From NCBI GenBank assembly GCA_016782485.1, contig JADHYK010000001.1, positions 30,081-94,080 on the forward strand: a stretch of 64,000 nucleotides of DNA. Reading direction: 5' to 3'. The notes beneath the pieces were generated by a model. The model was not told where the DNA came from, ran no database searches, and saw only the letters and a list, made by a program, of their open reading frames with translations. Of this stretch, positions 1 through 64,000 are shown in pieces (positions within the stretch are counted from its first letter, which is position 1; the number at the start of each line of letters is the position of its first letter). The translations under genes were made by a program, and so were the position numbers. This stretch comes from Candidatus Omnitrophota bacterium (GTDB lineage: Bacteria; Omnitrophota; Gorgyraeia; Gygaellales; Profunditerraquicolaceae).

Positions 1-451
1 CCGCCCCCGAAGCCGAAGTGACGATTCCGACGGAAAAAGGCATCAGCGGAAGCTCTCTTTTATGGGCAGGGTCAAATAAGCCTTCTTGGAAAAGTTTTTT
101 CTTCAGCTGTTCAAAGGCCAGTTGCTGGCTGCCTATGCCCTTAGGCTCAATCTTTCCGATATTCAGCTTATATTTTCCATGCGGCGGATAAACATCTATC
201 CTGCCGAAACAGATTGCCTTTAAGCCGTCTTCAATCTTAAACCTGACCTCTTTGTTTGCCTGCCGGAACATCGCCGCGGGCAAAACTGCCCCTTCGTCTT
301 TTAAAGAAAAGTAGAAGTGACCTTTGGCATCAGCTTTAAAATTAGAAACCTCCCCCTCCACCCAGACCTGCTCGAAGGTGTTTTCCAGAATTAATTTTAT
401 ATCCTGGGTGAGTTGGGAGACGGTATAGATATGCCGGGGGTTATCCTTCAT
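1..451 (-). CDS. xseA: Exodeoxyribonuclease VII large subunit, N-terminal part (gene continues beyond window start)
   Basis: Reverse translation from ATG at 451..449 gives MKDNPRHIYTVSQLTQDIKLILENTFEQVWVEGEVSNFKADAKGHFYFSLKDEGAVLPAAMFRQANKEV..., the OB-fold N-terminus of XseA. The ATG overlaps the stop of the upstream gene (ATGA). Confidence 0.8.
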   Translation of the reverse strand, partial: MKDNPRHIYTVSQLTQDIKLILENTFEQVWVEGEVSNFKADAKGHFYFSLKDEGAVLPAAMFRQANKEVRFKIEDGLKAICFGRIDVYPPHGKYKLNIGKIEPKGIGSQQLAFEQLKKKLFQEGLFDPAHKRELPLMPFSVGIVTSASGA

Positions 452-2166
452 AGCTTCTTTTCAAGAATAATCATCTGCACAGAATAGGGAGTTAATTGCA
501 GGGCCTCCTGATAAGATCCGTCTGCATTTATTTCTTTTTCTTCCAGAGGGACGAATTTACAATCCCTGCTGCAGGAAGAATCTACGGCAAACCTCTGGTA
601 CGTATAATCCCCTTTTGTAAGGTTATTGATATTTAAATTTATGCGGCGGGCTGAAAGACTAAGCCTTGCGGCTTTCTCGTATAACTGCTTTGCCCTCTTG
701 AGCAATGCCTTAATCTTTTTGGTTGCGCGCACAGCGGCAATCTCAATCTCGCCGGAGGAAATTTTTTCTATTGTCTCGCGTTTGATAAGGTTGAGCAGGA
801 TTTTTCTTTCTGCCTTTTTTAAAGTGGCGATGTTGCGCGATAAATAGTTATTAACTATCTCCGGGTCGATGTAGTTATAAATAATAACCGCCAATCCCTC
901 TTTTCTCCTGGTGGCGATAACCCCGCAGAAGTCATCTTCGAATTTCGTTAAAAACATATCCGGCCCGAGATTCTCCAGCATCCTGAAGACGTTATAGGTG
1001 GCCTTGGGGCTGCCCCGGTACCCTGAATACTCCGGATCAAAGCTAAATATACCGACGTTACGCACCACGCCCTCTTTGTTATTCTTAAAATCCTCCAGGC
1101 AAAAATAGACCTGATAATCAATACCTGTCTCGTACATATTCTTGATGCGGGCAGGAATATAGCTGGCAGCGATATAAGATTTTTCCTTCCTCTCGGGCAG
1201 GACATTGGCGCTGCGGTCGTAATTCCATTCGTCGACTATTAAAGGTATATTCCTGTCAAATTTAAAATAAGAAAGCCACTCCCGTATCAGTTTGACCGCG
1301 GTCTTTTTATAAGCGGTGTTTTCCTTCTCTACGGCCTGGTCGGTAGAAAATCCGTGCCAGCTGATAAAATCCAGGGGCAGCCGGTAGCGGTAGCAGAATT
1401 TAATCAGTTCGTAGATCAGGCTTTTCTGGGGAGTCACGATAGTATTGCCGTCGAGATTCTGAAACCACCAGCTTACTGCCGGCCCGCCTATCGGGATATG
1501 CATCTTGGTCTCTGCCTTTAGCTCTTTTATGCCCTCTGCGACCGCGCGGTAAAGGTTAAAATACTCCTGTTTTCTGCCTAAAAAGAAATCGTCCAGATCC
1601 GGGGCATTCCATATTTCATACCAGACATTATACTTTTTATCGCAGCTTAACTCCCGGACCGTAGACTTAATTAACTCCTTAAATGCCTTCAGATTCCAGG
1701 GCGGGCTTTTTTTATCCAAGACCTTGCCTAAACCGGCCGGCGTACCAAAGATGTCCAGAATGACTATGCCTCCGGCATCGCTTATGGACTTAATGATGCT
1801 TTCGTAATTGCCAAGAAGCGCTGTCTGCGCCTCTTTATCCTTGGAAAGCTGGTTTATCTCCCAGAGGCTGTATTGCAGCCGATAAACCCCCCTGAAGCCG
1901 ATCTCCTGCCGCCAGATATCCACCGCCTCTTTGGCCGCCATCGCCTGCGGCCAGCCGGGGTCGCGATGAAATCCCCGGCCGCTTAAATCAACGCCGGGCC
2001 TGAATACCTTTGGCAGGGGGACGGTATTAGAGGCAGCATCGAGATTAATTACCAGGCTGTCATCCTGGGCGAATAGTCCACAGCGTCCAGCAGTCCACAG
2101 TCCACAGACAAAGACCATAATAAACAAGAAAAAACATACTAGGGCCTTCTGGCTTAAATTTAACAT
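448..2166 (-). CDS. Exported GH clan A (GH5/GH39-like) TIM-barrel protein with a basic coiled-coil C-terminal tail. The NEP acid/base motif reads NAP
   Basis: N-terminal signal-peptide-like hydrophobic segment ending AFAQ. Motif YEIWNAPD at the clan GH-A (F/Y)E(I/V)WNEP position, and IVDEWN at the nucleophile position. 572 aa. Confidence 0.45.
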   Translation of the reverse strand: MLNLSQKALVCFFLFIMVFVCGLWTAGRCGLFAQDDSLVINLDAASNTVPLPKVFRPGVDLSGRGFHRDPGWPQAMAAKEAVDIWRQEIGFRGVYRLQYSLWEINQLSKDKEAQTALLGNYESIIKSISDAGGIVILDIFGTPAGLGKVLDKKSPPWNLKAFKELIKSTVRELSCDKKYNVWYEIWNAPDLDDFFLGRKQEYFNLYRAVAEGIKELKAETKMHIPIGGPAVSWWFQNLDGNTIVTPQKSLIYELIKFCYRYRLPLDFISWHGFSTDQAVEKENTAYKKTAVKLIREWLSYFKFDRNIPLIVDEWNYDRSANVLPERKEKSYIAASYIPARIKNMYETGIDYQVYFCLEDFKNNKEGVVRNVGIFSFDPEYSGYRGSPKATYNVFRMLENLGPDMFLTKFEDDFCGVIATRRKEGLAVIIYNYIDPEIVNNYLSRNIATLKKAERKILLNLIKRETIEKISSGEIEIAAVRATKKIKALLKRAKQLYEKAARLSLSARRINLNINNLTKGDYTYQRFAVDSSCSRDCKFVPLEEKEINADGSYQEALQLTPYSVQMIILEKKL

Positions 2167-2949
2167 TTAGATTAATTTCTTTTGTATTCTTATAATTGAG
2201 TTGGCTTTGCCGGTCTTTTCGTCTATATCCAGTAATGCCCCCTGCAGCTGGATGTTATCTTGAGCAACTTCAAACCGCTGCGGGATGCAGCTGAGGAACC
2301 TTGCCAGGACATCCTCTATTCTTCTGCCGATTACGGAATCAAAGGGCCCGGCCATACCCGCATCCGTAAGGTAAGCTGTCCCCGCGGGTAAAATCCTTTC
2401 ATCGGCAGTCTGTACATGGGTATGTGTGCCGATTACCGCCGAAACCCTGCCGTCAAGATACCAGCCTAAAGCTATTTTTTCCGAAGTTGCTTCGGCATGC
2501 ATATCTACGATTATTACTTTGACCTGCGAAGATAAAGCCTCCTGGGCCTGGCGCGTGGTCCTGAAGGGGCATTCCAGCGGCTGCATAAAAACCCTGCCGT
2601 TGACATTTATCACCCCGGCCTTTAATCCGTTCTTTAAGGTGAAGACGGCATATCCGTAACCGGGCGCGCCCGGCGGAAAATTTACCGGCCGTAAAATCCT
2701 GCGTTCCTCTTCGATAAAATCAAAGATCTCCCTCTTCTTCCAGATATGGTCCCCCGAGGTAAGCACATCCACTCCGTAGCCAAACAACTCATCCGCGACG
2801 CTGCGGGTGATACCGGAGCCTCCTGCGACATTCTCGGCATTGGCAACCACGAAATCAATGCTATGCTCTTTTTGTAATACGGGCAGGAGTTTTCTTACCG
2901 CCTCCCTGCCCGGACTGCCTACTATGTCACCGATAAATAGTATCTTCAT
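2167..2949 (-). CDS. ymdB: YmdB-like metallophosphoesterase (2',3'-cyclic-nucleotide phosphodiesterase family, TIGR00282)
   Basis: MKILFIGDIVGSPGR...VVANAENVAGGSGIT...GDHIW signature. Lies immediately downstream of rny with a 4-nt overlap, as in Bacillus. Confidence 0.85.
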   Translation of the reverse strand: MKILFIGDIVGSPGREAVRKLLPVLQKEHSIDFVVANAENVAGGSGITRSVADELFGYGVDVLTSGDHIWKKREIFDFIEEERRILRPVNFPPGAPGYGYAVFTLKNGLKAGVINVNGRVFMQPLECPFRTTRQAQEALSSQVKVIIVDMHAEATSEKIALGWYLDGRVSAVIGTHTHVQTADERILPAGTAYLTDAGMAGPFDSVIGRRIEDVLARFLSCIPQRFEVAQDNIQLQGALLDIDEKTGKANSIIRIQKKLI

Positions 2950-4520
2950 TTTGCATACTCGATTGCTCGCGTCTCTCTAATAACTGTCACTTTAATCTGT
3001 CCGGGATACTCCATCCCCTCCTCTATTTTCTTGCGGATCTCCCGCGAAAGATTAATCGCTTCGGCATCAGTAATTTTTTCGGGCTGGACGATGACACGGA
3101 TCTCCCGTCCGGCCTGAATGGCAAAAGATTTTTCCACGCCCTTGAAAACATTGGCGATGGACTCCAGCTTCTCCAGCCGCTTTATGTAGGTCTCAAGTGT
3201 TTCACGCCTTGCCCCGGGCCGGGCAGCGCTTATCGCATCCGCAGCAACAGCCATCACCGCATAGAGGCTCTGGGGCGGAATCTCCTCGTGGTGCGCCTCA
3301 ATTGCCGCAACCACCTCTGCCGACTCATTATATTTTCTCGCCAGCTCCGCTCCGATTTTTGCGTGCGTACCCTCTATCTGATGGTCTACGGCCTTTCCGA
3401 TATCGTGCAACAATCCTATGCGCCGGCCGAGTTTAAAATCCAGCTTAAGCTCAGAGGCCATTCCCCCCAGAAGAAAGGAGACTTCCTTTGAGTGCTGCAG
3501 CGCATTCTGGCCGAAACTGGTGCGGTATCTGAGCCTCCCCAAAAGCTTTATCAGTTCCGGATGCAGTCCGCTGATGCCGATCTCAAACACCACCTTCTCG
3601 CCCTCTTCGCGGATCTTCTCCTCCATCTCTTTCTTGGTCTTTTCAACCACCTCTTCAATCCTTCCCGGGTGGATCCTGCCGTCGGAAATAAGCTTTTCCA
3701 AACTTAGCCGCGCAATCTCCCTGCGTACCGTATCAAAGGCCGAAAGGGTCACTGCCTCGGGGGTATCGTCTATAATCACATCCACCCCCGTAGCCATCTC
3801 AAGGGCGCGGATATTCCTGCCCTCCCTTCCGATCACCCTGCCCTTCATCTCATCGTTGGGCAGCGTAACCACGCTCACCGTTGACTCAACGGTATGTTCT
3901 GCGGCGCATTTCTGGATCGCCAGGCTGATTACCTCTCTTGCCTTCTTATCGACAGTGCTGCGCAAATCCTCTTCCTGCCTTTTAATGAGTATGGACTTTT
4001 CAACGTTTAATTCTTCGTTAATCCGGCTAAGCAGGATCTGTTTTGCCTCTTCCGCAGACAAAGAAGATATTTTTTGCAGCCGCTCCTTTTCTTCGGCAAT
4101 CAAAAGATGCAGCTGGTTATCCTTTGCCTTAAGGGAATCCTCCTGTCTTTTGACATTCTCCAGTTTGGCCTCAATTTCCTTTTCTTTGTTTTCCAGAAGA
4201 TCCAGCCGGCGGTTGATATTTTCTTCCTTGTGGGAGAGTCTTTTCTCCATCCCTGAGAGTTCCAGCCGCCGGTCTTTGGTCTCCCGCTCAAAATCCTGGC
4301 GCATCCTGTAAAGAAGGTCCTTTGCCTCCAGGTCCACTTCCCTGCGCCTGTCCTGGATCTCTTTTTTGGCCTGCTCGATAATCTGCCTGGCCTGGGTTTC
4401 GGCATCCTGAATTTTTCTTTCCGCCATATGTTTCCTCAGGAAATAACCTGAGCAGGCGGCAATCAAAGCAATTGCCCCGAATATAATTATATTTATCATC
4501 GCTGGATTAACCTCCTTCAA
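2946..4520 (-). CDS. rny: Ribonuclease Y
   Basis: N-terminal TM helix, long coiled coil, KH domain (GREGRNIRALEMATGVDVIIDD), HD domain (LLHDIGKAVDHQIEGTHAKIGAELARKY). Confidence 0.9.
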   Translation of the reverse strand: MKEVNPAMINIIIFGAIALIAACSGYFLRKHMAERKIQDAETQARQIIEQAKKEIQDRRREVDLEAKDLLYRMRQDFERETKDRRLELSGMEKRLSHKEENINRRLDLLENKEKEIEAKLENVKRQEDSLKAKDNQLHLLIAEEKERLQKISSLSAEEAKQILLSRINEELNVEKSILIKRQEEDLRSTVDKKAREVISLAIQKCAAEHTVESTVSVVTLPNDEMKGRVIGREGRNIRALEMATGVDVIIDDTPEAVTLSAFDTVRREIARLSLEKLISDGRIHPGRIEEVVEKTKKEMEEKIREEGEKVVFEIGISGLHPELIKLLGRLRYRTSFGQNALQHSKEVSFLLGGMASELKLDFKLGRRIGLLHDIGKAVDHQIEGTHAKIGAELARKYNESAEVVAAIEAHHEEIPPQSLYAVMAVAADAISAARPGARRETLETYIKRLEKLESIANVFKGVEKSFAIQAGREIRVIVQPEKITDAEAINLSREIRKKIEEGMEYPGQIKVTVIRETRAIEYAK

Positions 4521-4608
4521 TGAACAGGCAATTTACGCAATGACTAGAACGGTTAAGCGTAAACGGCAGTCCCTGATGTTTTAATCTTAAGCTCTTTACG
4601 AATCGACT

Positions 4609-5169
4609 CTAGGCAAAGATAACCTTCTTGACTCTTACATCGTGGCTTGAGGCAGGTAAGGAAGGCAGGATTTGGTAACGAAAAGCCAGGCCGATGGTCT
4701 CTGTGCGGCCATTGATTTGCTTTAAGAAACGGTCGTAAAAACCCTTTCCCCGGCCCAGACGGTTTCCTTTTTTGTCAAAAGCGACTCCTGGCACTATCAC
4801 GAGATCTATGTCTTTTAAGGCAACGTGCGCCTTGACCGCCGGCTCAACTACGCCGTAAGGGCCTCTTTTCAACCCAGCTTTATCGTCTAATATACAGGGC
4901 AGCATTGCCGCCCTGTCTTTTTTGCAAACCGGAACCGTAACTACCTTGCCCGCTCTTCTGGCTTCCTTAATCATTGCTTTCGTATCTACCTCGCCTTTTA
5001 ACGCGATGTAACACATTAATATCTTTGCCTTTTTAAAAACCTTTGTCCTGAGAAGTTTCTCTGTTATGACCCTGCTTTTTTGTTTTCTCTCCTCCTCCTT
5101 CTGTGTCTTTAGCTTTAAGGAAATTCTACTACGGATCTCCTGCTTTGTCAACCCGGCATTAATGCTCAT
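4609..5169 (-). CDS. 5-formyltetrahydrofolate cyclo-ligase
   Basis: MTHFS family pattern: N-terminal KQxxR...I...L, C-terminal [24 protein letters not shown]. Confidence 0.75.
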
Positions 5170-5587
5170 CGTGTGCGTGCGGTTTGTCTTTAAACGGCGG
5201 CTCTTTACCCTGCTTTAGATAATAATCCTTCAGGGCAGAGCGCAGGGCATCCTCTGCCAGCACCGAACAGTGCATTTTGATCGGCGGCAGCCCCCCTAAG
5301 GCCTCAGCCACTGCCCGGTTGGAAATCTTCAACGCCTCTCCAACGGTCTTTCCTTTGACCATCTCCGTGACCATGGAACTCGTCGCGATAGCGGCGCCAC
5401 AGCCGAAAGTTTTAAACCTGGCATCCACGATTACATCGTTCTCTACTTTAATGTAGAGCTTAAGCACGTCGCCGCAGACGGGATTCCCGACGGTGCCGAT
5501 GCCGCTGGCGTCGGTAATCTCGCCGACGTTTTTGGGATTCTTGAAGTGCTGCATTACCTTTTCGCTGTAGGGAAGCTGCTCTGCCAT
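5159..5587 (-). CDS. Fe-S cluster assembly scaffold protein (IscU/NifU N-terminal type)
   Basis: [16 protein letters not shown]...[15 protein letters not shown]...[10 protein letters not shown], with the three conserved Cys. Confidence 0.85.
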
Positions 5588-5588
5588 C

Positions 5589-6242
5589 TTATTTATTCAT
5601 TACCAGTTTATGCGGCCGGGTCGTCTTCTTAAAATCCTTTGCCGGCTGAATTTCTTTTATTTTCCCGATTTTATTTTTCTTTTCCAATTCTTTGTAAATT
5701 AAAACCCAGGCACAGTCTTTGTCTTTGTCCACTTCGCACTTGCCTTTATCTACGCCGCCGCAAGGCCCGTTTAATAACCCCTTGGAGCAAAGAGTAATCG
5801 GGCAGATCCCGGCGGTAATGCTCAAGACGCACTCGCCGCAGAGAGAGCACTTTTCATAGAAATCGCCCTGCGCATCCATTACTGCCCCGAAGACGGTATT
5901 TAAGGCGGGCAGGACCGTAAGCGATAATCTGTCGTTATCCTTTACCGACTGTACCCCCAGGCCGCAGGCCAAAACCAAGACCGCTTCGCATTCTCTTAAC
6001 GCTTTCATATTCCTGGCTAACTCGGCCTTTAATTTAGCCGCTACGCAGGGGGCCTCCGGCATACACGTACCGGTCACGACTTTGCCCTGCTTTTCTAACT
6101 CTGCCTTCATTGCGGCCAGCTCCGGCTCTCCGCCGGTCTTGGCAGTCGCCGCGCACTCCCCGCAACCCACCAGGAATATTTTTTTATATTCTTTGAGGCT
6201 CTCTAATATCTCCTTAAGCGCCTTCTTTTCGGTAATAATCAT
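5589..6242 (-). CDS. Cys-rich protein with a methylenetetrahydrofolate reductase C-terminal-like domain (MetV-like)
   Basis: GCGECAAT...[32 protein letters not shown] matches the MTHFR_C zinc-ribbon-like domain. Forms an operon with nifU and the 5-FCL gene. Confidence 0.5.
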
Positions 6243-6258
6243 CTTTCGCCCTGGCCGA

Positions 6259-6276
6259 TTATAACTTAAGTTATAA
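6259..6276. promoter_or_regulatory. Perfect 18-bp palindrome TTATAACTTAAGTTATAA overlapping a TATAAT-like -10, 17-34 nt upstream of the MetV-like/nifU/5-FCL operon start. Candidate operator
   Basis: Read directly from the sequence. It lies in the 107-bp gap between the EF-G-like gene stop and the 5589..6242 gene start. Confidence 0.35.
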
Positions 6277-6349
6277 TAATCAGTTAAACGCCTGTTAGAA
6301 AATTATTCTAACACATTTTACCGCCAACCTCAAGCAAAATATGTCGGTC

Positions 6350-9340
6350 TTATTCCTTCTTTTCGCGTTCCTTCTTCTCCGCAACAATCTTTTCGGCGAT
6401 TTCGGCGGGGACTTGCAGGTACTTGGAGAATTCCATGGAGGCGTTAGCACGGCCGCTGCTTAAAGAGCGGATATTGGTGGCGTATCCGAACATCTCCGCT
6501 AAGGGCACCTCTGCGGAGATGATTTTTTGTTTGCCTTTGGTGTCCATGTTCATTACCTTTCCCCGGCGGGAACAGATGTAGCCGACGATACTGTTCACAT
6601 ATTCCTCGGGGGTATTGACCTTAAGGGACATATAGGGCTCAAGGAGTGCCGGCTCGGCTTTCAGAAAGATCTCCTTGAATCCCAATATCGCAGCCATCTT
6701 GAAAGCAAGCTCAGAAGAGTCTACTTCATGATATGAACCGTCAATCAGGCTTACCTTAAGGTCCACTACGGGATAGCCGGCATAAACGCCCTTTTGCATC
6801 GCCTCTATCACGCCCTTTTCCACCGCCGGGATAAATGATTTCGGAATCGCGCCTCCTTTGATCTTATCTATAAATTCAAATCCCTCTCCTGCGCCGCTAG
6901 GGGCAATCTCCATTACCACATGGCCATATTGGCCCCTGCCGCCGGACTGTTTGATATATTTACCCTCTCCGGATGTCTTAGCCTTTATGGTCTCACGGTA
7001 GGCCACCTTCGGCTGGCTTACGTTTGCCTCGACACCGAACTCCTGCTTAAGCCTGTCCACGATAATTTCCAGATGCAGCTCGCCCATGCCGGTAAGCACG
7101 GTTTCCTTTGTCTCCTCATCGGTCTCCACAATAAATGTGGGGTCCTCCTGCGTCAGTTTGGCTAAACCCTTACCGAGCTTATCCTGGTCTGCACGGCTCT
7201 TCGGGCTGATACTAAGCGAAACCACGGGTACCGGAAATTCTATCGCCTCCAGAATAATCGGGTTGTCCATGCTGGAAAGCGTATCGCCGGTTATGGTATC
7301 GGTAAGCCCGATCACCGCCACAATATCTCCGGCGAATGCGCACTCAATATTTTCCTTCTGGTCGGCATGAACCTGCACCAGCCTGCCCACCCTTTCTTTT
7401 TTATCCCTGCTGGCATTAAGCACATAAGAACCGGTATTCAGGAACCCGGAATAAACCCTTACATAAACCAGCTTACCAATATGCTGGTCAGCCTGTAGTT
7501 TAAAAGCAACCCCGGAAAAGGGTTCGTTTATATCGGGCCTGCGTTGTATCTGTTTATCGGGGCTGCCGGGTTCATTGCCGCAAACCGAGGCTAAATCCGA
7601 CGGCGAGGGCAGGTATAAATTTACCGCGTCAAGCAGTTTCTGTATCCCTTTATTTTTAAAGGCCGCCCCGCACAACACAGGGACTGCCCTGTTGGCGATA
7701 GTGCCGCGGCGCAGCGCTTTTATTAACTCCTCCTGTGTAATCGAACCCTGCGACTCCAGGTATTTTTTAGTCAGGGCTTCGTCAAGGACAACAGCCTTTT
7801 CCAGCAGCAGATGCCGGTACTTATCGGCCTGCTCTTTACAATCTGCGGGGATATCTGCGACGCTAAACTCTTTACCCTGAGAGCCCTCGTCGTATATGTA
7901 GGCCTTCATCTCTATGAGGTCAATCACCCCTTTAAAACCGCCTTCTGCACCGATAGGGATCTGGAGCGCTAGTGTGTTGCCGCCGAGCTCCTGCTCAATG
8001 TCCGCTAAAACCGCGAAAAAATCCGCACCCACCCTGTCCATCTTATTGATAAATGCTATTTTGGGCACGTTGTATTTATTTGACTGGTGCCACACGGTTT
8101 CCGACTGCGGCTCCACCCCTCCGACGGCACAGAAGACCACTATTGCTCCGTCGAGAACTCGTAAGGAACGTTCGACCTCGACCGTAAAATCCACATGCCC
8201 CGGCGTATCGATAATGGAAATCCTGTGCTCCTTCCAGAAACAGGTAGTGGCCGCAGCGGTGATGGTAATGCCCCTTTCCTGCTCCTGCTTCATCCAGTCC
8301 ATCTGCGCCTTGCCATCGTGAACCTCCCCTATCTTGTGGGAACGGCCGGTATAAAATAAAATCCGCTCCGTCAGGGTAGTTTTGCCGGCATCGATATGCG
8401 CAATGATACCTATATTTCTGACCTTCTGCATATCAATGGACGGCGGTATCCGGGGTTTTTCCTCCTGCGCCTTCCCTGCTGTTTCCTCAGCTGGCGCCTG
8501 TTTTGGCTGCGGCTCCGGCTGTTTCTGCTCCGGCGGCTTGGCCTCGGGTGGCTGCGGCGGCGGCTCCGGTTGCGGCTTCTCTTCGACGGCCTTTGCCTCA
8601 ACTTCTTCCGCAGGAGGTTGTGCTGGTTTGGGCGGCTCCTTGGCCTTCTTGCTCAGCTGGCTCTTCAATAACACCAGCTCTTCCGCGTAGAGCTCCAGCT
8701 TCTTCTCCCTTTGCTCCAGCTCCTCTTCTAATTCCGTGTACTCCTGGTTTAACTTATTGAATTCTGCCTTTGGAATCCACTCGCTGTTTTCCTCTTTTTT
8801 TTTGAACTCTCTGATCGTCTCCAGGTGCGCCTTTATCTCCTGGGCATATTTTTCCAGCTGGTGCTTCTGGATCTCAACCTGCTCGGCTATGCTCTTTTTC
8901 TCCTGACTATGATCCTGCAACCCCTCTTTTAACTCGTTTATTTCCCGGGTCAGATTTATATTCTTGGTAAACTCCTCCTGCAGCTTTCTTTCCTGCTCGA
9001 GAAATTTATCGCGCAGCTGGGAGTTCTCCGCCCTGACTTTATCCAGCATCTGGTCGGACTTGGCAACCCAATCCTCTCTTCTGGTCAACTCCTCCTTTAG
9101 TTTTGGTTCTTTCACCTTCGCCGCCTCAAATGCTTTATGAATGTTGACGTAATCGCTCTTTACCCGGCTTAGTTCTAATTCTTTAGAGCGGACCTCTGCC
9201 TCCAGCCGCCGGGTCTTCTGCTCCCGGGGGTCAGGGCCGGATTTCCCGGGCTGTGCGCCGCCGCCGGAGAAGATGCCGTACAGGGCATAGGCCACCATAA
9301 ATATGCCCGAAAAAACCAGTATCTGAAAAATTATATTCAT
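6350..9340 (-). CDS. Elongation factor G homolog carried on a 303-aa N-terminal extension: TM helix, long coiled coil, Pro/Glu/Lys-rich linker
   Basis: Residues 304-996 are canonical EF-G ([24 protein letters not shown]...[40 protein letters not shown]...[10 protein letters not shown], domains II-V). Residues 1-303 are [24 protein letters not shown] (TM), then heptad-rich E/K sequence, then [22 protein letters not shown]. There is no in-frame stop between the two parts. An internal Met sits at 8431. Confidence 0.75.
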
Positions 9341-9348
9341 AGCATTAT

Positions 9349-10674
9349 TCAGGCCTGTTTCTTTTTCTGATGAGAATCCCGCAGCTTCTGCATCCTCTCT
9401 TTAATCTTGGCCTCAAAGCCGATCTCCGTAGGCTCGTAATAACGTACCGCCTTCCCGGTGTATTTCTGTTTCACATAATGGCCCGGGTAATCATGGGCAT
9501 ATTTATACCCCTTGCCGTGGCCCAGCTCTTCTGCCCCTTGATAAGAAGCATCCTTAAGATGGTCCGGCACCTCCTGGACCTTTTTTTGCTCTACATCCTG
9601 ATAGGCCTTCTCAATTGCCAGGTAACTTGCGTTTGATTTGGGGGCGCAGGAAACATAAATTACCGCCTGGGCCAGAGGGATCCTTGCCTCCGGCATGCCC
9701 ACAAATTCGCAAATCTGCACCGCCGCATTTGCTAAGACCAGGGCAAGCGGATCGGCATTACCTACGTCCTCCGCGGCCAGAATACAAACCCGGCGGGCGA
9801 TAAAACGCGGGTCCTCTCCTGCATAAAGCATCTTGGCCATCCAGTATAAAGCGCTGTCCGGGTCAGAGCCGCGCATTGATTTTATAAAAGCCGAGGCAGT
9901 ATCATAGTGGCCGTCCTCATCCCGGTCATAAAGAACCGCCTTTTTTTGTATTGACTCCGCTGCAACCGCTAAATCAAAATTAATCACTCCTTCTGCGCCG
10001 GCAGGCGTGGTCAACACCCCTACCTCAAGGGCATTTAAAGCCCGGCGCGCATCGCCTTCGCAGGTCTTGGCCAGGTGTTCCAGCGCCTTTTTGTCAATTT
10101 TGACCCTGAAGTTTCCCAGCCCCCTGTTTTTGTCGGTGAGGGCGCTGTTTAGTATCTTTAAAATATCCGCCGTATCCAAAGTCTTTAATTCGCAGACCAG
10201 CGACCTCGATAAAAGCGGAGAGGCAATAGAAAAATAGGGGTTGTGGACGGTGGCGCCGATTAACACCGGGTTGCCCGCCTCCACATCAGGCAGGAGCACA
10301 TCCTGCTGGGCCTTGTTAAAACGGTGGATTTCGTCGATAAAGAGGATTGTTCTTTTATTATTGCTTGAGCTCTTCACTTTGGCAGTATTGATAATCCGCC
10401 TCAGCTCCTCTACATTCGAGGTAGTGGCATTTATCGGGACGTAATAAGCTTGGCTTACATTGGCAATACACCAGGCCAGGGAGGTCTTGCCTACTCCAGG
10501 CGGGCCGTATAATATCAGTGAACTTATCCGGTCGGCTTCGATGGCGCGACGCAGCAGTTTACCCGGGCCTAAAAGGTGCTTTTGTCCGGCAAATTCAGCC
10601 AGGGTTACCGGCCGCATACGCAAGGCAAGGGGAAGGTCTTTGGAGTCGGAGGGCTTTTCGTTAAATAAATCCAT
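9349..10674 (-). CDS. rarA: Replication-associated recombination protein A (MgsA/RarA AAA+ ATPase)
   Basis: [15 protein letters not shown] Walker [17 protein letters not shown] Walker B/sensor, C-terminal MgsA helical domain. Confidence 0.9.
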
Positions 10675-10680
10675 TGATAT

Positions 10681-10783
10681 GAGATCCTTCGTCCTTCGTT
10701 TCGCTCAGGACTCAGGATTATTTCGCACATTGACTTACGTCGTCCGCCAAAGTTCTGTGGCGGACTCCATAAGTCAAGTGCTC
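10681..10783. repeat. Degenerate, inverted and rearranged copy of the dual-hairpin intergenic repeat (see 16237..16318)
   Basis: Contains GATCCTTCGTCC, CTCAGGAT, TTCGCACATTGACTTAC and the hairpin GTCCGCCAAAGTTCTGTGGCGGAC, matching segments of the other copies. Confidence 0.5.
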
Positions 10784-11047
10784 AATAAAAAATCCCCGCA
10801 GAGTGCCGTCAGAGCGAAAATCTGAACCGATTTGGCTTCAAGTGGGGCCCTCTCCCGGACGCCGAAACGCCAGGGAATTGTGGGCTCCCTTATTATTGGT
10901 GTTGGTTCAATAATTATCGGGCTTCCAACGCGCACCGCAGGGATATCTAAAAGAACCGTAATTTTTGCTACATAAAAAGTATAGCACAGATTATCATTAA
11001 ATTCAATAGCTGCTAAAAACCTGCCTGTACGCGTATGCCCCTGCCCC

Positions 11048-13117
11048 TTAGCGCAACTTGGCGCTAAAAACTTCTTCCAGCAGCCTGCAGATCAGGCTAT
11101 GGACGGGGTTAACCTCTGCGTCGCTGAGTGTGCGTTCGCCGGAACGATAAAAACAGGAGATGGTCAGGCCGATATTGCCGGGAGGGATCTGGCTGCCCCG
11201 GTAATAATCCGCGACCTTCATACTGCAGAGAAGCGGCCGGCCTCTCTCCAGCGCCGCCTCCAACACCTTCTTTATCGGAACCTCCCTGCTCAATACCACG
11301 CTTATATCCCTGGTGATTCCCGGATATTTGGGGGGCGCGACAAAGGTCTTTGCCGGCCTGGCGTGGGCAAGGAGCCTGTCTAAATAAAGTTCGGCGGCAA
11401 CCACTTCTTTATTCTTGATATCCAACCTCTCTAAAAGCTCCTTGCGTAAAATAAAAATTTCGCCTGTTCTCTCCGTGCCGGCATAGATGCCGATCGAAGC
11501 AGCATTTTCTTTGGCATGAAAAGCGCAGCTACCCACTCCCAGCCTCTCGAATAATACCTCAACTATCCCTTTTAAATGCAGAAGCCCGAATCTTTCCTTA
11601 ACCAGGCCCTGGCCCAAAAGATGCGCCTTTGTCCCGCAGAGGGCTATGCCCAACATTAACTCTTCTTTTGGCCCGGAGGCGGAAGAAGAAAATACCTTTG
11701 CCAGCTCAAAAATATTCACGTACTCCTGCTGGTGATTAAGGTTATAGCCAATGCGCGCGGCAATACTCGGTACAAGATGCGGCCTCAAAACCTCCTGTTC
11801 CCTGCTAAGCGGATTCAAGATTCCGATCGGCTCAGGCTCATCCGGCAGCATAAAACCATTCAATAATTCCTTATCAACTAGTCCGTAGGTAATTGCCTCG
11901 CTCAATCCCAGTCCGGCAAGCATGTTCTTTAGCGCAGAGACCAGCTCCCTTTTTCCCGGGCGGAGTGAATGCGGCACTAAAAGCGGCAGGGTGGTAGGGA
12001 TTTTATCAAAGCCGTGTATCCGGGCTGTCTCCTCAACCAGATCTATCTGTGCCTTGATATCCTGCCTGTGCGAAGGAACTCCGGCTATAAAGCTATCCCT
12101 GCCAGTGGCTGCTACTTTAAACCCCAGGCCGATTAAAATCTTCTTTATCCTGGCGGGGGAGATCTTGGTTCCCAAAATCTTATTCGTATCCGCTACGCTC
12201 AGGCGGATGCTCTTTTGCTTCGCCCTGGCCTGGCCCGAACTCTTTGCCAAAATACATTCTCCCTGCGCCAAGGTGCGGATTAATTCTGCCGCGCAAGCGG
12301 AGGCAGGCCCAACCGCCCCCCAATCAATGCCTCGTTCAAACCTGTACGCCGAATCACTCTCTAGCTTTAGCTTTTGCCTTGCCTGACGCACGGTTATGGG
12401 ATTAAATACCGCTGCCTCTAAAAGGATGTTCCTTGTGCCGTCGGATACTTGCGTGTCGTTACCGCCCATGATGCCTGCGATTGCTACCGGCCCTCCTTTA
12501 TCTGCAATAACCAGGATGCCCTTATCCAGCAGCCGCTCCTCTCCGTCGATGGTAACGATCTTTTCCTGCTCTTTTGCCCGGCGTACATATATCTCTGCCG
12601 CCGCGTTTTGAGCTAATCTGTCTAAATCAAAGGCATGTAAAGGCTGGCCCCTCTCAAACAAAAGGTAATTAGTGATATCCACAACGTTGTTTATGCTGCG
12701 GCAACCGACGAGCTCCAGCCTTTCTTTAAGCCAGGCAGGCGAAGGCCCCACTTTTACATCTTTGATTATCTTTGCGGTGTATAAAGGACAGCCTTTTTTG
12801 TCCTCAATATTTATTTTTAATATGTTAGCGTTTAGCGGATAGCGTTTAGCGTATAGGCGACCTTTACTATGCGCTCTACGCTCTACGCTATACGCTCGAA
12901 TTTTCTTATTAGTAATTGCCGCCACTTCTCTTGCGATGCCGATAATGCTTAAACAATCCGGGCGGTTAGAGGTCACCTCTATCTCAAAGACAAAATCTCC
13001 TGCCTGCTTTTGGAGCGCAACCACCTCCAGCCCTGCCATGGTCAGCCTCTCAGCAAGCGCCTCTGCCGCCAGATCGATCCTTACAAACTCCTTCAACCAA
13101 TTATAGGTTACTTTCAT
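11048..13117 (-). CDS. pheT: Phenylalanine--tRNA ligase beta subunit (short form, 689 aa) carrying an in-frame repeat insertion
   Basis: tRNA-binding, B3/4, B5 and FDX-ACB domain patterns. Residues AYSVERRAHSKGRLYAKRYPLNA are encoded by the 70-bp repeat. Confidence 0.9.
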   Translation of the reverse strand: MKVTYNWLKEFVRIDLAAEALAERLTMAGLEVVALQKQAGDFVFEIEVTSNRPDCLSIIGIAREVAAITNKKIRAYSVERRAHSKGRLYAKRYPLNANILKINIEDKKGCPLYTAKIIKDVKVGPSPAWLKERLELVGCRSINNVVDITNYLLFERGQPLHAFDLDRLAQNAAAEIYVRRAKEQEKIVTIDGEERLLDKGILVIADKGGPVAIAGIMGGNDTQVSDGTRNILLEAAVFNPITVRQARQKLKLESDSAYRFERGIDWGAVGPASACAAELIRTLAQGECILAKSSGQARAKQKSIRLSVADTNKILGTKISPARIKKILIGLGFKVAATGRDSFIAGVPSHRQDIKAQIDLVEETARIHGFDKIPTTLPLLVPHSLRPGKRELVSALKNMLAGLGLSEAITYGLVDKELLNGFMLPDEPEPIGILNPLSREQEVLRPHLVPSIAARIGYNLNHQQEYVNIFELAKVFSSSASGPKEELMLGIALCGTKAHLLGQGLVKERFGLLHLKGIVEVLFERLGVGSCAFHAKENAASIGIYAGTERTGEIFILRKELLERLDIKNKEVVAAELYLDRLLAHARPAKTFVAPPKYPGITRDISVVLSREVPIKKVLEAALERGRPLLCSMKVADYYRGSQIPPGNIGLTISCFYRSGERTLSDAEVNPVHSLICRLLEEVFSAKLR
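12827..12896 (-). mobile_element. 70-bp imperfect-palindromic element inserted in frame in pheT. Identical (70/70) to the copy in pyrK
   Basis: On the coding strand AGCGTATAGCGTAGAGCGTAGAGCGCATAGTAAAGGTCGCCTATACGCTAAACGCTATCCGCTAAACGCT. The 5' 30 nt and 3' 30 nt are about 80% reverse-complementary around a TAAAGGTCGCC core. Confidence 0.8.
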
Positions 13118-13119
13118 GC

Positions 13120-14133
13120 TTAGAACTGCCTCAAAAATCTTAAATCATTCTCAAAAAATAATCTAATATCGTTAATGCCGTATTTGAGCATGGCGATTCT
13201 TTCAATCCCTAAGCCAAAGGCAAAACCCGTATATTTCTTGGGGTCGTAACCGACGTGCTTAAAGACGGCCGGATGTATCATGCCCGCGCCCAATATCTCC
13301 AGCCACCCCTTCCTGCCGCAGACAGAACAGCCTTTGCCGTTGCAGATAATGCAACGGATATCTACTTCTGCCGAGGGCTCGGTAAAAGGAAAGAAATGCG
13401 GCCGGAAACGCATTTTAATCTCCTGCCCAAAAACCGCTTTGGCAAGAATCTCTAAGGCCCCCTTCAAATCGGAAAATTTTATGCTCTTATCCACCATAAA
13501 ACCTTCAATCTGATGGAACATAAAGGAATGACTGGCATCCACGGCATCCGGACGGTATACGCGGCCGGGGACTACTATCGCCAGCGGAGGTTTATGCGCC
13601 TTCATCGCCCTTATCTGCACAGGCGAAGTATGGCTGCGTAGCAATAGCCGATTATTTAAATAAAAGGTATCAAAGGCGTCCCGCGAAGGATGCTCCAGGG
13701 GGATATTTAAAGCGGTAAAGTTGTTATATTCGCTTTCAATCTCCGGCCCTTCCACGACGGAAAAGCCGATCCTCATAAATATGGCGCAAATCTCATCGAT
13801 GACCCTGGTCAAAGGATGCAGATGGCCCAGCTCCTGCGTAATCCCCGGCAGGCCGATATCCGCTGGCCTTGAAACAGCGCCCTCGCCGTTCAAGGAATCG
13901 GCGAACGATTTCTCTTTTTCCTCGATCAGGGAAACTGCCCGCTTCTTTAAGGCGTTGACCGCCTGGCCGAAGGCAGCCCTTTCTTCTTTCTTTAGCCCGG
14001 GGATGGAACCGGTTAATTGCGCAATGATCCCTTTTCTCCCCAGGTATTTCAGCCTGAGCTCCTCCAGGGAAACGGCAGAACCGATATTCTGGAAATCGGA
14101 TTCTATTTGAATTTTAACTGCGCCAATATCCAT
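13120..14133 (-). CDS. pheS: Phenylalanine--tRNA ligase alpha subunit
   Basis: Class II aaRS motifs: FRPHFFPFTEPSAEVD, GAGMIHP, GFAFGLGIERIAM. Confidence 0.9.
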   Translation of the reverse strand: MDIGAVKIQIESDFQNIGSAVSLEELRLKYLGRKGIIAQLTGSIPGLKKEERAAFGQAVNALKKRAVSLIEEKEKSFADSLNGEGAVSRPADIGLPGITQELGHLHPLTRVIDEICAIFMRIGFSVVEGPEIESEYNNFTALNIPLEHPSRDAFDTFYLNNRLLLRSHTSPVQIRAMKAHKPPLAIVVPGRVYRPDAVDASHSFMFHQIEGFMVDKSIKFSDLKGALEILAKAVFGQEIKMRFRPHFFPFTEPSAEVDIRCIICNGKGCSVCGRKGWLEILGAGMIHPAVFKHVGYDPKKYTGFAFGLGIERIAMLKYGINDIRLFFENDLRFLRQF

Positions 14134-14612
14134 ATCAAACCTAGTGCCCCCAATAAAACAACTGCGGCGTTTCTCTTGCCTGTATTAAAACTGGATGCCT
14201 CGGGATTATGCCTGCCCGGGGCTATCTTCTCTATCTCGAAGGCATGTATATCAAGGTCACCGCCGTGTTCGGGGCAGGCACGGTGAAAAACTCCGATAAC
14301 CTCAATCAGATCGCCCGTTGAGCGATAACTGCCCGCCAGCAAATCTGCCTGTTTCAATAAATGCCCCTCCAGCCATACGCCGATTGCCTTTTCGCCGTCG
14401 GTTACATTTATCCAGGCAAAATTGCCGCGCCGCATTATATCACCGATAACTTCGCCGGCATAGGCGATTGTTTTACCGTCGTACGCCTGGGCATTCTCTA
14501 TTAATTCTCGGGCGCTGACCGGCTGGGCAAACGCTGTGTAATGTGTAAAGTGTAATGTGTAAAGCAAAATTACATTAAACATTACACATTTAACATTAAA
14601 CAGGTTTCTCAT
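14103..14612 (-). CDS. Hypothetical exported/membrane-anchored protein. Its signal-peptide-like N-terminus is encoded by a palindromic repeat
   Basis: Start taken as ATG 14612..14610, 1 nt after the trkH stop. The track ORF's extra 9 codons overlap trkH. N-terminus MRNLFNVKCVMFNVILLYTLHFTHYTAFA|QP has an AxA-like cleavage site. C-terminal hydrophobic helix. No recognisable family. Confidence 0.4.
   Translation of the reverse strand: MRNLFNVKCVMFNVILLYTLHFTHYTAFAQPVSARELIENAQAYDGKTIAYAGEVIGDIMRRGNFAWINVTDGEKAIGVWLEGHLLKQADLLAGSYRSTGDLIEVIGVFHRACPEHGGDLDIHAFEIEKIAPGRHNPEASSFNTGKRNAAVVLLGALGLIWILAQLKFK
14536..14601. repeat. Second heptamer-based palindromic element (GTGTAAT/GTGTAAA repeats opposing CATTACAC/CATTAAAC) lying inside a CDS
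   Basis: GTGTAATGTGTAAAGTGTAATGTGTAAAGCAAAATTACATTAAACATTACACATTTAACATTAAAC. Same architecture as the pheT/pyrK element with different sequence. Encodes residues 4-25 of the 14103..14612 product. Confidence 0.6.
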
Positions 14613-14613
14613 C

Positions 14614-16119
14614 TTACTTACCTTTGATGACCGCAACAAAGACCCCGATTAAAGTAAATATAGACATAAACTCAAGACGGCCCGCCCACATCTGAAAGAT
14701 GTAGATGTATTTAAGCGCAGCCGGCATAGCGGCGTTAGTAATCCCGCAGGATAATCCTACGTTGGCTGAGGCAGAGGTAGATTCGAATAAAGAATCTATA
14801 AAAGGATACCCGAAGCAGCTTCCGGCAACCGCGCCAAACCAATAAAGGGCAAAGTATGCCAGGGTGATTAAAAACGCCAGCCGCACCTGTTTATCCTCCA
14901 GAAATATCTCCTTGATATGGTGGTATTTCTGCACCACAATTGCTCTCTCCGGAAGGATAATGCGTTTTATGTCCTCTAACAGCGCCTTAAAAATTATCCC
15001 CAGGCGCAGCATCTTGATTGCGCCGGTGGTGGAACAGGCCGCACCTCCCAGGGACATGGCGCAAATTATGCCCACGCGGGCAAGGTGGTTCCATTCGTTA
15101 ACAAACTGGGCGGCGTAAATAGTCTGGTATCCGGTGCCGGTATGGGCGGAAATCAACTGGTAAAAACCTTTGCGGAATAACACTGCCAGCCCCGGATAGG
15201 TACCCAGCTGGGTTAACCCGAAGCCGGTAATAAAAAAGAGGACCATAATGGAGATAAAAAGCGTAACCATCTCTATATTCCTGACTATCTCTCTGCGGTT
15301 GCCCGTCCAGAGGTGGTAATGCAGTTTGAAGTTAAAGGCCCCCAGAATCATTATAATAATGGTGATTATTTCAAAGGGGAGGCTGTGGTAATAAAGTATA
15401 TTTTGTGACTGCGGGGCAAACCCCCCGGTATCAAAAGCGGCCATGAATATACAGACGCCGTGGAAAAAGGCGCTGGCGGGCCTTATCCCGTTGGCCATCC
15501 CCGCTATCGCCAGGGCAGAGGTCCCCAAAATCAGATAGACGATGCTGACAAACCAGATAAACCTGCTGGTATGTATGATATTAGGCAATATCCTTTCATC
15601 ACGGGCCTCGCCCACATACATTTTAAACGCGCCGGAAAAACCTTTAATAAAAAAGGAAAGCGCGACAATTACTATGCCCTGCCCTCCGATAAAAAGGATC
15701 AGGTGCCTCCAAAGGTTGTGTGTAAAAGAGAGGTGGTCAAGGTCCTGGACTAAAATCAGTCCGGTGGTGGCAAACCCCGACATTGAATCAAAGCAGGCAT
15801 CCAGGAATGACTTCCAGTGCCCGCTTAAATATAACGGGATCGCCCCCAATAACATGGCCACCAGCCATGATAAGGAGACTACCACCATCCCCTGCATCCA
15901 GTTTAATTCTTTTTCGGTAGAGCATGCCCTGGTCAGGAGCAGGCCGGCTATCAGGGCAATCTCTATGGCGATTAAAAAATCCAGGACGGGGCTTGCCTCT
16001 CGGAAGAATACCAGGCCGGCAAAGACGGGGACAAACATCGAAAGGGCAAGGCCGAGGATAATCTTGCCTAAATAATAACCGATCACTACAAAATCCTGCG
16101 GCCGGGGCTTTAATATCAT
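14614..16119 (-). CDS. trkH: Trk/Ktr-type K+ transporter membrane subunit
   Basis: TrkH/KtrB family, 501 aa. Repeated M-P-M segments with selectivity-filter-like GFATTG, GGQG and SANVGLS. Confidence 0.85.
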   Translation of the reverse strand: MILKPRPQDFVVIGYYLGKIILGLALSMFVPVFAGLVFFREASPVLDFLIAIEIALIAGLLLTRACSTEKELNWMQGMVVVSLSWLVAMLLGAIPLYLSGHWKSFLDACFDSMSGFATTGLILVQDLDHLSFTHNLWRHLILFIGGQGIVIVALSFFIKGFSGAFKMYVGEARDERILPNIIHTSRFIWFVSIVYLILGTSALAIAGMANGIRPASAFFHGVCIFMAAFDTGGFAPQSQNILYYHSLPFEIITIIIMILGAFNFKLHYHLWTGNRREIVRNIEMVTLFISIMVLFFITGFGLTQLGTYPGLAVLFRKGFYQLISAHTGTGYQTIYAAQFVNEWNHLARVGIICAMSLGGAACSTTGAIKMLRLGIIFKALLEDIKRIILPERAIVVQKYHHIKEIFLEDKQVRLAFLITLAYFALYWFGAVAGSCFGYPFIDSLFESTSASANVGLSCGITNAAMPAALKYIYIFQMWAGRLEFMSIFTLIGVFVAVIKGK

Positions 16120-16232
16120 ATCTTAAGGGTTAAGAGCAGGCAGATTAATAACGCCGCCAGTATAATACAGAGGCCGTATAATACCTCTGTGCCGATGCCG
16201 AAAACTATATTCAAGGGGATTTTAATTTTCAT
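16116..16232 (-). CDS. Unannotated 38-aa hydrophobic small ORF translationally coupled to trkH (ATGA overlap)
   Basis: MKIKIPLNIVFGIGTEVLYGLCIILAALLICLLLTLKI. Its TGA overlaps the trkH ATG. No strong SD. Below the track's 60-aa cutoff. Confidence 0.3.
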   Translation of the reverse strand: MKIKIPLNIVFGIGTEVLYGLCIILAALLICLLLTLKI

Positions 16233-16236
16233 AAAT

Positions 16237-16318
16237 GAGCGCTTAATTTACGCACACGATAGTGTGAGTAAGTTAATGCGCGAATTTATCCTGAGTCCGC
16301 TACAGGCGGACGAAGGAT
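16237..16318. repeat. Dual-hairpin intergenic repeat, copy 1 (about 85% identical to 18058..18141)
   Basis: GAGCGCTTAATTTACGCACACGATAGTGTGAGTAAGTTAATGCGCGAATTTATCCTGAGTCCGCTACAGGCGGACGAAGGATCT. Hairpin 1 is GCGCTTAATTTAC/GTAAGTTAATGCGC with a nested CACAC/GTGTG. Hairpin 2 is GTCCGC-TACAG-GCGGAC. Confidence 0.75.
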
Positions 16319-16981
16319 CTAGAGTTTTCCCGCCAGTATATTCAATAATTCCGGTTCATTCCCGATGACGGTGAGGGCGATAACATCGTCGCCGGGCCTT
16401 AAGACCGTATCGCCCCTGGGGACGATAACCTCCTCGCCTCTTACGATAGAAACCAGCACCGAGTCCGCAGGCAGGTGTATCTGTTTAATCTCTTTGTTGA
16501 TTACGGGTGAGTCCTCGGGCAGGTCCAGGCGCACAATCGCAAGCTTGCCGCGCTGAAAACTCATCAGGTTGACAAAATCTGCGAATGAAACCTCCCCTTC
16601 CACGATTTTGGCGATAATCGTAGTGGAGTTAATGGGCACATCCACCCCCAGCTCGGAAAATGTGTGCTCGTTATCCGGATTATTCACTCTGCCGACGGTA
16701 CGCTGCAGGTTAAATTTCTCTTTGGCCAGCTGGCAGATAATCAGGTTGTCTTCGTCGTCGCCGGTCACCGCAGCCAGAACGTCGGCGCGTTCGATACCGG
16801 CCTCCTCCAGGATGCGCGGCTCGCAGGCATCTCCGTTAATAACCAGTGCCTCCAGCTCCCTGGCCACCTCTTCACAAAGTGCTTTATCCTTGTCTACGAT
16901 GCAAACGGTATGCCCCACATGAGCAAGCCTTTTTGACAGAAAATAACCCACCTTTCCCGCGCCGATTATTATAATATACAT
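16319..16981 (-). CDS. trkA: K+ uptake regulatory subunit (RCK_N + RCK_C)
   Basis: IIGAGKVGYFLSKRL Rossmann motif. TrkA-N then TrkA-C. 220 aa. Confidence 0.85.
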   Translation of the reverse strand: MYIIIIGAGKVGYFLSKRLAHVGHTVCIVDKDKALCEEVARELEALVINGDACEPRILEEAGIERADVLAAVTGDDEDNLIICQLAKEKFNLQRTVGRVNNPDNEHTFSELGVDVPINSTTIIAKIVEGEVSFADFVNLMSFQRGKLAIVRLDLPEDSPVINKEIKQIHLPADSVLVSIVRGEEVIVPRGDTVLRPGDDVIALTVIGNEPELLNILAGKL

Positions 16982-16999
16982 CGCCCGCCCTCTCTTTTA

Positions 17000-17644
17000 T
17001 TATAAACGCAACTTTTCTTTTACCTTGGCTAAACTGGCCACCTTGAGCACCCCGATTAAAATATCTTTGGGCTTAAGCGTCAGGCCCGCCTCGGGGATTA
17101 TTATTTCGCCGGCCCGCCTTATCGCCACTGCCAGAAATTCCCCGGGAATGTTTATATCATGTACCGGCTTATTGACCATCTGTTCATTGGCGCTGATTTC
17201 GATAACGCTTAAGTCTTTATTTTCGATAAGGACGCTGGAAAAACGGCTTTCCACTATCTTATCCCTGAGCATCGAAGCAAAGAGCACCGTCCCGCTTATA
17301 ATATCCATCCCGAGGCTTGCGTAGATGTGCGCACGCAGCGGGTCATAGACCCGGGCAAGCACCTTGGGGACCTTAAATATCTTCTTAGCCACCTGCGAGG
17401 CGATTAAATTAGTATTGTCGCCGTTAGTGACCGCGCAAAAGGCATCCGCTTTTTCAATCCCGGCCTGTTTTAAAAGCTCCAGGTCAAATCCGTTGCCAAC
17501 CATGGTCAACCCGTTAAAAGTACTGCCCAGCCGTTCGAAAGAGGCGCAGTTCTTATCGATGACAACGACATTATAACCCTCTCCGGAAAGCAATTTGGCT
17601 AATTCAGAACCCACCCTGCCGCAACCTACTATTATGACATACAT
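17000..17644 (-). CDS. trkA: K+ uptake regulatory subunit, second paralog (RCK_N + RCK_C)
   Basis: IVGCGRVGSELAKLL Rossmann motif. 214 aa. Confidence 0.85.
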   Translation of the reverse strand: MYVIIVGCGRVGSELAKLLSGEGYNVVVIDKNCASFERLGSTFNGLTMVGNGFDLELLKQAGIEKADAFCAVTNGDNTNLIASQVAKKIFKVPKVLARVYDPLRAHIYASLGMDIISGTVLFASMLRDKIVESRFSSVLIENKDLSVIEISANEQMVNKPVHDINIPGEFLAVAIRRAGEIIIPEAGLTLKPKDILIGVLKVASLAKVKEKLRL

Positions 17645-17674
17645 ATTCCCTCGCTCCGTTGGGACCTGCTGTAT

Positions 17675-18040
17675 CTACCCCTTATTATTTTTTTGGCCCT
17701 TGCAGATCTCTACTAATTTTTTAAAAGCCTGGGCGTCTTGTGCTGCCAGGTCTGCCAGCATCTTGCGGTCCAAGCCTATTTTGGAATTTTTTAGCCCCTT
17801 AATAAATGCGCTGTAAGTAATGCCGAGGCTTCGACAGGCTGCATTTATGCGCGCAATCCAGAGCCGGCGGAACTCTCTCTTTCTCATCCGCCTGTCGCGG
17901 TAGGCGTAAACAAGTGCATGCATAACTGCACGGCGCGCCTGCCGGTATTGCTTGCTCCTGTCGCCCCAGAAGCCTTTCGCCCTCTTTAGCATCTTCTTTT
18001 TTCTTTTACGGGTAGCAACGCTGTGTTTGATTTTTGCCAT
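17675..18040 (-). CDS. rplT: 50S ribosomal protein L20
   Basis: MAKIKHSVATRKRKKKMLKRAKGFWG...VYAYRDRR. Confidence 0.95.
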   Translation of the reverse strand: MAKIKHSVATRKRKKKMLKRAKGFWGDRSKQYRQARRAVMHALVYAYRDRRMRKREFRRLWIARINAACRSLGITYSAFIKGLKNSKIGLDRKMLADLAAQDAQAFKKLVEICKGQKNNKG

Positions 18041-18057
18041 TTAGTTACTCCTTAAAT

Positions 18058-18141
18058 GAACGCTTGAGTTACGAACACGACAGTGTGAGTAACTCAATGC
18101 GTGAATTTATCCCGAGCCCGCCGCAGGCGGACGAGGGATCT
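18058..18141. repeat. Dual-hairpin intergenic repeat, copy 2 (between rpmI and rplT)
   Basis: GAACGCTTGAGTTACGAACACGACAGTGTGAGTAACTCAATGCGTGAATTTATCCCGAGCCCGCCGCAGGCGGACGAGGGATCT. Same orientation as copy 1. Confidence 0.75.
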
Positions 18142-18153
18142 TATCTTTTTGTC

Positions 18154-18354
18154 CTATCCATATGGTAGTACTCTCTTGATATATTTGACCTGGTTTGCCC
18201 CTGCCAAAAAACCGGGCCTTCTCATCCGGCGCAGCCTGGAGGATTTTTTATTGGACAACAAATGGCCCTTGCCGCAAGTAGGATGTTTTACCTTGCCTGT
18301 CTTGGTCAATTTAAACCTTTTCGCGACCCCCTTCTTTGTTTTTAATTTACCCAT
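18154..18354 (-). CDS. rpmI: 50S ribosomal protein L35
   Basis: MGKLKTKKGVAKRFKLTKTGKVK. Confidence 0.95.
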   Translation of the reverse strand: MGKLKTKKGVAKRFKLTKTGKVKHPTCGKGHLLSNKKSSRLRRMRRPGFLAGANQVKYIKRVLPYG

Positions 18355-18368
18355 CTTGCCCTCGCTGT

Positions 18369-18435
18369 AGATCCTTCGCCTGCCTTCGGCGAGCTCAGGA
18401 TAAGTTCGGTCATAAGTTTATGTTCGCTTCGCTCC
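18369..18435. repeat. Dual-hairpin intergenic repeat, copy 3 (inverted orientation, partly degenerate; between infC and rpmI)
   Basis: AGATCCTTCGCCTGCCTTCGGCGAGCTCAGGATAAGTTCGGTCATAAGTTTATGTTCGC aligns to the reverse complement of copy 1. Confidence 0.6.
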
Positions 18436-18452
18436 ATAAATTTAGACCCCAC

Positions 18453-18968
18453 TTATTTAGGCGCAACCACAAAGGACATAACCCTGCCCTCTAAACGGGG
18501 CTCCTTTTCTATCTGTCCGTCGTTTTGCGTATCGATAATGAATTTATCTAGAATCCTTTTCCCCAGGTCCAAATGCTCCATCTGCCTGCCGCGGAAAAAC
18601 AGGTTGACCTTGACCTTGTCTTTCTTTTTTAAGAAAGTAACCGCCTGCTTTACCTTGGTCTGGAAATCATGTTCGTCAATATTGGGCTTCAGGCGGATCT
18701 CTTTTAACTTGCCCTGCTTCTGGTGTTTCTTGGCTTCGCGCTCCTTTTTTTCCTGGTCATATTTAAATTTGCTGAAATCAATTATCCGGCAGACGGGCGG
18801 GCTGGCAGCGGAAGCCACCTCCACCAGGTCTAAATCATGCTGGCCTGCTAAACGCAGCGCCTCCGGCGTGGGCACAACCCCTAACTGGCCGCCATCCGGG
18901 CCGATCAGCCTTACCTGCGGGACGCGAATCCTTTCGTTAGTGCGGAATAACTTTTTTATAGCAACCAC
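18453..18968 (-). CDS. infC: Translation initiation factor IF-3 (non-ATG start)
   Basis: INERIRVPQVRLIGPDGGQLGV...DLVEV...PPVCRIIDF...LKEIRLKPNIDEHDF. The start codon at 18968..18966 is GTG. Confidence 0.9.
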   Translation of the reverse strand: MVAIKKLFRTNERIRVPQVRLIGPDGGQLGVVPTPEALRLAGQHDLDLVEVASAASPPVCRIIDFSKFKYDQEKKEREAKKHQKQGKLKEIRLKPNIDEHDFQTKVKQAVTFLKKKDKVKVNLFFRGRQMEHLDLGKRILDKFIIDTQNDGQIEKEPRLEGRVMSFVVAPK

Positions 18969-18977
18969 CTCCTTTTT

Positions 18978-20699
18978 CTATATAACCTTTTTTTTAATCT
19001 CCTCTTTAACCATTCTTATAAATTCATCAATCGCCATAGCGCCTAGATCGCCTTTACTTTTTTTACGCACAGAAATATTCCTAGACTCTGCCTCGCGCTC
19101 GCCCACAACTAATACATAAGGTATCTTGTTTAATTCGGCGTTACGGATTCTCTTGTTCAAAGTTTCGCTGCCGCAGTCAATATCAACGCGCATTGAATGC
19201 TCCTGCAGCATTCTTTTTACCTCCTGTGCATAGCCTTCAACAGAATCTTTTACAGGGATAACAACAACCTGCCTCGGCGCCAGCCAGAGAGGCAGCTCTG
19301 CATTATAATGTTCCAGGAGCGCGCCGATAAAACGCTCAAGGCTCCCCAGGATTACCCGGTGCAGCATTATCGGCTGCCTTTGTTTGCCTGCGGAGTCAAT
19401 GTAGGAAAGCTTGAATCTCTTGGGCAGGGCAAAGTCGCACTGGATGGTTGCGCACTGCCAGGGCCTGTTCAGGGCATCCTTTAATTTAATATCTATCTTG
19501 GGGCCGTAGAACGCCCCTTCCCCCTCGTTAATATCGTAAGTCAGTCCTTTTTCCTTTAACGACTCCTCCAGTGCCTGGGTCGCCATCTGCCAGTCCTGGT
19601 CAGAGCCGATATATTTTTCCGGGCGCGTGCTCAATTCGATCTTCAGGTCCTGGAACCCGAATACCTTCATCATGTCAAAGACAAAATCAATGACTGACTT
19701 TATCTCCTGGCGCAGTTGCTGCGGCAGGCAGAAGATGTGCGCATCGTCCTGGGTAAAGCCGCGCACGCGCAGGAGCCCGTGCAGCACGCCCGCCTTTTCC
19801 CGGCGATAGACCGTGCCCAATTCAAAAAAGCGCAGAGGGAGGTCACGATAACTGCGGCTTTTTGATTTATAAATCAGCATATGCCCCGGGCAATTCATCG
19901 GCCTTAAGACAAACTCCTGGTCTTGCGCCTTAAAGGCATACATATTTTCCTTGTAATATTCGTAGTGCCCGGACTGTTTCCAGAGTTCTGCCAGCATAAT
20001 ATGCGGGGTAATCACCAGCTGGTAGCCGCGCCTTAAGTGCTCGGTCTTCTCATAATCCTCAATCAGGTTGCGTAAAAGCGCTCCGTGGGGATGATAAAAT
20101 ACCAGGCCTGCCCCTGCCTCTTCATGATAGATATCGAAAAACCCCAATGTGGTCCCAAGTTTTCTGTGGTCGCGTTTTTTTGCCTCCTCTAGATTTTTTA
20201 GGTACCTTGCCAGCTCCTTTTCCGTTTCAAAACAGGTGCCGTAAATCCTCTGCAGCATGGGGTTAGTTTCCAAGCCGTGCCAATAGGCCCCGGCCAGCGA
20301 CAATAATTTAAATGCCTGGATTTGGCCGGTTGAATTGACGTGGGGGCCGCGGCAGAGGTCGGTAAAACTTTTGCCGGTTCTGTATACGGTTACTGTTTCT
20401 TCGCCAAGACCATCGATCAGTTCGACTTTATAATCCTCTTTTAATTTCTTAAATAATTCCAGCGCCTCTTCTCTGGAAAGCTCCTCTTTTATAAAGGGCA
20501 GGTCACTTTTAATGATCTGACGCATCTTCTTCTCTATTTTTTCCAAATCCTCGTCGGTAAAAGGCTCTTTCTTGTCGAAGTCATAATAAAAACCCTCCTC
20601 TATGGCAGGGCCTATGCCAAGCTTAACGGCGGGCCAGAGCTCCTTTACCGCCGCAGCCATCACATGTGAACAGGAATGTCGTAAAATATTTAAATCCAT
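18978..20699 (-). CDS. thrS: Threonine--tRNA ligase lacking the N-terminal TGS domain
   Basis: Start taken at MDLNIL (ATG 20699..20697). The track's upstream TTG extension overlaps tRNA-Val. HSCSHVMAAAVKELWP (N2 domain), RDHRKLG, class II motifs, C-terminal anticodon-binding domain. Confidence 0.88.
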   Translation of the reverse strand: MDLNILRHSCSHVMAAAVKELWPAVKLGIGPAIEEGFYYDFDKKEPFTDEDLEKIEKKMRQIIKSDLPFIKEELSREEALELFKKLKEDYKVELIDGLGEETVTVYRTGKSFTDLCRGPHVNSTGQIQAFKLLSLAGAYWHGLETNPMLQRIYGTCFETEKELARYLKNLEEAKKRDHRKLGTTLGFFDIYHEEAGAGLVFYHPHGALLRNLIEDYEKTEHLRRGYQLVITPHIMLAELWKQSGHYEYYKENMYAFKAQDQEFVLRPMNCPGHMLIYKSKSRSYRDLPLRFFELGTVYRREKAGVLHGLLRVRGFTQDDAHIFCLPQQLRQEIKSVIDFVFDMMKVFGFQDLKIELSTRPEKYIGSDQDWQMATQALEESLKEKGLTYDINEGEGAFYGPKIDIKLKDALNRPWQCATIQCDFALPKRFKLSYIDSAGKQRQPIMLHRVILGSLERFIGALLEHYNAELPLWLAPRQVVVIPVKDSVEGYAQEVKRMLQEHSMRVDIDCGSETLNKRIRNAELNKIPYVLVVGEREAESRNISVRKKSKGDLGAMAIDEFIRMVKEEIKKKVI

Positions 20700-20705
20700 A
20701 ATTAA

Positions 20706-20782
20706 TGGTGGGCTCAAGTGGACTCGAACCACCGACCTTCTCCATGTCAAGGAGACACTCTAACCAACTGAGCTATGAGCCC
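20706..20782 (-). tRNA. tRNA-Val (anticodon GAC), CCA encoded
   Basis: GGGCTCATAGCTCAGTTGGTTAGAGTGTCTCCTTGACATGGAGAAGGTCGGTGGTTCGAGTCCACTTGAGCCCACCA. 7-bp acceptor, anticodon loop TTGACAT, T-loop TTCGAGT. Confidence 0.85.
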
Positions 20783-20793
20783 GTAATCTACAT

Positions 20794-20875
20794 GGGCAAG
20801 GAGGGAGTCGAACCCTCATGGCCTTGCGGCCAATGGATTTTAAATCCATCGTGTAAGCCATTCCACCACTTGCCC
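20794..20875 (-). tRNA. tRNA-Leu (anticodon TAA), type II long variable arm, CCA not encoded
   Basis: GGGCAAGTGGTGGAATGGCTTACACGATGGATTTAAAATCCATTGGCCGCAAGGCCATGAGGGTTCGACTCCCTCCTTGCCCA. Anticodon loop TTTAAAA. Variable-arm hairpin GGCC-GCAA-GGCC. Confidence 0.8.
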
Positions 20876-20975
20876 GGCTGCGCATATTACGCAGATACTT
20901 CACTCACTGCGGCGCTTGTCGCGCCGCTACGTTCGTTCAGTATCCATGAAATTTTTTCTCGTCGGAAAAATTTCA

Positions 20976-21050
20976 TGGAGGCGACGAGCGGATTCGAACC
21001 GCTGAATAGCTCTTTTGCAGAGAGCTGCCTTGCCGCTTGGCTACGTCGCC
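20976..21050 (-). tRNA. tRNA-Cys (anticodon GCA), discriminator U, CCA encoded
   Basis: GGCGACGTAGCCAAGCGGCAAGGCAGCTCTCTGCAAAAGAGCTATTCAGCGGTTCGAATCCGCTCGTCGCCTCCA. Anticodon loop CTGCAAA. U73 as expected for Cys. Confidence 0.85.
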
Positions 21051-21055
21051 ACTTA

Positions 21056-21640
21056 TCAAAGCAGCCTTCTTGCCGCCCTGACTATCTCCTCAACCTCTGC
21101 CAGGCAGCCGATGCCCTTTTTACCGCAGGCAAGCTGCCCCTGCCTGGGGCCGATGAAGCTGTAACCTAAAGACTTTAGCTTTTTGATATTGCCTTGCGTA
21201 ATTTTATTCTTGTACATAGCTTCATTCATCGCCGGAGCAATCAAGACCGGTGCCTGCGTTGCGCAAATTGCGCAGGTCAACAGGTCGTCGCAGATGCCGC
21301 CTGCGATTTTGGCGATAATGTTGGCGGTTGCCGGTGCGACGACCACCAAATCCGCCCTCTCGGCAAGCGAGAGGTGTTCTATTTCCTGGCTTTGCCTATT
21401 GGAAGGCAAACCATTGTTCTCTAACTTACAGGCCCCCGGGTCGGCAAATAATTGCCCGCCGTAAACTTTGTTTCCCGCCAGGCTCTGAAAAACAACCGGC
21501 CGGATAAGCTCCTGGGCCTCCTCTGTCATAACCACGCTAACGCAAACCCCCAGCTCTTTCAGCCTGCGCAGGAGATCGCAGGCCTTATATATCGCAATGC
21601 TGGCTGTCACCCCTAAAATAATCTCTTTGCTTTTGACCAC
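21056..21640 (-). CDS. coaC: Phosphopantothenoylcysteine decarboxylase (CoaC flavoprotein domain only; no fused CoaB)
   Basis: ILGVTASIAIYKACDLLRRL...VVAPATANIIAKIAGGICDDLLT flavoprotein motifs. 194 aa. The gene ends 5 nt before tRNA-Cys. Confidence 0.8.
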   Translation of the reverse strand: MVKSKEIILGVTASIAIYKACDLLRRLKELGVCVSVVMTEEAQELIRPVVFQSLAGNKVYGGQLFADPGACKLENNGLPSNRQSQEIEHLSLAERADLVVVAPATANIIAKIAGGICDDLLTCAICATQAPVLIAPAMNEAMYKNKITQGNIKKLKSLGYSFIGPRQGQLACGKKGIGCLAEVEEIVRAARRLL

Positions 21641-21722
21641 GTAATTAGTCTTTCGGTTTTACTTTTGCGCCACGTAAAATTCGCTTCGCTCATCACGTGG
21701 CAGCCCCGTGGCCCGAAGGGCT

Positions 21723-21917
21723 TTACGGGGCGCAATACACTTTGTTTTCGGCGATCTCGTGCAAGGCAATGGTAGAGGGCTTGGTGGATGAATTCGCATC
21801 TATTAGCTTAGGTTGGCCTTCGGCGATCTCCAAAGCCCTTTTGGACGCCAGAATTACCAGCTTGTAAATAGACCCTTCGCTCTTATCCAGAAGTTTTTCA
21901 ATGGGGACATACGGCAT
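21723..21917 (-). CDS. rpoZ: DNA-directed RNA polymerase subunit omega
   Basis: SIYKLVILASKRALEI. Lies in a yicC-gmk-rpoZ-coaC arrangement. Confidence 0.85.
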   Translation of the reverse strand: MPYVPIEKLLDKSEGSIYKLVILASKRALEIAEGQPKLIDANSSTKPSTIALHEIAENKVYCAP

Positions 21918-22515
21918 AATTGATTTCTCCTAATATTTTACTCTTCAATTCCTTTAAGGCCTGCGAAAAATTGCTGTTTACCACAGTATAATCATATTCC
22001 CGGGAGCCTGCCAGTTCATCCTGCGCAAGCCGCAGGCGCTGCCTCAATTCTCTCGTTGCGGTCCTGCAGCGCTTCTCTATCCTGACCTCAAGCTCTGCCA
22101 GCGACGGAGGAATAATAAAAATGGTTACCGCCTCTTTGGGATAAACCCGCCTGATCCTGCGCGCCCCCTTCAGATCCAGGCAGAGAATAACGCTTCGCCC
22201 CTGCCTTAACCAGCGTTCAACCGGCTCTTTAGGCGTTGCGTAATAATAACCCAAATACCTTGTCCATTCAAGGATTTTTTGCTCTTTGCGCCTGTGTTTG
22301 AATTCTTTTTCGCTGATAAAAAGGTAGCCCCTGCCGCGCTTTTCTCCGGGCCTGCTGCGCCGCGTAGTAAAGGAAACCGACTTGATCAGCCGGTTCTTGA
22401 ATCCCTTATCTCTGACCAGTCGGGCGACAAGCGTAGTTTTGCCCGAGCCGGAAGGGCCGGAAACTACAAAGATTTTTCCTCTGCCTTTATGCCGGGTTCT
22501 GCCTGTCTCACTCAA
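21898..22515 (-). CDS. gmk: Guanylate kinase (proposed TTG start just after the yicC stop)
   Basis: KIFVVSGPSGSGKTTL P-loop, RPGE...Y.F motif. The track ORF extends back into yicC. TTG at 22515..22513 gives about 205 aa. Confidence 0.8.
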   Translation of the reverse strand: MSETGRTRHKGRGKIFVVSGPSGSGKTTLVARLVRDKGFKNRLIKSVSFTTRRSRPGEKRGRGYLFISEKEFKHRRKEQKILEWTRYLGYYYATPKEPVERWLRQGRSVILCLDLKGARRIRRVYPKEAVTIFIIPPSLAELEVRIEKRCRTATRELRQRLRLAQDELAGSREYDYTVVNSNFSQALKELKSKILGEINYAVCPH

Positions 22516-23335
22516 TGTTCTGCACTTGTTCGCGTATCTTTTCAATCTGGCTCTTGGTCTGAACGATACGCCCGGAAATGACCAGATCAAAGGTCTTGGC
22601 TGCCAGGGTATTGGCCTCGCGCTGCATCTCCTGGGCGATAAAATCCAGCTCCTTGCCGACAAGCCCGGATTTAGAAAGCCTGCTTTTAAAATTTCTGGTG
22701 TGGTAACCCAGCCTCTCTATCTCTTCGGTAACATCCGAATCCTTCAGAAAAGCAGCACGCTCTTCGGCTTTGTCTATTGCTTTAAGCTTCTCCCTGACCG
22801 CTTTTTTAAAACGTTCTTTTATTGCCGCCAGGTTTAACTTCAGGGACTCCGCCCTGTTCTTCAAAAACACCTGCGTTGCCCTGCCCTCCTTGCGCCGGGC
22901 CTTGAGCAGTTCATCCAGGGCGCCGGCCAGCAATACTTTAAGCCGCGGCCAGATACTCATCGCAGAGATGCTGTCCTCTTCCAGTGACAAAATACCCGGC
23001 AGATGCACCAGGGTATCAATGCCGACCTCTCCGTCAATCCCAAATTCCTCCCTGATCCTGTTGAGCTGCGCAAGGTAGTCGCGCAACAACGCCTTGTTTA
23101 TAAAAACTTTTGTCGGACGGGTGCCGATAATGTTTATGGCGCAGGTAACGCGGCCTCTTTTAATCTTACGCTCAACCTCTTTTTTTATCCTGCCCTCCAA
23201 AGACAGATAACCCGGCGGGATATGAAAAACTGACTCCAAAAATTTGTGGTTGGAGCTTCGTAATTCAATCCGGATCTTGCCGAAAGGAGCGACTCCTGCC
23301 TCCCTGGTACCGAAACCCGTCATGCTTTTAATCAT
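22508..23335 (-). CDS. yicC: YicC/YloC family stress-induced protein
   Basis: MIKSMTGFG N-terminus, conserved C-terminal DUF1732 region (EEIERL...ELDFIAQEMQREANTL). Confidence 0.85.
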   Translation of the reverse strand: MIKSMTGFGTREAGVAPFGKIRIELRSSNHKFLESVFHIPPGYLSLEGRIKKEVERKIKRGRVTCAINIIGTRPTKVFINKALLRDYLAQLNRIREEFGIDGEVGIDTLVHLPGILSLEEDSISAMSIWPRLKVLLAGALDELLKARRKEGRATQVFLKNRAESLKLNLAAIKERFKKAVREKLKAIDKAEERAAFLKDSDVTEEIERLGYHTRNFKSRLSKSGLVGKELDFIAQEMQREANTLAAKTFDLVISGRIVQTKSQIEKIREQVQNIE

Positions 23336-23350
23336 ATTAAATCCTGTTCT

Positions 23351-23854
23351 TTAGGCCCAGGCTTTTTTCTTGCGCTCTTTTTCCAAGACCTGGGTTGTGA
23401 CATATAAATCCACGATGATCTCCTCCGGCATAAACCAGAGCTTTATCTCTCTTTCTGCCTCGGCTTCATTGGAGGAGGCATGAATTACATTTTCGTAAAC
23501 GCCGATGGTGGTAATCCTGCCGTAAGAACCCCGGATGGTGGTAGACTCGGCCTCTTCGGGGTTGGTGCTGCCTGCGAGTTCCCTGCATTTTTCGATGGCA
23601 TCTTCGCCCCAATAGACCAGCGCCATAACCTTGCGCCGGTCATGCAGCTCCCCGCGCAGGTATTTTATCAATTCGTTAAAAAAGGGCTTGCCTTTCAGGT
23701 GCTGGTAGTGCTCTTCGGCCAGCTCCTTAGAGACGCGTACCATTTTGGCCGCGACGATCTCCAGCTTTGACTCGGAGAGCCGGGTCAAAATATTGCCGGT
23801 GAGGGACTTTTTTAGCCCGTCGGGTTTTATAAGAATTAGTACCGCCTGGTTCAT
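23351..23854 (-). CDS. ndk: Nucleoside diphosphate kinase
   Basis: LILIKPDG ... NVIHASSN. Active-site His context. 167 aa. Confidence 0.75.
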   Translation of the reverse strand: MNQAVLILIKPDGLKKSLTGNILTRLSESKLEIVAAKMVRVSKELAEEHYQHLKGKPFFNELIKYLRGELHDRRKVMALVYWGEDAIEKCRELAGSTNPEEAESTTIRGSYGRITTIGVYENVIHASSNEAEAEREIKLWFMPEEIIVDLYVTTQVLEKERKKKAWA

Positions 23855-24711
23855 AGATTTTTCTCTCCTCTAATAATATGCATAATCCTATCCAGGTCTT
23901 CCTGCGAATAGAATTCGATTAATATGTGGCCGCGCTTTTTTCTCTTGCTGATGCGTACTTTGGTCGCTAACAGATGCTGCAACTGGTCTTCTAAAACCGC
24001 TACATACGGCTCTCTTTGCGACTGGCCGACCCTGCGCTTAGCCCCCCTTGGCCGGTGCATTTTAATTAAATTTTCCAGTTCGCTTACCGTCAGCCCTCTG
24101 GAGATAATCTCCTGCGCCAACCTCCTCTGCTGGTTCTCATCATCAAGTTCAAGCAGGGCCCTGCCGTGCGCAAAAGAAATTCTTCCTCTTTTTAGCTCCT
24201 GCTGCACCTCTTGCGGTAACTTCAATAACCGCAATATGTTAGTAATAGAAACCCTGGCTTTACCCAAGACCTGGCCAATTCTCTCCTGGGTCAGGTTGAA
24301 TTTTTCAATAAGATACTGGTAGGCGTGCGCCTCTTCAATGGGATTTAAATCCTGTCTCTGAATATTTTCAATCAGGGCCAGCTCCAGGGACTCGCGGTCC
24401 TCAACATCCTTTACCAAAATAGGAACCTCTTTCATATTTAATAAATTCGCGGCGCGCCACCGTCTTTCTCCGGCAATCAACTCATAGTCATCGCCCTTGC
24501 GCCTTACCAATAAGGGCTGGATTACGCCTTTTTCCTTTATAGACTGGGCCAGCTCTTCAAGGCCCTGGCTCTCAAAATCCTCCCGCGGCTGAAAAGGATT
24601 AGGCTTAATTCTTTCAGTTTGGACATTTATAATCTTTATTTCCTGGCCAGCCACTTGTGCCTTTTCAGGAATTAAAGCGCTTAAGCCCTTTCCTAAAGCT
24701 TTTCTTTCCAT
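23851..24711 (-). CDS. parB: Chromosome partitioning protein ParB/Spo0J
   Basis: ParB box QPLLVRR...YELIAGERRWRAA, HTH, C-terminal dimerisation region. Confidence 0.9.
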   Translation of the reverse strand: MERKALGKGLSALIPEKAQVAGQEIKIINVQTERIKPNPFQPREDFESQGLEELAQSIKEKGVIQPLLVRRKGDDYELIAGERRWRAANLLNMKEVPILVKDVEDRESLELALIENIQRQDLNPIEEAHAYQYLIEKFNLTQERIGQVLGKARVSITNILRLLKLPQEVQQELKRGRISFAHGRALLELDDENQQRRLAQEIISRGLTVSELENLIKMHRPRGAKRRVGQSQREPYVAVLEDQLQHLLATKVRISKRKKRGHILIEFYSQEDLDRIMHIIRGEKNL

Positions 24712-25505
24712 TCCGCCTCTCCTTCCAGTATAGAGCCTTGAGGTTCATAGGTCCCTAAAATCTCCCTGCTTAACTCTTCGTATTTTCTTGCTCCGATCGA
24801 ATCTTTATCATATAGTGATACCGGCTTACCAAAACTCGGCGCTTCAGTCAAACGAATACTTCTGGGTATTATGGTTTTAAAAACTTTTTCTTTAAAATAT
24901 TTTCTTACCTCCTGCACCACCTCTTTTGTGAGATTGGTACGAAAATCCGCCATAGTCATCAGCACGCCTTCAATGGTTAGGTCAGGATTGAGGTTTTCTT
25001 GCACAAGTCTAATGGTGCTAGTGAGTTGCGTCAATCCCTCTAAGGCATAATACTCGCATTGGACCGGGATAAGCACTGAATCTGCTACGCATAATGCATT
25101 GATTGTCAACAAGCCTAATGATGGCGGCGAATCAATAATAATATAATCAAAGTCCTCTTTTATGTTAGCAATAGCCCTCTTCAGTCTATACTCCCTGCCC
25201 AAAACGCTTACTAATTCCACCTCTGCGCCGGTAAGATCCAGGCTGGAGGGCGCCAACAATAAATTGCTGATGGCGGTGTTTTGAAAAATCTCGGCTATCT
25301 CCAACTCCTCCAAAAGCACATGATAAGTGCTTTGCTTAATATTATGCTTATTTACCCCTATACCGCTGGTGGCATTTGCCTGGGGGTCTAAATCTACTAA
25401 AAGAACCTTTGCCCCAGCTAAAGCCAGATAACTGGCTAAATTAATGGCAGAGGTTGTCTTGCCGGTTCCGCCCTTTTGATTACAAATGGTTATAATCTTA
25501 CCCAT
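24693..25505 (-). CDS. parA: Chromosome partitioning ATPase ParA/Soj
   Basis: Deviant Walker A NQKGGTGKTTSAINLA, VLLVDLDPQANAT. Confidence 0.9.
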   Translation of the reverse strand: MGKIITICNQKGGTGKTTSAINLASYLALAGAKVLLVDLDPQANATSGIGVNKHNIKQSTYHVLLEELEIAEIFQNTAISNLLLAPSSLDLTGAEVELVSVLGREYRLKRAIANIKEDFDYIIIDSPPSLGLLTINALCVADSVLIPVQCEYYALEGLTQLTSTIRLVQENLNPDLTIEGVLMTMADFRTNLTKEVVQEVRKYFKEKVFKTIIPRSIRLTEAPSFGKPVSLYDKDSIGARKYEELSREILGTYEPQGSILEGEAEWKEKL

Positions 25506-25540
25506 TGCCTAATACCATGTTCCTTATGGAACTCCTGCAA

Positions 25541-25747
25541 CTACCTACGCGAACCTCCTTTGTCTTCAATCACGCTTACCCTTACTTTCGCAGGCTTTGC
25601 ACCCTCCATCCCAAAAAGGCCCTTTTCCTCTTCAGAGAGTATCTCAATTTTGGCTTGATTGCGCGTCAGCCTTAATTCTCTAAGTGCTTTATTTATCGCC
25701 TCTTCAACGGTCTTGCCTTCAATTTCGATACTTTTTTTTGGGCTCAT
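25541..25747 (-). CDS. Stand-alone Jag/KhpB N-terminal-domain protein (no KH/R3H part)
   Basis: 68 aa. IEIEGKTVEEAINKALRELRLTRNQAKIEILSEE..GLFG resembles Jag_N. Sits in the canonical jag slot downstream of yidC. Confidence 0.45.
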   Translation of the reverse strand: MSPKKSIEIEGKTVEEAINKALRELRLTRNQAKIEILSEEEKGLFGMEGAKPAKVRVSVIEDKGGSRR

Positions 25748-27267
25748 TTTGAATGCCGGATACGAAACTGATACGCTGTCATCAACGTGCTATTGATTAA
25801 CCAATATAACACCAGGCCTGAAGGCATGTGATAAAAAATAAAACCGAACATAACCGGGAAGATGATCACCATCATCTTCTGTTGACCTGCCGTACTACTG
25901 CCTGCAGACACCATAGACATCTTCTGTTGAAAAAACATACCTATCGCCATAATAATAGGTAAGATATTGATTTCATTGCCCAGAATTGGCAAGGCATTTG
26001 GTAAGATAAATAAGCGATCAGGCTCTGATAAGTCCTTGATCCATAAAAAGTTAGCACCTTTCAGGGCAACCGAACGCATCAACGCTTGATAAAGGCCGAA
26101 AAAAATCGGCATCTGTAAGAGCAAGGGCAAACAGCCGCCAAAGGGATTTACTTTATGCTGTTTATATAATCCCATGATTTCTTTATTTAATTTTTGCGGA
26201 TTATCCTTGTAGGTTTTGCGTAATTCTTCAATGTGGGGTTGCAACGCCTGCATCTCTTTCATGGAGCGCATCTGTTTTAACGTGAGCGGGAACAATATAA
26301 GATAAACCGCAATGCTCAAGATAATAATCGCCCAGCCCCAATTATGCACTAAACCATAAAAGAGCCTCAACAACTGTAAAAGAATCTGCGAGATAAAATC
26401 AAAGAAGCCATAATTAATCACCGATGACCAGGCTGGATTAAGGCTGTTCATAATTCCTATGTCTTGTGGTCCCAAATAGATATGATATTTTTGCCCAAGC
26501 TGTTGCCCGGGGGCCAGCACCATTTTACCAACAGACAATACGATTTCGCTCTCCTTAGAATTTAATCTACGAATTAATACCGAACAATTTTTTGACTCCG
26601 GCTCAACTAGCAGGCAAAAGTACCTGTCGCGTAAAGCCACAAATTGGGCGTTCTCATAACCTACATCTTTGCGGCCGGTGCTATGCAGGCTTTTTTCTGT
26701 CGTTTTAATTGTTAAGCCGAGGTATCTGGTATTAAGGCTGTTGGTGGAAAAGTCTAAAACCCCCAGGATAATCGGAAGATCGACTGTGATGGTATCTGTA
26801 GAGGCATTCTGTACCTTCAATTCCATCCAAAAATCGTATTTTGAACCAGTTAAGCCAATAAAATCTTTTACAATCTTTTTATTATTGCCAGATTGGACAA
26901 ATCGAATCTCCCCAGCAGGGCTACTGGTTCTTTTAAATACCAGTGACGCATCATCAATTAACAATCCGGATTGTAACGGGAAGATATATTTTTGGTGGCC
27001 GTTAAAGCAGACTTCTTTGATCGCCCCTTTTTCTTCTATAAAAATTAACTCCTCTTGACCCCTGGTGTATTTAAATAACGACTGTTCAGCCGGAGCGGTT
27101 GTAGGTAAAGTCTGTGCAGGGGCATCCTTTGTCCCCGCTATAACCGGAGTGAATTGTCCCATTGTAACTACTTTGTTTACAACAGGATCTGGTTTTTGAA
27201 CCAATGCTGACCAGGCCAATAAAACCAATAACGATAAACTTAAGGCTAAAATAAATCGCTTACCCAT
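25744..27267 (-). CDS. yidC: Membrane protein insertase YidC
   Basis: N-terminal TM, large periplasmic domain, conserved C-terminal core GGCLPLLLQMPIFFGLYQAL. Confidence 0.9.
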   Translation of the reverse strand: MGKRFILALSLSLLVLLAWSALVQKPDPVVNKVVTMGQFTPVIAGTKDAPAQTLPTTAPAEQSLFKYTRGQEELIFIEEKGAIKEVCFNGHQKYIFPLQSGLLIDDASLVFKRTSSPAGEIRFVQSGNNKKIVKDFIGLTGSKYDFWMELKVQNASTDTITVDLPIILGVLDFSTNSLNTRYLGLTIKTTEKSLHSTGRKDVGYENAQFVALRDRYFCLLVEPESKNCSVLIRRLNSKESEIVLSVGKMVLAPGQQLGQKYHIYLGPQDIGIMNSLNPAWSSVINYGFFDFISQILLQLLRLFYGLVHNWGWAIIILSIAVYLILFPLTLKQMRSMKEMQALQPHIEELRKTYKDNPQKLNKEIMGLYKQHKVNPFGGCLPLLLQMPIFFGLYQALMRSVALKGANFLWIKDLSEPDRLFILPNALPILGNEINILPIIMAIGMFFQQKMSMVSAGSSTAGQQKMMVIIFPVMFGFIFYHMPSGLVLYWLINSTLMTAYQFRIRHSK

Positions 27268-27284
27268 TTATATTATAACCATTT

Positions 27285-27500
27285 CTATTCCAGCGGGTCA
27301 TAACCGCTTTTAGTTGAAAAGGGATGGCAGCGTAAAAGCCGTATCAGGGCCTTGCCGCCTCCTTTAAAAAAACCGTATCTTAAAACCGCTGCCTTTGCAT
27401 ACTCGGAGCAGCTGGGCGAAAAACGGCATGCCTGGGGCAATAATGCCCTGATATATCTTTGGTAAAAAGTAATAAAATAAAGCGCAACTCTCCCCGGCAT
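27285..27500 (-). CDS. yidD: Membrane protein insertion efficiency factor YidD
   Basis: CRFSPSCSEYA...HPFSTKSGYDP. 71 aa. Confidence 0.85.
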   Translation of the reverse strand: MPGRVALYFITFYQRYIRALLPQACRFSPSCSEYAKAAVLRYGFFKGGGKALIRLLRCHPFSTKSGYDPLE

Positions 27501-27637
27501 TAGCGGCTGATTCTTTTTCTTCCCTTTTTACGCCTGCGCGCCAATATTGCTTTACCGCAACGGCTCTGCATCCGGTTGCGGAAACCATGCCGTCTTTTGC
27601 CAACGATATTGGTAGGGGTCTTGAGGTTCTTTTTCAT
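27500..27637 (-). CDS. rpmH: 50S ribosomal protein L34 (below the 60-aa cutoff; its TAA shares one base with the yidD ATG)
   Basis: [52 protein letters not shown] 8 nt upstream. No rnpA between rpmH and yidD. Confidence 0.8.
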
Positions 27638-28049
27638 AAAAGATCTGCTCCTGCAAAGTGGTTAATCAACCCTGGATTAATGTTTAAAAATTGTAGCACA
27701 GAAAAATGCGGCGGTCAAGAAAACAAATGGGATAGGTAGTTGCAAAACCGGCCCGCGGTTTAAATCCCGGGTTTTTTCGACGACAACCGCATAGATCGGC
27801 CCCCCGGCATTGCTTAAATTTTTTTGCACAACCGCGCCCGGGATATCCCCAAGACCGCTTTTTCTGTTGACGCTTATGGAAATTGTTGTATAATAGCTGA
27901 CGCTTTCAAGGAGCCTTCATCAGGGCTTATCTTTTTTGCTTGCAACCTCTTTGGTCTCTGTTATAATTATCGTACGCAGCCTGCGGGTATACCATTGGGG
28001 TTTTCCACAGATTTATACAAGGTGTGAATAAACTGTTAATTCTTTAGAT
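27638..28049. promoter_or_regulatory. oriC: Origin-proximal rpmH-dnaA intergenic region: divergent promoters and DnaA boxes
   Basis: TTTTCCACA at 28001..28009 and TGTGAATAA at 28023..28031 (8/9 to TTATCCACA and its complement). TTGACG-16-TATAAT at about 27867..27894. Strand-bias switch at this point. Canonical rpmH|dnaA arrangement. Confidence 0.6.
27690..27718 (-). promoter_or_regulatory. Sigma70-like promoter for rpmH (TTGACC-17-TACAAT)
   Basis: Minus-strand sequence CTTGACCGCCGCATTTTTCTGTGCTACAATTTTT about 55 nt upstream of the rpmH ATG. Confidence 0.5.
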
Positions 28050-29375
28050 ATGTCTGAAATACTGAAGGCTTGGGAGTTGGCGCAGAGCCAGTTGAGAAAC
28101 AGGCTGGGTGAGACGGTTTTTGAAACCTGGATTTTACCTTTAAAGCCGCGATTTAAAGACGGCTCCTGTGTAATACTGGAGGCGCCGGATAAATTCTTTA
28201 AGGAATGGGTAGAAAGCCACTACAGCCAGTCGATCCAGGAGGCGCTAAATTCGCTAAGCCCGGTAAGTATTACGGTTGACCTGCGCGCCTGCCCACCCAA
28301 AGAGGGCGGGGCCCCGGCAAGGACACAGACCCAGCAGATAAAACCGCCGGAGTCACTCCACCTAAACTCCCGCTACACCTTTGAAAATTTTATTACCGGC
28401 CCTTCAAACCGCCACTCACATGCCTACGCTTTAGCAGTTGCAAATTCTCCTGCCAAGGCGTATAACCCGCTGTTTATTTACGGCGGGGTGGGGCTGGGCA
28501 AAACCCACCTGATACAGGCTATTTGCCATCACGTTATTAACAACGCCCCGGGTAAATTAAAGATCTGTTACCTACCCTCTGAGCGGTTCACGAATGAGCT
28601 TATCGACGCCATTCAACATCACTCTACTGCCGCCTTCCGGCAAAAGTATAGGAACGTGGATGTTTTAGTGCTTGACGACATCCATTTTATCGCCGGTAAA
28701 GAATCAACGCAGGAGGAGTTCTTCCATACTTTCAATACCCTTTACGATGCCCACAAACAAATTATTTTTTCTTCTGACCGGCCGCCGAAGGAGATAGCTA
28801 ATTTACAAGACAGGCTAGTGTCGCGCTTTGGCTGGGGGCTCACTACAGACGTTCAGCCACCGGATCTGGAGACGCGCGTAGCCATTCTGAAGAAAAAAAT
28901 AGAGCGCGAGCCGGTGACGGTCCCGGATGAGGTTATCTTCTTTATAGCGCAGTTGATCAAAACCAACATCCGGGAGCTGGAGGGGGCGCTGATACGTACA
29001 ATAGCGTACTCGCTGCTGGAGGAAAAGGTAATTAACCTGGAGTTGGCCAAGGAGGCGCTGAAAGACCTTTTAAGGGAGCCGCAAAAACTGATTACCGTAG
29101 ATTTTATTCAGCGCTGTGTTGCCGAGGAGTTCGGGCTTTCTTTGCAGGAATTAAAAACAAAACGCCGCAATAAAACAATCGTGCTGCCACGTCAGATAGC
29201 AATGTATTTAAGTAGGTCTTTGACAGACCTGTCTTTTCCGGAAATTGGGGAGCTTTTCGGGGGGAAGGACCATACAACCGTCTTACATTCATACAATAAG
29301 ATTAAAGGTGAATTAAATAAGAACGAACCGCTGAAAGAAAGGGTGGAAAGGGTTATACAGGTTGTTAAACAATAA
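28050..29375 (+). CDS. dnaA: Chromosomal replication initiator protein DnaA
   Basis: LFIYGGVGLGKTHL Walker A, VLVLDDIHF, domain IV KTKRRNKTIVLPRQIAMYL. Confidence 0.95.
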   Translation: MSEILKAWELAQSQLRNRLGETVFETWILPLKPRFKDGSCVILEAPDKFFKEWVESHYSQSIQEALNSLSPVSITVDLRACPPKEGGAPARTQTQQIKPPESLHLNSRYTFENFITGPSNRHSHAYALAVANSPAKAYNPLFIYGGVGLGKTHLIQAICHHVINNAPGKLKICYLPSERFTNELIDAIQHHSTAAFRQKYRNVDVLVLDDIHFIAGKESTQEEFFHTFNTLYDAHKQIIFSSDRPPKEIANLQDRLVSRFGWGLTTDVQPPDLETRVAILKKKIEREPVTVPDEVIFFIAQLIKTNIRELEGALIRTIAYSLLEEKVINLELAKEALKDLLREPQKLITVDFIQRCVAEEFGLSLQELKTKRRNKTIVLPRQIAMYLSRSLTDLSFPEIGELFGGKDHTTVLHSYNKIKGELNKNEPLKERVERVIQVVKQ

Positions 29376-29515
29376 GTATGGGGTTATCCAAAGGCCAAAT
29401 TTGTTTTAATGCCATATATAGTATAGTGTTAAAGCTTTTTCCACAAAAACAAAACTCATTACTACTATTACGATTTTAATATATTGTTTTATTAAATAAT
29501 AATAAGGAGAGGAAA
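29376..29515. promoter_or_regulatory. dnaA-dnaN intergenic region with DnaA-box-like sites and an AT-rich unwinding-element candidate
   Basis: TTATCCAAA (29384..29392) and TTTTCCACA (29447..29455). At least 85% AT from about 29456 to 29505. AGGAGAGG SD for dnaN. Confidence 0.5.
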
Positions 29516-30607
29516 ATGAAAATAGTTGTCGAAAAAGAAATTTTATTAAACGGGATTCAAACCGTGCAAAATATCATTACCGCAAAATCAGCCTTACCCA
29601 TACTTTTGAATATTTTAATAGAAACACAACAGGGTAAGTTAAGGTTAACGGCTACCGATCTGGATGTGGGAATAAATTGTGTAATACCTGTGGATGTCCA
29701 GGAGGCCGGTGCTATTACGGTACCCGCCAAAAGATTCAGCGACATTATTAAAGAGCTGCCTTCCGAAAACATTAATTTAACCACCAAAAAAAACAATTCC
29801 GTGATTATTGAAGCGGAATCCTGCCAGTTTAAGATAATGGGGTTGGCCCGGGATGAGTTTCCTAAATTACCCGAGTTTAAGGATAAGGAGGTTGTCCGCC
29901 TGGAGCAGGGGGTATTGAAAGAAATACTAAGGCTGGTCTCTTTTGCCGCCTCAATGGATGAGACTAGGTATATTTTAAACGGCATTCTTTTTAAAGTCTC
30001 TAAAAACAACCTTACCCTTGTTGCTACAGACGGCAAGCGCCTGGCAATTATAGAGAAAAGAATTCACCAGGAGGCAAATAAAGAGGTCTCTATTATCGTA
30101 CCGATTAAAACAATCCACGAGCTAAACCGCAATCTTAAAGACGAAGGGGATTTATCTTTAATGTTGGGCAGCAACCAGGTGCTATTTGACATGGGGGACG
30201 TTATTATTATTTCCCGTTTAATCGAGGGGGAATTTCCCGACTACCAACAGGTTATCCCTCCACCATCTAACAATAAAATCATGATTAACCGCAGCCAGTT
30301 TATGTTAGCGGTTAAGAGAGCGGCCCTGTTGTCAACACCGGATTATCAGGCCGTCAAACTAGAGGTTTTTAAGAACAAGCTGGTTGTTTCGAAGTCTACG
30401 CCGGATATCGGCGAATCGCGCGAAGAGGTCCCCGTAGATTATCAAGGGAAAGAGATGGTGGTTGGCTTTAACCCCAACTACCTGGTGGACGTTTTAAAGA
30501 ATATAAACCAGGAAGAGGTGGGGTTTGAGTTAACCGACAGTGAAAAACCCGGCGTAATCCGCGTTGATGGTTATGTTTATATAGTATTGCCGATGCGCCT
30601 GAGCTAA
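29516..30607 (+). CDS. dnaN: DNA polymerase III beta sliding clamp
   Basis: 363 aa, three-domain clamp. LLNILIETQQGKLRLTATDLDVG. Confidence 0.95.
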   Translation: MKIVVEKEILLNGIQTVQNIITAKSALPILLNILIETQQGKLRLTATDLDVGINCVIPVDVQEAGAITVPAKRFSDIIKELPSENINLTTKKNNSVIIEAESCQFKIMGLARDEFPKLPEFKDKEVVRLEQGVLKEILRLVSFAASMDETRYILNGILFKVSKNNLTLVATDGKRLAIIEKRIHQEANKEVSIIVPIKTIHELNRNLKDEGDLSLMLGSNQVLFDMGDVIIISRLIEGEFPDYQQVIPPPSNNKIMINRSQFMLAVKRAALLSTPDYQAVKLEVFKNKLVVSKSTPDIGESREEVPVDYQGKEMVVGFNPNYLVDVLKNINQEEVGFELTDSEKPGVIRVDGYVYIVLPMRLS

Positions 30608-30610
30608 ATT

Positions 30611-33375
<2,765 letters not shown>

Positions 33376-36300
33376 ATGTATACGCAAAACGAAAAAATCA
33401 TCCCGGTTTGTATCGAAGAAGAGGTAAAGGACTCGTATTTAAATTACGCCATGAGCGTTATCGTCGGCCGCGCCCTGCCCGATGTACGCGACGGCTTAAA
33501 GCCGGTGCATCGCAGGATCCTTTATGCGATGCGGGAGCTGGGCCTTGAACACAGTAAGCCCTATAAGAAATGCGCGCGTATCGTGGGCGATACAATGGGC
33601 CGTTTCCACCCGCATGGAGACGTTGCGATATATGATACGATAGTAAGAATGGCGCAGGATTTTTCCCTGCGCTATCCGTTGGTTGATGGCCAGGGAAACT
33701 TTGGCTCAATCGACGGCGACGCCGCTGCGGCCATGCGCTATTGCATAACGGGAGACGCCTTTATTATTACGAATCAAGGCTTACGCAGAATAGACGAGGT
33801 TCCCCATCATTCAAAAACCAGTTTCTTCACGCTCTCAGCGGGTAATAAAATAAATCATGTTTCACAATGGTTTGATTCTGGGGAGCATCCGACAAAGAGA
33901 ATTTCTACATTCAGAGGTTTTAGTCTATGCGGCAGCTTGAACCACCCTATTCTTATATGGCAGAAAAATGGCCTAAAGCCAAAATTCGTATGGAAATTAT
34001 TAAACCAGGTAAAGGTCAATGACTATGCTGTGATAAGCAGGAGTGATGCATTATTCCCTATAAAAGAGCCTTCGCTTAAAGAGTATTATCCAGAAGATAA
34101 AAATCGAAGACAAAAACACGTGCTCCCTAGCGTTATGAACGAAGATCTCGCCTTCATTTTAGGGGCCATAGTTGCGGAGGGCTCTATAAGCAAGGAGCAA
34201 ATTGGTTTCTGTAACGGGGATGAAGAGTTTATTAAAAAATATAAATTGAGCTTCAAAAGGACATTTCCCGATTGTCGTCTCCATGAGTTCGTAAGAAAGC
34301 CGTTAGGGTTTGGTAAGAGGAATTGCACTTACTTAGAGATTCATTCAAGGCAGGTTATTGGATTTTTAAAAAATTTGGGGCTGCGTCAAGCCCGGGCCCA
34401 AGTAAAAACTACGCCTTCTATAGTTTTTTCTTCTTCAAAACAATCAGTTGGCGCTTTTATTAGCGGTTATGCCGAAGGAGATGGAAGCATTTGTATTGGC
34501 AAAAGAAATCCAGACATAAGTTTTATATCAACGAGCGAAAAATTAATCCAAGAACTACAGATTCTGCTATTAAGGTTTGGCATAGATTCTTCCTACAGGT
34601 TTCATAAACAAAAAAAATACTTTAGGTTGTTTATAAGAGGCCATGAGAACCTAAACTTATTTAAAAATCAAATAGGTTTTGTTACAGAAAGCAGTTGTAG
34701 AAGATTAGCAGATATTTGCAGTCGGAATAGCGATGGTTGGGTGATGTCAAAGTTAGACTTTGTACCTTATTTAGCGGACTACATTCGAAGGAAGGCCGCA
34801 AGGCAAAGAAGGAAATATTGGGGGCACATAGAGTGGCTTAAGAAACACAACATTGACAGATACCCAAAAATAGAAAAAATTTGGCCTAGACTAAAACGTA
34901 TTCTCGACAGAGAAGATCGCGATCTGCTTGATGCAGTAATAAAAAATAGATATATCTTTGACAAAATTACTTCTGTAGAAGATTCTGAAAAAAAGAGAGT
35001 TTATTCTATTAAAGTCGATAGTCCTTGTCACTCCTTTGTATCAAACGGTTTTATAAGTCATAACACTGAGGCTCGGCTTGCCGCAATCTCCGACGAGATG
35101 TTAGCGGATATTGACAAGGATACGGTGAATTTCGGGCCGAATTTTGACGCGTCTTTATCCGAGCCGCTTTTATTGCCGGCGGCTTTGCCCAATCTCTTGG
35201 TCAACGGCTCCAGCGGTATAGCAGTGGGCATGGCTACGAATATCCCTCCGCATAATTTAACGGAAGTAGTCGAGGCGATTATTTGTCTGCTGGATAATCC
35301 GGCGGCAGAGGTTAAAGAGCTGATGCATTATATAAAGGGGCCGGATTTTCCGACGGGAGGGATAATCTGCGGCCGGGGCGGCATTAAAGATGCCTATACT
35401 ACGGGCAAGGGTAAGCTTTTGGTGCGGGCGCGCGCTACCGTCGAGCATCAGAAGGGCGGCAAGGATTTGATTGTGATCACCGAAATTCCCTATCAGGTGC
35501 AGAAGGCCGGCGTCATTGAGGCGGTAGCGGAACTTGTAGAGGAGAAAAAGATAGAGGGGATTTCCGATATACGCGACGAATCCGATAAGGAAGGAATGCG
35601 CATCGTGGTTGAGCTTAAGCGCGATGCGGATTCGCAGATTGTCTTAAACCAGCTTTACAAGCATACGCAGCTTGAGGCTACTTTCGGCGTTATTATGCTG
35701 GCGCTGGTTGAGAACAGGCCCCGGATTTTGAACCTGCGCCAGACGCTCGAGCTATATATCGGGCACCGCAAGGTTATTATCCGCCGGCGCACGAGTTTCG
35801 AGCTGGATAAGGCGTTAAAGAGGGCGCATATACTTGAGGGGTTAAAGATCGCCCTTAAGTATATCGACCGCATCATCAAGGCAATCAAGACTTCCGCGAA
35901 TACCCAGATTGCCAAAGAGCGCCTGATGAAAGAGTTCGGGCTTTCCCAGATTCAGGCCCAGGCGATATTGGAGATGCAGCTGCAGCGCCTGACCGCGCTT
36001 GAACGCGACAAGATAGACGCCGAATACGCGGAGCTGCTTAAAAAAATCGAATTATGCAAGGCGATACTTGCCTCTGAAAAGAAGATAGAGGGCATTATTA
36101 AGGAAGAGCTGGGAGAGCTGAAGAAGAAATACGGCGATGAACGCAGGACGGAGATAATCGGCGAAGTGCAGGAGCTGGAGATAGAGGATTTAATCGCGGA
36201 AGAGGATGTGGTGGTGATCATCAGCCACGGCGGTTATATTAAACGCCTGCCGGTCAGCTCTTACCGCAAGCAGAAGAGGGGGGGCCGCGGCGCAACCGGC

Positions 36301-37128
36301 GCCGAAGTTAAAGAGGAGGATTTTATCGAGCATATTTTTGTCGCCTCCACCAAAGACCACGTTTTAATTTTTAGCGAAAAGGGCCAGGTACACTGGCTGA
36401 AGGTTTACGAGATCCCCCAGGCCAGCCGCATCTCCAAGGGCAAGGCGATAATCAACCTTATAGATATAACCCCGGGCTCCAAGATTAGCTCAACCATCCC
36501 GATCAGGGAGTTTTCCGGAGACAACTATCTGGTGATGTTGACCAAAAAGGGCCAGATTAAAAAGACCAGATTGGATGCCTACAGTAATCCGCGCAAAGGC
36601 GGGATTATCGGAATTACGCTGGAGAAGGACGATGCGCTGATCGCCGTGGAACTTACCGACGGTAAACAGGAGTTGCTGATCGGCACGCGCCAGGGCAAGG
36701 CCCTGAGGTTCCCCGAAAGCAAAGTCAGGGATATGGGCAGGGCGGCGCGGGGGGTGCGCGCGATTTCCCTGGCCAAACAAGACGAGGTCATCGCGATGGT
36801 ATTGGCGCGTAAGGATGCGACCATACTTACGGTTACGGAATTAGGGTATGCCAAACGCACTTCGGCGGATGAATACCGGCTTACCAGCCGCGGAGGTAAG
36901 GGCATTATTAACATAAAGGTTACCGCTAAAAACGGCGAGGCGGTCAGCCTGAAGTCGGTCAGCGACAAGGATGAGTTGATGGTGATTACCCAAAACGGGG
37001 TATTTTTGCGCTGTGCGGTCAAAGACATCCGCTCAAGCGGCAGGTCTTCACAGGGGGTGCGCCTGATTAAGCTGCAGGGCAAGGACCATGTCTCATGCGT
37101 TGCCCGGGTAATTGCCGAAGAAGGATAA
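33376..37128 (+). CDS. gyrA: DNA gyrase subunit A interrupted by a 441-aa intein immediately after the catalytic Tyr
   Basis: Exteins: ...GDAAAAMRY(122) | intein | [13 protein letters not shown]... 809 aa without the intein. C-terminal beta-pinwheel repeats present. Confidence 0.95.
33742..35064 (+). mobile_element. GyrA intein with a LAGLIDADG homing-endonuclease domain
   Basis: Begins Cys ([12 protein letters not shown]), block B GSLNHPIL, two LAGLIDADG motifs ([14 protein letters not shown]; [15 protein letters not shown]), ends ...VSNGFISHN followed by +1 Thr. 1323 nt in frame. Confidence 0.85.
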
Positions 37129-37132
37129 ATTC

Positions 37133-37207
37133 GACCCCGTCGTCTAGCCTGGTCCAGGACAAGAGCTTTTCAAGCTCTCGGCACGGGTTCAAATCCCGTC
37201 GGGGTCA
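37133..37207 (+). tRNA. tRNA-Glu (anticodon TTC)
   Basis: GACCCCGTCGTCTAGCCTGGTCCAGGACAAGAGCTTTTCAAGCTCTCGGCACGGGTTCAAATCCCGTCGGGGTCA. Anticodon loop TTTTCAA. 5 nt after the gyrA stop. Confidence 0.8.
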
Positions 37208-37234
37208 GTTATATTTTAGAAACCTTCCTTAAAA

Positions 37235-38719
37235 ATGCGTTATAAAATAATTGTTGCCCTGATGCTTGTTTTGGGCATCGGGGTTATTTTTGCCGCCCAA
37301 TTCTCTATCCCCACACTTTTCAGTGCCGACGGCTACCTGCATATCCGCATGGCCCAGTTCTTAAGAGAGGGAGGCCTGCATTATAATTTCCATTGGGCAA
37401 GGTTTTCTACTTTCGCGAATAATTTTGCGGATAAGGATTTTCTTTACCATGTTTTGCTGATACCCTTTACATTTTTCCCGGATATATTCTGGGGGGCGAA
37501 ACTCTCTGCCGCAATCTTTGCCGCCCTCTTGTATTTGGCCTTTTGGCGGGCACTTACACGCTATTGCAAGGTCAGGCTGCTGGTCCCGGTTTTTTTGCTC
37601 GCCTTCTTTTGCTCGGCGGCCTTCCTGCAGGCGGTCAGCCAGGCCAGGAATATGATTTTGACGCTGATCCTGATTTTGTTTTTCGTGCACGCTTTAGTCC
37701 GTGCAAAGACCTGGCTTCTTTTTGTGATTACGCTGGCTTATTCCCTGGCCCATGTTTCAGGGCCGTATTTATTGCTTTTTGCGCTTATGGGCGAAGGGGT
37801 ACGTTTTGCCAATGAAAGAGTTTTTTCCTGGCGTACGCTGGGCGCGGTGGCCCTGGGGCTGGCGGCAGGTCTATTAATCCACCCGAATTTTCCGAACAAT
37901 CTTCTGGCCTTTTATTTAAACGGCATATTGGTGCCTATTTTTTCCCTCAAGTGGGGGCTGGAGCTGGGTGCCGAATTTTTCCCCATGAGCACCAGGGAGT
38001 TTGTGCTGTTTTATCCTCTGATTTTAATCGGTATATTTTTGTTTATCGCCATGGGCATCAGCCGGCAAAAGAAAATCGCCTTTGCTACGCAGGTCTGGAT
38101 GTGTGTGAGCGGATTTTTCCTGGTATTTGCTTTTTTTTCCAGGCGCTATTTTTGGTATGCGTACCCTTTGATGCTGGTTGCGCTTGCCAGCTATATTTCC
38201 GACTGGAGTAATAGCGGCGAAAGGCTCGTATTTTTAAGGGGGCATAAAGCCGCCCGCTTTGGCGCCATTGCCCTGGCGGCCATATTGTTTGGAGCTATTT
38301 TAAGCAGCGCGTATAAATATTTTCAATATTACCGCGCCGACGAGGCCAATTACAACAGGCACTATGAATTGGTAGGCGAGTGGATGCGGCAGTCTCTGCC
38401 GCCGGGAGAAGTGGTCTTCCACAGCAACTGGTCGGATTCGCAGTATTTTATCGGGCTTAACCCGAAGAACGACTATTTTGTCACCCTTGACCCCATATAT
38501 ATGCGCTACTGGAATCCGCAGCTGTATCGGCTCTACCGCGATATTTCATTCGGCAGCACCCAGGATCCTTATACGCTGCTGAAGGAAAAATTCGGCGTGC
38601 GTTACGGATATGTGGGCAAGGCATATTTTTCCGGGCTGATCAAACAGGTCAGGAGCGACTCGCGCTTTGAGGTCCTGGCCGAAGATTCTTTCGGCCTGGT
38701 TTTCAGGCTAAAACCGTAA
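37235..38719 (+). CDS. Polytopic membrane protein, possibly a GT-C-type glycosyltransferase (dolichyl/undecaprenyl-phosphate sugar transferase-like)
   Basis: At least 10 predicted TM helices then a soluble C-terminal domain. No confident family. Adjacent to glmS. Confidence 0.35.
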   Translation: MRYKIIVALMLVLGIGVIFAAQFSIPTLFSADGYLHIRMAQFLREGGLHYNFHWARFSTFANNFADKDFLYHVLLIPFTFFPDIFWGAKLSAAIFAALLYLAFWRALTRYCKVRLLVPVFLLAFFCSAAFLQAVSQARNMILTLILILFFVHALVRAKTWLLFVITLAYSLAHVSGPYLLLFALMGEGVRFANERVFSWRTLGAVALGLAAGLLIHPNFPNNLLAFYLNGILVPIFSLKWGLELGAEFFPMSTREFVLFYPLILIGIFLFIAMGISRQKKIAFATQVWMCVSGFFLVFAFFSRRYFWYAYPLMLVALASYISDWSNSGERLVFLRGHKAARFGAIALAAILFGAILSSAYKYFQYYRADEANYNRHYELVGEWMRQSLPPGEVVFHSNWSDSQYFIGLNPKNDYFVTLDPIYMRYWNPQLYRLYRDISFGSTQDPYTLLKEKFGVRYGYVGKAYFSGLIKQVRSDSRFEVLAEDSFGLVFRLKP

Positions 38720-38728
38720 GATAAAACT

Positions 38729-40570
38729 ATGTGCGGCATAATCGGATATATAGGAGAGAAAGAGGCGCAGCCCATACTGTTAAACGGGCTGAAGCGGCTG
38801 GAATACCGCGGGTATGATTCCTGCGGTATGGCTACCTACTTGCCTGGCAAAAAAGCCCTCTCAGTCAGAAAGCTCCCCGGAAAAATCAAGGCATTGGAAG
38901 AGCTGCTGGCAAGAAAGGCCCTGGCAGGCAGCATGGGCATAGGCCACTGCCGCTGGGCAACCCACGGCGCCCCCAATCAGGCCAATGCCCATCCGCACAC
39001 CGACTGCAAGGGAGAGATTGTCCTGGTGCATAACGGCATCATAGAGAATTACCTGCAGCTTAAGCATGTCCTCATCCGGAGAGGGCATAAATTCAGAAGC
39101 CAGACCGATACCGAGGTTATCGTCCACCTGATCGAGGATTTTTACCATAAATTACCCTTTGAACAGGCGGTGCTCAAGGCACTTTCTAAATTAGAGGGTT
39201 CTTTTGCGATTGCGGCTATCTCCAAAAGAGAGCCCGACAAAATTATCGGCGCGCGGCTGGGAAGCCCCCTGGTGGTGGGGGCGGGCAGGGGGGAAAATTT
39301 TCTGGCCTCGGATATACCCGCGCTTTTAGATTTTGCAAAAGAAGTAGTCTTTCTTGAGGATGGCGAGTATGCTGTTTTGACTAAAGAGAGGGCGGAGATA
39401 TTTGATTTAGCCGGCAAGCCGGTTAAGAGGGCGGCGGTGCACATCAACTGGGATATTTCACAGGCACAGAAACAGGGCTGGCCGCATTTTATGCTTAAGG
39501 AGATTAATGAACAGCCGCGCGTTTTAAATGACATACTTGGACAGAGGATCCCCGACGCAAAAGAGGGGGTATATTTTGAGGAATTAAGAATAACCGATGA
39601 GCAGCTTAAGGCGGTCAACAGCATTAATATCATTGCCTGCGGCACTGCCTATCATGCCGGCCTGTGCGGAAAATATATCCTGGAAAAGCTCTGTAAAAGA
39701 CCGGTGGGGGTTGACCTGGCAAGCGAATTCAGATATCGCGACCCGCTGGTTGGCGCCGATACCCTGGTTATCGCCATCAGCCAGTCCGGGGAAACCGCAG
39801 ACACCCTGGCAGCGGCAAGAGAGGCCAGGAAAAAAGGGGCGCTGGTGTTGACTATTTGTAATGTCCTGGGCTCAACCCTGGTGCGCGAGGCCGACGGGGT
39901 AATCTATACCCATGCCGGCCCGGAGATAGGGGTGGCCTCTACCAAGGCCTATACCGCGCAGCTGGCGATCCTGTATTTATTCGCCATATATTTAGCCAGG
40001 ATACTGCAGGTTGCAGGCGGGGGGGAGAGTTTTGTTAAGCTTCTTAGTTCTCTCAGGTCATGCCCGCGGCTGCAGGAGAAGGTTTTGGAGAACCAGAATA
40101 CCATAAAAAAGGTGGCGCGCAGGCATTCTCACTTTGGCTCGTTTTTGTTTTTGGGTAGAAATGTTAATTACCCCTCTGCCTTGGAGGGGGCGTTGAAGCT
40201 TAAAGAGGTCTCTTACATCCCTGCCGAGGGTTATGCCGCAGGGGAGATGAAGCACGGGCCAATTGCCCTGATCGACGAATACCGCGCAGTAGTCTGTATT
40301 GCGCCCTCATCCAGGATTTATGAGAAGATGGCCTCCAATATCCAGGAGATCCGCAGCCGCCGCGGCAAGATTATCGTCATTGCCACGGAAGGGGACGAAA
40401 AGATGAAGGGCTTAACGGCTGAAGTCATTTATACCCCGAAGGTCGATGAGTTTTTCTCGCCGTTAATCATGGCGCTTCCTTTGCAATTGTTGGCCTACCA
40501 TATTGCGGTCAAGCGCGGCTGCGATGTTGACCAGCCCCGTAATTTAGCCAAGTCAGTAACCGTAGAGTAA
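38729..40570 (+). CDS. glmS: Glutamine--fructose-6-phosphate aminotransferase
   Basis: MCGIIGYIG Ntn start, two SIS domains, C-terminal ...KSVTVE. Confidence 0.95.
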   Translation: MCGIIGYIGEKEAQPILLNGLKRLEYRGYDSCGMATYLPGKKALSVRKLPGKIKALEELLARKALAGSMGIGHCRWATHGAPNQANAHPHTDCKGEIVLVHNGIIENYLQLKHVLIRRGHKFRSQTDTEVIVHLIEDFYHKLPFEQAVLKALSKLEGSFAIAAISKREPDKIIGARLGSPLVVGAGRGENFLASDIPALLDFAKEVVFLEDGEYAVLTKERAEIFDLAGKPVKRAAVHINWDISQAQKQGWPHFMLKEINEQPRVLNDILGQRIPDAKEGVYFEELRITDEQLKAVNSINIIACGTAYHAGLCGKYILEKLCKRPVGVDLASEFRYRDPLVGADTLVIAISQSGETADTLAAAREARKKGALVLTICNVLGSTLVREADGVIYTHAGPEIGVASTKAYTAQLAILYLFAIYLARILQVAGGGESFVKLLSSLRSCPRLQEKVLENQNTIKKVARRHSHFGSFLFLGRNVNYPSALEGALKLKEVSYIPAEGYAAGEMKHGPIALIDEYRAVVCIAPSSRIYEKMASNIQEIRSRRGKIIVIATEGDEKMKGLTAEVIYTPKVDEFFSPLIMALPLQLLAYHIAVKRGCDVDQPRNLAKSVTVE

Positions 40571-41223
40571 TGTTATATATAGTCGCCACGCCAATCGGCA
40601 ACTTAAAAGATATAACCCTGCGCGCCTTAGAAGTTTTAAAGGGCGTAGATTTGATTGCCTGCGAAGATACCCGGCACAGCAAAATTTTACTGAACCACTT
40701 TGGTATTAGAACGCCTACTACTAGTTATTTTCAGCATAACCGGTTTAGCAAAGGCCAATATATTCTTGCCTTGCTGAAGCAAGGCAAGAATATCGCCCTT
40801 ATATCCGATGCCGGCACCCCTGGCATCCTTGACCCCGGTTACCATCTAATTCATTTAGCCATCAAGAATAATATTGAAATGACCGTAATTCCAGGCCCAA
40901 CTGCTTTTATCAGCGCCCTTGTGCTTTCAGGTAGGCCGACCCACGAATTCATCTTTGCGGGCTTTCTGCCGAATCGCCAACAGGCCCGTAGAAACCGCCT
41001 GAAAGAACTGGCCAAGCTAAAACAGACCATTGTTTTTTATGAGTCCTGCCACCGCATTTTAGCCGCGCTTGCAGATATTCAGCAAGTCTTTGGCAATAAA
41101 GAGGTTGTAATAGCCAGAGAGCTCACCAAGAAATTTGAAGAGGTCAAACGCGGCCCAGCCGCCGAAATTATAGCCCATTTTCAGAAAGGCGCCGTCCGCG
41201 GAGAGTTTGTAGTGGTAATTTAA
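40570..41223 (+). CDS. rsmI: 16S rRNA (cytidine1402-2'-O)-methyltransferase
   Basis: LYIVATPIGNLKDITLRALEVL...ACEDTRHS, tetrapyrrole-methylase fold. Confidence 0.85.
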   Translation: MLYIVATPIGNLKDITLRALEVLKGVDLIACEDTRHSKILLNHFGIRTPTTSYFQHNRFSKGQYILALLKQGKNIALISDAGTPGILDPGYHLIHLAIKNNIEMTVIPGPTAFISALVLSGRPTHEFIFAGFLPNRQQARRNRLKELAKLKQTIVFYESCHRILAALADIQQVFGNKEVVIARELTKKFEEVKRGPAAEIIAHFQKGAVRGEFVVVI

Positions 41224-41317
41224 GGCCTGTCTTTTGGTTTATCAGCCAAAAAGGTTACCCATCAGGCGCCCCTTTTTATTTATTAACCTTAACCCTGGTT
41301 TAAGGGCAAAATAAAAC

Positions 41318-42979
<1,662 letters not shown>

Positions 42980-44233
42980 GAACGGCCGCGTAGTTGACCC
43001 GGCAAATCAGGTTGATGCGGTAATGGATATTTTGCTAGAGGGCTCCCGGATCTCCAGGGTTGCTAACGGGATAAACGACCGCGCAGATACGGTAATTGAT
43101 GCTGCCGGCAGGTTGGTGATGCCCGGGATAGTGGATATGCACGTGCACCTGAGAGAGCCGGGCAGGGAGGACAAGGAGACGATTGCAAGCGGGACAAGGG
43201 CAGCGGCTAAAGGCGGGGTGACCAGCGTTTTAGCCATGCCTAATACCTCCCCGGCCATTGATTGCGCAGGCAGCGTTGCTTTATTAAAAGGCATTATTCA
43301 TAAGACGGCAGCAGTAAATGTGTTTATCGCCGGAGCAATCACTTCAGGGCGCCAGGGTAAGGCGTTGACTGACATCGTAAAATTAAAAAAAGAAGGCATA
43401 GTCGCAATTTCTGATGATGGCGCCTCTGTAGATTCCGATGAGCTGATGTTGAGGGCGCTAAAGGAGGCAAAGAAAGCAGGGGTCTTGGTAATCTGCCATT
43501 GCGAGGATAAAAAGCTCTCTGCGCATGGCGCGGTTAATTTAGGCATAGTTTCTACGCGCATGGGGTTAAGGGGCATCTCCAAAGAGTCGGAATATAAACG
43601 GGTGCAGAGGGATGTTGATTTAGCAAAAAAGAGCGGTTCTTGCGTGCACATCGCGCATATAAGCTGCAGCGAGTCAGTTGAGATTATCGCTTCCGCTAAG
43701 AAAAAAAGGATAAAAGTTACCGCCGAGACAGCGCCGCATTATTTTTCCTTGGCTGAAGAGGCGGTGTCAGGATTTGATACCAACCTGAAGATGAACCCTC
43801 CGTTAAGAGGGGACGCTGATGTAGCTGCCGTCCGGCAGGGATTAGCCGACGGCACTATAGACGTTATCGCCTCAGACCATGCCCCGCATACCGAAAATGA
43901 GAAAGAGATTGAATTCGAGCGGGCAGAGTTCGGCGTAACCGGGCTGGAGACAGAACTGGCTGTGTGCATAACAGAGCTAATCCGCTCCGGCGTATTGGAT
44001 TGGAGCGGGCTGGTTAAGAAACTTGCGCTTAATCCCGCCGGGATTTTAGGGATAGATAAAGGCACTTTAAGGGCAGGGGCGGATGCAGACCTGATTGTGG
44101 TTAACCCTGATCAAGAGTGGGTTGTGCAGAAAGAACGCTTGGTTTCTAAATCTAAAAATTCGGCATTCCTGGGGAAAAGATTAAACGGGGTGGTTGAGTA
44201 TACCATTTGCGGCGGTAAAATAGTTTATCAATT

Positions 44234-45472
44234 ATGAAGTTTATTGCTGATTTTCATATCCATTCTAAATACAGCCGGGCTACATCCCGGGATATGGATG
44301 TGAAGCACCTTGCCGAATGGGCAAAGCTTAAGGGCATCACCCTTATGGGCACGGGCGATTTTACCCACCACCTCTGGCTTGAGGAGCTAAAACACAACTT
44401 AGAAGATTTAGGCAACGGCCTGTATAAATACCAGGACGTATATTTTATGCTCACCGCCGAGATCAGCAGCATTTACTCCAAAAAGGGGAGGGGTTACAGG
44501 ATACACAATATAATCTTCAGCCCTTCCTTTAAGACCACGGATAAGATCAACGAGGCGCTCGCACGCAGGGGCAACCTGGCCAGCGACGGCAGGCCGATTT
44601 TAGGGGTTGATGCTGCGGAGATTGCGCGTATTGTCTTTGACATTGACGAAAACTGTATGGTTGTCCCAGGTCATATCTGGACTCCGTGGTTCAGCCTCTT
44701 CGGCTCGATGTCCGGCTTTGATAAAATCCAGGATTGCTTTGAAGAGCAGACGCCGAAAATATTTGCTTTGGAAACAGGCTTAAGCAGCGATCCCTCTATG
44801 AATTGGAGGCTTTCGGCGCTGGATAAATTTACCTTAATATCAAACAGCGATTCCCATTCTCCTTCAAAAATCGGCCGGGAGGCAAATGTTTTTGATTGCG
44901 AGCTGGATTACCGGACTATCCGCGAGGTTTTAAAGACCAAGGATAAAAGTAAGTTTTTATACACTATTGAATTTTTCCCTGAAGAGGGCAAATACCATTA
45001 TGATGGGCACCGTTTATGCGGGGTAAGGCTTTCACCCGAAGAGACTAAAAAAAATAACGGCCGCTGCCCTAAATGCGGCAAGCCCGTAACTGTAGGGGTA
45101 ATGAATCGGGTAGAAAAGTTGGCTGACCGGCCGGAGGGATTTAAGCCGGATAACGCCATCCCTTTTAAAAACCTTATATCTCTGGATGAGATTATTGCCG
45201 AAGTAAAGGGCGTGGGCAAGGGGTCTGTGGCGGTAGAGAGGGATTATCACAGCTGCCTGGCTAAATTCGGCACTGAGTTTGATATTCTCTTAAAGGCCAC
45301 CAAAGAAGAGCTTATGAGCGGCCTGCCTAAGCGCATAGCAGAGGGGGTATTACGCGTCCGCGAAGGCAGGGTGAATATTAAGGCCGGCTTTGATGGGGAA
45401 TATGGGATTATTTCCATCTTTGGCGATGAGGATAAAGAGAAGAAACAGGAACAGCAATTAAGCTTGTTTTAA
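44234..45472 (+). CDS. Endonuclease Q-like protein (TIGR00375 family; PHP-like domain plus zinc ribbon)
   Basis: N-terminal FIADFHIHSKYSRATS (PHP-type HxH), CPKCGKP zinc ribbon, about 412 aa as for EndoQ. Embedded between pyrC and carA. Confidence 0.55.
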   Translation: MKFIADFHIHSKYSRATSRDMDVKHLAEWAKLKGITLMGTGDFTHHLWLEELKHNLEDLGNGLYKYQDVYFMLTAEISSIYSKKGRGYRIHNIIFSPSFKTTDKINEALARRGNLASDGRPILGVDAAEIARIVFDIDENCMVVPGHIWTPWFSLFGSMSGFDKIQDCFEEQTPKIFALETGLSSDPSMNWRLSALDKFTLISNSDSHSPSKIGREANVFDCELDYRTIREVLKTKDKSKFLYTIEFFPEEGKYHYDGHRLCGVRLSPEETKKNNGRCPKCGKPVTVGVMNRVEKLADRPEGFKPDNAIPFKNLISLDEIIAEVKGVGKGSVAVERDYHSCLAKFGTEFDILLKATKEELMSGLPKRIAEGVLRVREGRVNIKAGFDGEYGIISIFGDEDKEKKQEQQLSLF

Positions 45473-45473
45473 T

Positions 45474-45545
45474 GCGCCTGTGGCCCAACGGATAGGGCAC
45501 CAGCCTCCGGAGCTGGGTGTGACAGTTCGATTCTGTCCAGGCGCA
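45474..45545 (+). tRNA. tRNA-Arg (anticodon CCG)
   Basis: GCGCCTGTGGCCCAACGGATAGGGCACCAGCCTCCGGAGCTGGGTGTGACAGTTCGATTCTGTCCAGGCGCA. Anticodon loop CTCCGGA. 1 nt after the EndoQ-like stop. Confidence 0.8.
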
Positions 45546-45690
45546 TACTGTTAAGACAGAAGCGAACTGAAGGGGGTGTGGGGGAAAATTTCCCCCACGT
45601 CCGGGGGAGAACAGCGATTCCTTAAGTTTTTATTCAGTGAGAGCGTTAAGAGGGGGCTTGCCCCCTCTTAAGGAGCGAACGCAGTGAGCG

Positions 45691-45718
45691 ACAGGTTCGA
45701 TTCTGTCCAGGCGCACCA
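45691..45718 (+). repeat. Direct duplicate of the tRNA-Arg 3' end (T-arm plus acceptor, with CCA), 145 nt downstream of the tRNA. att-like scar
   Basis: ACAGGTTCGATTCTGTCCAGGCGCACCA against tRNA ACAGTTCGATTCTGTCCAGGCGCA, 25/26 match. The intervening 145 bp holds two G/C-run hairpins (GTGGGGGAAAATTTCCCCCAC; TTAAGAGGGGGCTTGCCCCCTCTTAA). Confidence 0.7.
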
Positions 45719-45725
45719 CAAATAT

Positions 45726-46181
45726 ATGCGTAAAAAAGTCGTAAGTGTAATAGGCGGACATAGTTGTAATAAAGAAGTGGAGCAAGTTGCCCACGATTTA
45801 GGCAAAAAATTGGCAAAAGTGGTTGGGATACTCGTTTCTGGCGGTTTAAGTGGTACAATGGAGGCGGTATGTAAAGGATTTAAGGCCAACGGCGGCCTAA
45901 CTATAGGCATTATCCCGGGATACATCAAAGGCGATGCTAATCCCCATGTGGATATTGTCATTCCTACCGGCTTAGGATTAGCGAGAAATGTTTTAGTGGT
46001 AAAAAGCGCGGATGCGGTGGTTGCCCTTCCGGGAGAGGCAGGTACCCTTTCGGAGATCGCCTATTGTTTGCAGTTTGGTATACCGGTGATCAGCCTGGGC
46101 TCTTGGGATATCCGCGGGGTAATTAAGGTAAAGACAGTTGAGGATGCAGTGGATAAAGTCAAATCTTTACTTGGACGATAA
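45726..46181 (+). CDS. LOG-family / TIGR00725 Rossmann-fold protein (SLOG-type)
   Basis: VSVIGG...GILVSGGLSGTMEAV...VALPGEAGTLSEI (PGGxGTxxE-like motif). Start taken at ATG 45726. The track's upstream extension is the tRNA duplicate. Confidence 0.55.
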   Translation: MRKKVVSVIGGHSCNKEVEQVAHDLGKKLAKVVGILVSGGLSGTMEAVCKGFKANGGLTIGIIPGYIKGDANPHVDIVIPTGLGLARNVLVVKSADAVVALPGEAGTLSEIAYCLQFGIPVISLGSWDIRGVIKVKTVEDAVDKVKSLLGR

Positions 46182-46256
46182 CAAGCGTTGCCAGTAGGGT
46201 CTGTCCCCGAAGGGGACTGACCCACGACAAGATAAGTACAGAATGGGAGATAAGCG

Positions 46257-47324
46257 ATGAAGGCAATTCTAATGCTGGAAGACGGCAAGAGTTTTACGGC
46301 AGAGGCCTTAGGCCCCTGCCCGGAAAGAGCAGGAGAGGTGATTTTTAACACCGCAGTTGTCGGCTATCAAGAGATGATTACTGACCCGGCAAACGCCGGA
46401 AAGATCCTGGTGCTTACTTACCCGTTAATCGGTAATTATGGCTGTGCCCCGAAATTCAACGAATCAGGCAGGGCCTGGGTTAGCGCAGTAGTGATTAAAG
46501 AGAGTTCGCGTATTTACTCTAATTGGCAGGCAAAATACGGCTTTGAAGAGTTTGTTAAAAAACAGAATGTAGTAATGCTCAGCGGCGTTGATACGCGCAG
46601 CTTAACCCTGCATTTAAGGCAGAAGGGCTGGATGCAGGGAATTATATCAACTACTAATTTTGATAAGAACCGCCTGCTTGCCGGCATCAAAAATTACAAA
46701 AAGGAAAAACTCCTGCCGGAAATTTCAGTCAAGACAATAATAGAAACGGGCAGGAAAAAGGCAAAACATAGAATAGCTGTTCTGGACTTAGGTATCACCA
46801 AGAGCCTGATAAGACAACTGCAGGCTTTGGGCCTCTCAGTAATGCTCTGCCCCTATGATACGCCGGCAGAGGAGGTATTGCGTCTTAAGCCGCAGGCCCT
46901 GATTATTTCCGGGGGGCCGGAGGCAGCCCCGGAAATAAAGAACATTGAAGAGAACGTTAAGCAGCTAATCGGAAAATTGCCCATACTGGGTATCTCTACC
47001 GGGTGCCTGTTACTGGCAGCCAGCTTAGGGGCAAAGATTATCAGGATGAAGCTGGGCCATCACGGCGTCAATTACCCTATCTGCAGCCCTACCTCTTACA
47101 AGGGGGAGATTACCGTACAGAACCATGCTTATGCCGTGGATAGTGCTTCGGTTTCCAGAATAAAAAACGTAAAGATTACCGCTATTAATTTAAACGACCG
47201 CACTGTGGAGTCTATCGAGAGTAAGAAGTTAAGGCTTACCGGCATCCAGTATTATCCGGTCAGCCCGGGCTTTGACGAAGTAAATCCCATATTAATGAGA
47301 TTTATAAAGATGATTAAAAAATAA
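46257..47324 (+). CDS. carA: Carbamoyl-phosphate synthase small (glutaminase) subunit
   Basis: N-terminal CPSase small-chain domain plus class I GATase (GISTGCLLLA, HHG). Confidence 0.9.
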   Translation: MKAILMLEDGKSFTAEALGPCPERAGEVIFNTAVVGYQEMITDPANAGKILVLTYPLIGNYGCAPKFNESGRAWVSAVVIKESSRIYSNWQAKYGFEEFVKKQNVVMLSGVDTRSLTLHLRQKGWMQGIISTTNFDKNRLLAGIKNYKKEKLLPEISVKTIIETGRKKAKHRIAVLDLGITKSLIRQLQALGLSVMLCPYDTPAEEVLRLKPQALIISGGPEAAPEIKNIEENVKQLIGKLPILGISTGCLLLAASLGAKIIRMKLGHHGVNYPICSPTSYKGEITVQNHAYAVDSASVSRIKNVKITAINLNDRTVESIESKKLRLTGIQYYPVSPGFDEVNPILMRFIKMIKK

Positions 47325-47352
47325 GATATCTATTTAGCGGAAGGAGAAGGCA

Positions 47353-50300
47353 ATGCCCAGAAGAAAAGACATAAAGAAGGTCCTGATGATCGGTTCAGGG
47401 CCGATAATCATAGGGCAGGCATGTGAATTTGACTATTCGGGCTCTCAGGCCTGCAAGGCGTTAAGAGAAGAGGGGTATTTTACGATACTGGTTAATTCCA
47501 ACCCGGCTACGATTATGACTGATCCGGGTTTAGCGGACGTTACCTATATAGAGCCCTTGACAATCGAAACGGTAACAAAGATTATCGCGAAAGAACGGCC
47601 GGATGCCATCCTGCCTACTCTCGGCGGACAGACCGGGTTGAACCTGGCTTTCTTTCTGATGAGGGCGGGGGTTCTGAAAAAATTCGGGGTGGAATCCATA
47701 GGCGCGGCAGTAGATGCTATCTCCTGCGCAGAAGACCGGCAGCTTTTTAAGAAGGCGATGCAGGAGATCGGGGTGGATGTCCCGAAAAGCGGGATCGTTA
47801 CCTCTGTCGAAGAGGGGATGCGTATCGGCACCAACATCGGCTTTCCGTTAATCCTGCGGCCGGCCTACTGTTTAGGCGGCAGCGGAGGCGCTACGGTTTA
47901 TAATAAGCAGGAGCTTGAAAAATTTCTGCTCAAAGGCCTGGAGGCAAGCCCGGTGCATCAGGTGCTGGTAGAGCAGTCGGTACTGGGATGGAAGGAGATA
48001 GAATTCGAGGTAATGCGCGACTCGGCCGATAACGTGATTATGATCACCTCGATGGAGAACGTCGACCCCATGGGGGTACATACCGGTGACAGCATAGTGG
48101 TTGCCCCTGCGCAGACCTTAACCGCCGAGGAATATGCGAATTTTGTGCACCTCTCCAAAAAAATAATCCGCCGCATCGGAATCTCCGGAGGCGGAGCCAA
48201 TATTCAGTTTGCGCAAGACCCGGCAAACGGCCATATCGTGATTATCGAGGTAAATCCCCGGCTTTCGCGCTCCTCCGCGCTTGCCTCAAAGGCAACCGGT
48301 TTTCCGATTGCGCGGGTAGCGACCAAGCTTGCAATCGGCCTGACCCTGCCGGAGGTGATGAACCAGATCACCGCAAGGACCACCTCGTTTTTTGAACCGA
48401 CGGTAGATTACTGCGTCTTTAAAATCTGCAGGTTTACCTTTGAGAAGTTCCCCGGCAGCGAGCGCATCCTGAACACCTCGATGAAGGCGGTAGGCGAGGC
48501 GATGTCCATCGGCAGGAATTTCAAAGAGGCGCTGCAGAAAGGCATCCGTTCAATGGAGATATCGCGTTTCGGTTTTGGCTGCGATGGCAAGGATAAGATT
48601 ACCGACTCCATGCTCCTGAAAGCCGATAACGGGCTGATGAAATTAATCAAAGATAAAATCCGCATCCCCAATGACGAGCGGCTCTTCTATATCCGCTACG
48701 GGCTTAAGGCCGGCCTTTCGGTAGAGCAGATTCACAAGCTCTCCCGGATTGACCCCTGGTTTATAGACAACATGAAAGAGCTGGTTGAATTGGAAGAGAA
48801 GGTCAAGGGCTTCAGGAACAAAGAGGGCGATAAGGCAATAGAGCTTCCTGACCAGCTCTTGGGAGAGGCCAAACGAAACGGATTTTCCGACAGGCAACTG
48901 GCTTTTCTGTTGAACAGCACGGAGGAAGAGATACGCAAATTCCGCAAGAAACAGAATAAAAAAGCGGTGTATAAACTGGTGGATACCTGTGCCGGAGAAT
49001 TCGGGGCAAAGCAGCCTTATTTTTATTCCAGCTATGACTCCAGCGACGAATCAAGGCCAAGCAAGAATAAAAAGGTGGTTATCTTAGGCGGCGGCCCGAA
49101 CCGGATCGGCCAGGGGATTGAATTTGATTATTGCTGCTGTCACGCTGCTTATGCCCTGAAAGAGGAGGGGATCGACAGTATTATGATAAATTGTAACCCC
49201 GAGACGGTTTCTACCGATTACGATACTTCGGACCGGCTGTATTTTGAACCGCTGACGCTGGAAGACATCCTGAACATTATCGAGCTGGAAAAGCCCATCG
49301 GGGCAATCGTGCAGTTCGGCGGGCAGACACCGCTTAATCTGGCCGTGCCGTTACTTAAGGCCGGGGTGCATATACTGGGGACTACTGCCGAGAGCATCGA
49401 TATTGCCGAGGATAGAAAACACTTTAAGCAGATGCTGCATAAGCTCCAGCTGACCCAGCCGGATAACGGCACTGCCTTTAACTTTAAAGAGGCGCAGGCT
49501 GTGGCAAGGACAATAGGCTATCCGGTTTTAATCAGGCCTTCGTATGTGTTAGGGGGCCGGGCAATGGAGATCGCCTATGATGAAAAGGCGCTGGAGAGAT
49601 TCATTAAAGAGGCGGCAGAGGTTTCCGGCGAGCATCCGGTGCTGATTGATAAATTCCTGGAGGACGCCATTGAGGTGGATGTGGATTTAATCGGCGACGG
49701 AGAGACTTTTGTCATCGGAGGGATCCTGGAGCATATTGAGGCCGCCGGCATCCACTCCGGGGATTCGGCGATGTCTTTACCATCTTATAGCCTCTCGCAG
49801 GAGGTGCTGGATAAAATCAGGGAGGCCAGCCGCAAGATGGCCAGGGAGCTTGGTACCAGGGGCCTGATGAACGTGCAGTATGCGGTTAAGGACGGGCAGG
49901 TATATGTGCTGGAGGTTAATCCCCGGGCATCAAGGACTGTGCCATTTGTGTCAAAGGCAATCGGGGTGCCGCTGGCAAAGCTGGCGACTAAAATCATGCT
50001 GGGCAGGAAATTAAAGGACCTGGGCTTTACGCAGGAGATTATCCCGAAGCATTTCTGCGTCAAGGAATCGGTTTTTCCTTTTAACCGCTTCGCGGGCGTG
50101 GATATAATTTTAGGCCCGGAGATGAAATCTACCGGCGAGGTAATGGGGATCGATGAAGATTTCAGCCTCGCCTATATCAAGAGCCAGATTGCCGCCGGAC
50201 AGAATATTCCGCGCAAGGGCAGTGTGTTTATTTCGGTCCGAGATAAGGACAAGCGTCCGGTGGTATTTATCGCCAAGAAGCTCCAGGAGCTGGGTTTTCG

Positions 50301-50634
50301 CATTTATGCCACCTCAGGGACTGCGGCGGCTTTAGAGAAGAATAATATTGCGGTTGAGGCGGTGTGCAAAATTGCCGAGGGCAGGCCCAATATCCTGGAT
50401 TTAATGAAGGACGGCAAGATACAGCTGGTGATAAATACGCCTTCCGGCAGGATCCCCCGGCAGGATGAAGTCAAAATCCGCTCGCAGGTGATTCTCTACA
50501 ATATCCCTTACACCACTACTATTTACGGCGCACAGGCTACGGTCAACGGCCTGGAGGCGCTGATTAAAAAGGGTCTGAAAGTAAAATCACTGCAGGAATA
50601 CCACAAGACCAAAAAAACAAGAAGCAAAAAATAA
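47353..50634 (+). CDS. carB: Carbamoyl-phosphate synthase large subunit
   Basis: Duplicated ATP-grasp halves, oligomerisation domain, MGS-like C-terminal domain. 1093 aa. Confidence 0.95.
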
Positions 50635-50636
50635 AA

Positions 50637-51440
50637 ATGCCTGAACTCCCGGAAGTCGAGACAATAAAGCGAGAACTACAGAAGGTGGTGGTGGGTAAAA
50701 AAATTAGCGGGGTATGCGTGCATCATCCCAGGGTAATCCGCCAGCCTTCGCCTGCGCAATTCCGCAAGGGCTTAACCGGCGCCAGGATCAGGAGGGTGTT
50801 GCGCAAAGCAAAGCTATTGATTCTGGAATTGTCCAACGGGAAATCCCTGGCTATCCACCTGAAGATGACCGGGCAATTGATTTATCCGGGCACTGACTCC
50901 AAGGGCGCTCGGGTCAGCTTTGTTTTTGGCGACGGCACAAAGATGGATTTTAACGACCAGAGGCTCTTTGCTGAACTGAGGCTGCTTGATGACTGGCGTA
51001 CCTTGAAGTTTGTCAGGCAGCTTGGCCCCGAGCCGTTTGATTTGGATGTTAAACAGTTTAAGCGGATGCTCGCTAAAAAAAAGACTAAAATAAAACCGCT
51101 TTTGATGAACCAGGCTTTTATTGCCGGTATCGGTAACCTTTATGCCGCCGAGAGTTTATTCAGGGCGCGGATTCACCCCGGCCGCAGCGCCTCAAGCCTT
51201 GCTGATAAGGAAAAAGAGGCCTTATTCAAACAGATAAATAAGACGCTTAAGGGAGCGATTGAACACCGGGGTTCTTCCGTGGACCAATACCTGCAGCTAA
51301 ACGGCAGGCCGGGAAGTTATATAAAGTACCATAAAGTTTATGACCGCAGAGGAAAGGCATGCTTTAGATGCCAAACTCTTATAAAAAGGATTGTCTTGGG
51401 CGGCAGGGGGACATATTTTTGCCCGCAGTGCCAGAAATAA
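50637..51440 (+). CDS. mutM: Formamidopyrimidine-DNA glycosylase
   Basis: MPELPEVETIKREL N-terminus (Pro2/Glu3), H2TH, C-terminal zinc finger CFRCQT...CPQCQ. Confidence 0.9.
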   Translation: MPELPEVETIKRELQKVVVGKKISGVCVHHPRVIRQPSPAQFRKGLTGARIRRVLRKAKLLILELSNGKSLAIHLKMTGQLIYPGTDSKGARVSFVFGDGTKMDFNDQRLFAELRLLDDWRTLKFVRQLGPEPFDLDVKQFKRMLAKKKTKIKPLLMNQAFIAGIGNLYAAESLFRARIHPGRSASSLADKEKEALFKQINKTLKGAIEHRGSSVDQYLQLNGRPGSYIKYHKVYDRRGKACFRCQTLIKRIVLGGRGTYFCPQCQK

Positions 51441-51446
51441 ACGCTG

Positions 51447-52145
51447 ATGAAGAAACGCATTAAAATCAACGGTATTATTATAGTTGCGGCTGTTGCCCTG
51501 GCAGTATTATTTCCCGATGAGTTTCTGCGCAGCGGGCGGATGAGATTCTGCGATGAATTTCTTAGGATAACCGGCTTAGGGCTGGTACTGTTAGGGCAGT
51601 TATTGCGGGTTTCGGCGCGCGGGCATAAGGCCGAACTTTCAGAGAATAGCCGTTCCCTGGTATGTACAGGGCCCTATATGGCAGTGCGCAACCCCATGTA
51701 TCTGGGGATACTTTTAACCGGCTCAGGCGTGGTGCTGGTATTGTTTCAGTGGTGGGTGGCGGTAATATTTTTATCGGTTTTTGTCATCCGCTACATCTTG
51801 CTGATACTAGAGGAGGAAAAGAAGCTCCTGGCGTTTTTTCCCAGGGAGTATGAGGAGTATATGTCCAGGGTGCCGCGCCTATTTCCAAGCTTTAGCATAT
51901 TGCGCGGGGAGGTAAGTGATTACCTGCCCTTCAAATTCTTCTGGTTAAAGAAAGAAATGGCTTCGATTGCAGCGGTGGTATTAATTACCTTAGGCATAGA
52001 GTTCTGGCAGAAGGCGAAAATCGGGAGTTTGGCGGCCTATCCCGAAGAATTAGCCGCGGCATTAATCGTAATCCTGCTTTTTTCTTGCTTCGGTGTTTAT
52101 TTAAATAAGAGGACCTATGGTTTCAAAGAAGAAGTTACAATTTAA
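51447..52145 (+). CDS. ICMT/PEMT-family membrane methyltransferase
   Basis: VRNPMYLGILL ... EEEKKLLAFFPREYEEYMSRVPRLFP matches isoprenylcysteine carboxyl / phospholipid methyltransferase motifs. Confidence 0.55.
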   Translation: MKKRIKINGIIIVAAVALAVLFPDEFLRSGRMRFCDEFLRITGLGLVLLGQLLRVSARGHKAELSENSRSLVCTGPYMAVRNPMYLGILLTGSGVVLVLFQWWVAVIFLSVFVIRYILLILEEEKKLLAFFPREYEEYMSRVPRLFPSFSILRGEVSDYLPFKFFWLKKEMASIAAVVLITLGIEFWQKAKIGSLAAYPEELAAALIVILLFSCFGVYLNKRTYGFKEEVTI

Positions 52146-52968
52146 AGCAAAGCTGTTATATAATAAGAGAGAAAAGGGGAGTTTTTTTCGTCTGAAGATC
52201 CTTGCCCCGGCTATAGCCGCAAGTTGCCTGCCCGGGCAATTTGTCACCCTGAGATTAACCGACGGCTGCCAGCCGTTGTTAAGAAGGCCTTTTAGCATAC
52301 ACAGGATAAGCGGGTCCGGGGTTGAAATACTTTATGAGCTGGTCGGCCGGGGGACGCAAATCCTATCGCAGAAGAGGCCGGGGGAGTACCTGGATATAAT
52401 CGGGCCGCTGGGTAACGGCTTTAACTATCCGCTATCCGCTATCCGCTATCCGCTATCAATTTTGGTTGCCGGCGGAATGGGAGTCGCGCCGCTATTGTTT
52501 CTGGCAGAAAGGTTAGCGTATAGCGTAGAGCGTAGAGCGCATAGTAAAGGTCGCCTATACGCTAAACGCTATCCGCTAAACGCTTTTGTATTGATCGGCG
52601 CTAAGAATAAAAATCAAATCTTGTGCGAAAAGGAATTTAGAAAATTTGGTTGCACGGTAAAGATCGCCACCGATGACGGCTCTAAGGGCTATAAAGGCAA
52701 AGTCACGCAATTATTGCAGCACTTACTATCGACTATCGACCATCGACTATCGACCATCTACGGCTGCGGCCCGCGCCCTATGCTCAAAGAGATCAGCCGC
52801 ATCTGTCAAAGGCGTAATCTAGCGGCGCAACTTTCACTGGAAGAGCATATGGCCTGCGGCATCGGCGCCTGCCTGGGCTGCGCAGTAGATACAAAAGAGG
52901 GTTATAAGACGGTCTGTAAAGACGGGCCGGTATTTGATGCGGACCGGATAATCTGGGAGGCAGAATGA
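52117..52968 (+). CDS. pyrK: Dihydroorotate dehydrogenase (class 1B) electron-transfer subunit, carrying three in-frame repeat insertions
   Basis: FAD/NAD-binding (RPFSI, GPLGNGF, VAGGMGVAPL) and a C-terminal 2Fe-2S Cys cluster (CGIGACLGCAV). Inserted peptides: NYPLSAIRYPLS, AYSVERRAHSKGRLYAKRYPLNA, STIDHRLSTI. Confidence 0.85.
   Translation: MVSKKKLQFKAKLLYNKREKGSFFRLKILAPAIAASCLPGQFVTLRLTDGCQPLLRRPFSIHRISGSGVEILYELVGRGTQILSQKRPGEYLDIIGPLGNGFNYPLSAIRYPLSILVAGGMGVAPLLFLAERLAYSVERRAHSKGRLYAKRYPLNAFVLIGAKNKNQILCEKEFRKFGCTVKIATDDGSKGYKGKVTQLLQHLLSTIDHRLSTIYGCGPRPMLKEISRICQRRNLAAQLSLEEHMACGIGACLGCAVDTKEGYKTVCKDGPVFDADRIIWEAE
52425..52457 (+). repeat. Tandem heptamer array (CTATCCG x4.7) inside pyrK, in frame
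   Basis: CTATCCGCTATCCGCTATCCGCTATCCGCTATC. The motif also occurs at the 3' end of the 70-bp element (CGCTATCCGCT). Confidence 0.7.
52515..52584 (+). mobile_element. 70-bp imperfect-palindromic element inserted in frame in pyrK, identical to the pheT copy
   Basis: 70/70 nt identical to the reverse complement of 12827..12896. Both copies are in the same reading frame relative to the element and encode the same peptide. Confidence 0.8.
52725..52758 (+). repeat. Tandem 8/7-mer array (CTATCGAC/CATCGAC) inside pyrK, in frame
   Basis: ACTATCGACTATCGACCATCGACTATCGACCATC, encoding STIDHRLSTI. Confidence 0.6.
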
Positions 52969-53324
52969 ATCGGGTACTCTATATTGCTTTGGGCTTAATC
53001 GCCGGCATAGCCAGCGGCATCCTTGGCATCGGAGGCGGGATGATTTTAATCCCGGCCATGGTATTTGTCTTCGGGCTGACGCAGCATCAGGCACAGGGCA
53101 CTACCCTTGCCCTGATGGTCCCGCCCATCGGATTATTAGCGGCATTACGCTATTATCAGAGCGGGAACGTGAAATTAGGCATGGCGGCATTTATCTGTCT
53201 GGGGTTTTTCGTGGGGGGCCTCATTGGAGCCAACATGGTGCAAAATGTGCCGGAACTTTTTTTAAAAAGGCTGTTCGGGGCAGTTTTGTTAATAGTGGCG
53301 GTCAGGATGATCCTTACTAAATGA
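52965..53324 (+). CDS. Half-size TauE/SafE (DUF81) family membrane protein
   Basis: 119 aa, 4 TM helices, GIGGGMILIPAMV motif. Lies between pyrK and pyrD. Confidence 0.5.
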   Translation: MNRVLYIALGLIAGIASGILGIGGGMILIPAMVFVFGLTQHQAQGTTLALMVPPIGLLAALRYYQSGNVKLGMAAFICLGFFVGGLIGANMVQNVPELFLKRLFGAVLLIVAVRMILTK

Positions 53325-54244
53325 AGCTGTCGGTTAATATAGGTAAGCTTAAACTTAAGAACCCGGTAATGGTTGCCTCGGGCACATTCGGCTATGCCGG
53401 GGAGTTTGCCGGTTTTATCGACATCAATAAATTAGGGGCGATTGTCACCAAGACGATTACCCTTAAACCCCGCCCGGGAAATCCTGCGCCGCGCACCTGT
53501 GAGACGCCGGCAGGCATGCTTAATGCCATCGGCCTGGAGAATCCGGGGGCAGATGCCTTTCTTAAAGAGAAATTGCCGGCCTTGAATAAAATCGGCATTC
53601 CGGTTATTGCAAGTATCGCGGCAGAGACGCCAGGTGAACTTAAAGAAATAATTAATTTACTAAATGATGCGCAAGTCAATGCAATTGAGCTCAATTTATC
53701 CTGTCCCAATGTAAAAAGCCTACAGTCCACAATATCCGGCAGTCCACTGATTGCGCAAGATGCGCAAGCTACCCATAATTGGGTGAGAGCGGTACGCAAG
53801 GCTACCAGGAAAACAATAATCGCAAAACTATCCCCCAATGTTGCCGATATCGCTGAAATCGCCCTCGCCGCACAGCGCGCAGGCGCCGACGCAGTCTCTT
53901 TAATAAACACCATCACCGCAATGAGCATAGATACGAAGACCAGGAGGCCGGTGCTTGCTAATATTACCGGCGGATTAAGCGGCCCGGCGGTAAGGCCGGT
54001 TGCCGTAAGGATGGTCTGGGAGGCTTATCAGAAAATTAAGGTTCCCATTATCGGGATGGGTGGTATAATGGATGTTCAAAGCGCCCTGGAGTTTTTTATT
54101 GCCGGCGCAAGCGCAATCAATATCGGCACGGCAAATTTCATTAATCCCAGGGCAAGTATTGAGATTATCTCCGGGCTGAAGCAGTACCTTAAGGAAAATA
54201 AAATTAAGGACATCAATAACCTGATCGGGTCACTAAGGACATGA
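53321..54244 (+). CDS. pyrD: Dihydroorotate dehydrogenase (class 1B) catalytic subunit
   Basis: NPVMVASGTFGYAGEF, IELNLSCPNV, GGIMD. 307 aa. Confidence 0.9.
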   Translation: MKLSVNIGKLKLKNPVMVASGTFGYAGEFAGFIDINKLGAIVTKTITLKPRPGNPAPRTCETPAGMLNAIGLENPGADAFLKEKLPALNKIGIPVIASIAAETPGELKEIINLLNDAQVNAIELNLSCPNVKSLQSTISGSPLIAQDAQATHNWVRAVRKATRKTIIAKLSPNVADIAEIALAAQRAGADAVSLINTITAMSIDTKTRRPVLANITGGLSGPAVRPVAVRMVWEAYQKIKVPIIGMGGIMDVQSALEFFIAGASAINIGTANFINPRASIEIISGLKQYLKENKIKDINNLIGSLRT

Positions 54245-54933
54245 GGCCGGCGGCAAAAGTAATCCTCGCCTTGGATGTCGATAATTTCCAGAGGGCAAAA
54301 TATTTCCTGGACCGGCTTTATCCCAGGATAAAGATTTTTAAGGTAGGCATCCATCTATTCAGTGCCTGCGGACCCCGCATTGTTAAGGCCATCCACAAAA
54401 AGGGCGGGGAGGTTTTTCTGGATTTAAAGTTTTTTGATATCCCTAACAGCGTTGCCAATGCCGTGCGCCAGGCAGTGCGGCTTAGGGTAAAGATGTTGAC
54501 TTTGCATATCTTAGGCGGCGCACAGATGCTCGCTGTTGCAGTAAAGGCAGCAAAAGAGGAGGCAGGCAGGCTTGGGCTAAAACGCCCTTTATTAATCGGC
54601 ATTACGGTCTTGACCAGCAGGGAGAGCAAGCCCGGCAATGTCTTAATGCTGGCCAGGGCCGGCTTAAAATGTTCGCTGGACGGGGTTGTCTGCTCAGCCA
54701 GAGAAGCACAATCTTTAAGAAAAAGGCTAAAGAAGCGGTTTCTGATTATCACCCCCGGCATAAGGCCGGGTGGCTGCGGAGATGACCAGAAACGGACGGC
54801 AACGGTTAAAGAGGCATTAAGGGCAGGCAGTGATTTTCTGGTTATCGGCAGGCCCATATTACAGGCAAAAGATCCTCTGGCGCAAGCAGAGGGGATTTTG
54901 AAGGAGATAGGAGCTTATGAGCGAAGAGATTAA
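54241..54933 (+). CDS. pyrF: Orotidine 5'-phosphate decarboxylase
   Basis: VILALDV...FKVG, DLKFFDIPNS, PGIRP. Confidence 0.9.
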   Translation: MRPAAKVILALDVDNFQRAKYFLDRLYPRIKIFKVGIHLFSACGPRIVKAIHKKGGEVFLDLKFFDIPNSVANAVRQAVRLRVKMLTLHILGGAQMLAVAVKAAKEEAGRLGLKRPLLIGITVLTSRESKPGNVLMLARAGLKCSLDGVVCSAREAQSLRKRLKKRFLIITPGIRPGGCGDDQKRTATVKEALRAGSDFLVIGRPILQAKDPLAQAEGILKEIGAYERRD

Positions 54934-55519
54934 AGGCCTAATTGAAAAGATACGGGAAGAAGGGGTAATGGCCGCCGAAGACAAGGCCAGGCAGATTGAA
55001 GAAGAGGCCCGGCGCAGTGCCCATAACATCGTCGAGAAAGCCAGGAATGAGGCGCAGAAGATCATCGCAGATGCAAACCGGCAGGCAGCGGCAAAAGAGG
55101 CAAGTACAAAGGCCCTGCTGCAGCAGGCAGGCCGCGACCTGATGCTCAGCCTTAAAGAAGAAATTGACTCCATGCTGCATAAGCTCATCGTATCAGAGGT
55201 CCGCGAGGCCTTGAGCCCAGATGAGTTAATTAGAATTATCACTATGCTGGTCAAGGATTACAGCAGCAGCAAAGCTGGCGCCGATATTATAATTGCCCTC
55301 AACAAAACAGACTGCGAAAAATTAACTAAAGGGTTTTTGGGAAAACTAAAAGAAGAGGCCAGGAAAGGCATAGTGTTGAAACCTGCCGAAGAGATTAGCG
55401 GCGGATTTATCATCAGCTTTGACGCGGGAAAGTCGCACTATGATTTTACAGATAAGGCATTGGCTGAGTATATAAGTTTATACCTCAAGCCTCAGTTGGC
55501 AAAGATACTGGAGGCCTGA
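54917..55519 (+). CDS. atpE: V-type ATP synthase subunit E
   Basis: 200 aa. N-terminal coiled coil (EARRSAHNIVEKARNEAQKIIADA) and a globular C-terminus. Overlaps the pyrF end by 17 nt. Confidence 0.7.
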   Translation: MSEEIKGLIEKIREEGVMAAEDKARQIEEEARRSAHNIVEKARNEAQKIIADANRQAAAKEASTKALLQQAGRDLMLSLKEEIDSMLHKLIVSEVREALSPDELIRIITMLVKDYSSSKAGADIIIALNKTDCEKLTKGFLGKLKEEARKGIVLKPAEEISGGFIISFDAGKSHYDFTDKALAEYISLYLKPQLAKILEA

Positions 55520-56050
55520 TTGCCCGCTTATTACACTTATTTAGTCGCCAGTTTACCCTCTCTTGTTTTCGGGTCAGAGCCGCCTTTTTCCTTTCAGGGT
55601 TTTCTTAATCTCTGCCGGCCGCTTATACCCGAAGCAGGTTTTAATCTCCTGCAGCACTCAGATAACGGCAACCAGCCTACCTTGCAAAAGTGGCTTGAGT
55701 TTGACACCGCCTTAAGGAACGAACTGGTCAAGATCAGGGCTGCCCGTAAGAAAATTGACCCGGAAAAATACCTGCGCCGCGACGGTTTTGTGGACCCGCA
55801 GATCAGCCACAGCGCTATAAACGCTTACAGAAACCCCTCGCCCCTTGAGGGAGAAATGATGCTGGATCAGGCGCGCTGGCGCCTGTTAGATGAACTTTGT
55901 GCGGGGCATTATTTTGACCTGGACCTCCTGATAATCTATGCGCATAAATTATTGATACTGGAACGCTGGCAAAGGATTAAATCCGCGGATAGCCCTGCCT
56001 TATTAGAGGGGCTGTTAGAAAAAGGATCGCAATGGCAGAGAAGAGGATAG
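55520..56050 (+). CDS. Conserved hypothetical protein in the V-ATPase operon (DUF2764-like, as in Chlamydia/spirochaete operons)
   Basis: 176 aa, in the same operon position as the hypothetical gene between atpE and atpA in Chlamydia-type V-ATPase loci. Confidence 0.35.
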   Translation: MPAYYTYLVASLPSLVFGSEPPFSFQGFLNLCRPLIPEAGFNLLQHSDNGNQPTLQKWLEFDTALRNELVKIRAARKKIDPEKYLRRDGFVDPQISHSAINAYRNPSPLEGEMMLDQARWRLLDELCAGHYFDLDLLIIYAHKLLILERWQRIKSADSPALLEGLLEKGSQWQRRG

Positions 56051-57786
56051 GCCGTATAGTCAAGATTAACGGCAATATGGTTACGGTTGAGCTGGACAAC
56101 TTTGTCGTCCAGAACGAGGTTGCCTATATCGTCCACGGGAAAGAGCGCCTGAAGTCCGAAGTTATACGCATCAAAGGCAGGCTTGCCGAAATGCAGGTAT
56201 ATGAGAATACGGGGGGATTAAAGATCGGCGAGAAGGTCGAATTCACCAGCGAACTTCTTTCCGTGGAGCTGGGGCCGGGGTTATTGGGCCAGATATTCGA
56301 CGGGCTGCAGAACCCCCTGCCGCAGCTGGCAGAGAAGTGCGGCTTCTTCCTGCAGAGAGGTGTTTATGTGCATGCCCTTGAAGAGCGTTCAGAATGGCAG
56401 TTTACACCGCTGGCAAAAGCCGGCGATAGGTTGCGGGCAGGGGACAGATTGGGTTTTGTCCCGGAAAAAATATTCAAGCATTTTATTATGGTGCCCTTTA
56501 ATCTTTCCGGCAACCTGGAGGTAACTAGTATCGCCGAGCCGGGAAAATATAATTTAAAAGACACAGTGGCAAAACTGAAAGACGGCTCCGGCAGGCATTA
56601 TGAATGTTTCTTAAGGCAGTCCTGGCCGGTAAAAATCCCCATCGAGGCATATTCCGAAAAATTAATGCCCGTTCAGCCCCTGGTTACTAAAATGCGGCTG
56701 ATCGATTCGCTCTTTCCGATTGCCCGCGGCGGGACCTATTGCATACCCGGACCTTTCGGCGCAGGAAAGACCGTTCTGCAGCAGCTGACCAGCCGCCACG
56801 CCGAGGCGGACATAGTAGTTATCGCTGCCTGCGGGGAGCGCGCAGGCGAGGTAGTAGAGACCTTAAAGACCTTTCCGAAGATAACCGATCTTATGACAGG
56901 CAGGCCCTTAAGCGACCGTACGGTGATTATCTGCAATACAAGCTCTATGCCGGTTGCGGCGCGCGAATCAAGCGTGTACACCGCAGTCACCATCGCCGAA
57001 TATTACCGTCAGATGGGGTTGAATGTTTTACTTTTGGCGGATTCCACTTCGCGGTGGGCGCAGGCGATGCGGGAGATGTCCGGCCGCCTTGAGGAGATTC
57101 CCGGGGAAGAGGCCTTCCCCGCATATCTTGAATCGCGCATCGCCTCTTTTTATGAAAGGGCAGGGGTAGTCAGGCTGCGCGACGGGACAACGGGTTCGGT
57201 TACTATCGGCGGGACGGTAAGCCCTGCCGGAGGAAATTTTGAAGAGCCGGTTACGCAGGCGACGCTAAAGGTGGTGGGTGCCTTTCACGGGCTTTCGCGC
57301 GAACGCTCCAATGCCCGGCGTTACCCGGCGATAGACCCGCTGATCAGCTGGAGCAAATACAGGAGTTTTATCGATGAAAAGGTCAGCCGTAAAGGCCATC
57401 AGATTCTGCGCAAGAGCCACGACGTAGCCCAGATGATGAAGGTAGTCGGAGAAGAGGGCACTGCCCTTTATGACTACCTGGATTATCTTAAGGGTGAATT
57501 TTTCGATTTTGTTTACCTGCAGCAGAACGCTTTTGATAAAGTTGATGAGGCAACGCCGCAACAGAGGCAGGTTTACGTATTTAATTTTATCTACCGGATT
57601 CTGGAGGCGGAGTTTGCCCTGGAGGATAAAGAAAAGGCGCTGCATTTCTTCCAGCGCTTGAGGCAACTCTTTCGCGGATGGAATTCCGCGCAATGGAATT
57701 CCGCGGAGTTTAAGAATATAGAAGAGGAGATTTCTTTGTTCATAGAGGCAAAGCTCAAAAAACAGGACCAACCGATCAATGCATAA
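56032..57786 (+). CDS. atpA: V-type ATP synthase catalytic subunit A
   Basis: [13 protein letters not shown]-loop, non-homologous region, 584 aa. Contains a tandem 14-mer (57677..57705) encoding [11 protein letters not shown]. Confidence 0.95.
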
Positions 57787-59086
57787 AGTTTATACCAACA
57801 TTATTCAGATCGCCGGGGATGTTATTACGGTGGAGGCCGAAGGCGTAGGTTATATGGAGATTGCCCGGGTTTCTACGCGGCGCGGCACCTCCCTCGCGCA
57901 GGTCATCCGCCTCGACGGTAAAAAGGTCTCCCTGCAGGTTTTTGCCGGCAGCAGGGGCGTTTCGACGGGGGACGAGGTGCGTTTCCTGGGGCATCCGATG
58001 CGCATTGCCAGCGGCAGCGACCTCCTGGGCCGCATCTTTAACGGCAGCGGAGCGGCGATGGATAAGGGGCCTGCCTTGAGCCAAAATTTGGTTGATATAG
58101 GGGGGCCGTCGGTCAATCCGGTGAAAAGAATTATCCCCAATAAAATGGTGCGCACCGGGATTCCGATGATAGACCTCTTTAACTCGCTGGTGGAATCGCA
58201 GAAACTACCGGTATTTTCGGTAGCCGGAGAGCCCTACAACGGATTATTGGCCAGGATTGCCATACAGGCGGAAGTAGATATTATAATTTTGGGGGGCATG
58301 GGCTTAAAGTATGACGACTACCTGTTCTTCAGAGATACCCTGCAAAAACAGGGGGCGCTGTCGCGTTCGATATTCTTTATACATACTGCCGCAGACCCGA
58401 CGGTAGAGTGCCTCCTGGTGCCAGACATCAGCTTAGCGGTAGCAGAGCAGTTTGCCTTAAACGGAAAACGCGTCCTGGTTTTGCTTACGGATATGACAAA
58501 TTTTTGCGATGCGCTGAAAGAAATCTCCATTACTATGGAGCAGGTCCCCTCAAACCGCGGATACCCCGGAGACTTATACAGCCAGCTGGCTGCGCGTTAT
58601 GAGAAGGCAGTTGATTTCGAGGGGGCAGGTTCAATTACCATATTGGCCGCCACCACCATGCCCGGCGATGATGTCACCCATCCGGTGCCGGATAATACCG
58701 GTTATATTACCGAAGGGCAATTCTATCTTAAGGGCGGGGTAATAGAGCCCTTTGGCTCGTTAAGCCGTTTAAAGCAACAGGTTAACGGCAAGACGCGCGC
58801 TGACCATCGTACGATAATGGATACAATGATTCAGTTGTTTGCCAGTTATCGCGAAGCCCTGGAAAAACAATCTATGGGGTTTCAGATGAGTTCGTGGGAT
58901 AACAAGCTGCTGAAATACGGCAGGCTTTTTGAAAGCGAAATGATGTCGCTTGAGGTTAATATCTCCCTTGAGAACGCGCTTGACCGCGGGTGGCAGCTTT
59001 TAGCGGAGTGTTTCACTCCTGAAGAGACCGGTATAAAGAAGTCGATGATAGAGCAGTATTGGCCAAAAACAGTAGTTAGTAGATAG
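57779..59086 (+). CDS. atpB: V-type ATP synthase subunit B
   Basis: 435 aa, regulatory B subunit. [18 protein letters not shown]. Confidence 0.95.
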
Positions 59087-59100
59087 TAGTTGGTAGATAG
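59071..59100 (+). repeat. Heptamer tandem repeat (AGTAGTT AGTAGAT AGTAGTT GGTAGAT) spanning the atpB stop and the atpB-atpD spacer
   Basis: Read from sequence. Gives TAG stops in several frames. Confidence 0.6.
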
Positions 59101-59115
59101 GGTGGCAGAGGAAAG

Positions 59116-59730
59116 ATGAAGGTTAAATTTACAAAAGGGGAATTAAAAAGGCAGAGGGATGCCCTGAGGCAGTATGAACGCTATCTGCCCACCTTGCAGC
59201 TTAAGAAACAACAGTTACAGGCGGAAATTCTGCGCCAGTTGATTGCCCTGGAAGAAAAAAGAAGGGATGAAGTAAAGAGAAGGCATAGTATAGAAAATTG
59301 GGCAGGGCTTTTCAGCGACCCAGGAATAGACATAAGCCGCTGGATCAGGCCTAAAGAAATCGTCTGCAACAGAAGAAATATTGCCGGTGTTGACCTTCCT
59401 GTTTTTGGCCAGGTTAAATTTGATCTTGCGGAGTATGACCTGTTCAGTGCGCCCCTGTGGGTTGACAATGCCATCGAGGCAGTCAGGTCGCTGGCTTGCC
59501 TCCGTGAAGAGATAAAGGTACTGGAAAAAGCAATGGCGGTCTTAAGGCGCGAACTTAGAATTACGACGCAACGGGTCAATCTTTTTGAAAAGGTAAAAAT
59601 CCCCGAGGCAGAGGAGGCGATACGGCTGATTAAGATTTATATCGGCGACCAGATGGCCAATGCCGTCGGCCGCAGCAAAATCGCCAAAAGGAAAATAGAA
59701 GGGGTTGTTCTCGAAGAGGTGGCGGCATGA
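59116..59730 (+). CDS. atpD: V-type ATP synthase subunit D
   Basis: 204 aa coiled-coil central-stalk protein. MKVKFTKGELKRQRDALRQYERYLPTLQLKKQQLQ. Confidence 0.8.
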   Translation: MKVKFTKGELKRQRDALRQYERYLPTLQLKKQQLQAEILRQLIALEEKRRDEVKRRHSIENWAGLFSDPGIDISRWIRPKEIVCNRRNIAGVDLPVFGQVKFDLAEYDLFSAPLWVDNAIEAVRSLACLREEIKVLEKAMAVLRRELRITTQRVNLFEKVKIPEAEEAIRLIKIYIGDQMANAVGRSKIAKRKIEGVVLEEVAA

Positions 59731-61532
59731 TCGTCCCGATGAAGAAGATTGCGGTAATCGTGCAGGCAAAGGACTCCGGGGCCACAATAGAGGCACTGCG
59801 TTCATTGGGAGTATTGCATGTGGAACACCAGGAGGTGCCTCAGGGGAAGGACATTACGGCCCTCAGGGAAGATATAGCTACTATAGAGCGCGCGCTGGCT
59901 GTTTTATCCGAGGCAGAAACCCGGCAAAGGCCGCTTTCGCTACCTGCCAGGGAAATAGAAGATTGGCGTTTTACTGCCAGGCATATTATCGAATTGCACA
60001 AGAGGCTTGACCAGCTGCAGGAGTATTCAAAAGCCATTATTAATAATATTGTACAATGGCAGGACTGGGGGGATTTTGAACCGCAGAAGATTACAGCACT
60101 TGAAGAGAAAAATATTTTTATCAAATTTTATCAGATTCCGGCAAAAGAAATAGCTGCCCTGCCGCTGCCGCAGGGGGCAACCCTTAAAAAAATCTCTGTT
60201 AAGGCCGGCGTGGTTAATTGCATTATTATAGCGCGTAAAAAATTATCGCTTCCTTACCGGGAAATCGGGCTGCCGAAGATGGGGCTTACTCAGATGCGCG
60301 CCAAACTGGCTGAGGATAGCAAGGTGATGGAATGGCTCAGAGAAGATATATGCAGGCACATTGCCTATCGTGAAAGTCTTATGCAGGTAAAAAGTTCCCT
60401 GGTAAAAGAGTTGGAGTATGCGCGGGTCTTAAACGGCATGGGCAGGCTGGAAACCATCGCTTATCTGGCAGGTTATGTCCCTTACGACAGGGTAGAGTTG
60501 ATTACCGCAACAGCTAATAAAGAGAGGTGGGGGATAACGGTAACCGACCCCTCGGAGGAAGATAGTGTCCCCACTTTAATCCGTAACCCCCGCTGGATTT
60601 CGATCATCAGCCCTGTCTTTGAGGTGATCGAGGTTGTACCGGGATACCGCGAGCTCGATATCAGCCTGTGGTTTCTGGTTTTCTTCTCGGTTTTTTTCGG
60701 CATCCTTATCGGCGATGCCGGATACGGGGCAATATTTTTTATGCTCACCCTGGCGGCACAGTTACGGCTGGGTAAAAGAATCAAACAAAAATCCGTTTTT
60801 GCCCTCTTTTATATTTTAAGCGCCTGCGCTGTTATTTGGGGGGTCTTAAGCGGGACATTCTTCGGCCAGGAATGGCTGCCCCAGTGGGTGCGGCCGGTTA
60901 TCCCGGCGCTACGCAACGACAGGAGCGTACAAGGATTTTGTTTTCTCCTGGGTGCAGTGCATCTGAGCATAGCGCACTTTTGGCGGGGGATGATAAAATT
61001 CCCCTCGCTGAAAACCCTGGCTGATTTAGGGTGGGCCTTTATACTTTGGGGGGCGTATTTTCTTGCCCGGTTATTGATTTTAGCGGATGCATATCCTGCA
61101 TTCGCCAACTGGCTTTTTATCGCCGGCGGGACTTTAGTAATATTCTTTACCAACCCCAGCAGAAACTTACTGAAAGGGATCAGTTCAGGAATAGGCAATC
61201 TTCTCCTGAACCTCGTCGGTAATTTTACCGATATAGTTTCCTATATCCGCCTTTTCGCAGTGGGCCTGGCAACGGTTGCGGTGGCCGATACCTTTAATAA
61301 AATGGCGCTTGATATAGGATACAGCAGTTTCTTGACCGGATTATTTTCCTCTTTAATTCTTCTGTTGGGGCACGGCTTGAATATCCTGCTCGGGCCGATG
61401 GCGATTCTGGTGCACGGGGTAAGGCTTAATGTACTGGAGTTCTGCAATCACCTGGATATAAAATGGAGCGGTTTTTCATATAATCCGTTACGCGAACATA
61501 CGGGGGCTGTCCCTGACATTGAAAGGAGTTAG
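59727..61532 (+). CDS. atpI: V-type ATP synthase subunit I (membrane a subunit)
   Basis: 601 aa. Cytoplasmic N-terminal half and a 7-8 TM C-terminal half with conserved Arg (ILLGPMAILVHGVRLNVLEF). Confidence 0.85.
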   Translation: MIVPMKKIAVIVQAKDSGATIEALRSLGVLHVEHQEVPQGKDITALREDIATIERALAVLSEAETRQRPLSLPAREIEDWRFTARHIIELHKRLDQLQEYSKAIINNIVQWQDWGDFEPQKITALEEKNIFIKFYQIPAKEIAALPLPQGATLKKISVKAGVVNCIIIARKKLSLPYREIGLPKMGLTQMRAKLAEDSKVMEWLREDICRHIAYRESLMQVKSSLVKELEYARVLNGMGRLETIAYLAGYVPYDRVELITATANKERWGITVTDPSEEDSVPTLIRNPRWISIISPVFEVIEVVPGYRELDISLWFLVFFSVFFGILIGDAGYGAIFFMLTLAAQLRLGKRIKQKSVFALFYILSACAVIWGVLSGTFFGQEWLPQWVRPVIPALRNDRSVQGFCFLLGAVHLSIAHFWRGMIKFPSLKTLADLGWAFILWGAYFLARLLILADAYPAFANWLFIAGGTLVIFFTNPSRNLLKGISSGIGNLLLNLVGNFTDIVSYIRLFAVGLATVAVADTFNKMALDIGYSSFLTGLFSSLILLLGHGLNILLGPMAILVHGVRLNVLEFCNHLDIKWSGFSYNPLREHTGAVPDIERS

Positions 61533-61537
61533 CCACT

Positions 61538-61996
61538 ATGGAGACAACAGGCATACTGGTACAATTTAAGGATCTGGGTTTAGCAGCGGCATTGGCATTA
61601 TCCGCAGTAGGCTCGGCAATAGGCACCGGCATTGCCGGGATGAGCGCGGTAGGCGCCTGGAAAAAGGCGTTTATCCAGAATAAGACGGCATCGTTTATGC
61701 TGGTAGTCTTTGTAGGCGCGCCGCTTACGCAGACTATCTACGGGATGATCGTGATGAACCGGATGGTTGAGCTGGCGCTCAAAGGCAGTTATCTGTGGGG
61801 CGTAGGGGTATTCTGCGGGTTGGCTATCGGTTTCTCGGCGGTGATGCAGGGTAAGGCCGGGGCAGTGGCTGCGGATGCAATGGGTGAGACCGGTAAGGGA
61901 TTCGGGAATTATATCGTGGTTTTGGGCGTTATTGAAACGGTTGCCCTCTTTGTGATGGCCTTTGCAATGGGGCTGCTTGGTAAGTTGGCGGGTTAA
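61538..61996 (+). CDS. atpK: V-type ATP synthase proteolipid subunit K (4-TM c subunit)
   Basis: 152 aa, two hairpins, conserved Glu in GVIETVALFVMAFAM. Confidence 0.85.
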   Translation: METTGILVQFKDLGLAAALALSAVGSAIGTGIAGMSAVGAWKKAFIQNKTASFMLVVFVGAPLTQTIYGMIVMNRMVELALKGSYLWGVGVFCGLAIGFSAVMQGKAGAVAADAMGETGKGFGNYIVVLGVIETVALFVMAFAMGLLGKLAG

Positions 61997-62002
61997 ATCT
62001 GT

Positions 62003-62079
62003 GGGCGCTTGGCTCAGTTGGTTAGAGCGGTAGATTTACATTCTACAGGTCAGAGGTTCAAGTCCTCTAGCGCCCACCA
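62003..62079 (+). tRNA. tRNA-Val (anticodon TAC), CCA encoded
   Basis: GGGCGCTTGGCTCAGTTGGTTAGAGCGGTAGATTTACATTCTACAGGTCAGAGGTTCAAGTCCTCTAGCGCCCACCA. Anticodon loop TTTACAT. Confidence 0.85.
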
Positions 62080-62087
62080 ATTATAAT

Positions 62088-63068
62088 ATGTATATCCTTG
62101 AAAGCACAAACAGGTTTAGAAGAATAGAGAGAAGGTTTAATGTCCCTATGCAAGATTTAATTTATCAGATGCATTGGTTGGAAGATATGAAGCATCGGGA
62201 TATCGCTCTAAATTTACATGTTCCCAGAGCCACGATAACAAGGTGGTTCAGGCATTTTAAACTTCCGACGCAGAGTTGCAGAAGGTTTACCGATAAGAAT
62301 CTTACCAGTTGGCTGTATAAGACCGGGCAATTAAAGAAAAAAGTAAGATATGCCGGTCCGGATAGAAGAATTCAAGTAGCCAAATCTAGGGTTAACGTCG
62401 ATTTCTTCAAGAAATGGTCTGCGGGAATGGCGTATGTTCTGGGATACTTTGCGGCGGATGGTTCTATGTATATTAATCCTAATGGCTCAAAATATATTGC
62501 TTTTTATTCTAATGATTTAGAAATACTGAAGAAAATCAAATTCTCTTTAAACTCTGGCCATAAAATTGCTTTAAGAAAAAGATACAATAAAAACTGGAAG
62601 GATTCTTTTATATTGCAAATTGGCTCTGCTGAGATGTATAAAGATTTAATTAAATTAGGGTTCAGCCCCAAAAAGGAATTGAGGCTCAAACTCCCAAAGG
62701 TTCCCAGAAGATATTTAAGACACTTTATAAGGGGGTATTTTGATGGAGACGGCAATATCAGCTACAACTATTACCGTAAATCAACAAATCCCAATGCTAA
62801 ATTTATGCATCAACAGATTATTTTTGCAGCAGCCAATAAGAATTTTGTAAAAGCATTAGAAAATAGATTATCAGAAGTTGCAAAAATTTCTTATTCTTGT
62901 TTTAAGAGTGCCAAAGACAGCAACAGCCACTATTTAATATATTACAGACAAAAAGAAATTCTTAAGTTAATTAAATTTATGTACAGTAATGTCAATTCTT
63001 TGTTGTATTTAAATAGAAAATATGATAAGTTTATGAGTTGGAAACGTCTCATCGGGGACGTAGCGTAG
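62088..63068 (+). CDS. Free-standing LAGLIDADG homing endonuclease with an N-terminal HTH-like region, in an AT-rich segment between two tRNA genes
   Basis: Two LAGLIDADG motifs (MAYVLGYFAADGSMYI; LRHFIRGYFDGDGNISY). N-terminal HRDIALNLHVPRATITRWF. Local AT content is much higher than the surrounding DNA. The last 15 nt overlap the tRNA-Asp 5' end. Confidence 0.75.
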   Translation: MYILESTNRFRRIERRFNVPMQDLIYQMHWLEDMKHRDIALNLHVPRATITRWFRHFKLPTQSCRRFTDKNLTSWLYKTGQLKKKVRYAGPDRRIQVAKSRVNVDFFKKWSAGMAYVLGYFAADGSMYINPNGSKYIAFYSNDLEILKKIKFSLNSGHKIALRKRYNKNWKDSFILQIGSAEMYKDLIKLGFSPKKELRLKLPKVPRRYLRHFIRGYFDGDGNISYNYYRKSTNPNAKFMHQQIIFAAANKNFVKALENRLSEVAKISYSCFKSAKDSNSHYLIYYRQKEILKLIKFMYSNVNSLLYLNRKYDKFMSWKRLIGDVA

Positions 63069-64000
63069 CCTGGTTTAACGCGATAGATTGTCGATCTATA
63101 GACCGCGGGTTCAAATCCCGTCGTCCCCGCCAGTCAACATTTGTGGGGGAAACCCCCACAAATGAAAACGGCGAACGCCAAGAAAGATAAAGGGTTCGGT
63201 TTTTTAGAATAAAGTTCGAACCTGTTTTTAGTAAGAATTCTCTCTTGGGCAGGAAATTTCTTTTCAAAGCGACATAGCTTGCGGAATTGCAAGTAGTTAT
63301 AAAATCCCTCACCCGTTCGAACCGAGATAGACCTTTCCGCCCAAAATCCTCTAATTTTTCCCTTAACTCAACCTTTTCTGTGAGCAGTTTCTGTTTCTTA
63401 ACAACATATTCTTCCTGTAAAATTTTTTCGCCCAGATAGAAATCTAACAGTCGCTCAAGCTGTGCGTCTATCGCCTCAATTTTATCTTTCATCTGCTGCT
63501 TGACGGAAAAATTAGAGGTCTCACTCTCTACGCTCACCTTTTGCAATTCCGCAAGCATAAGCTCACCAATATCGTCACTAATAGACAATTGCTGGATATG
63601 ATTGTTGATTTGCGCGGCCAGCGCCTCTTCGCGGATGTAGCGCTGTGAACATTTAATCTTGCGCTTAGTGCAGTGATAATAGTAATGGCCTTTTTTCGTT
63701 TCAGCAGTCACCAGGCAACCACACTCCCCACACCTTACGAACCCTCTAAAGACAAATAAATCTTTTTTAGGGTTGTGCGGCTTATTGCGGCTTGCGAGTA
63801 CCGCATGCACTTTATCAAACAATGTCTTTGAGATTAGCGGTGGATGAGAACCATCGTAAAATTCACCTTTATACTTAAACACTCCATAATAAAAAGTGTT
63901 TTTAAGGATTAGTTCGATTGCGCGATTATCTGGCAAGCCGCCGCGAGTGCCGATAAGTCCGGCATCGCGCAATTTAGCGCCCACAGATTCAAAAGTGTGG
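63049..64000 (-). CDS. Large serine recombinase, C-terminal portion (recombinase domain, zinc ribbon, coiled coil). N-terminus lies beyond the window end
   Basis: CGECGCLVTAETKKGHYYYHC zinc ribbon, long coiled coil (QLERLLDFYLGEKILQEEYVVKKQKLLTEKVELREKLEDF), recombinase-domain motif LIGTRGGLPDNRAIELILKNTFYYGV. The reading frame runs antisense through tRNA-Asp before its first stop, so the true C-terminus is uncertain. Confidence 0.6.
   Translation of the reverse strand, partial: HTFESVGAKLRDAGLIGTRGGLPDNRAIELILKNTFYYGVFKYKGEFYDGSHPPLISKTLFDKVHAVLASRNKPHNPKKDLFVFRGFVRCGECGCLVTAETKKGHYYYHCTKRKIKCSQRYIREEALAAQINNHIQQLSISDDIGELMLAELQKVSVESETSNFSVKQQMKDKIEAIDAQLERLLDFYLGEKILQEEYVVKKQKLLTEKVELREKLEDFGRKGLSRFERVRDFITTCNSASYVALKRNFLPKREFLLKTGSNFILKNRTLYLSWRSPFSFVGVSPTNVDWRGRRDLNPRSIDRQSIALNQATLRPR
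63054..63132 (+). tRNA. tRNA-Asp (anticodon GTC), CCA encoded
   Basis: GGGGACGTAGCGTAGCCTGGTTTAACGCGATAGATTGTCGATCTATAGACCGCGGGTTCAAATCCCGTCGTCCCCGCCA. Anticodon loop TTGTCGA. Followed by the hairpin TTGTGGGGGAAACCCCCACAA (63141..63161). Confidence 0.8.

Follow-up and report, generated by a model that had tools for sequence, protein, structure and literature searches.

A GyrA intein with a nested LAGLIDADG endonuclease in an Omnitrophota bacterium, and sequence evidence for its probable recent horizontal gain

Inteins at the catalytic tyrosine of GyrA have been known since the 1990s. The M. leprae GyrA intein is 420 aa long and carries an endonuclease (PMC8861304). For the Haloferax MCM and PolB inteins, homing with co-conversion of the flanking extein has been demonstrated in vivo (PMC10643990). 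Here we analysed a 64,000-nt stretch of DNA from an uncultivated Omnitrophota bacterium (the window), in which gyrA is interrupted directly after this tyrosine. As an object, an Omnitrophota GyrA intein is routine, and NCBI has a dedicated model for such proteins; what the analysis adds is evidence that the element moved recently. We conclude that the insertion is very probably a class-1 intein with a nested double-LAGLIDADG endonuclease that was gained horizontally and recently, with co-conversion of neighbouring gyrA sequence, its splicing and cleavage activities being predicted ones.

Anatomy of the gyrA intein

The gyrA open reading frame (ORF) matches Pfam DNA_topoisoIV (E = 1e-159) and DNA_gyraseA_C, and scores 1196 bits against the NCBIfam GyrA equivalog, above its cut-off of 902. 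Its parts are as follows.

33376..37128, + strand: gyrA precursor ORF, 1250 aa with the intein and 809 aa spliced (Pfam, NCBIfam)
33376..33741, + strand: N-extein, residues 1-122, ending in the catalytic Tyr122 codon TAT (33739..33741)
33742..35064, + strand: intein, 441 aa, from Cys1 to His440-Asn441, with the C-terminal end ...FISHN
33742..34056, + strand: N-terminal Hint lobe, intein residues 1-105, with block A (Cys1) and block B
33931..33948, + strand: codons of block B, G64-S-L-N67-H68-P, inside the N-terminal Hint lobe
34057..34941, + strand: homing-endonuclease region, intein residues 106-400 (LAGLIDADG_3 twice, structural matches)
within 34057..34941, + strand: double LAGLIDADG core, intein residues ~130-312
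34147..34182, + strand: LAGLIDADG motif 1, intein residues 136-147, with catalytic Glu146
34447..34485, + strand: LAGLIDADG motif 2 (ISGYAEGD247G), intein residues 236-248, with catalytic Asp247
intein residues ~313-400, + strand: helical extension, holding a conserved HN-DR motif (H369, N370, D372, R373)
34942..35064, + strand: C-terminal Hint lobe, intein residues 401-441, with blocks F and G
35065..37128, + strand: C-extein, beginning with the +1 nucleophile Thr564 (T564-EARLAAI)

The original prediction had placed a 441-aa in-frame insert at 33742-35064, starting with Cys after AAAMRY122 and closing with HN before T-EARLAAI, and this was exact to the base. Excising the 441 aa leaves 809 aa, exactly the length of the two nearest database GyrA proteins, both intein-free: P0032, from Omnitrophota and 95% identical, and P0033, 89% identical. 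Because the genes of these homologues align with the spliced gyrA without a gap (2430 nt versus 2430 nt), the indel is clean, as the prediction had anticipated. The sequence AAAMRY/TE (the slash marks the insertion point) is unbroken in intein-less homologues, while same-site homologues all read AAMRY/C...HN/TE.

The residue set of a class-1 intein is complete: Cys1, S65-L-N-H68 (the (T/S)xxH of block B), H440-N441 and Thr+1, including all the terminal splicing residues that had been listed beforehand. Across 11 same-site homologues, C1, N67, H68, E146, D247, H430, H440 and N441 are invariant. So are E146 and G147 in motif 1, E245, G246 and D247 in motif 2, and, in the C-terminal Hint lobe, V420, Y421, S422, H430, N435, G436, F437, H440 and N441.

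Profile searches bore out the Hint blocks and the two LAGLIDADG motifs. Pfam LAGLIDADG_3 matched two stretches of the intein (E = 1e-19, 70.8 bits; cut-off 22.5), and the Mxe GyrA intein (1am2) aligned with both Hint halves (E = 6e-20), its residues 3-109 pairing with the N-terminal lobe and 148-199 with the C-terminal lobe. NCBIfam NF038098, 'intein-containing DNA gyrase subunit A', aligned end to end (positions 2-1228 of 1232), and the intein alone matched the intein segment of this model (positions 117-537, E = 1.8e-55). The whole protein missed the NF038098 cut-off (1193.8 versus 1850 bits), which is set high in this 'exception'-type model; the shortfall is one of divergence from the model, with unchanged architecture. 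Pfam Intein_splicing gave 29.8 bits on the insert, under its cut-off of 35.8.

An AlphaFold model of the intein, made without exteins, had a pLDDT of 86 and a pTM of 0.88, with pLDDT < 50 in the final 11 residues. The N-terminal Hint lobe is beta-rich and the endonuclease domain is confidently modelled: the LAGLIDADG motifs sit on helices H134-146 and H233-247, and the order of secondary-structure elements fits the pseudo-dimeric alpha-beta-beta-alpha-beta-beta-alpha fold. With this model, Foldseek retrieved I-DmoI and I-Tsp061I (target TM 0.7), as well as the endonuclease domains of PI-type inteins. The best PDB matches were endonuclease-bearing inteins, namely TliVMA (7qss; E = 2.5e-22, TM 0.67), PI-PkoII, PI-PfuI and PI-SceI. 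The helical region of ~90 residues between the LAGLIDADG core and the C-terminal Hint lobe (313-400) probably makes extra DNA contacts.

As judged from sequence and model, then, the insert is a class-1 intein with a Hint fold, of the gyrA-a (catalytic-Tyr) allelic family, and its endonuclease is a putative monomeric two-motif LAGLIDADG enzyme of the intein-encoded 'PI-' type, with predicted cleavage activity. The endonuclease domain is intact, as first proposed, with both motifs and both catalytic acids kept.

By analogy with the characterized families, the 1250-aa precursor would be translated and Cys1 would carry out an N-S acyl shift. Attack by Thr+1 would give a branched intermediate, Asn441 would cyclise with help from His440 and block-B His68, and ligation of the exteins would restore AAAMRY-TEARL and so an active 809-aa GyrA. 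The freed intein would be a site-specific endonuclease with metal-dependent catalysis by Glu146 and Asp247, cutting intein-less gyrA alleles at the sequence coding for AMRY/TEAR; repair would copy the intein, plus some flanking extein DNA, from the intein-bearing allele. Because gyrA is an essential gene, is interrupted here at the catalytic Tyr, and is present in this form in three assemblies, the allele must yield functional GyrA, presumably through splicing.

A divergent extein tract and relatives at the same site

The sister genome (L083), the one with the nearest GyrA protein, has the syntenic order dnaA-dnaN-dciA-gyrB-gyrA-494aa-glmS and an intein-less gyrA site, GCAGCAATGCGTTAT/ACTGAGGCGCGCCTG (also given as GATGCCGCCGCAGCAATGCGTTAT/ACTGAGGCGCGCCTGGCGGCAATT). 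Its gyrA departs from the spliced gyrA of the window most strongly in a tract of 258 nt in two arms.

33583..33741, + strand: upstream arm of the divergent extein tract, 159 nt, read as co-conversion from the intein donor
35065..35163, + strand: downstream arm of the divergent extein tract, 99 nt

Inside the tract 64 of 258 positions differ (24.8%), compared with 91 of 2172 elsewhere in the gene (4.2%). The log-likelihood ratio is 54; the tract boundaries were picked after viewing the data, so the Fisher exact P value of 2e-25 is overstated. The changes are mostly synonymous, with 12 of 86 codons altering the amino acid, and the amino-acid signature of the tract agrees with intein-bearing relatives and not with the sister. 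An outgroup (L084) polarizes the difference: the window differs from it at 24.8% of positions inside the tract and 13.6% outside, whereas the sister differs from it at 12.0% inside and 13.4% outside. On this comparison the window, and not the sister, is the divergent party, and the 258 nt look like a co-conversion tract.

Base composition and substitution rates were also compared. The intein has a GC content of 37.6% versus 52.8% for the extein, and a GC3 of 35% versus 66%. Low GC alone was discarded as proof of recent arrival, because nearly all of the 80 related loci have an intein with less GC than its extein; GC3 and the tract are the stronger arguments. Against the nearest intein (L001), dS is 0.56-0.62 for the intein and 2.1-2.9 for the extein, although AT-rich codon usage common to both inteins could lower the apparent intein dS somewhat. 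Over an unsaturated dS of 0.59, the endonuclease domain has a dN/dS of 0.15 relative to L001 (extein, 0.03-0.07), indicating purifying selection, which speaks to past constraint and not to present activity.

Together, this indicates that horizontal transfer probably brought the intein in recently, once the lineage had split from a sister whose gyrA is ~96% DNA-identical outside the tract; 'recent' is relative to that split and not absolute. Some 159 + 99 nt of foreign extein would have arrived with it. That the homing element is active, or was until recently, had been a guess from intactness in the original prediction; comparative evidence now supports it.

We searched for a donor in three ways. 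The 258 nt were compared with the flanks of every intein-bearing locus fetched, and the best (L005, 79%) was no better than the rest of that gene. The nearest intein, that of L001 (~85-88% DNA identity), is flanked by sequence of only 75% identity. Scanning metagenomes with the intein yielded one further relative, at 75%, with flanks that are also unlike the tract. Given these values, the donor is not in the collections searched.

Relatives of the intein occupy the same site at 387 places in species-representative genomes, with hosts including Omnitrophota, Patescibacteria, DPANN archaea and Armatimonadota. The earlier description of this site as one known from mycobacteria and archaea was thus right as to the site and the mycobacterial homology, and too narrow as to host range. 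Many database entries of the GyrA-intein family are truncated or fragmented. A word-index protein search with the intein alone was incomplete: it missed the window's own protein, which surfaced in the extein search, so the lack of close inteins in that search is weak evidence of absence.

Near the window's own lineage the distribution is sporadic. Among the best 120 GyrA matches, 117 are 805-815 aa long and intein-free, and three carry any insert. Two insert-bearing close GyrA proteins, P0041 and P0130, were ruled out as carriers of the same intein, their inserts lying after residues 72 and 110. Across 40 loci, intein and extein identity are barely correlated (Spearman 0.24), and 228 of 780 pairs have inteins that resemble each other more closely than their exteins do. 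Between the intein-bearing loci L003 and L004, intein dS is 0.18 versus an extein dS of 1.40, and the endonuclease dN/dS is 0.13. Within one Omnitrophota clade, inteins occupy three GyrA sites and one GyrB site.

In the window, no further intein was found in the large ORFs tested (EF-G, CarB, PheT, GlmS, ThrRS, V-ATPase A and gyrB). The second, free-standing LAGLIDADG gene noted earlier is present (62088..63068, + strand); it had been called unrelated, but belongs, distantly, to the same superfamily (25% identity over the core, pairwise E = 3e-7). With identity this low, it was rejected as a copy of the intein endonuclease.

Alternative readings of the locus

The alternative that survives best, and that we still consider unlikely, is that the intein still splices but has an endonuclease already inactive or decaying, so that the element, past the invasion stage of its homing cycle, would now be carried along as a fixed passenger. 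Endonuclease-less mini-inteins are known at the gyrA-a site (Mxe GyrA, 198 aa; PMC8861304); here the frame is full-length, and neither the two catalytic acids nor the motif glycines vary. The activity of the enzyme is a prediction from its sequence, in a domain that is confidently modelled. Its dN/dS of 0.15 is above that of the extein, yet well short of 1 at a dS that is not saturated. The incomplete protein search and the metagenome scan turned up no near-identical copies in other hosts; set against this, the gain appears recent relative to a sister ~96% DNA-identical outside the tract.

Considerably less probable is that the intein is old and vertically inherited, and that the sister recently lost it through a gene conversion that imported the tract into the sister. 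The accepted homing cycle includes precise removal of an intein when its allele recombines with an empty one, the same clade holds intein-bearing relatives (L003-L005 and L023, ~80-84% extein identity), and the tract taken alone is symmetric between window and sister. The outgroup breaks this symmetry: the sister's distance to it is normal in the tract and the window's is doubled. Vertical descent is likewise at odds with the absence of the intein from 117 of the nearest 120 GyrA proteins, with an intein GC3 31 points under that of the extein, and with a dS to L001 of 0.6 for the intein versus at least 2 for the extein.

It is also improbable, somewhat more so, that the intein now serves the host as a conditional switch, with splicing and hence gyrase responding to redox or another signal, perhaps through Cys1 and Cys429. 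An insertion at the catalytic Tyr necessarily makes the unspliced precursor inactive, and other inteins, such as that of mycobacterial DnaB (cited in PMC8861304), have been described as splicing conditionally. Of 11 homologues, 9 have Cys429, next to the block-F His, and 2 have Asp there; in its patchy occurrence, recent acquisition and foreign composition, the intein looks more like a selfish element than a host-adapted regulator.

Finally, the window comes from a metagenome assembly, and chimeric joins are typical in conserved genes, but that intein and tract arose by joining reads of two Omnitrophota strains or species is very improbable: a 9.75-kb stretch with this gene was also assembled in two other samples (ERZ24794679 and ERZ24794672; contigs of 96-102 kb, coverage 41x and 52x) with 8-10 mismatches and an identical 1250-aa product, a tract ~75% identical to the sister offers few long shared k-mers for two switches within 260 nt, and intein-bearing gyrA is common among related genomes.

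Significance and comparison with known systems

The value of the locus lies in a natural before-and-after pair, an intein-bearing genome and a near-identical intein-less sister, in which the footprint of invasion is directly legible: ~260 nt of apparently foreign extein around a 1.3-kb AT-rich insert, in a gyrA otherwise 96% identical. Such a pair would be a natural-population instance of co-conversion, a process known from laboratory work on, for example, Haloferax (PMC10643990). In Omnitrophota the gyrase genes, which are essential, emerge as a hot spot for mobile inteins. In practice, gene callers and length filters mishandle intein-bearing gyrA, and phylogenies of gyrA or gyrB should be built after removing both the intein and the flanking tract.

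The sister genome bears an intein in gyrB, with a weaker dip in identity around that site. Two independent, very recent invasions in one Omnitrophota species group, of gyrA in the window and gyrB in the sister, are a tentative possibility that we would not favour at present. If true, homing cycles would be running now in natural populations of ultra-small bacteria, with donors from other lineages, and inteins with their co-conversion tracts could trace DNA exchange among uncultivated, possibly cell-attached microbes, across phyla or domains. An intein family common to Omnitrophota, Patescibacteria and DPANN archaea gives context to this idea of exchange.

The closest described systems by site are the mycobacterial GyrA inteins (M. 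xenopi, 1am2 and 4oz6; M. leprae). They share the position after the catalytic Tyr (AAMRY/TE), Cys1, His-Asn and Thr+1, and both Hint lobes are homologous (Mxe, E = 6e-20); the C-terminal 22 residues of Mxe GyrA, VYSLRVDTADHAFITNGFVSHN, are comparable with the last 22 of the Omnitrophota intein. The 420 aa of the M. leprae intein are near the 441 aa found here. The hosts differ, actinobacteria on the one hand and an uncultivated Omnitrophota bacterium on the other, and the endonuclease lost in Mxe GyrA is kept in the Omnitrophota intein. With a whole-protein score under the NF038098 cut-off and ~28-30% identity over the structurally aligned Hint parts, the latter is a divergent branch of the gyrA-a family.

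By architecture, the nearest relatives are TliVMA and PhoVMA (7qss, 7qst), PI-PkoII (2cw7), PI-PfuI (1dq3) and PI-SceI (1vde, 1lws), in which the Hint domain is likewise split by a double-LAGLIDADG endonuclease. In structure, no PDB entries match better than these (E = 2.5e-22 to 1e-9, TM up to 0.67-0.68), and the endonuclease domains of TliVMA and PI-PkoII also match in sequence (E = 1e-13). These archaeal and yeast inteins of solved structure sit in other host genes and at other target sites, are only 10-18% identical, and differ from the Omnitrophota intein in that it has its own helical region of ~90 residues (313-400).

By life cycle, the Omnitrophota intein most resembles the Haloferax MCM and PolB inteins: on the proposed mechanism the empty allele is cut and recombinational repair copies the intein and its flanks, and occurrence is sporadic among close relatives. 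Homing was seen in vivo in Haloferax, whereas in Omnitrophota it is read from the footprint left in the sequence.

The gyrA insert and its predicted activity

The gyrA gene is interrupted directly after its catalytic tyrosine:

33376..37128, + strand: gyrA precursor ORF, 1250 aa
33742..35064, + strand: intein, 441 aa, Cys codon at 33742, ending ...NGFISHN

The N-extein closes with AAAMRY at Tyr122, and Thr564-EARLAAI opens the C-extein after 35064. GyrA minus the insert is 809 aa, as are the two nearest GyrA proteins in a collection of 5.8 billion (95% and 89% identity). Their genes align base for base and without gaps to the spliced gyrA (2430 nt versus 2430 nt), demonstrating the clean 441-aa indel expected against GyrA orthologues. 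The gene follows dnaA, dnaN, dciA and gyrB and is followed in turn by tRNA-Glu, a gene for a 494-aa protein and glmS. This neighbourhood is syntenic with those of Omnitrophota genomes and typical of an origin region.

The Mycobacterium xenopi GyrA intein, of solved structure (1am2), matched both Hint halves (E = 6e-20; intein residues 2–101 and 390–441), and Pfam LAGLIDADG_3 matched two stretches (E = 1e-19). The NCBI 'intein-containing DNA gyrase subunit A' model spans the full precursor at 1194 bits, below its high cut-off of 1850 bits; the intein alone matched the intein segment of this model at E = 1.8e-55, and the generic Pfam Intein_splicing model scored slightly below its cut-off. When the intein was aligned with ten same-site homologues (39–61% identity), Cys1, Asn67-His68 (block B), Glu146, Asp247, His430 and His440-Asn441 were invariant, Glu146 and Asp247 being the acidic residues that end the two LAGLIDADG motifs. 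An AlphaFold model made from the same-site alignment (pLDDT 86, pTM 0.88) had whole endonuclease-bearing inteins as its top PDB matches (TliVMA 7qss, E = 2.5e-22, TM 0.67; PI-PkoII; PI-PfuI; PI-SceI), ahead of free LAGLIDADG enzymes such as I-DmoI. The final 11 residues were modelled with low confidence; this stretch is the family's most conserved sequence and matches that of the Mxe crystal structure. The original prediction was thus right about the Hint halves, the two LAGLIDADG motifs and the terminal residues. Within the GyrA catalytic-Tyr intein family the insert forms a divergent branch, here in Omnitrophota. Elements of this kind are well known: those of mycobacterial GyrA are textbook examples (table in PMC8861304), and 23 GyrA sequences with inteins were reported, and taken out, in a study of archaeal gyrases (PMC9348778). 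Our literature search found no specific description of a GyrA-type intein for the phylum Omnitrophota.

In the precursor, the 441 residues would part Tyr122 from the next helix and leave no active gyrase, so splicing would have to be efficient. It would follow the standard class-1 pathway: an N–S acyl shift at Cys1, with block-B His68 activating the N-terminal scissile bond, transesterification by Thr+1, and cyclisation of Asn441 with help from His440. The freed intein would bind the AMRY/TEAR coding sequence (slash, splice junction) of an intein-less allele and cut it via Glu146 and Asp247. Since it codes for the active site, this sequence is nearly invariant, and that may explain the family's very wide host range. 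We speculate that a helical region of ~90 residues after the LAGLIDADG core (313–400; invariant H369, N370, D372 and R373) probably provides extra DNA contacts.

Relatives of the intein and other elements of the window

Relatives of the intein are very common: scanning a single genome from each prokaryotic species gave 387 stretches that encode one. The best 80 of these 387, all full-length or nearly so, were labelled as Omnitrophota, many Patescibacteria (CPR) lineages, DPANN archaea (Woesearchaeota, Pacearchaeota and Nanoarchaeota), Armatimonadota, Margulisiibacteriota and others, some being automated taxon labels of third-party assemblies that look unreliable. The junction read AAMRY/C...HN/TE in every database protein homologue where it was present. 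When the intein alone was the query, a word-indexed protein search missed the window's own 1250-aa protein (P0031), though it is in the database, so negatives from that search, such as 'no closer intein exists', call for caution.

The window's gyrB (30901..33375, 824 aa) lacks an intein, as seen by comparison with positions 4230..8000 of L083, the sister locus. L083 has no gyrA intein and carries a 432-aa intein in gyrB (EGDSAGG/C...HN/SAKQGR, GC 36.8%), which gave no LAGLIDADG hit; the pattern of gyrA and gyrB inteins is reciprocal between the two. Spliced gyrB is 85–88% identical between them over about nt 1222–1401 (intein site at nt 1341) and mostly 95–100% elsewhere, with a second dip, away from the site, to 87% (60-nt window 1702–1761). 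The outgroup locus L084 has neither intein, and the intein-bearing locus L002 has both. Two close Omnitrophota GyrA proteins (P0041 and P0130) reveal two more GyrA sites:

after residue 72: intein of 462 aa, RIVGE/C...HN/CLGKYHPHGD
after residue 110: intein of 525 aa, GQGNFG/C...HN/SVDGD

L012 has two GyrA inteins 12 codons apart, at the residue-110 and Tyr122 sites. This mosaic of gyrase inteins within the Omnitrophota clade adds modest interest. Codon 74 of the window's gyrA (33595..33597, within the divergent tract flanking the Tyr122 site) encodes Thr at the +1 nucleophile position of the residue-72 site (RIVGD/TMGRF); among 119 close homologues this position is Val in 87 (VLGKY) and Thr or Cys in about 26. 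This Thr may have been left behind by a residue-72-site intein in the donor lineage, or may be a pre-adaptation to one.

Three further features stand apart from the gyrase genes:

62088..63068, + strand: free-standing two-motif LAGLIDADG endonuclease gene, 326 aa
63049..63984, − strand: large serine recombinase/integrase, C-terminal part (Pfam Recombinase and Zn_ribbon_recom; phrog_95 integrase, E = 7e-33, profile positions 285–508 of 651)
6350..9340, − strand: EF-G ORF, 996 aa, about 300 aa above the usual length

The free-standing gene (Pfam LAGLIDADG_3, E = 2e-13; phrog_4645 'endonuclease', E = 1e-44) sits between tRNA-Val (62003..62079) and tRNA-Asp (63054..63132). Its GC3 of 36.5% is foreign-looking, like that of the intein, and its protein shares just 25% identity with the endonuclease core of the intein; by eye, the N-terminal region has a helix-turn-helix look. 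The overlap of the recombinase gene's 3' end with tRNA-Asp suggests an integrated element that begins at this tRNA and extends past the window's end. In the EF-G ORF, the GTPase domain starts at residue 305 ([19 protein letters not shown]), preceded in frame by a hydrophobic N-terminal segment, a long charged coiled-coil-like region and a Pro/Glu/Lys-rich linker (by eye, from the translation). This extra N-terminus is either a genuine membrane-anchored extension or a wrongly set start.

Mobility, recent gain and the flanking tract

Mobility was assessed along five independent lines: distribution, composition, flanking tract, intein/extein age contrast and endonuclease constraint. Against L001, the locus with the nearest intein, dS was 0.56–0.62 in all three intein parts and 2.1–2.9 in the exteins (DNA identity 85–88% versus 73–77%); between the intein-bearing loci L003 and L004 it was 0.18 and 1.40. 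Intein identity was barely correlated with extein identity in a set of 40 complete loci (Spearman 0.24), and the intein was more alike than the extein in 228 of 780 pairs; L023 matches the window at 81% in the extein and 48% in the intein. In L001 (ENA ERZ1286166 contig_3504), single-base indels split gyrB, gyrA and a SIS-domain (glmS-like) gene into many short ORFs, probably through sequencing or assembly errors rather than as pseudogenes; its gyrB also holds several intein fragments. Endonuclease-domain dN/dS was 0.15 against L001, where dS (0.59) is unsaturated, and 0.13 for L003/L004, values showing that the predicted endonuclease has been kept by selection. A passenger intein, competent in splicing with its endonuclease dead, is unlikely.

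Lengths of 805–815 aa account for 117 of the best 120 GyrA hits (82–100% identity; Omnitrophota where named). The Tyr122 site is occupied solely in the window's own protein; the inteins of two others are different ones, inserted after residues 72 and 110. The intein's GC3 of 35% compares with 66% for the extein and 58% for gyrB, which is supportive only, because intein GC lies below extein GC in most related loci. Most 60-nt windows of the spliced gyrA are 97–100% identical to L083 (protein P0032), and identity drops to 67–88% over about nt 181–510, with the insertion point at nt 366. In the best-supported interval (nt 208–465), 64 of 258 nt differ (24.8%), against 91 of 2172 elsewhere (4.2%):

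33583..33741 and 35065..35163, + strand: tract arms, divergent from L083 around the intein site

The log-likelihood ratio for tract versus remainder was 54 (Fisher p = 2e-25, overstated as the interval was picked post hoc). Amino-acid changes affect 12 of 86 codons, ruling out protein co-adaptation as the cause. L083 differs from L084 by 12.0% within the tract and 13.4% outside, and the window from L084 by 24.8% and 13.6%; the foreign segment therefore sits in the window. Its amino-acid signature, [21 protein letters not shown], is shared with the intein-bearing loci L003–L005, unlike L083.

Together, the five lines show that the intein family is mobile and that the window gained its copy once a very close relative had already diverged. 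An ancient intein recently lost in the sister is very improbable, being contradicted by the outgroup polarity, the distribution among GyrA relatives and the dS contrast. The five lines support the predicted 'active or recently active' homing element; they do not prove present DNA cutting. Co-option as a conditional switch on gyrase would suit the catalytic-site position and the frequent Cys adjoining the block-F His; nothing supports it directly, and we consider it very improbable. An assembly chimera of intein and tract is highly unlikely, as a gyrA with an identical product was assembled in two other samples (96- and 102-kb contigs, coverage 41x and 52x) with 8–10 mismatches over 9.75 kb.

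On the homing reading, the tract is probably a co-conversion tract, the expected footprint of double-strand-break repair copying the intein with flanking donor sequence. The window and its sister form a natural before-and-after pair that exposes it, which adds modestly to the interest of the locus. Co-conversion of flanking sequence during intein homing has been described in Haloferax (PMC10643990), and the tract resembles the footprint expected from such co-conversion.

What the first reader, a model, noticed from the sequence alone, without database searches (positions are those of the whole stretch)
52425..52758. pyrK carries three separate frame-preserving repeat insertions (two heptamer arrays plus the 70-bp element)
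Besides the 70-bp element, pyrK contains CTATCCG x4.7 (52425..52457, encoding NYPLSAIRYPLS between the GPLGNGF and VAGGMGVAPL motifs) and an ACTATCGAC/CATCGAC array (52725..52758, encoding STIDHRLSTI just before the Fe-S Cys cluster region). The CGCTATCCGCT motif is shared with the 3' end of the 70-bp element, so the arrays may be element-derived or precursors of such elements. One small enzyme subunit tolerating three insertions is striking. It suggests either relaxed constraint or a locus prone to this repeat-generating process.
Basis: seen in the sequence. Interest (0 to 1): 0.6.

Follow-up and report, generated by a model that had tools for sequence, protein, structure and literature searches.

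The report
In-frame heptamer repeat cassettes in pyrK
The three repeats in this Omnitrophota pyrK gene are real and translated, and they sit at three loop positions where almost every Omnitrophota pyrK carries fast-changing 7-base repeat arrays or hairpin elements, a habit of this phylum that I could not find described.

Summary
pyrK (52117-52968, +) holds CTATCCG x4.7, ACTATCG x4.9 and a 70-nt palindrome whose arms are themselves heptamer arrays. All three are in frame.

They are not three private insertions.
- In 87 distinct Omnitrophota pyrK genes, 62 carry period-7 arrays at the same three sites, with 20-35 different units per site. Only 2 of 67 outgroup genes do.
- pyrK holds 142 arrays per 100 kb, against 7.8 per 100 kb in its flanks.
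- Site lengths step by 7 aa (21 nt, three units).
- Alleles without an array keep one copy of the unit.
- A relative with 93% nucleotide identity (L164) has different content at all three sites. The window's S1-S2 stretch is a mosaic patch.
- The 70-nt element has a 70/70 identical in-frame copy in pheT. PheT orthologues show the same cassette turnover at that site.
- In an AlphaFold model the three sites map to a domain linker and two loops.

Best reading: these are selfish or slippage-born heptamer arrays and palindromes built from them. They are tolerated in permissive loops, grow and shrink in 21-nt steps, are copied between loci, and are shuffled between lineages by recombination.

The mechanism of spread is inferred, not shown. 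It is a new variant of known kinds (Rickettsia palindromic elements, heptanucleotide simple repeats). No description for Omnitrophota turned up in the paper library.

The parts
52117..52968 (+). pyrK, the electron-transfer subunit of dihydroorotate dehydrogenase B, 283 aa. It is the host gene of the three repeat sites.
   Evidence: ORF listed. Pfam PF10418 (1.2e-17) and PF00175. Lactococcus PyrK chains 5ksw_B and 1ep3_B at E about 3e-32. AF2 model against 5ksw_B gives TM 0.72/0.77.
52425..52457 (+). Site 1: a perfect CTATCCG x4.7 array encoding N103-S114 (NYPLSAIRYPLS). It forms the linker between the FAD-binding barrel and the first strand of the NAD domain.
   Evidence: TRF score 66, 100% matches. 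In the AF2 model it lies between E91-98 and E114-119, with pLDDT below 50 at 107-110. The same array is in L166, L167 and L081 although their flanks are saturated.
52515..52584 (+). Site 2: a 70-nt palindromic element. The left arm is (TAGCGTA)n and the right arm alternates CTAAACG and CTATCCG. It encodes A134-A156.
   Evidence: Inverted arms. Hairpin folds of -30 kcal/mol (sense, z -2.6) and -37 kcal/mol (antisense, z -6.2). A 70/70 identical second copy. Family copies in other genomes. AF2 predicts a low-confidence beta-hairpin at 139-149 after helix 120-135.
52725..52758 (+). Site 3: an ACTATCG/ACCATCG x4.9 array encoding L204-I214 (LSTIDHRLSTI). It spans the end of a helix, a loop and the start of the strand before the YGCGP motif.
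   Evidence: TRF. AF2 elements H196-206 and E213-217. A unit within 1 nt of CTATCGA is found in 20 of the 52 orthologues that have a site-3 array. L164 has CTACGAA x3.4 in a stretch of the same length.
52382..52665 (+). Mosaic patch around sites 1 and 2. It is the least conserved stretch of 15.4 kb of synteny with the nearest relative.
   Evidence: Identity drops to as low as 37% per 60 nt against 93.3% overall. The 56 nt between the two sites is 88-90% identical to L104, L124 and L125, and L164 is not among the 8 best hits.
12827..12896 (-). Second copy of the 70-nt element. It sits in frame in pheT (11048-13117, -) and gives the same peptide, AYSVERRAHSKGRLYAKRYPLNA.
   Evidence: 70/70 identity with sharp ends. 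Local peptide. Pfam B3_4, B5, tRNA_synthFbeta and FDX-ACB. The relative L168 has a different hairpin (CATGGGC / CAAGACT arms) at the same place.
14535..14602 (-). A hairpin of the same build but another unit: (TGTGTAA)4, a loop, then (ACATTAA)n. It lies at the 5' end of ORF 14103-14639.
   Evidence: TRF, local peptide. It is replaced by an ATCAAAT / ATTTTGC hairpin in L168, and the flanks are identical right up to the cassette.
2075..2107 (-). A degenerate AGTCCAC array at the N-terminus of a GH39-like ORF.
   Evidence: TRF, ORF and peptide, Pfam. It is kept with substitutions in L168.
59071..59100 (+). An AGTAGTT/AGTAGAT array that overlaps the stop codon of the V/A-ATPase B subunit gene (57779-59086).
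   Evidence: TRF, ORFs, Pfam. It is identical in L164.

Best explanation
**What it is.** The three features belong to a class of short repeats that pervades Omnitrophota genomes. The class has two forms:
- solo tandem arrays of a 7-nt unit, usually 4-5 units long;
- palindromic elements whose two arms are such arrays.

In pyrK they occupy three fixed positions that encode a domain linker and two loops. They are translated there. A 7-nt unit read over 21 nt gives a 7-aa period.

**How the content changes.** The sites are old, but their content is young and keeps changing. I infer three processes.
1. Arrays grow from, and shrink back to, a single resident heptamer in steps of three units (21 nt). 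These are the only steps that keep the reading frame.
2. Sequences are copied between loci of one genome, giving identical elements in pyrK and pheT and like units at different sites of one gene.
3. Patches that carry a cassette move between lineages by homologous recombination.

Selection only filters the outcome: no stop codons, frame kept, length tolerable.

**Function.** Most likely none. This is selfish or mutational DNA tolerated in permissive loops.

**Shown.**
- the repeats and their frame;
- the phylum-wide hot spots;
- the 21-nt length steps;
- the turnover between close relatives;
- the mosaic patches;
- the dispersed identical copy.

**Inferred.** Replication slippage or template switching as the generator, the copy mechanism (transposition or ectopic conversion), and neutrality.
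For: **Period 7 is specific**
- 139 arrays at period 7, 21 at period 8, and at most 2 at any other period from 4 to 13, in 531 kb of Omnitrophota loci.

**The three sites are phylum-wide hot spots**
- 62 of 87 distinct pyrK genes have an array at site 1, 2 or 3; 2 of 67 outgroup genes do.
- There are 23, 20 and 35 different units at the three sites.
- 103 arrays fall in 72 kb of pyrK and 36 in 459 kb of flanks.

**Lengths step by 21 nt**
- Site-2 lengths cluster at 13, 20, 27 and 34 aa.
- Array-less alleles hold one copy of the unit and are exactly 21 nt shorter, for example L002 against L096 and L144 against L101.
- Arrays in ORFs peak at 31-33 nt.

**Arrays are young**
- 89 of 146 arrays are perfect.

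**Content turns over between close relatives**
- L164 is 93.3% identical over 15.4 kb, yet its worst patches against the window are the pyrK sites.
- Gene pairs that are 98-99% identical differ only by a site-3 patch.

**Patches are mosaic**.

**Sequences are copied between loci**
- The 70-nt element is 70/70 identical in pheT.
- Units at different sites of one gene are within 1 nt in 8 of 60 pairs, against 1.06 expected; 0 of 2000 permutations reach 8.

**Selection removes stops**
- Intergenic family copies carry in-frame TAG where ORF copies carry GAG.

**The sites are loops**.

**The same happens in a second essential gene**: PheT.
Against: - No copy-number difference was seen among the near-identical assemblies. 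Slippage itself was therefore not observed.
- The CTATCCG array and the element arms are 97-100% identical in lineages whose flanking synonymous sites are saturated. Neutral slippage alone does not predict this. It needs re-seeding from a pool, or selection.
- No transposase and no target-site duplication was found. The window was not screened for transposases.
- The 18-fold excess in pyrK over its flanks is more than simple tolerance readily explains.
- The loci were chosen through pyrK, and one search pattern (PLGNGFNY) touches the start of site 1. This is an ascertainment caveat.
- The antisense strand of the element folds much better than the sense strand. Stop avoidance explains this, but it could also point to a role on the other strand.
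- Metagenome contigs are consensus sequences, so some mosaics could be assembly chimeras.
Confidence: 0.62

Rival explanations
1. A dedicated copy-and-paste system. An unidentified recombinase or transposase recognises heptamer arrays or hairpins and writes or replaces cassettes at such targets. A REP-associated tyrosine transposase acting on single-stranded hairpins would be one candidate. The fixed sites would then be target sites, not merely tolerated ones.
For: - Identical 70-nt copies sit in two unrelated essential genes.
- One family has conserved arms across distant genomes, in both genic and intergenic places.
- At 14535-14602 the cassette is replaced while the flanks are identical right up to it.
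- 21-nt and 42-nt mini-palindromes are inserted inside arrays and in thrS, pheS and pyrK of the relative genome, with clean empty sites in the window.
- Units are shared between sites of one gene.
Against: - No enzyme and no target-site duplication was identified.
- Several replacements carry 30-50 nt of divergent flank. That is the mark of ordinary homologous recombination.
- Array-less alleles with one resident unit fit growth in place.
Confidence: 0.17
2. The repeats are functional nucleic-acid elements. They could be mRNA or DNA hairpins and periodic tracts kept at these positions to pace translation at domain boundaries, to stabilise the message, or to regulate the pyr operon.
For: - The sites persist across a phylum while their sequence changes, as in structure-conserved RNAs.
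- Site 1 is exactly at a domain boundary.
- The hairpins are stable.
- An intergenic family copy sits just after pyrK in L081.
Against: - Most arrays are solo and cannot form a hairpin. Only 20 of 146 have an inverted partner.
- Many orthologues lack any array at a given site: 25 have the short 13-aa form of site 2.
- The units are unrelated between lineages, so no sequence-specific binder fits.
- There is no Rfam match.
Confidence: 0.1
3. Contingency (phase-variation) loci. Because 7 is not a multiple of 3, gain or loss of one unit would switch pyrK off and on, giving a reversible loss of de novo pyrimidine synthesis in a host-dependent bacterium.
For: - Perfect arrays with a unit that is not a multiple of 3, inside an ORF, are the classical architecture of such loci.
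- Omnitrophota are described as host-dependent nanobacteria (PMC10066038).
Against: - None of the 90 orthologue genes that could be read to a stop codon is frameshifted.
- The 6 contigs of this strain are identical.
- Arrays of 4-5 units slip rarely.
- The same repeats sit in pheT, where switching off would be lethal.
Confidence: 0.05
4. One reading: three independent insertions private to this gene copy, allowed by relaxed constraint on this subunit.
For: - Relative to L165 (P0003), site 1 is 18 nt longer and site 2 is 54 nt longer.
Against: - Site 3 has the same length as in both nearest relatives.
- All three sites carry arrays in most orthologues.
- The conserved motifs are intact.
Confidence: 0.04
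5. Assembly or sequencing artefact.
For: Short repeats can confuse assemblers.
Against: - The same protein is found on 6 contigs, in at least three separate assemblies, one of them with variant flanks.
- The arrays are shorter than a sequencing read.
- The reading frame is kept.
Confidence: 0.02

Closest known systems
Rickettsia palindromic elements (RPE; Ogata et al. 2000, as summarised in PMC10969869)
   Same: - Dispersed palindromic repeats inserted in frame in unrelated housekeeping genes.
- Each copy adds a family-specific peptide.
- The positions are compatible with the protein fold.
   Different: - Here the element is 70 nt, against about 100-150 nt.
- Its arms are tandem heptamers.
- The same protein positions are occupied, by many families, across a whole phylum.
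- Content is replaced between close relatives.
- The host is a free-living or epibiotic candidate phylum, not Rickettsia.
- No sequence relationship to RPE families was tested.
Heptanucleotide simple sequence repeats: cyanobacterial STRR, Xanthomonas/Nostoc G-rich heptamers, and the long simple sequence repeats of Mrazek and colleagues (PMC4692102, PMC4679880)
   Same: - Tandem 7-nt units.
- Period 7 is favoured over other periods.
- About four units are preferred.
- Many copies are spread over the genome.
- A polymerase-slippage origin has been proposed.
   Different: [quoted passage not shown]
- Here there are dozens of units.
- 140 of 146 arrays lie in long ORFs.
- They are read in frame and recur at orthologous codon positions.
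REP / REPIN elements with RAYT transposases (PMC3116915, PMC3733652)
   Same: - Short hairpin-forming repeats.
- Family sequence is conserved within and between genomes.
- There is no target-site duplication.
- Copies can act as targets for other insertions.
   Different: - REPs are extragenic, 20-40 nt, and not built of tandem units.
- No RAYT gene was looked for or found here.
Nostoc small dispersed repeats (Elhai et al. 2008; paper not held, recalled from memory and from the reference list of PMC3116915)
   Same: Very small (about 21-27 nt) hairpin repeats found inserted inside tandem heptamer repeats. The 21-nt palindromes inside arrays in L081, L091, L118, L123 and L164 look the same.
   Different: - The host phylum is different.
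- Here the insertions are in frame inside genes.
- I could not read the paper to compare details.
Phase-variable contingency loci (for example Haemophilus tetranucleotide and heptanucleotide repeats, PMC2651432)
   Same: Perfect arrays, with a unit that is not a multiple of three, inside an ORF.
   Different: - The genes here are housekeeping genes.
- The arrays are short.
- No frameshifted alleles were seen.

Membership tests
PyrK (DHOD B electron-transfer subunit) | A ferredoxin-reductase-type FAD/NAD fold plus a C-terminal 2Fe-2S domain with four cysteines. | tested here: met
   PF00175 and PF10418. C247, C252, C255 and C267 are invariant. Structural match to 5ksw_B and 1ep1_B. Neighbours are pyrD and pyrF.
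Heptanucleotide simple sequence repeats (LSSR / STRR type) | Head-to-tail copies of a 7-nt unit, with period 7 in excess over other periods. | tested here: met
Heptanucleotide simple sequence repeats (LSSR / STRR type) | Copy-number change by slippage between strains. | tested here: inconclusive
   No difference among the near-identical assemblies. Between lineages, differences of exactly 3 units (21 nt) are seen.
Heptanucleotide simple sequence repeats (LSSR / STRR type) | Mainly intergenic, with one or a few units per genome. | tested here: not met
   140 of 146 arrays are in long ORFs. At least 5 different units occur in the 64-kb window.
In-frame palindromic elements (RPE-like) | A dispersed multi-copy palindromic sequence. 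| tested here: met
   Two 70/70 identical copies in the window. Family members in L001, L081-L085 and L088. Hairpin folds.
In-frame palindromic elements (RPE-like) | Inserted in ORFs in frame, adding a family peptide at a surface position. | tested here: met
   The same peptide appears in PyrK and PheT. The PyrK copy is a low-confidence excursion between a helix and a strand. The surface position in PheT was not modelled.
In-frame palindromic elements (RPE-like) | Sequence homology to a described RPE family. | not tested
   No RPE sequences were at hand. The length (70 nt against 100-150 nt) and the arm structure differ.
MITE | Terminal inverted repeats flanked by a target-site duplication, derived from an insertion sequence. 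| tested here: not met
   No duplication at either copy (flanks GGTT|...|TTTG and TTCG|...|AACA). No parent insertion sequence is known.
REP / REPIN | Extragenic 20-40 nt palindromes linked to a RAYT gene. | tested here: not met
   The copies are intragenic and 70 nt long. Presence of a RAYT gene was not tested.
Contingency locus | Population alleles that differ by single units and shift the frame. | tested here: not met
   None of the 90 complete orthologue genes is frameshifted. The 6 contigs are identical. Read-level minority alleles cannot be tested with these tools.

The most novel reading that the evidence does not exclude
Omnitrophota have a so far unknown way of writing and rewriting short cassettes at fixed loop positions of essential proteins such as PyrK, PheT, PheS and ThrS. 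The cassettes are quantised in 21-nt steps and are heptamer arrays, hairpins with heptamer arms, or 21-nt mini-palindromes. The process would be driven by a dedicated enzyme that targets arrays or hairpins. The effect would be hypervariable surface loops on housekeeping enzymes, possibly with a function of their own.
Probability: 0.15. Interest if true: 0.85.

Novelty: new variant of a known kind. Interest (0 to 1): 0.64.

Why it matters
- Heptamer repeats in bacteria are known as mostly intergenic curiosities. In-frame selfish palindromes are known chiefly from Rickettsia. Here both are joined in one system, across a whole uncultured phylum, inside essential genes.
- The sites stay put for as long as the phylum has diverged, while their content turns over faster than synonymous sites.
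- That gives a natural experiment on which protein loops tolerate arbitrary 7-aa-periodic peptides.
- It offers a clean system for asking why 7 nt is the favoured repeat step in bacteria.
- It is a practical warning for annotation, alignment and phylogeny of Omnitrophota proteins. These segments are not homologous residue by residue, and they carry recombination mosaics.
- If a dedicated mechanism lies behind it, it would be a new kind of mobile DNA.

Tried and rejected
- **Rfam.** A scan of 51900-53100 at E up to 1 gave no family.
- **Literature.** Searches that paired Omnitrophota or Omnitrophica with heptamer, tandem repeat, palindromic, MITE, REP or simple-repeat terms found nothing on this. 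The main Omnitrophota genomics paper never mentions repeats. Elhai et al. 2008 could not be read.
- **A suspected frameshifted allele.** L120, flagged 'internal stop', was my own start-codon error. The gene is intact.
- **Strain-level copy-number variation.** L161-L163 show none.
- **Gradual drift of a common ancestral array as the only process.** Rejected, because genes 94-99% identical carry unrelated cassettes, and because the S1 array is identical in genes whose flanks are saturated.
- **Pure in-place slippage as the only process.** Rejected because of the 70/70 copy in pheT and the sharing of units between sites of one gene.
- **Pure transposition as the only process.** Weakened by the divergent flanks that travel with the cassettes.
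- **The 21-nt palindrome CCTGCCTGNCCGGCAGGCAGG.** It is not in the window.
- **Not done.** I did not screen the window's roughly 55 genes for a transposase. A negative result in 64 kb would say little.
Full report
**1. Observation**

The region lies in one ORF, 52117-52968 (+), 283 aa.
- It is PyrK: it matches Pfam PF10418 and PF00175.
- Lactococcus PyrK is its best solved relative, with 5ksw_B and 1ep3_B at E about 3e-32.
- pyrD and pyrF follow it.
- The protein is 100% identical to a 'Candidatus Omnitrophica' MAG protein.

Tandem Repeats Finder confirms four arrays:

| Coordinates | Unit | Copies |
|---|---|---|
| 52425-52457 | CTATCCG | 4.7, perfect |
| 52725-52758 | ACTATCG | 4.9 |
| 52514-52544 | TAGCGTA | 4.4 |
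| 52555-52584 | CTAAACG | 4.3 |

The last two are inverted arms of one palindrome.

With one scoring scheme the window has self-match arrays only at period 7 and its multiple 14, and none at periods 4-6 or 8-13. Three of the five period-7 arrays are in pyrK.

The same protein is read from 6 contigs, in at least three separate assemblies. One carries two synonymous SNPs and one has many SNPs in its flanks. So it is not an artefact. There is also no copy-number variation among these strains.

**2. Where the segments sit in the protein**

Against Lactococcus PyrK, site 1 (N103-S114) is 2 residues longer, site 2 (A134-A156) is 16 longer, and site 3 (L204-I214) is 4 longer.

An AlphaFold model was built on 120 homologues. 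Its mean pLDDT is 79.5, and it matches 5ksw_B with TM 0.72/0.77. It places the sites as follows.
- Site 1 is the linker between the last strand of the FAD barrel (91-98) and the first strand of the NAD domain (114-119). pLDDT is below 50 at 107-110.
- Site 2 follows helix 120-135 as a low-confidence beta-hairpin (139-149), before strand 157-162.
- Site 3 spans the end of helix 196-206, a loop, and the start of strand 213-217, before the YGCGP motif.

**3. The orthologues change the picture**

I extracted 89 pyrK genes from Omnitrophota metagenome and genome loci.

At all three positions most of them carry stretches with a 7-aa period. That is a 7-nt unit read in all three frames. The units differ from lineage to lineage.
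- Site 1: GATTACC, GCTACAC, CTTACAG, AACGGGC, AGTCCAC and others.
- Site 2: GTCAAAA, ATCAAAA, CGCAATA, AATCCCA and others.
- Site 3: CTATCGA, TACGCAA, GGCGACC, ATCACCT and others.

The counts are as follows.
- 62 of 87 distinct genes have an array at one or more of the sites. 36 have arrays at two or more, and 12 at all three.
- There are 23, 20 and 35 unit classes at the three sites.
- Among 67 pyrK genes from records that are not labelled Omnitrophota, only two have arrays (L006 and L017).
- Across 531 kb of Omnitrophota loci there are 139 arrays at period 7, 21 at period 8, and at most 2 at any other period from 4 to 13.
- pyrK holds 103 arrays in 72 kb, and its flanks hold 36 in 459 kb. 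The Poisson p is about 1e-89.

One caveat applies: the loci were chosen through pyrK.

The peptide of site 3 is in fact the family consensus, LSTxDYRLSTI.

**4. How the content changes**

*(a) Length steps of 21 nt.*
- Site 2 lengths cluster at 13, 20, 27 and 34 aa.
- Alleles without an array often hold a single copy of the unit that is amplified elsewhere: 168 cases against 59 in a control.
- The length differences of those cases peak at 0 nt, with a secondary peak at exactly 21 nt. Examples are L002 (AACGGGC x1.3) against L096 (x4.3), and L144 against L101 (GTCAAAA).
- Arrays in ORFs peak at 31-33 nt, which is one and a fraction plus three units.
- 89 of 146 arrays are perfect.

*(b) Fast replacement.*
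- The nearest genome, L164/L168 (GCA_043802145.1), is 93.3% identical over 15.4 kb.
- The two worst patches in that stretch are 52382-52665 and 52686-52845.
- Its site 1 has no array.
- Its site 2 has an ATCAAAA array with a different insert.
- Its site 3 has CTACGAA in place of CTATCGA, at exactly the same length.
- Gene pairs 98-99% identical (L087/L111, L095/L115) differ only by a patch that holds the site-3 cassette plus 30-50 nt of upstream flank.

*(c) Recombination.*
- The 56 nt between sites 1 and 2 of the window is closest to L104, L124 and L125 (88-90%), not to L164.
- The 5' and 3' parts of the gene are 94% and 91% identical to L164.

*(d) Copying within a genome.*
- The 70-nt element has a second copy at 12827-12896 (-). 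It is 70/70 identical with sharp ends and lies inside pheT in the same frame.
- Units at different sites of one gene are within 1 nt in 8 of 60 pairs, against 1.06 expected. None of 2000 permutations reaches 8. An example is L124, with GCTACAC, GCTCCAC and GCTTCAC.

*(e) Family conservation.*
- The CTATCCG array is 97-100% identical in L166, L167 and L081, although their flanks are saturated.
- The element arms are kept in L001, L081-L085 and L088, while the loops differ.
- Intergenic copies carry an in-frame TAG where ORF copies carry GAG.

**5. The same thing happens elsewhere**

PheT orthologues carry hairpin cassettes of many families at the one position where the window has the 70-nt element. 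The nearest relatives (88% and 85% identity) have other cassettes there.

The hairpin at 14535-14602 is replaced in the relative by one with different arms, and the flanks are identical right up to it.

The relative genome also has 42-nt double mini-palindromes (TCCGCCA-N7-TGGCGGA, twice) in frame in thrS, pheS and pyrK. These are absent from the window. A 21-nt palindrome, CCTGCCTGNCCGGCAGGCAGG, sits inside heptamer arrays in several loci.

About 14% of arrays have an inverted partner.

**6. Interpretation**

The best-supported reading is that these are selfish or mutational repeats tolerated in permissive loops.
- They expand and contract in frame-keeping 21-nt steps.
- They are copied between loci.
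- They are shuffled between lineages by recombination.

The generator (slippage or template switching) and the copy mechanism are inferred.

Four observations are not well explained.
- pyrK has an 18-fold excess over its flanks.
- Some units and arms stay identical across saturated divergence.
- 7 nt is the preferred step. The literature offers only a polymerase-footprint idea (Mrazek 2007, as cited in PMC4679880) and notes a preference for four units in Xanthomonas and Nostoc (PMC4692102).
- The antisense strand of the element forms the stronger hairpin: -37 kcal/mol with z -6.2, against -30 kcal/mol with z -2.6. Stop-codon avoidance on the coding strand accounts for this.

The rivals are a dedicated targeting enzyme, a functional RNA or DNA structure, and phase variation. 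None is excluded, and each has evidence against it, as listed above.

**7. Comparison and novelty**

- The 70-nt element behaves like a Rickettsia palindromic element (in-frame, dispersed, palindromic; PMC10969869). It is shorter, is built of heptamers, and occupies phylum-wide cassette sites.
- The arrays are heptanucleotide simple repeats. Unlike the described ones, they are genic, in frame and of many units.
- No target-site duplication or parent insertion sequence (MITE features) was found. The copies are not extragenic, and no RAYT gene was looked for (REP features).
- I found no description for Omnitrophota.

I rate it a new variant of known kinds, of real interest to people who study bacterial genome evolution. 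It also carries a practical caution for alignments and trees of Omnitrophota proteins.

Noticed in passing
window 12827-12896 (-), in pheT 11048-13117: PheT carries the second 70/70 copy of the element. Across about 120 Omnitrophota PheT orthologues, that one position (after IAREVAAIT) holds hairpin cassettes of many different families. The 88% and 85% relatives have other cassettes there.
   Followed up: yes
window 14535-14602 (-): A hairpin with (TGTGTAA)4 and (ACATTAA)n arms sits at the 5' end of a 178-aa ORF with no Pfam match. The relative L168 has an ATCAAAT / ATTTTGC hairpin with a longer loop at the same place, between identical flanks.
   Followed up: partly
L168 (about window 19917 and 13429) and L164 pyrK site 2: The relative genome has 42-nt in-frame insertions made of two 21-nt mini-hairpins (TCCGCCA-N7-TGGCGGA) in thrS, pheS and pyrK. 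The window has clean empty sites at these places. These are insertion polymorphisms between genomes of about 93% identity.
   Followed up: partly
L081 3402-3422, L118 3410-3430, L092 5803-5823, L121 355-375 and 6506-6526, L153 5741-5761: A 21-nt palindrome, CCTGCCTGNCCGGCAGGCAGG (peptide LPVRQAG / CLSGRQ), recurs in Omnitrophota loci. It often lies inside heptamer arrays, splitting them cleanly. It is absent from the window.
   Followed up: partly
window 59071-59100: An AGTAGTT/AGTAGAT array overlaps the stop codon of the V/A-ATPase B subunit gene and reaches into the spacer before the D subunit gene. It is identical in the relative L164, so not every array turns over quickly.
   Followed up: partly
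window 2075-2107 (-): A degenerate AGTCCAC array lies at the N-terminus of a GH39-like glycoside hydrolase ORF. The same unit forms site-1 or site-2 arrays of pyrK in L129, L110 and L001.
   Followed up: no
loci L086, L092, L094, L104, L118, L123, L153 at about 1000-1120; L089, L111, L120, L122, L153 at about 5740-5860: Period-7 arrays recur at about the same offsets 2 kb upstream and 2.7 kb downstream of pyrK in many loci. This suggests further orthologous hot spots in neighbouring genes.
   Followed up: no
L109, L103, L155, L112, L130 (pyrK sites): Some cassettes have an 8-nt unit (GTCACCAC, CCGGCAGA, GAGAACAA). Period 8 is the only other enriched period, with 21 arrays in 531 kb.
   Followed up: no
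L006 1990-2451, L017 1524-1559: Two pyrK genes from records labelled Planctomycetia and Elusimicrobia also carry heptamer arrays. L017 has GATTACC x5, the commonest Omnitrophota site-1 unit. Either the habit reaches beyond Omnitrophota or the bins are mislabelled.
   Followed up: no
window 52117-52145; 52965-53324: pyrK overlaps the upstream PEMT-family ORF by 29 nt. A small TauE-family membrane ORF sits between pyrK and pyrD, overlapping both by 4 nt. The order is kept in L164, L165 and L167.
   Followed up: no
L168 1218-1877 (window gap about 20700-20969): The relative has a LAGLIDADG_3-like ORF, in about 740 nt of extra DNA upstream of thrS, that the window lacks.
   Followed up: no
window about 11008-11042; L168 between pheS and pheT: The window has 35 extra nt just after pheT. 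The relative has a 55-nt hairpin-containing insert between pheS and pheT, where the window's genes almost abut.
   Followed up: no
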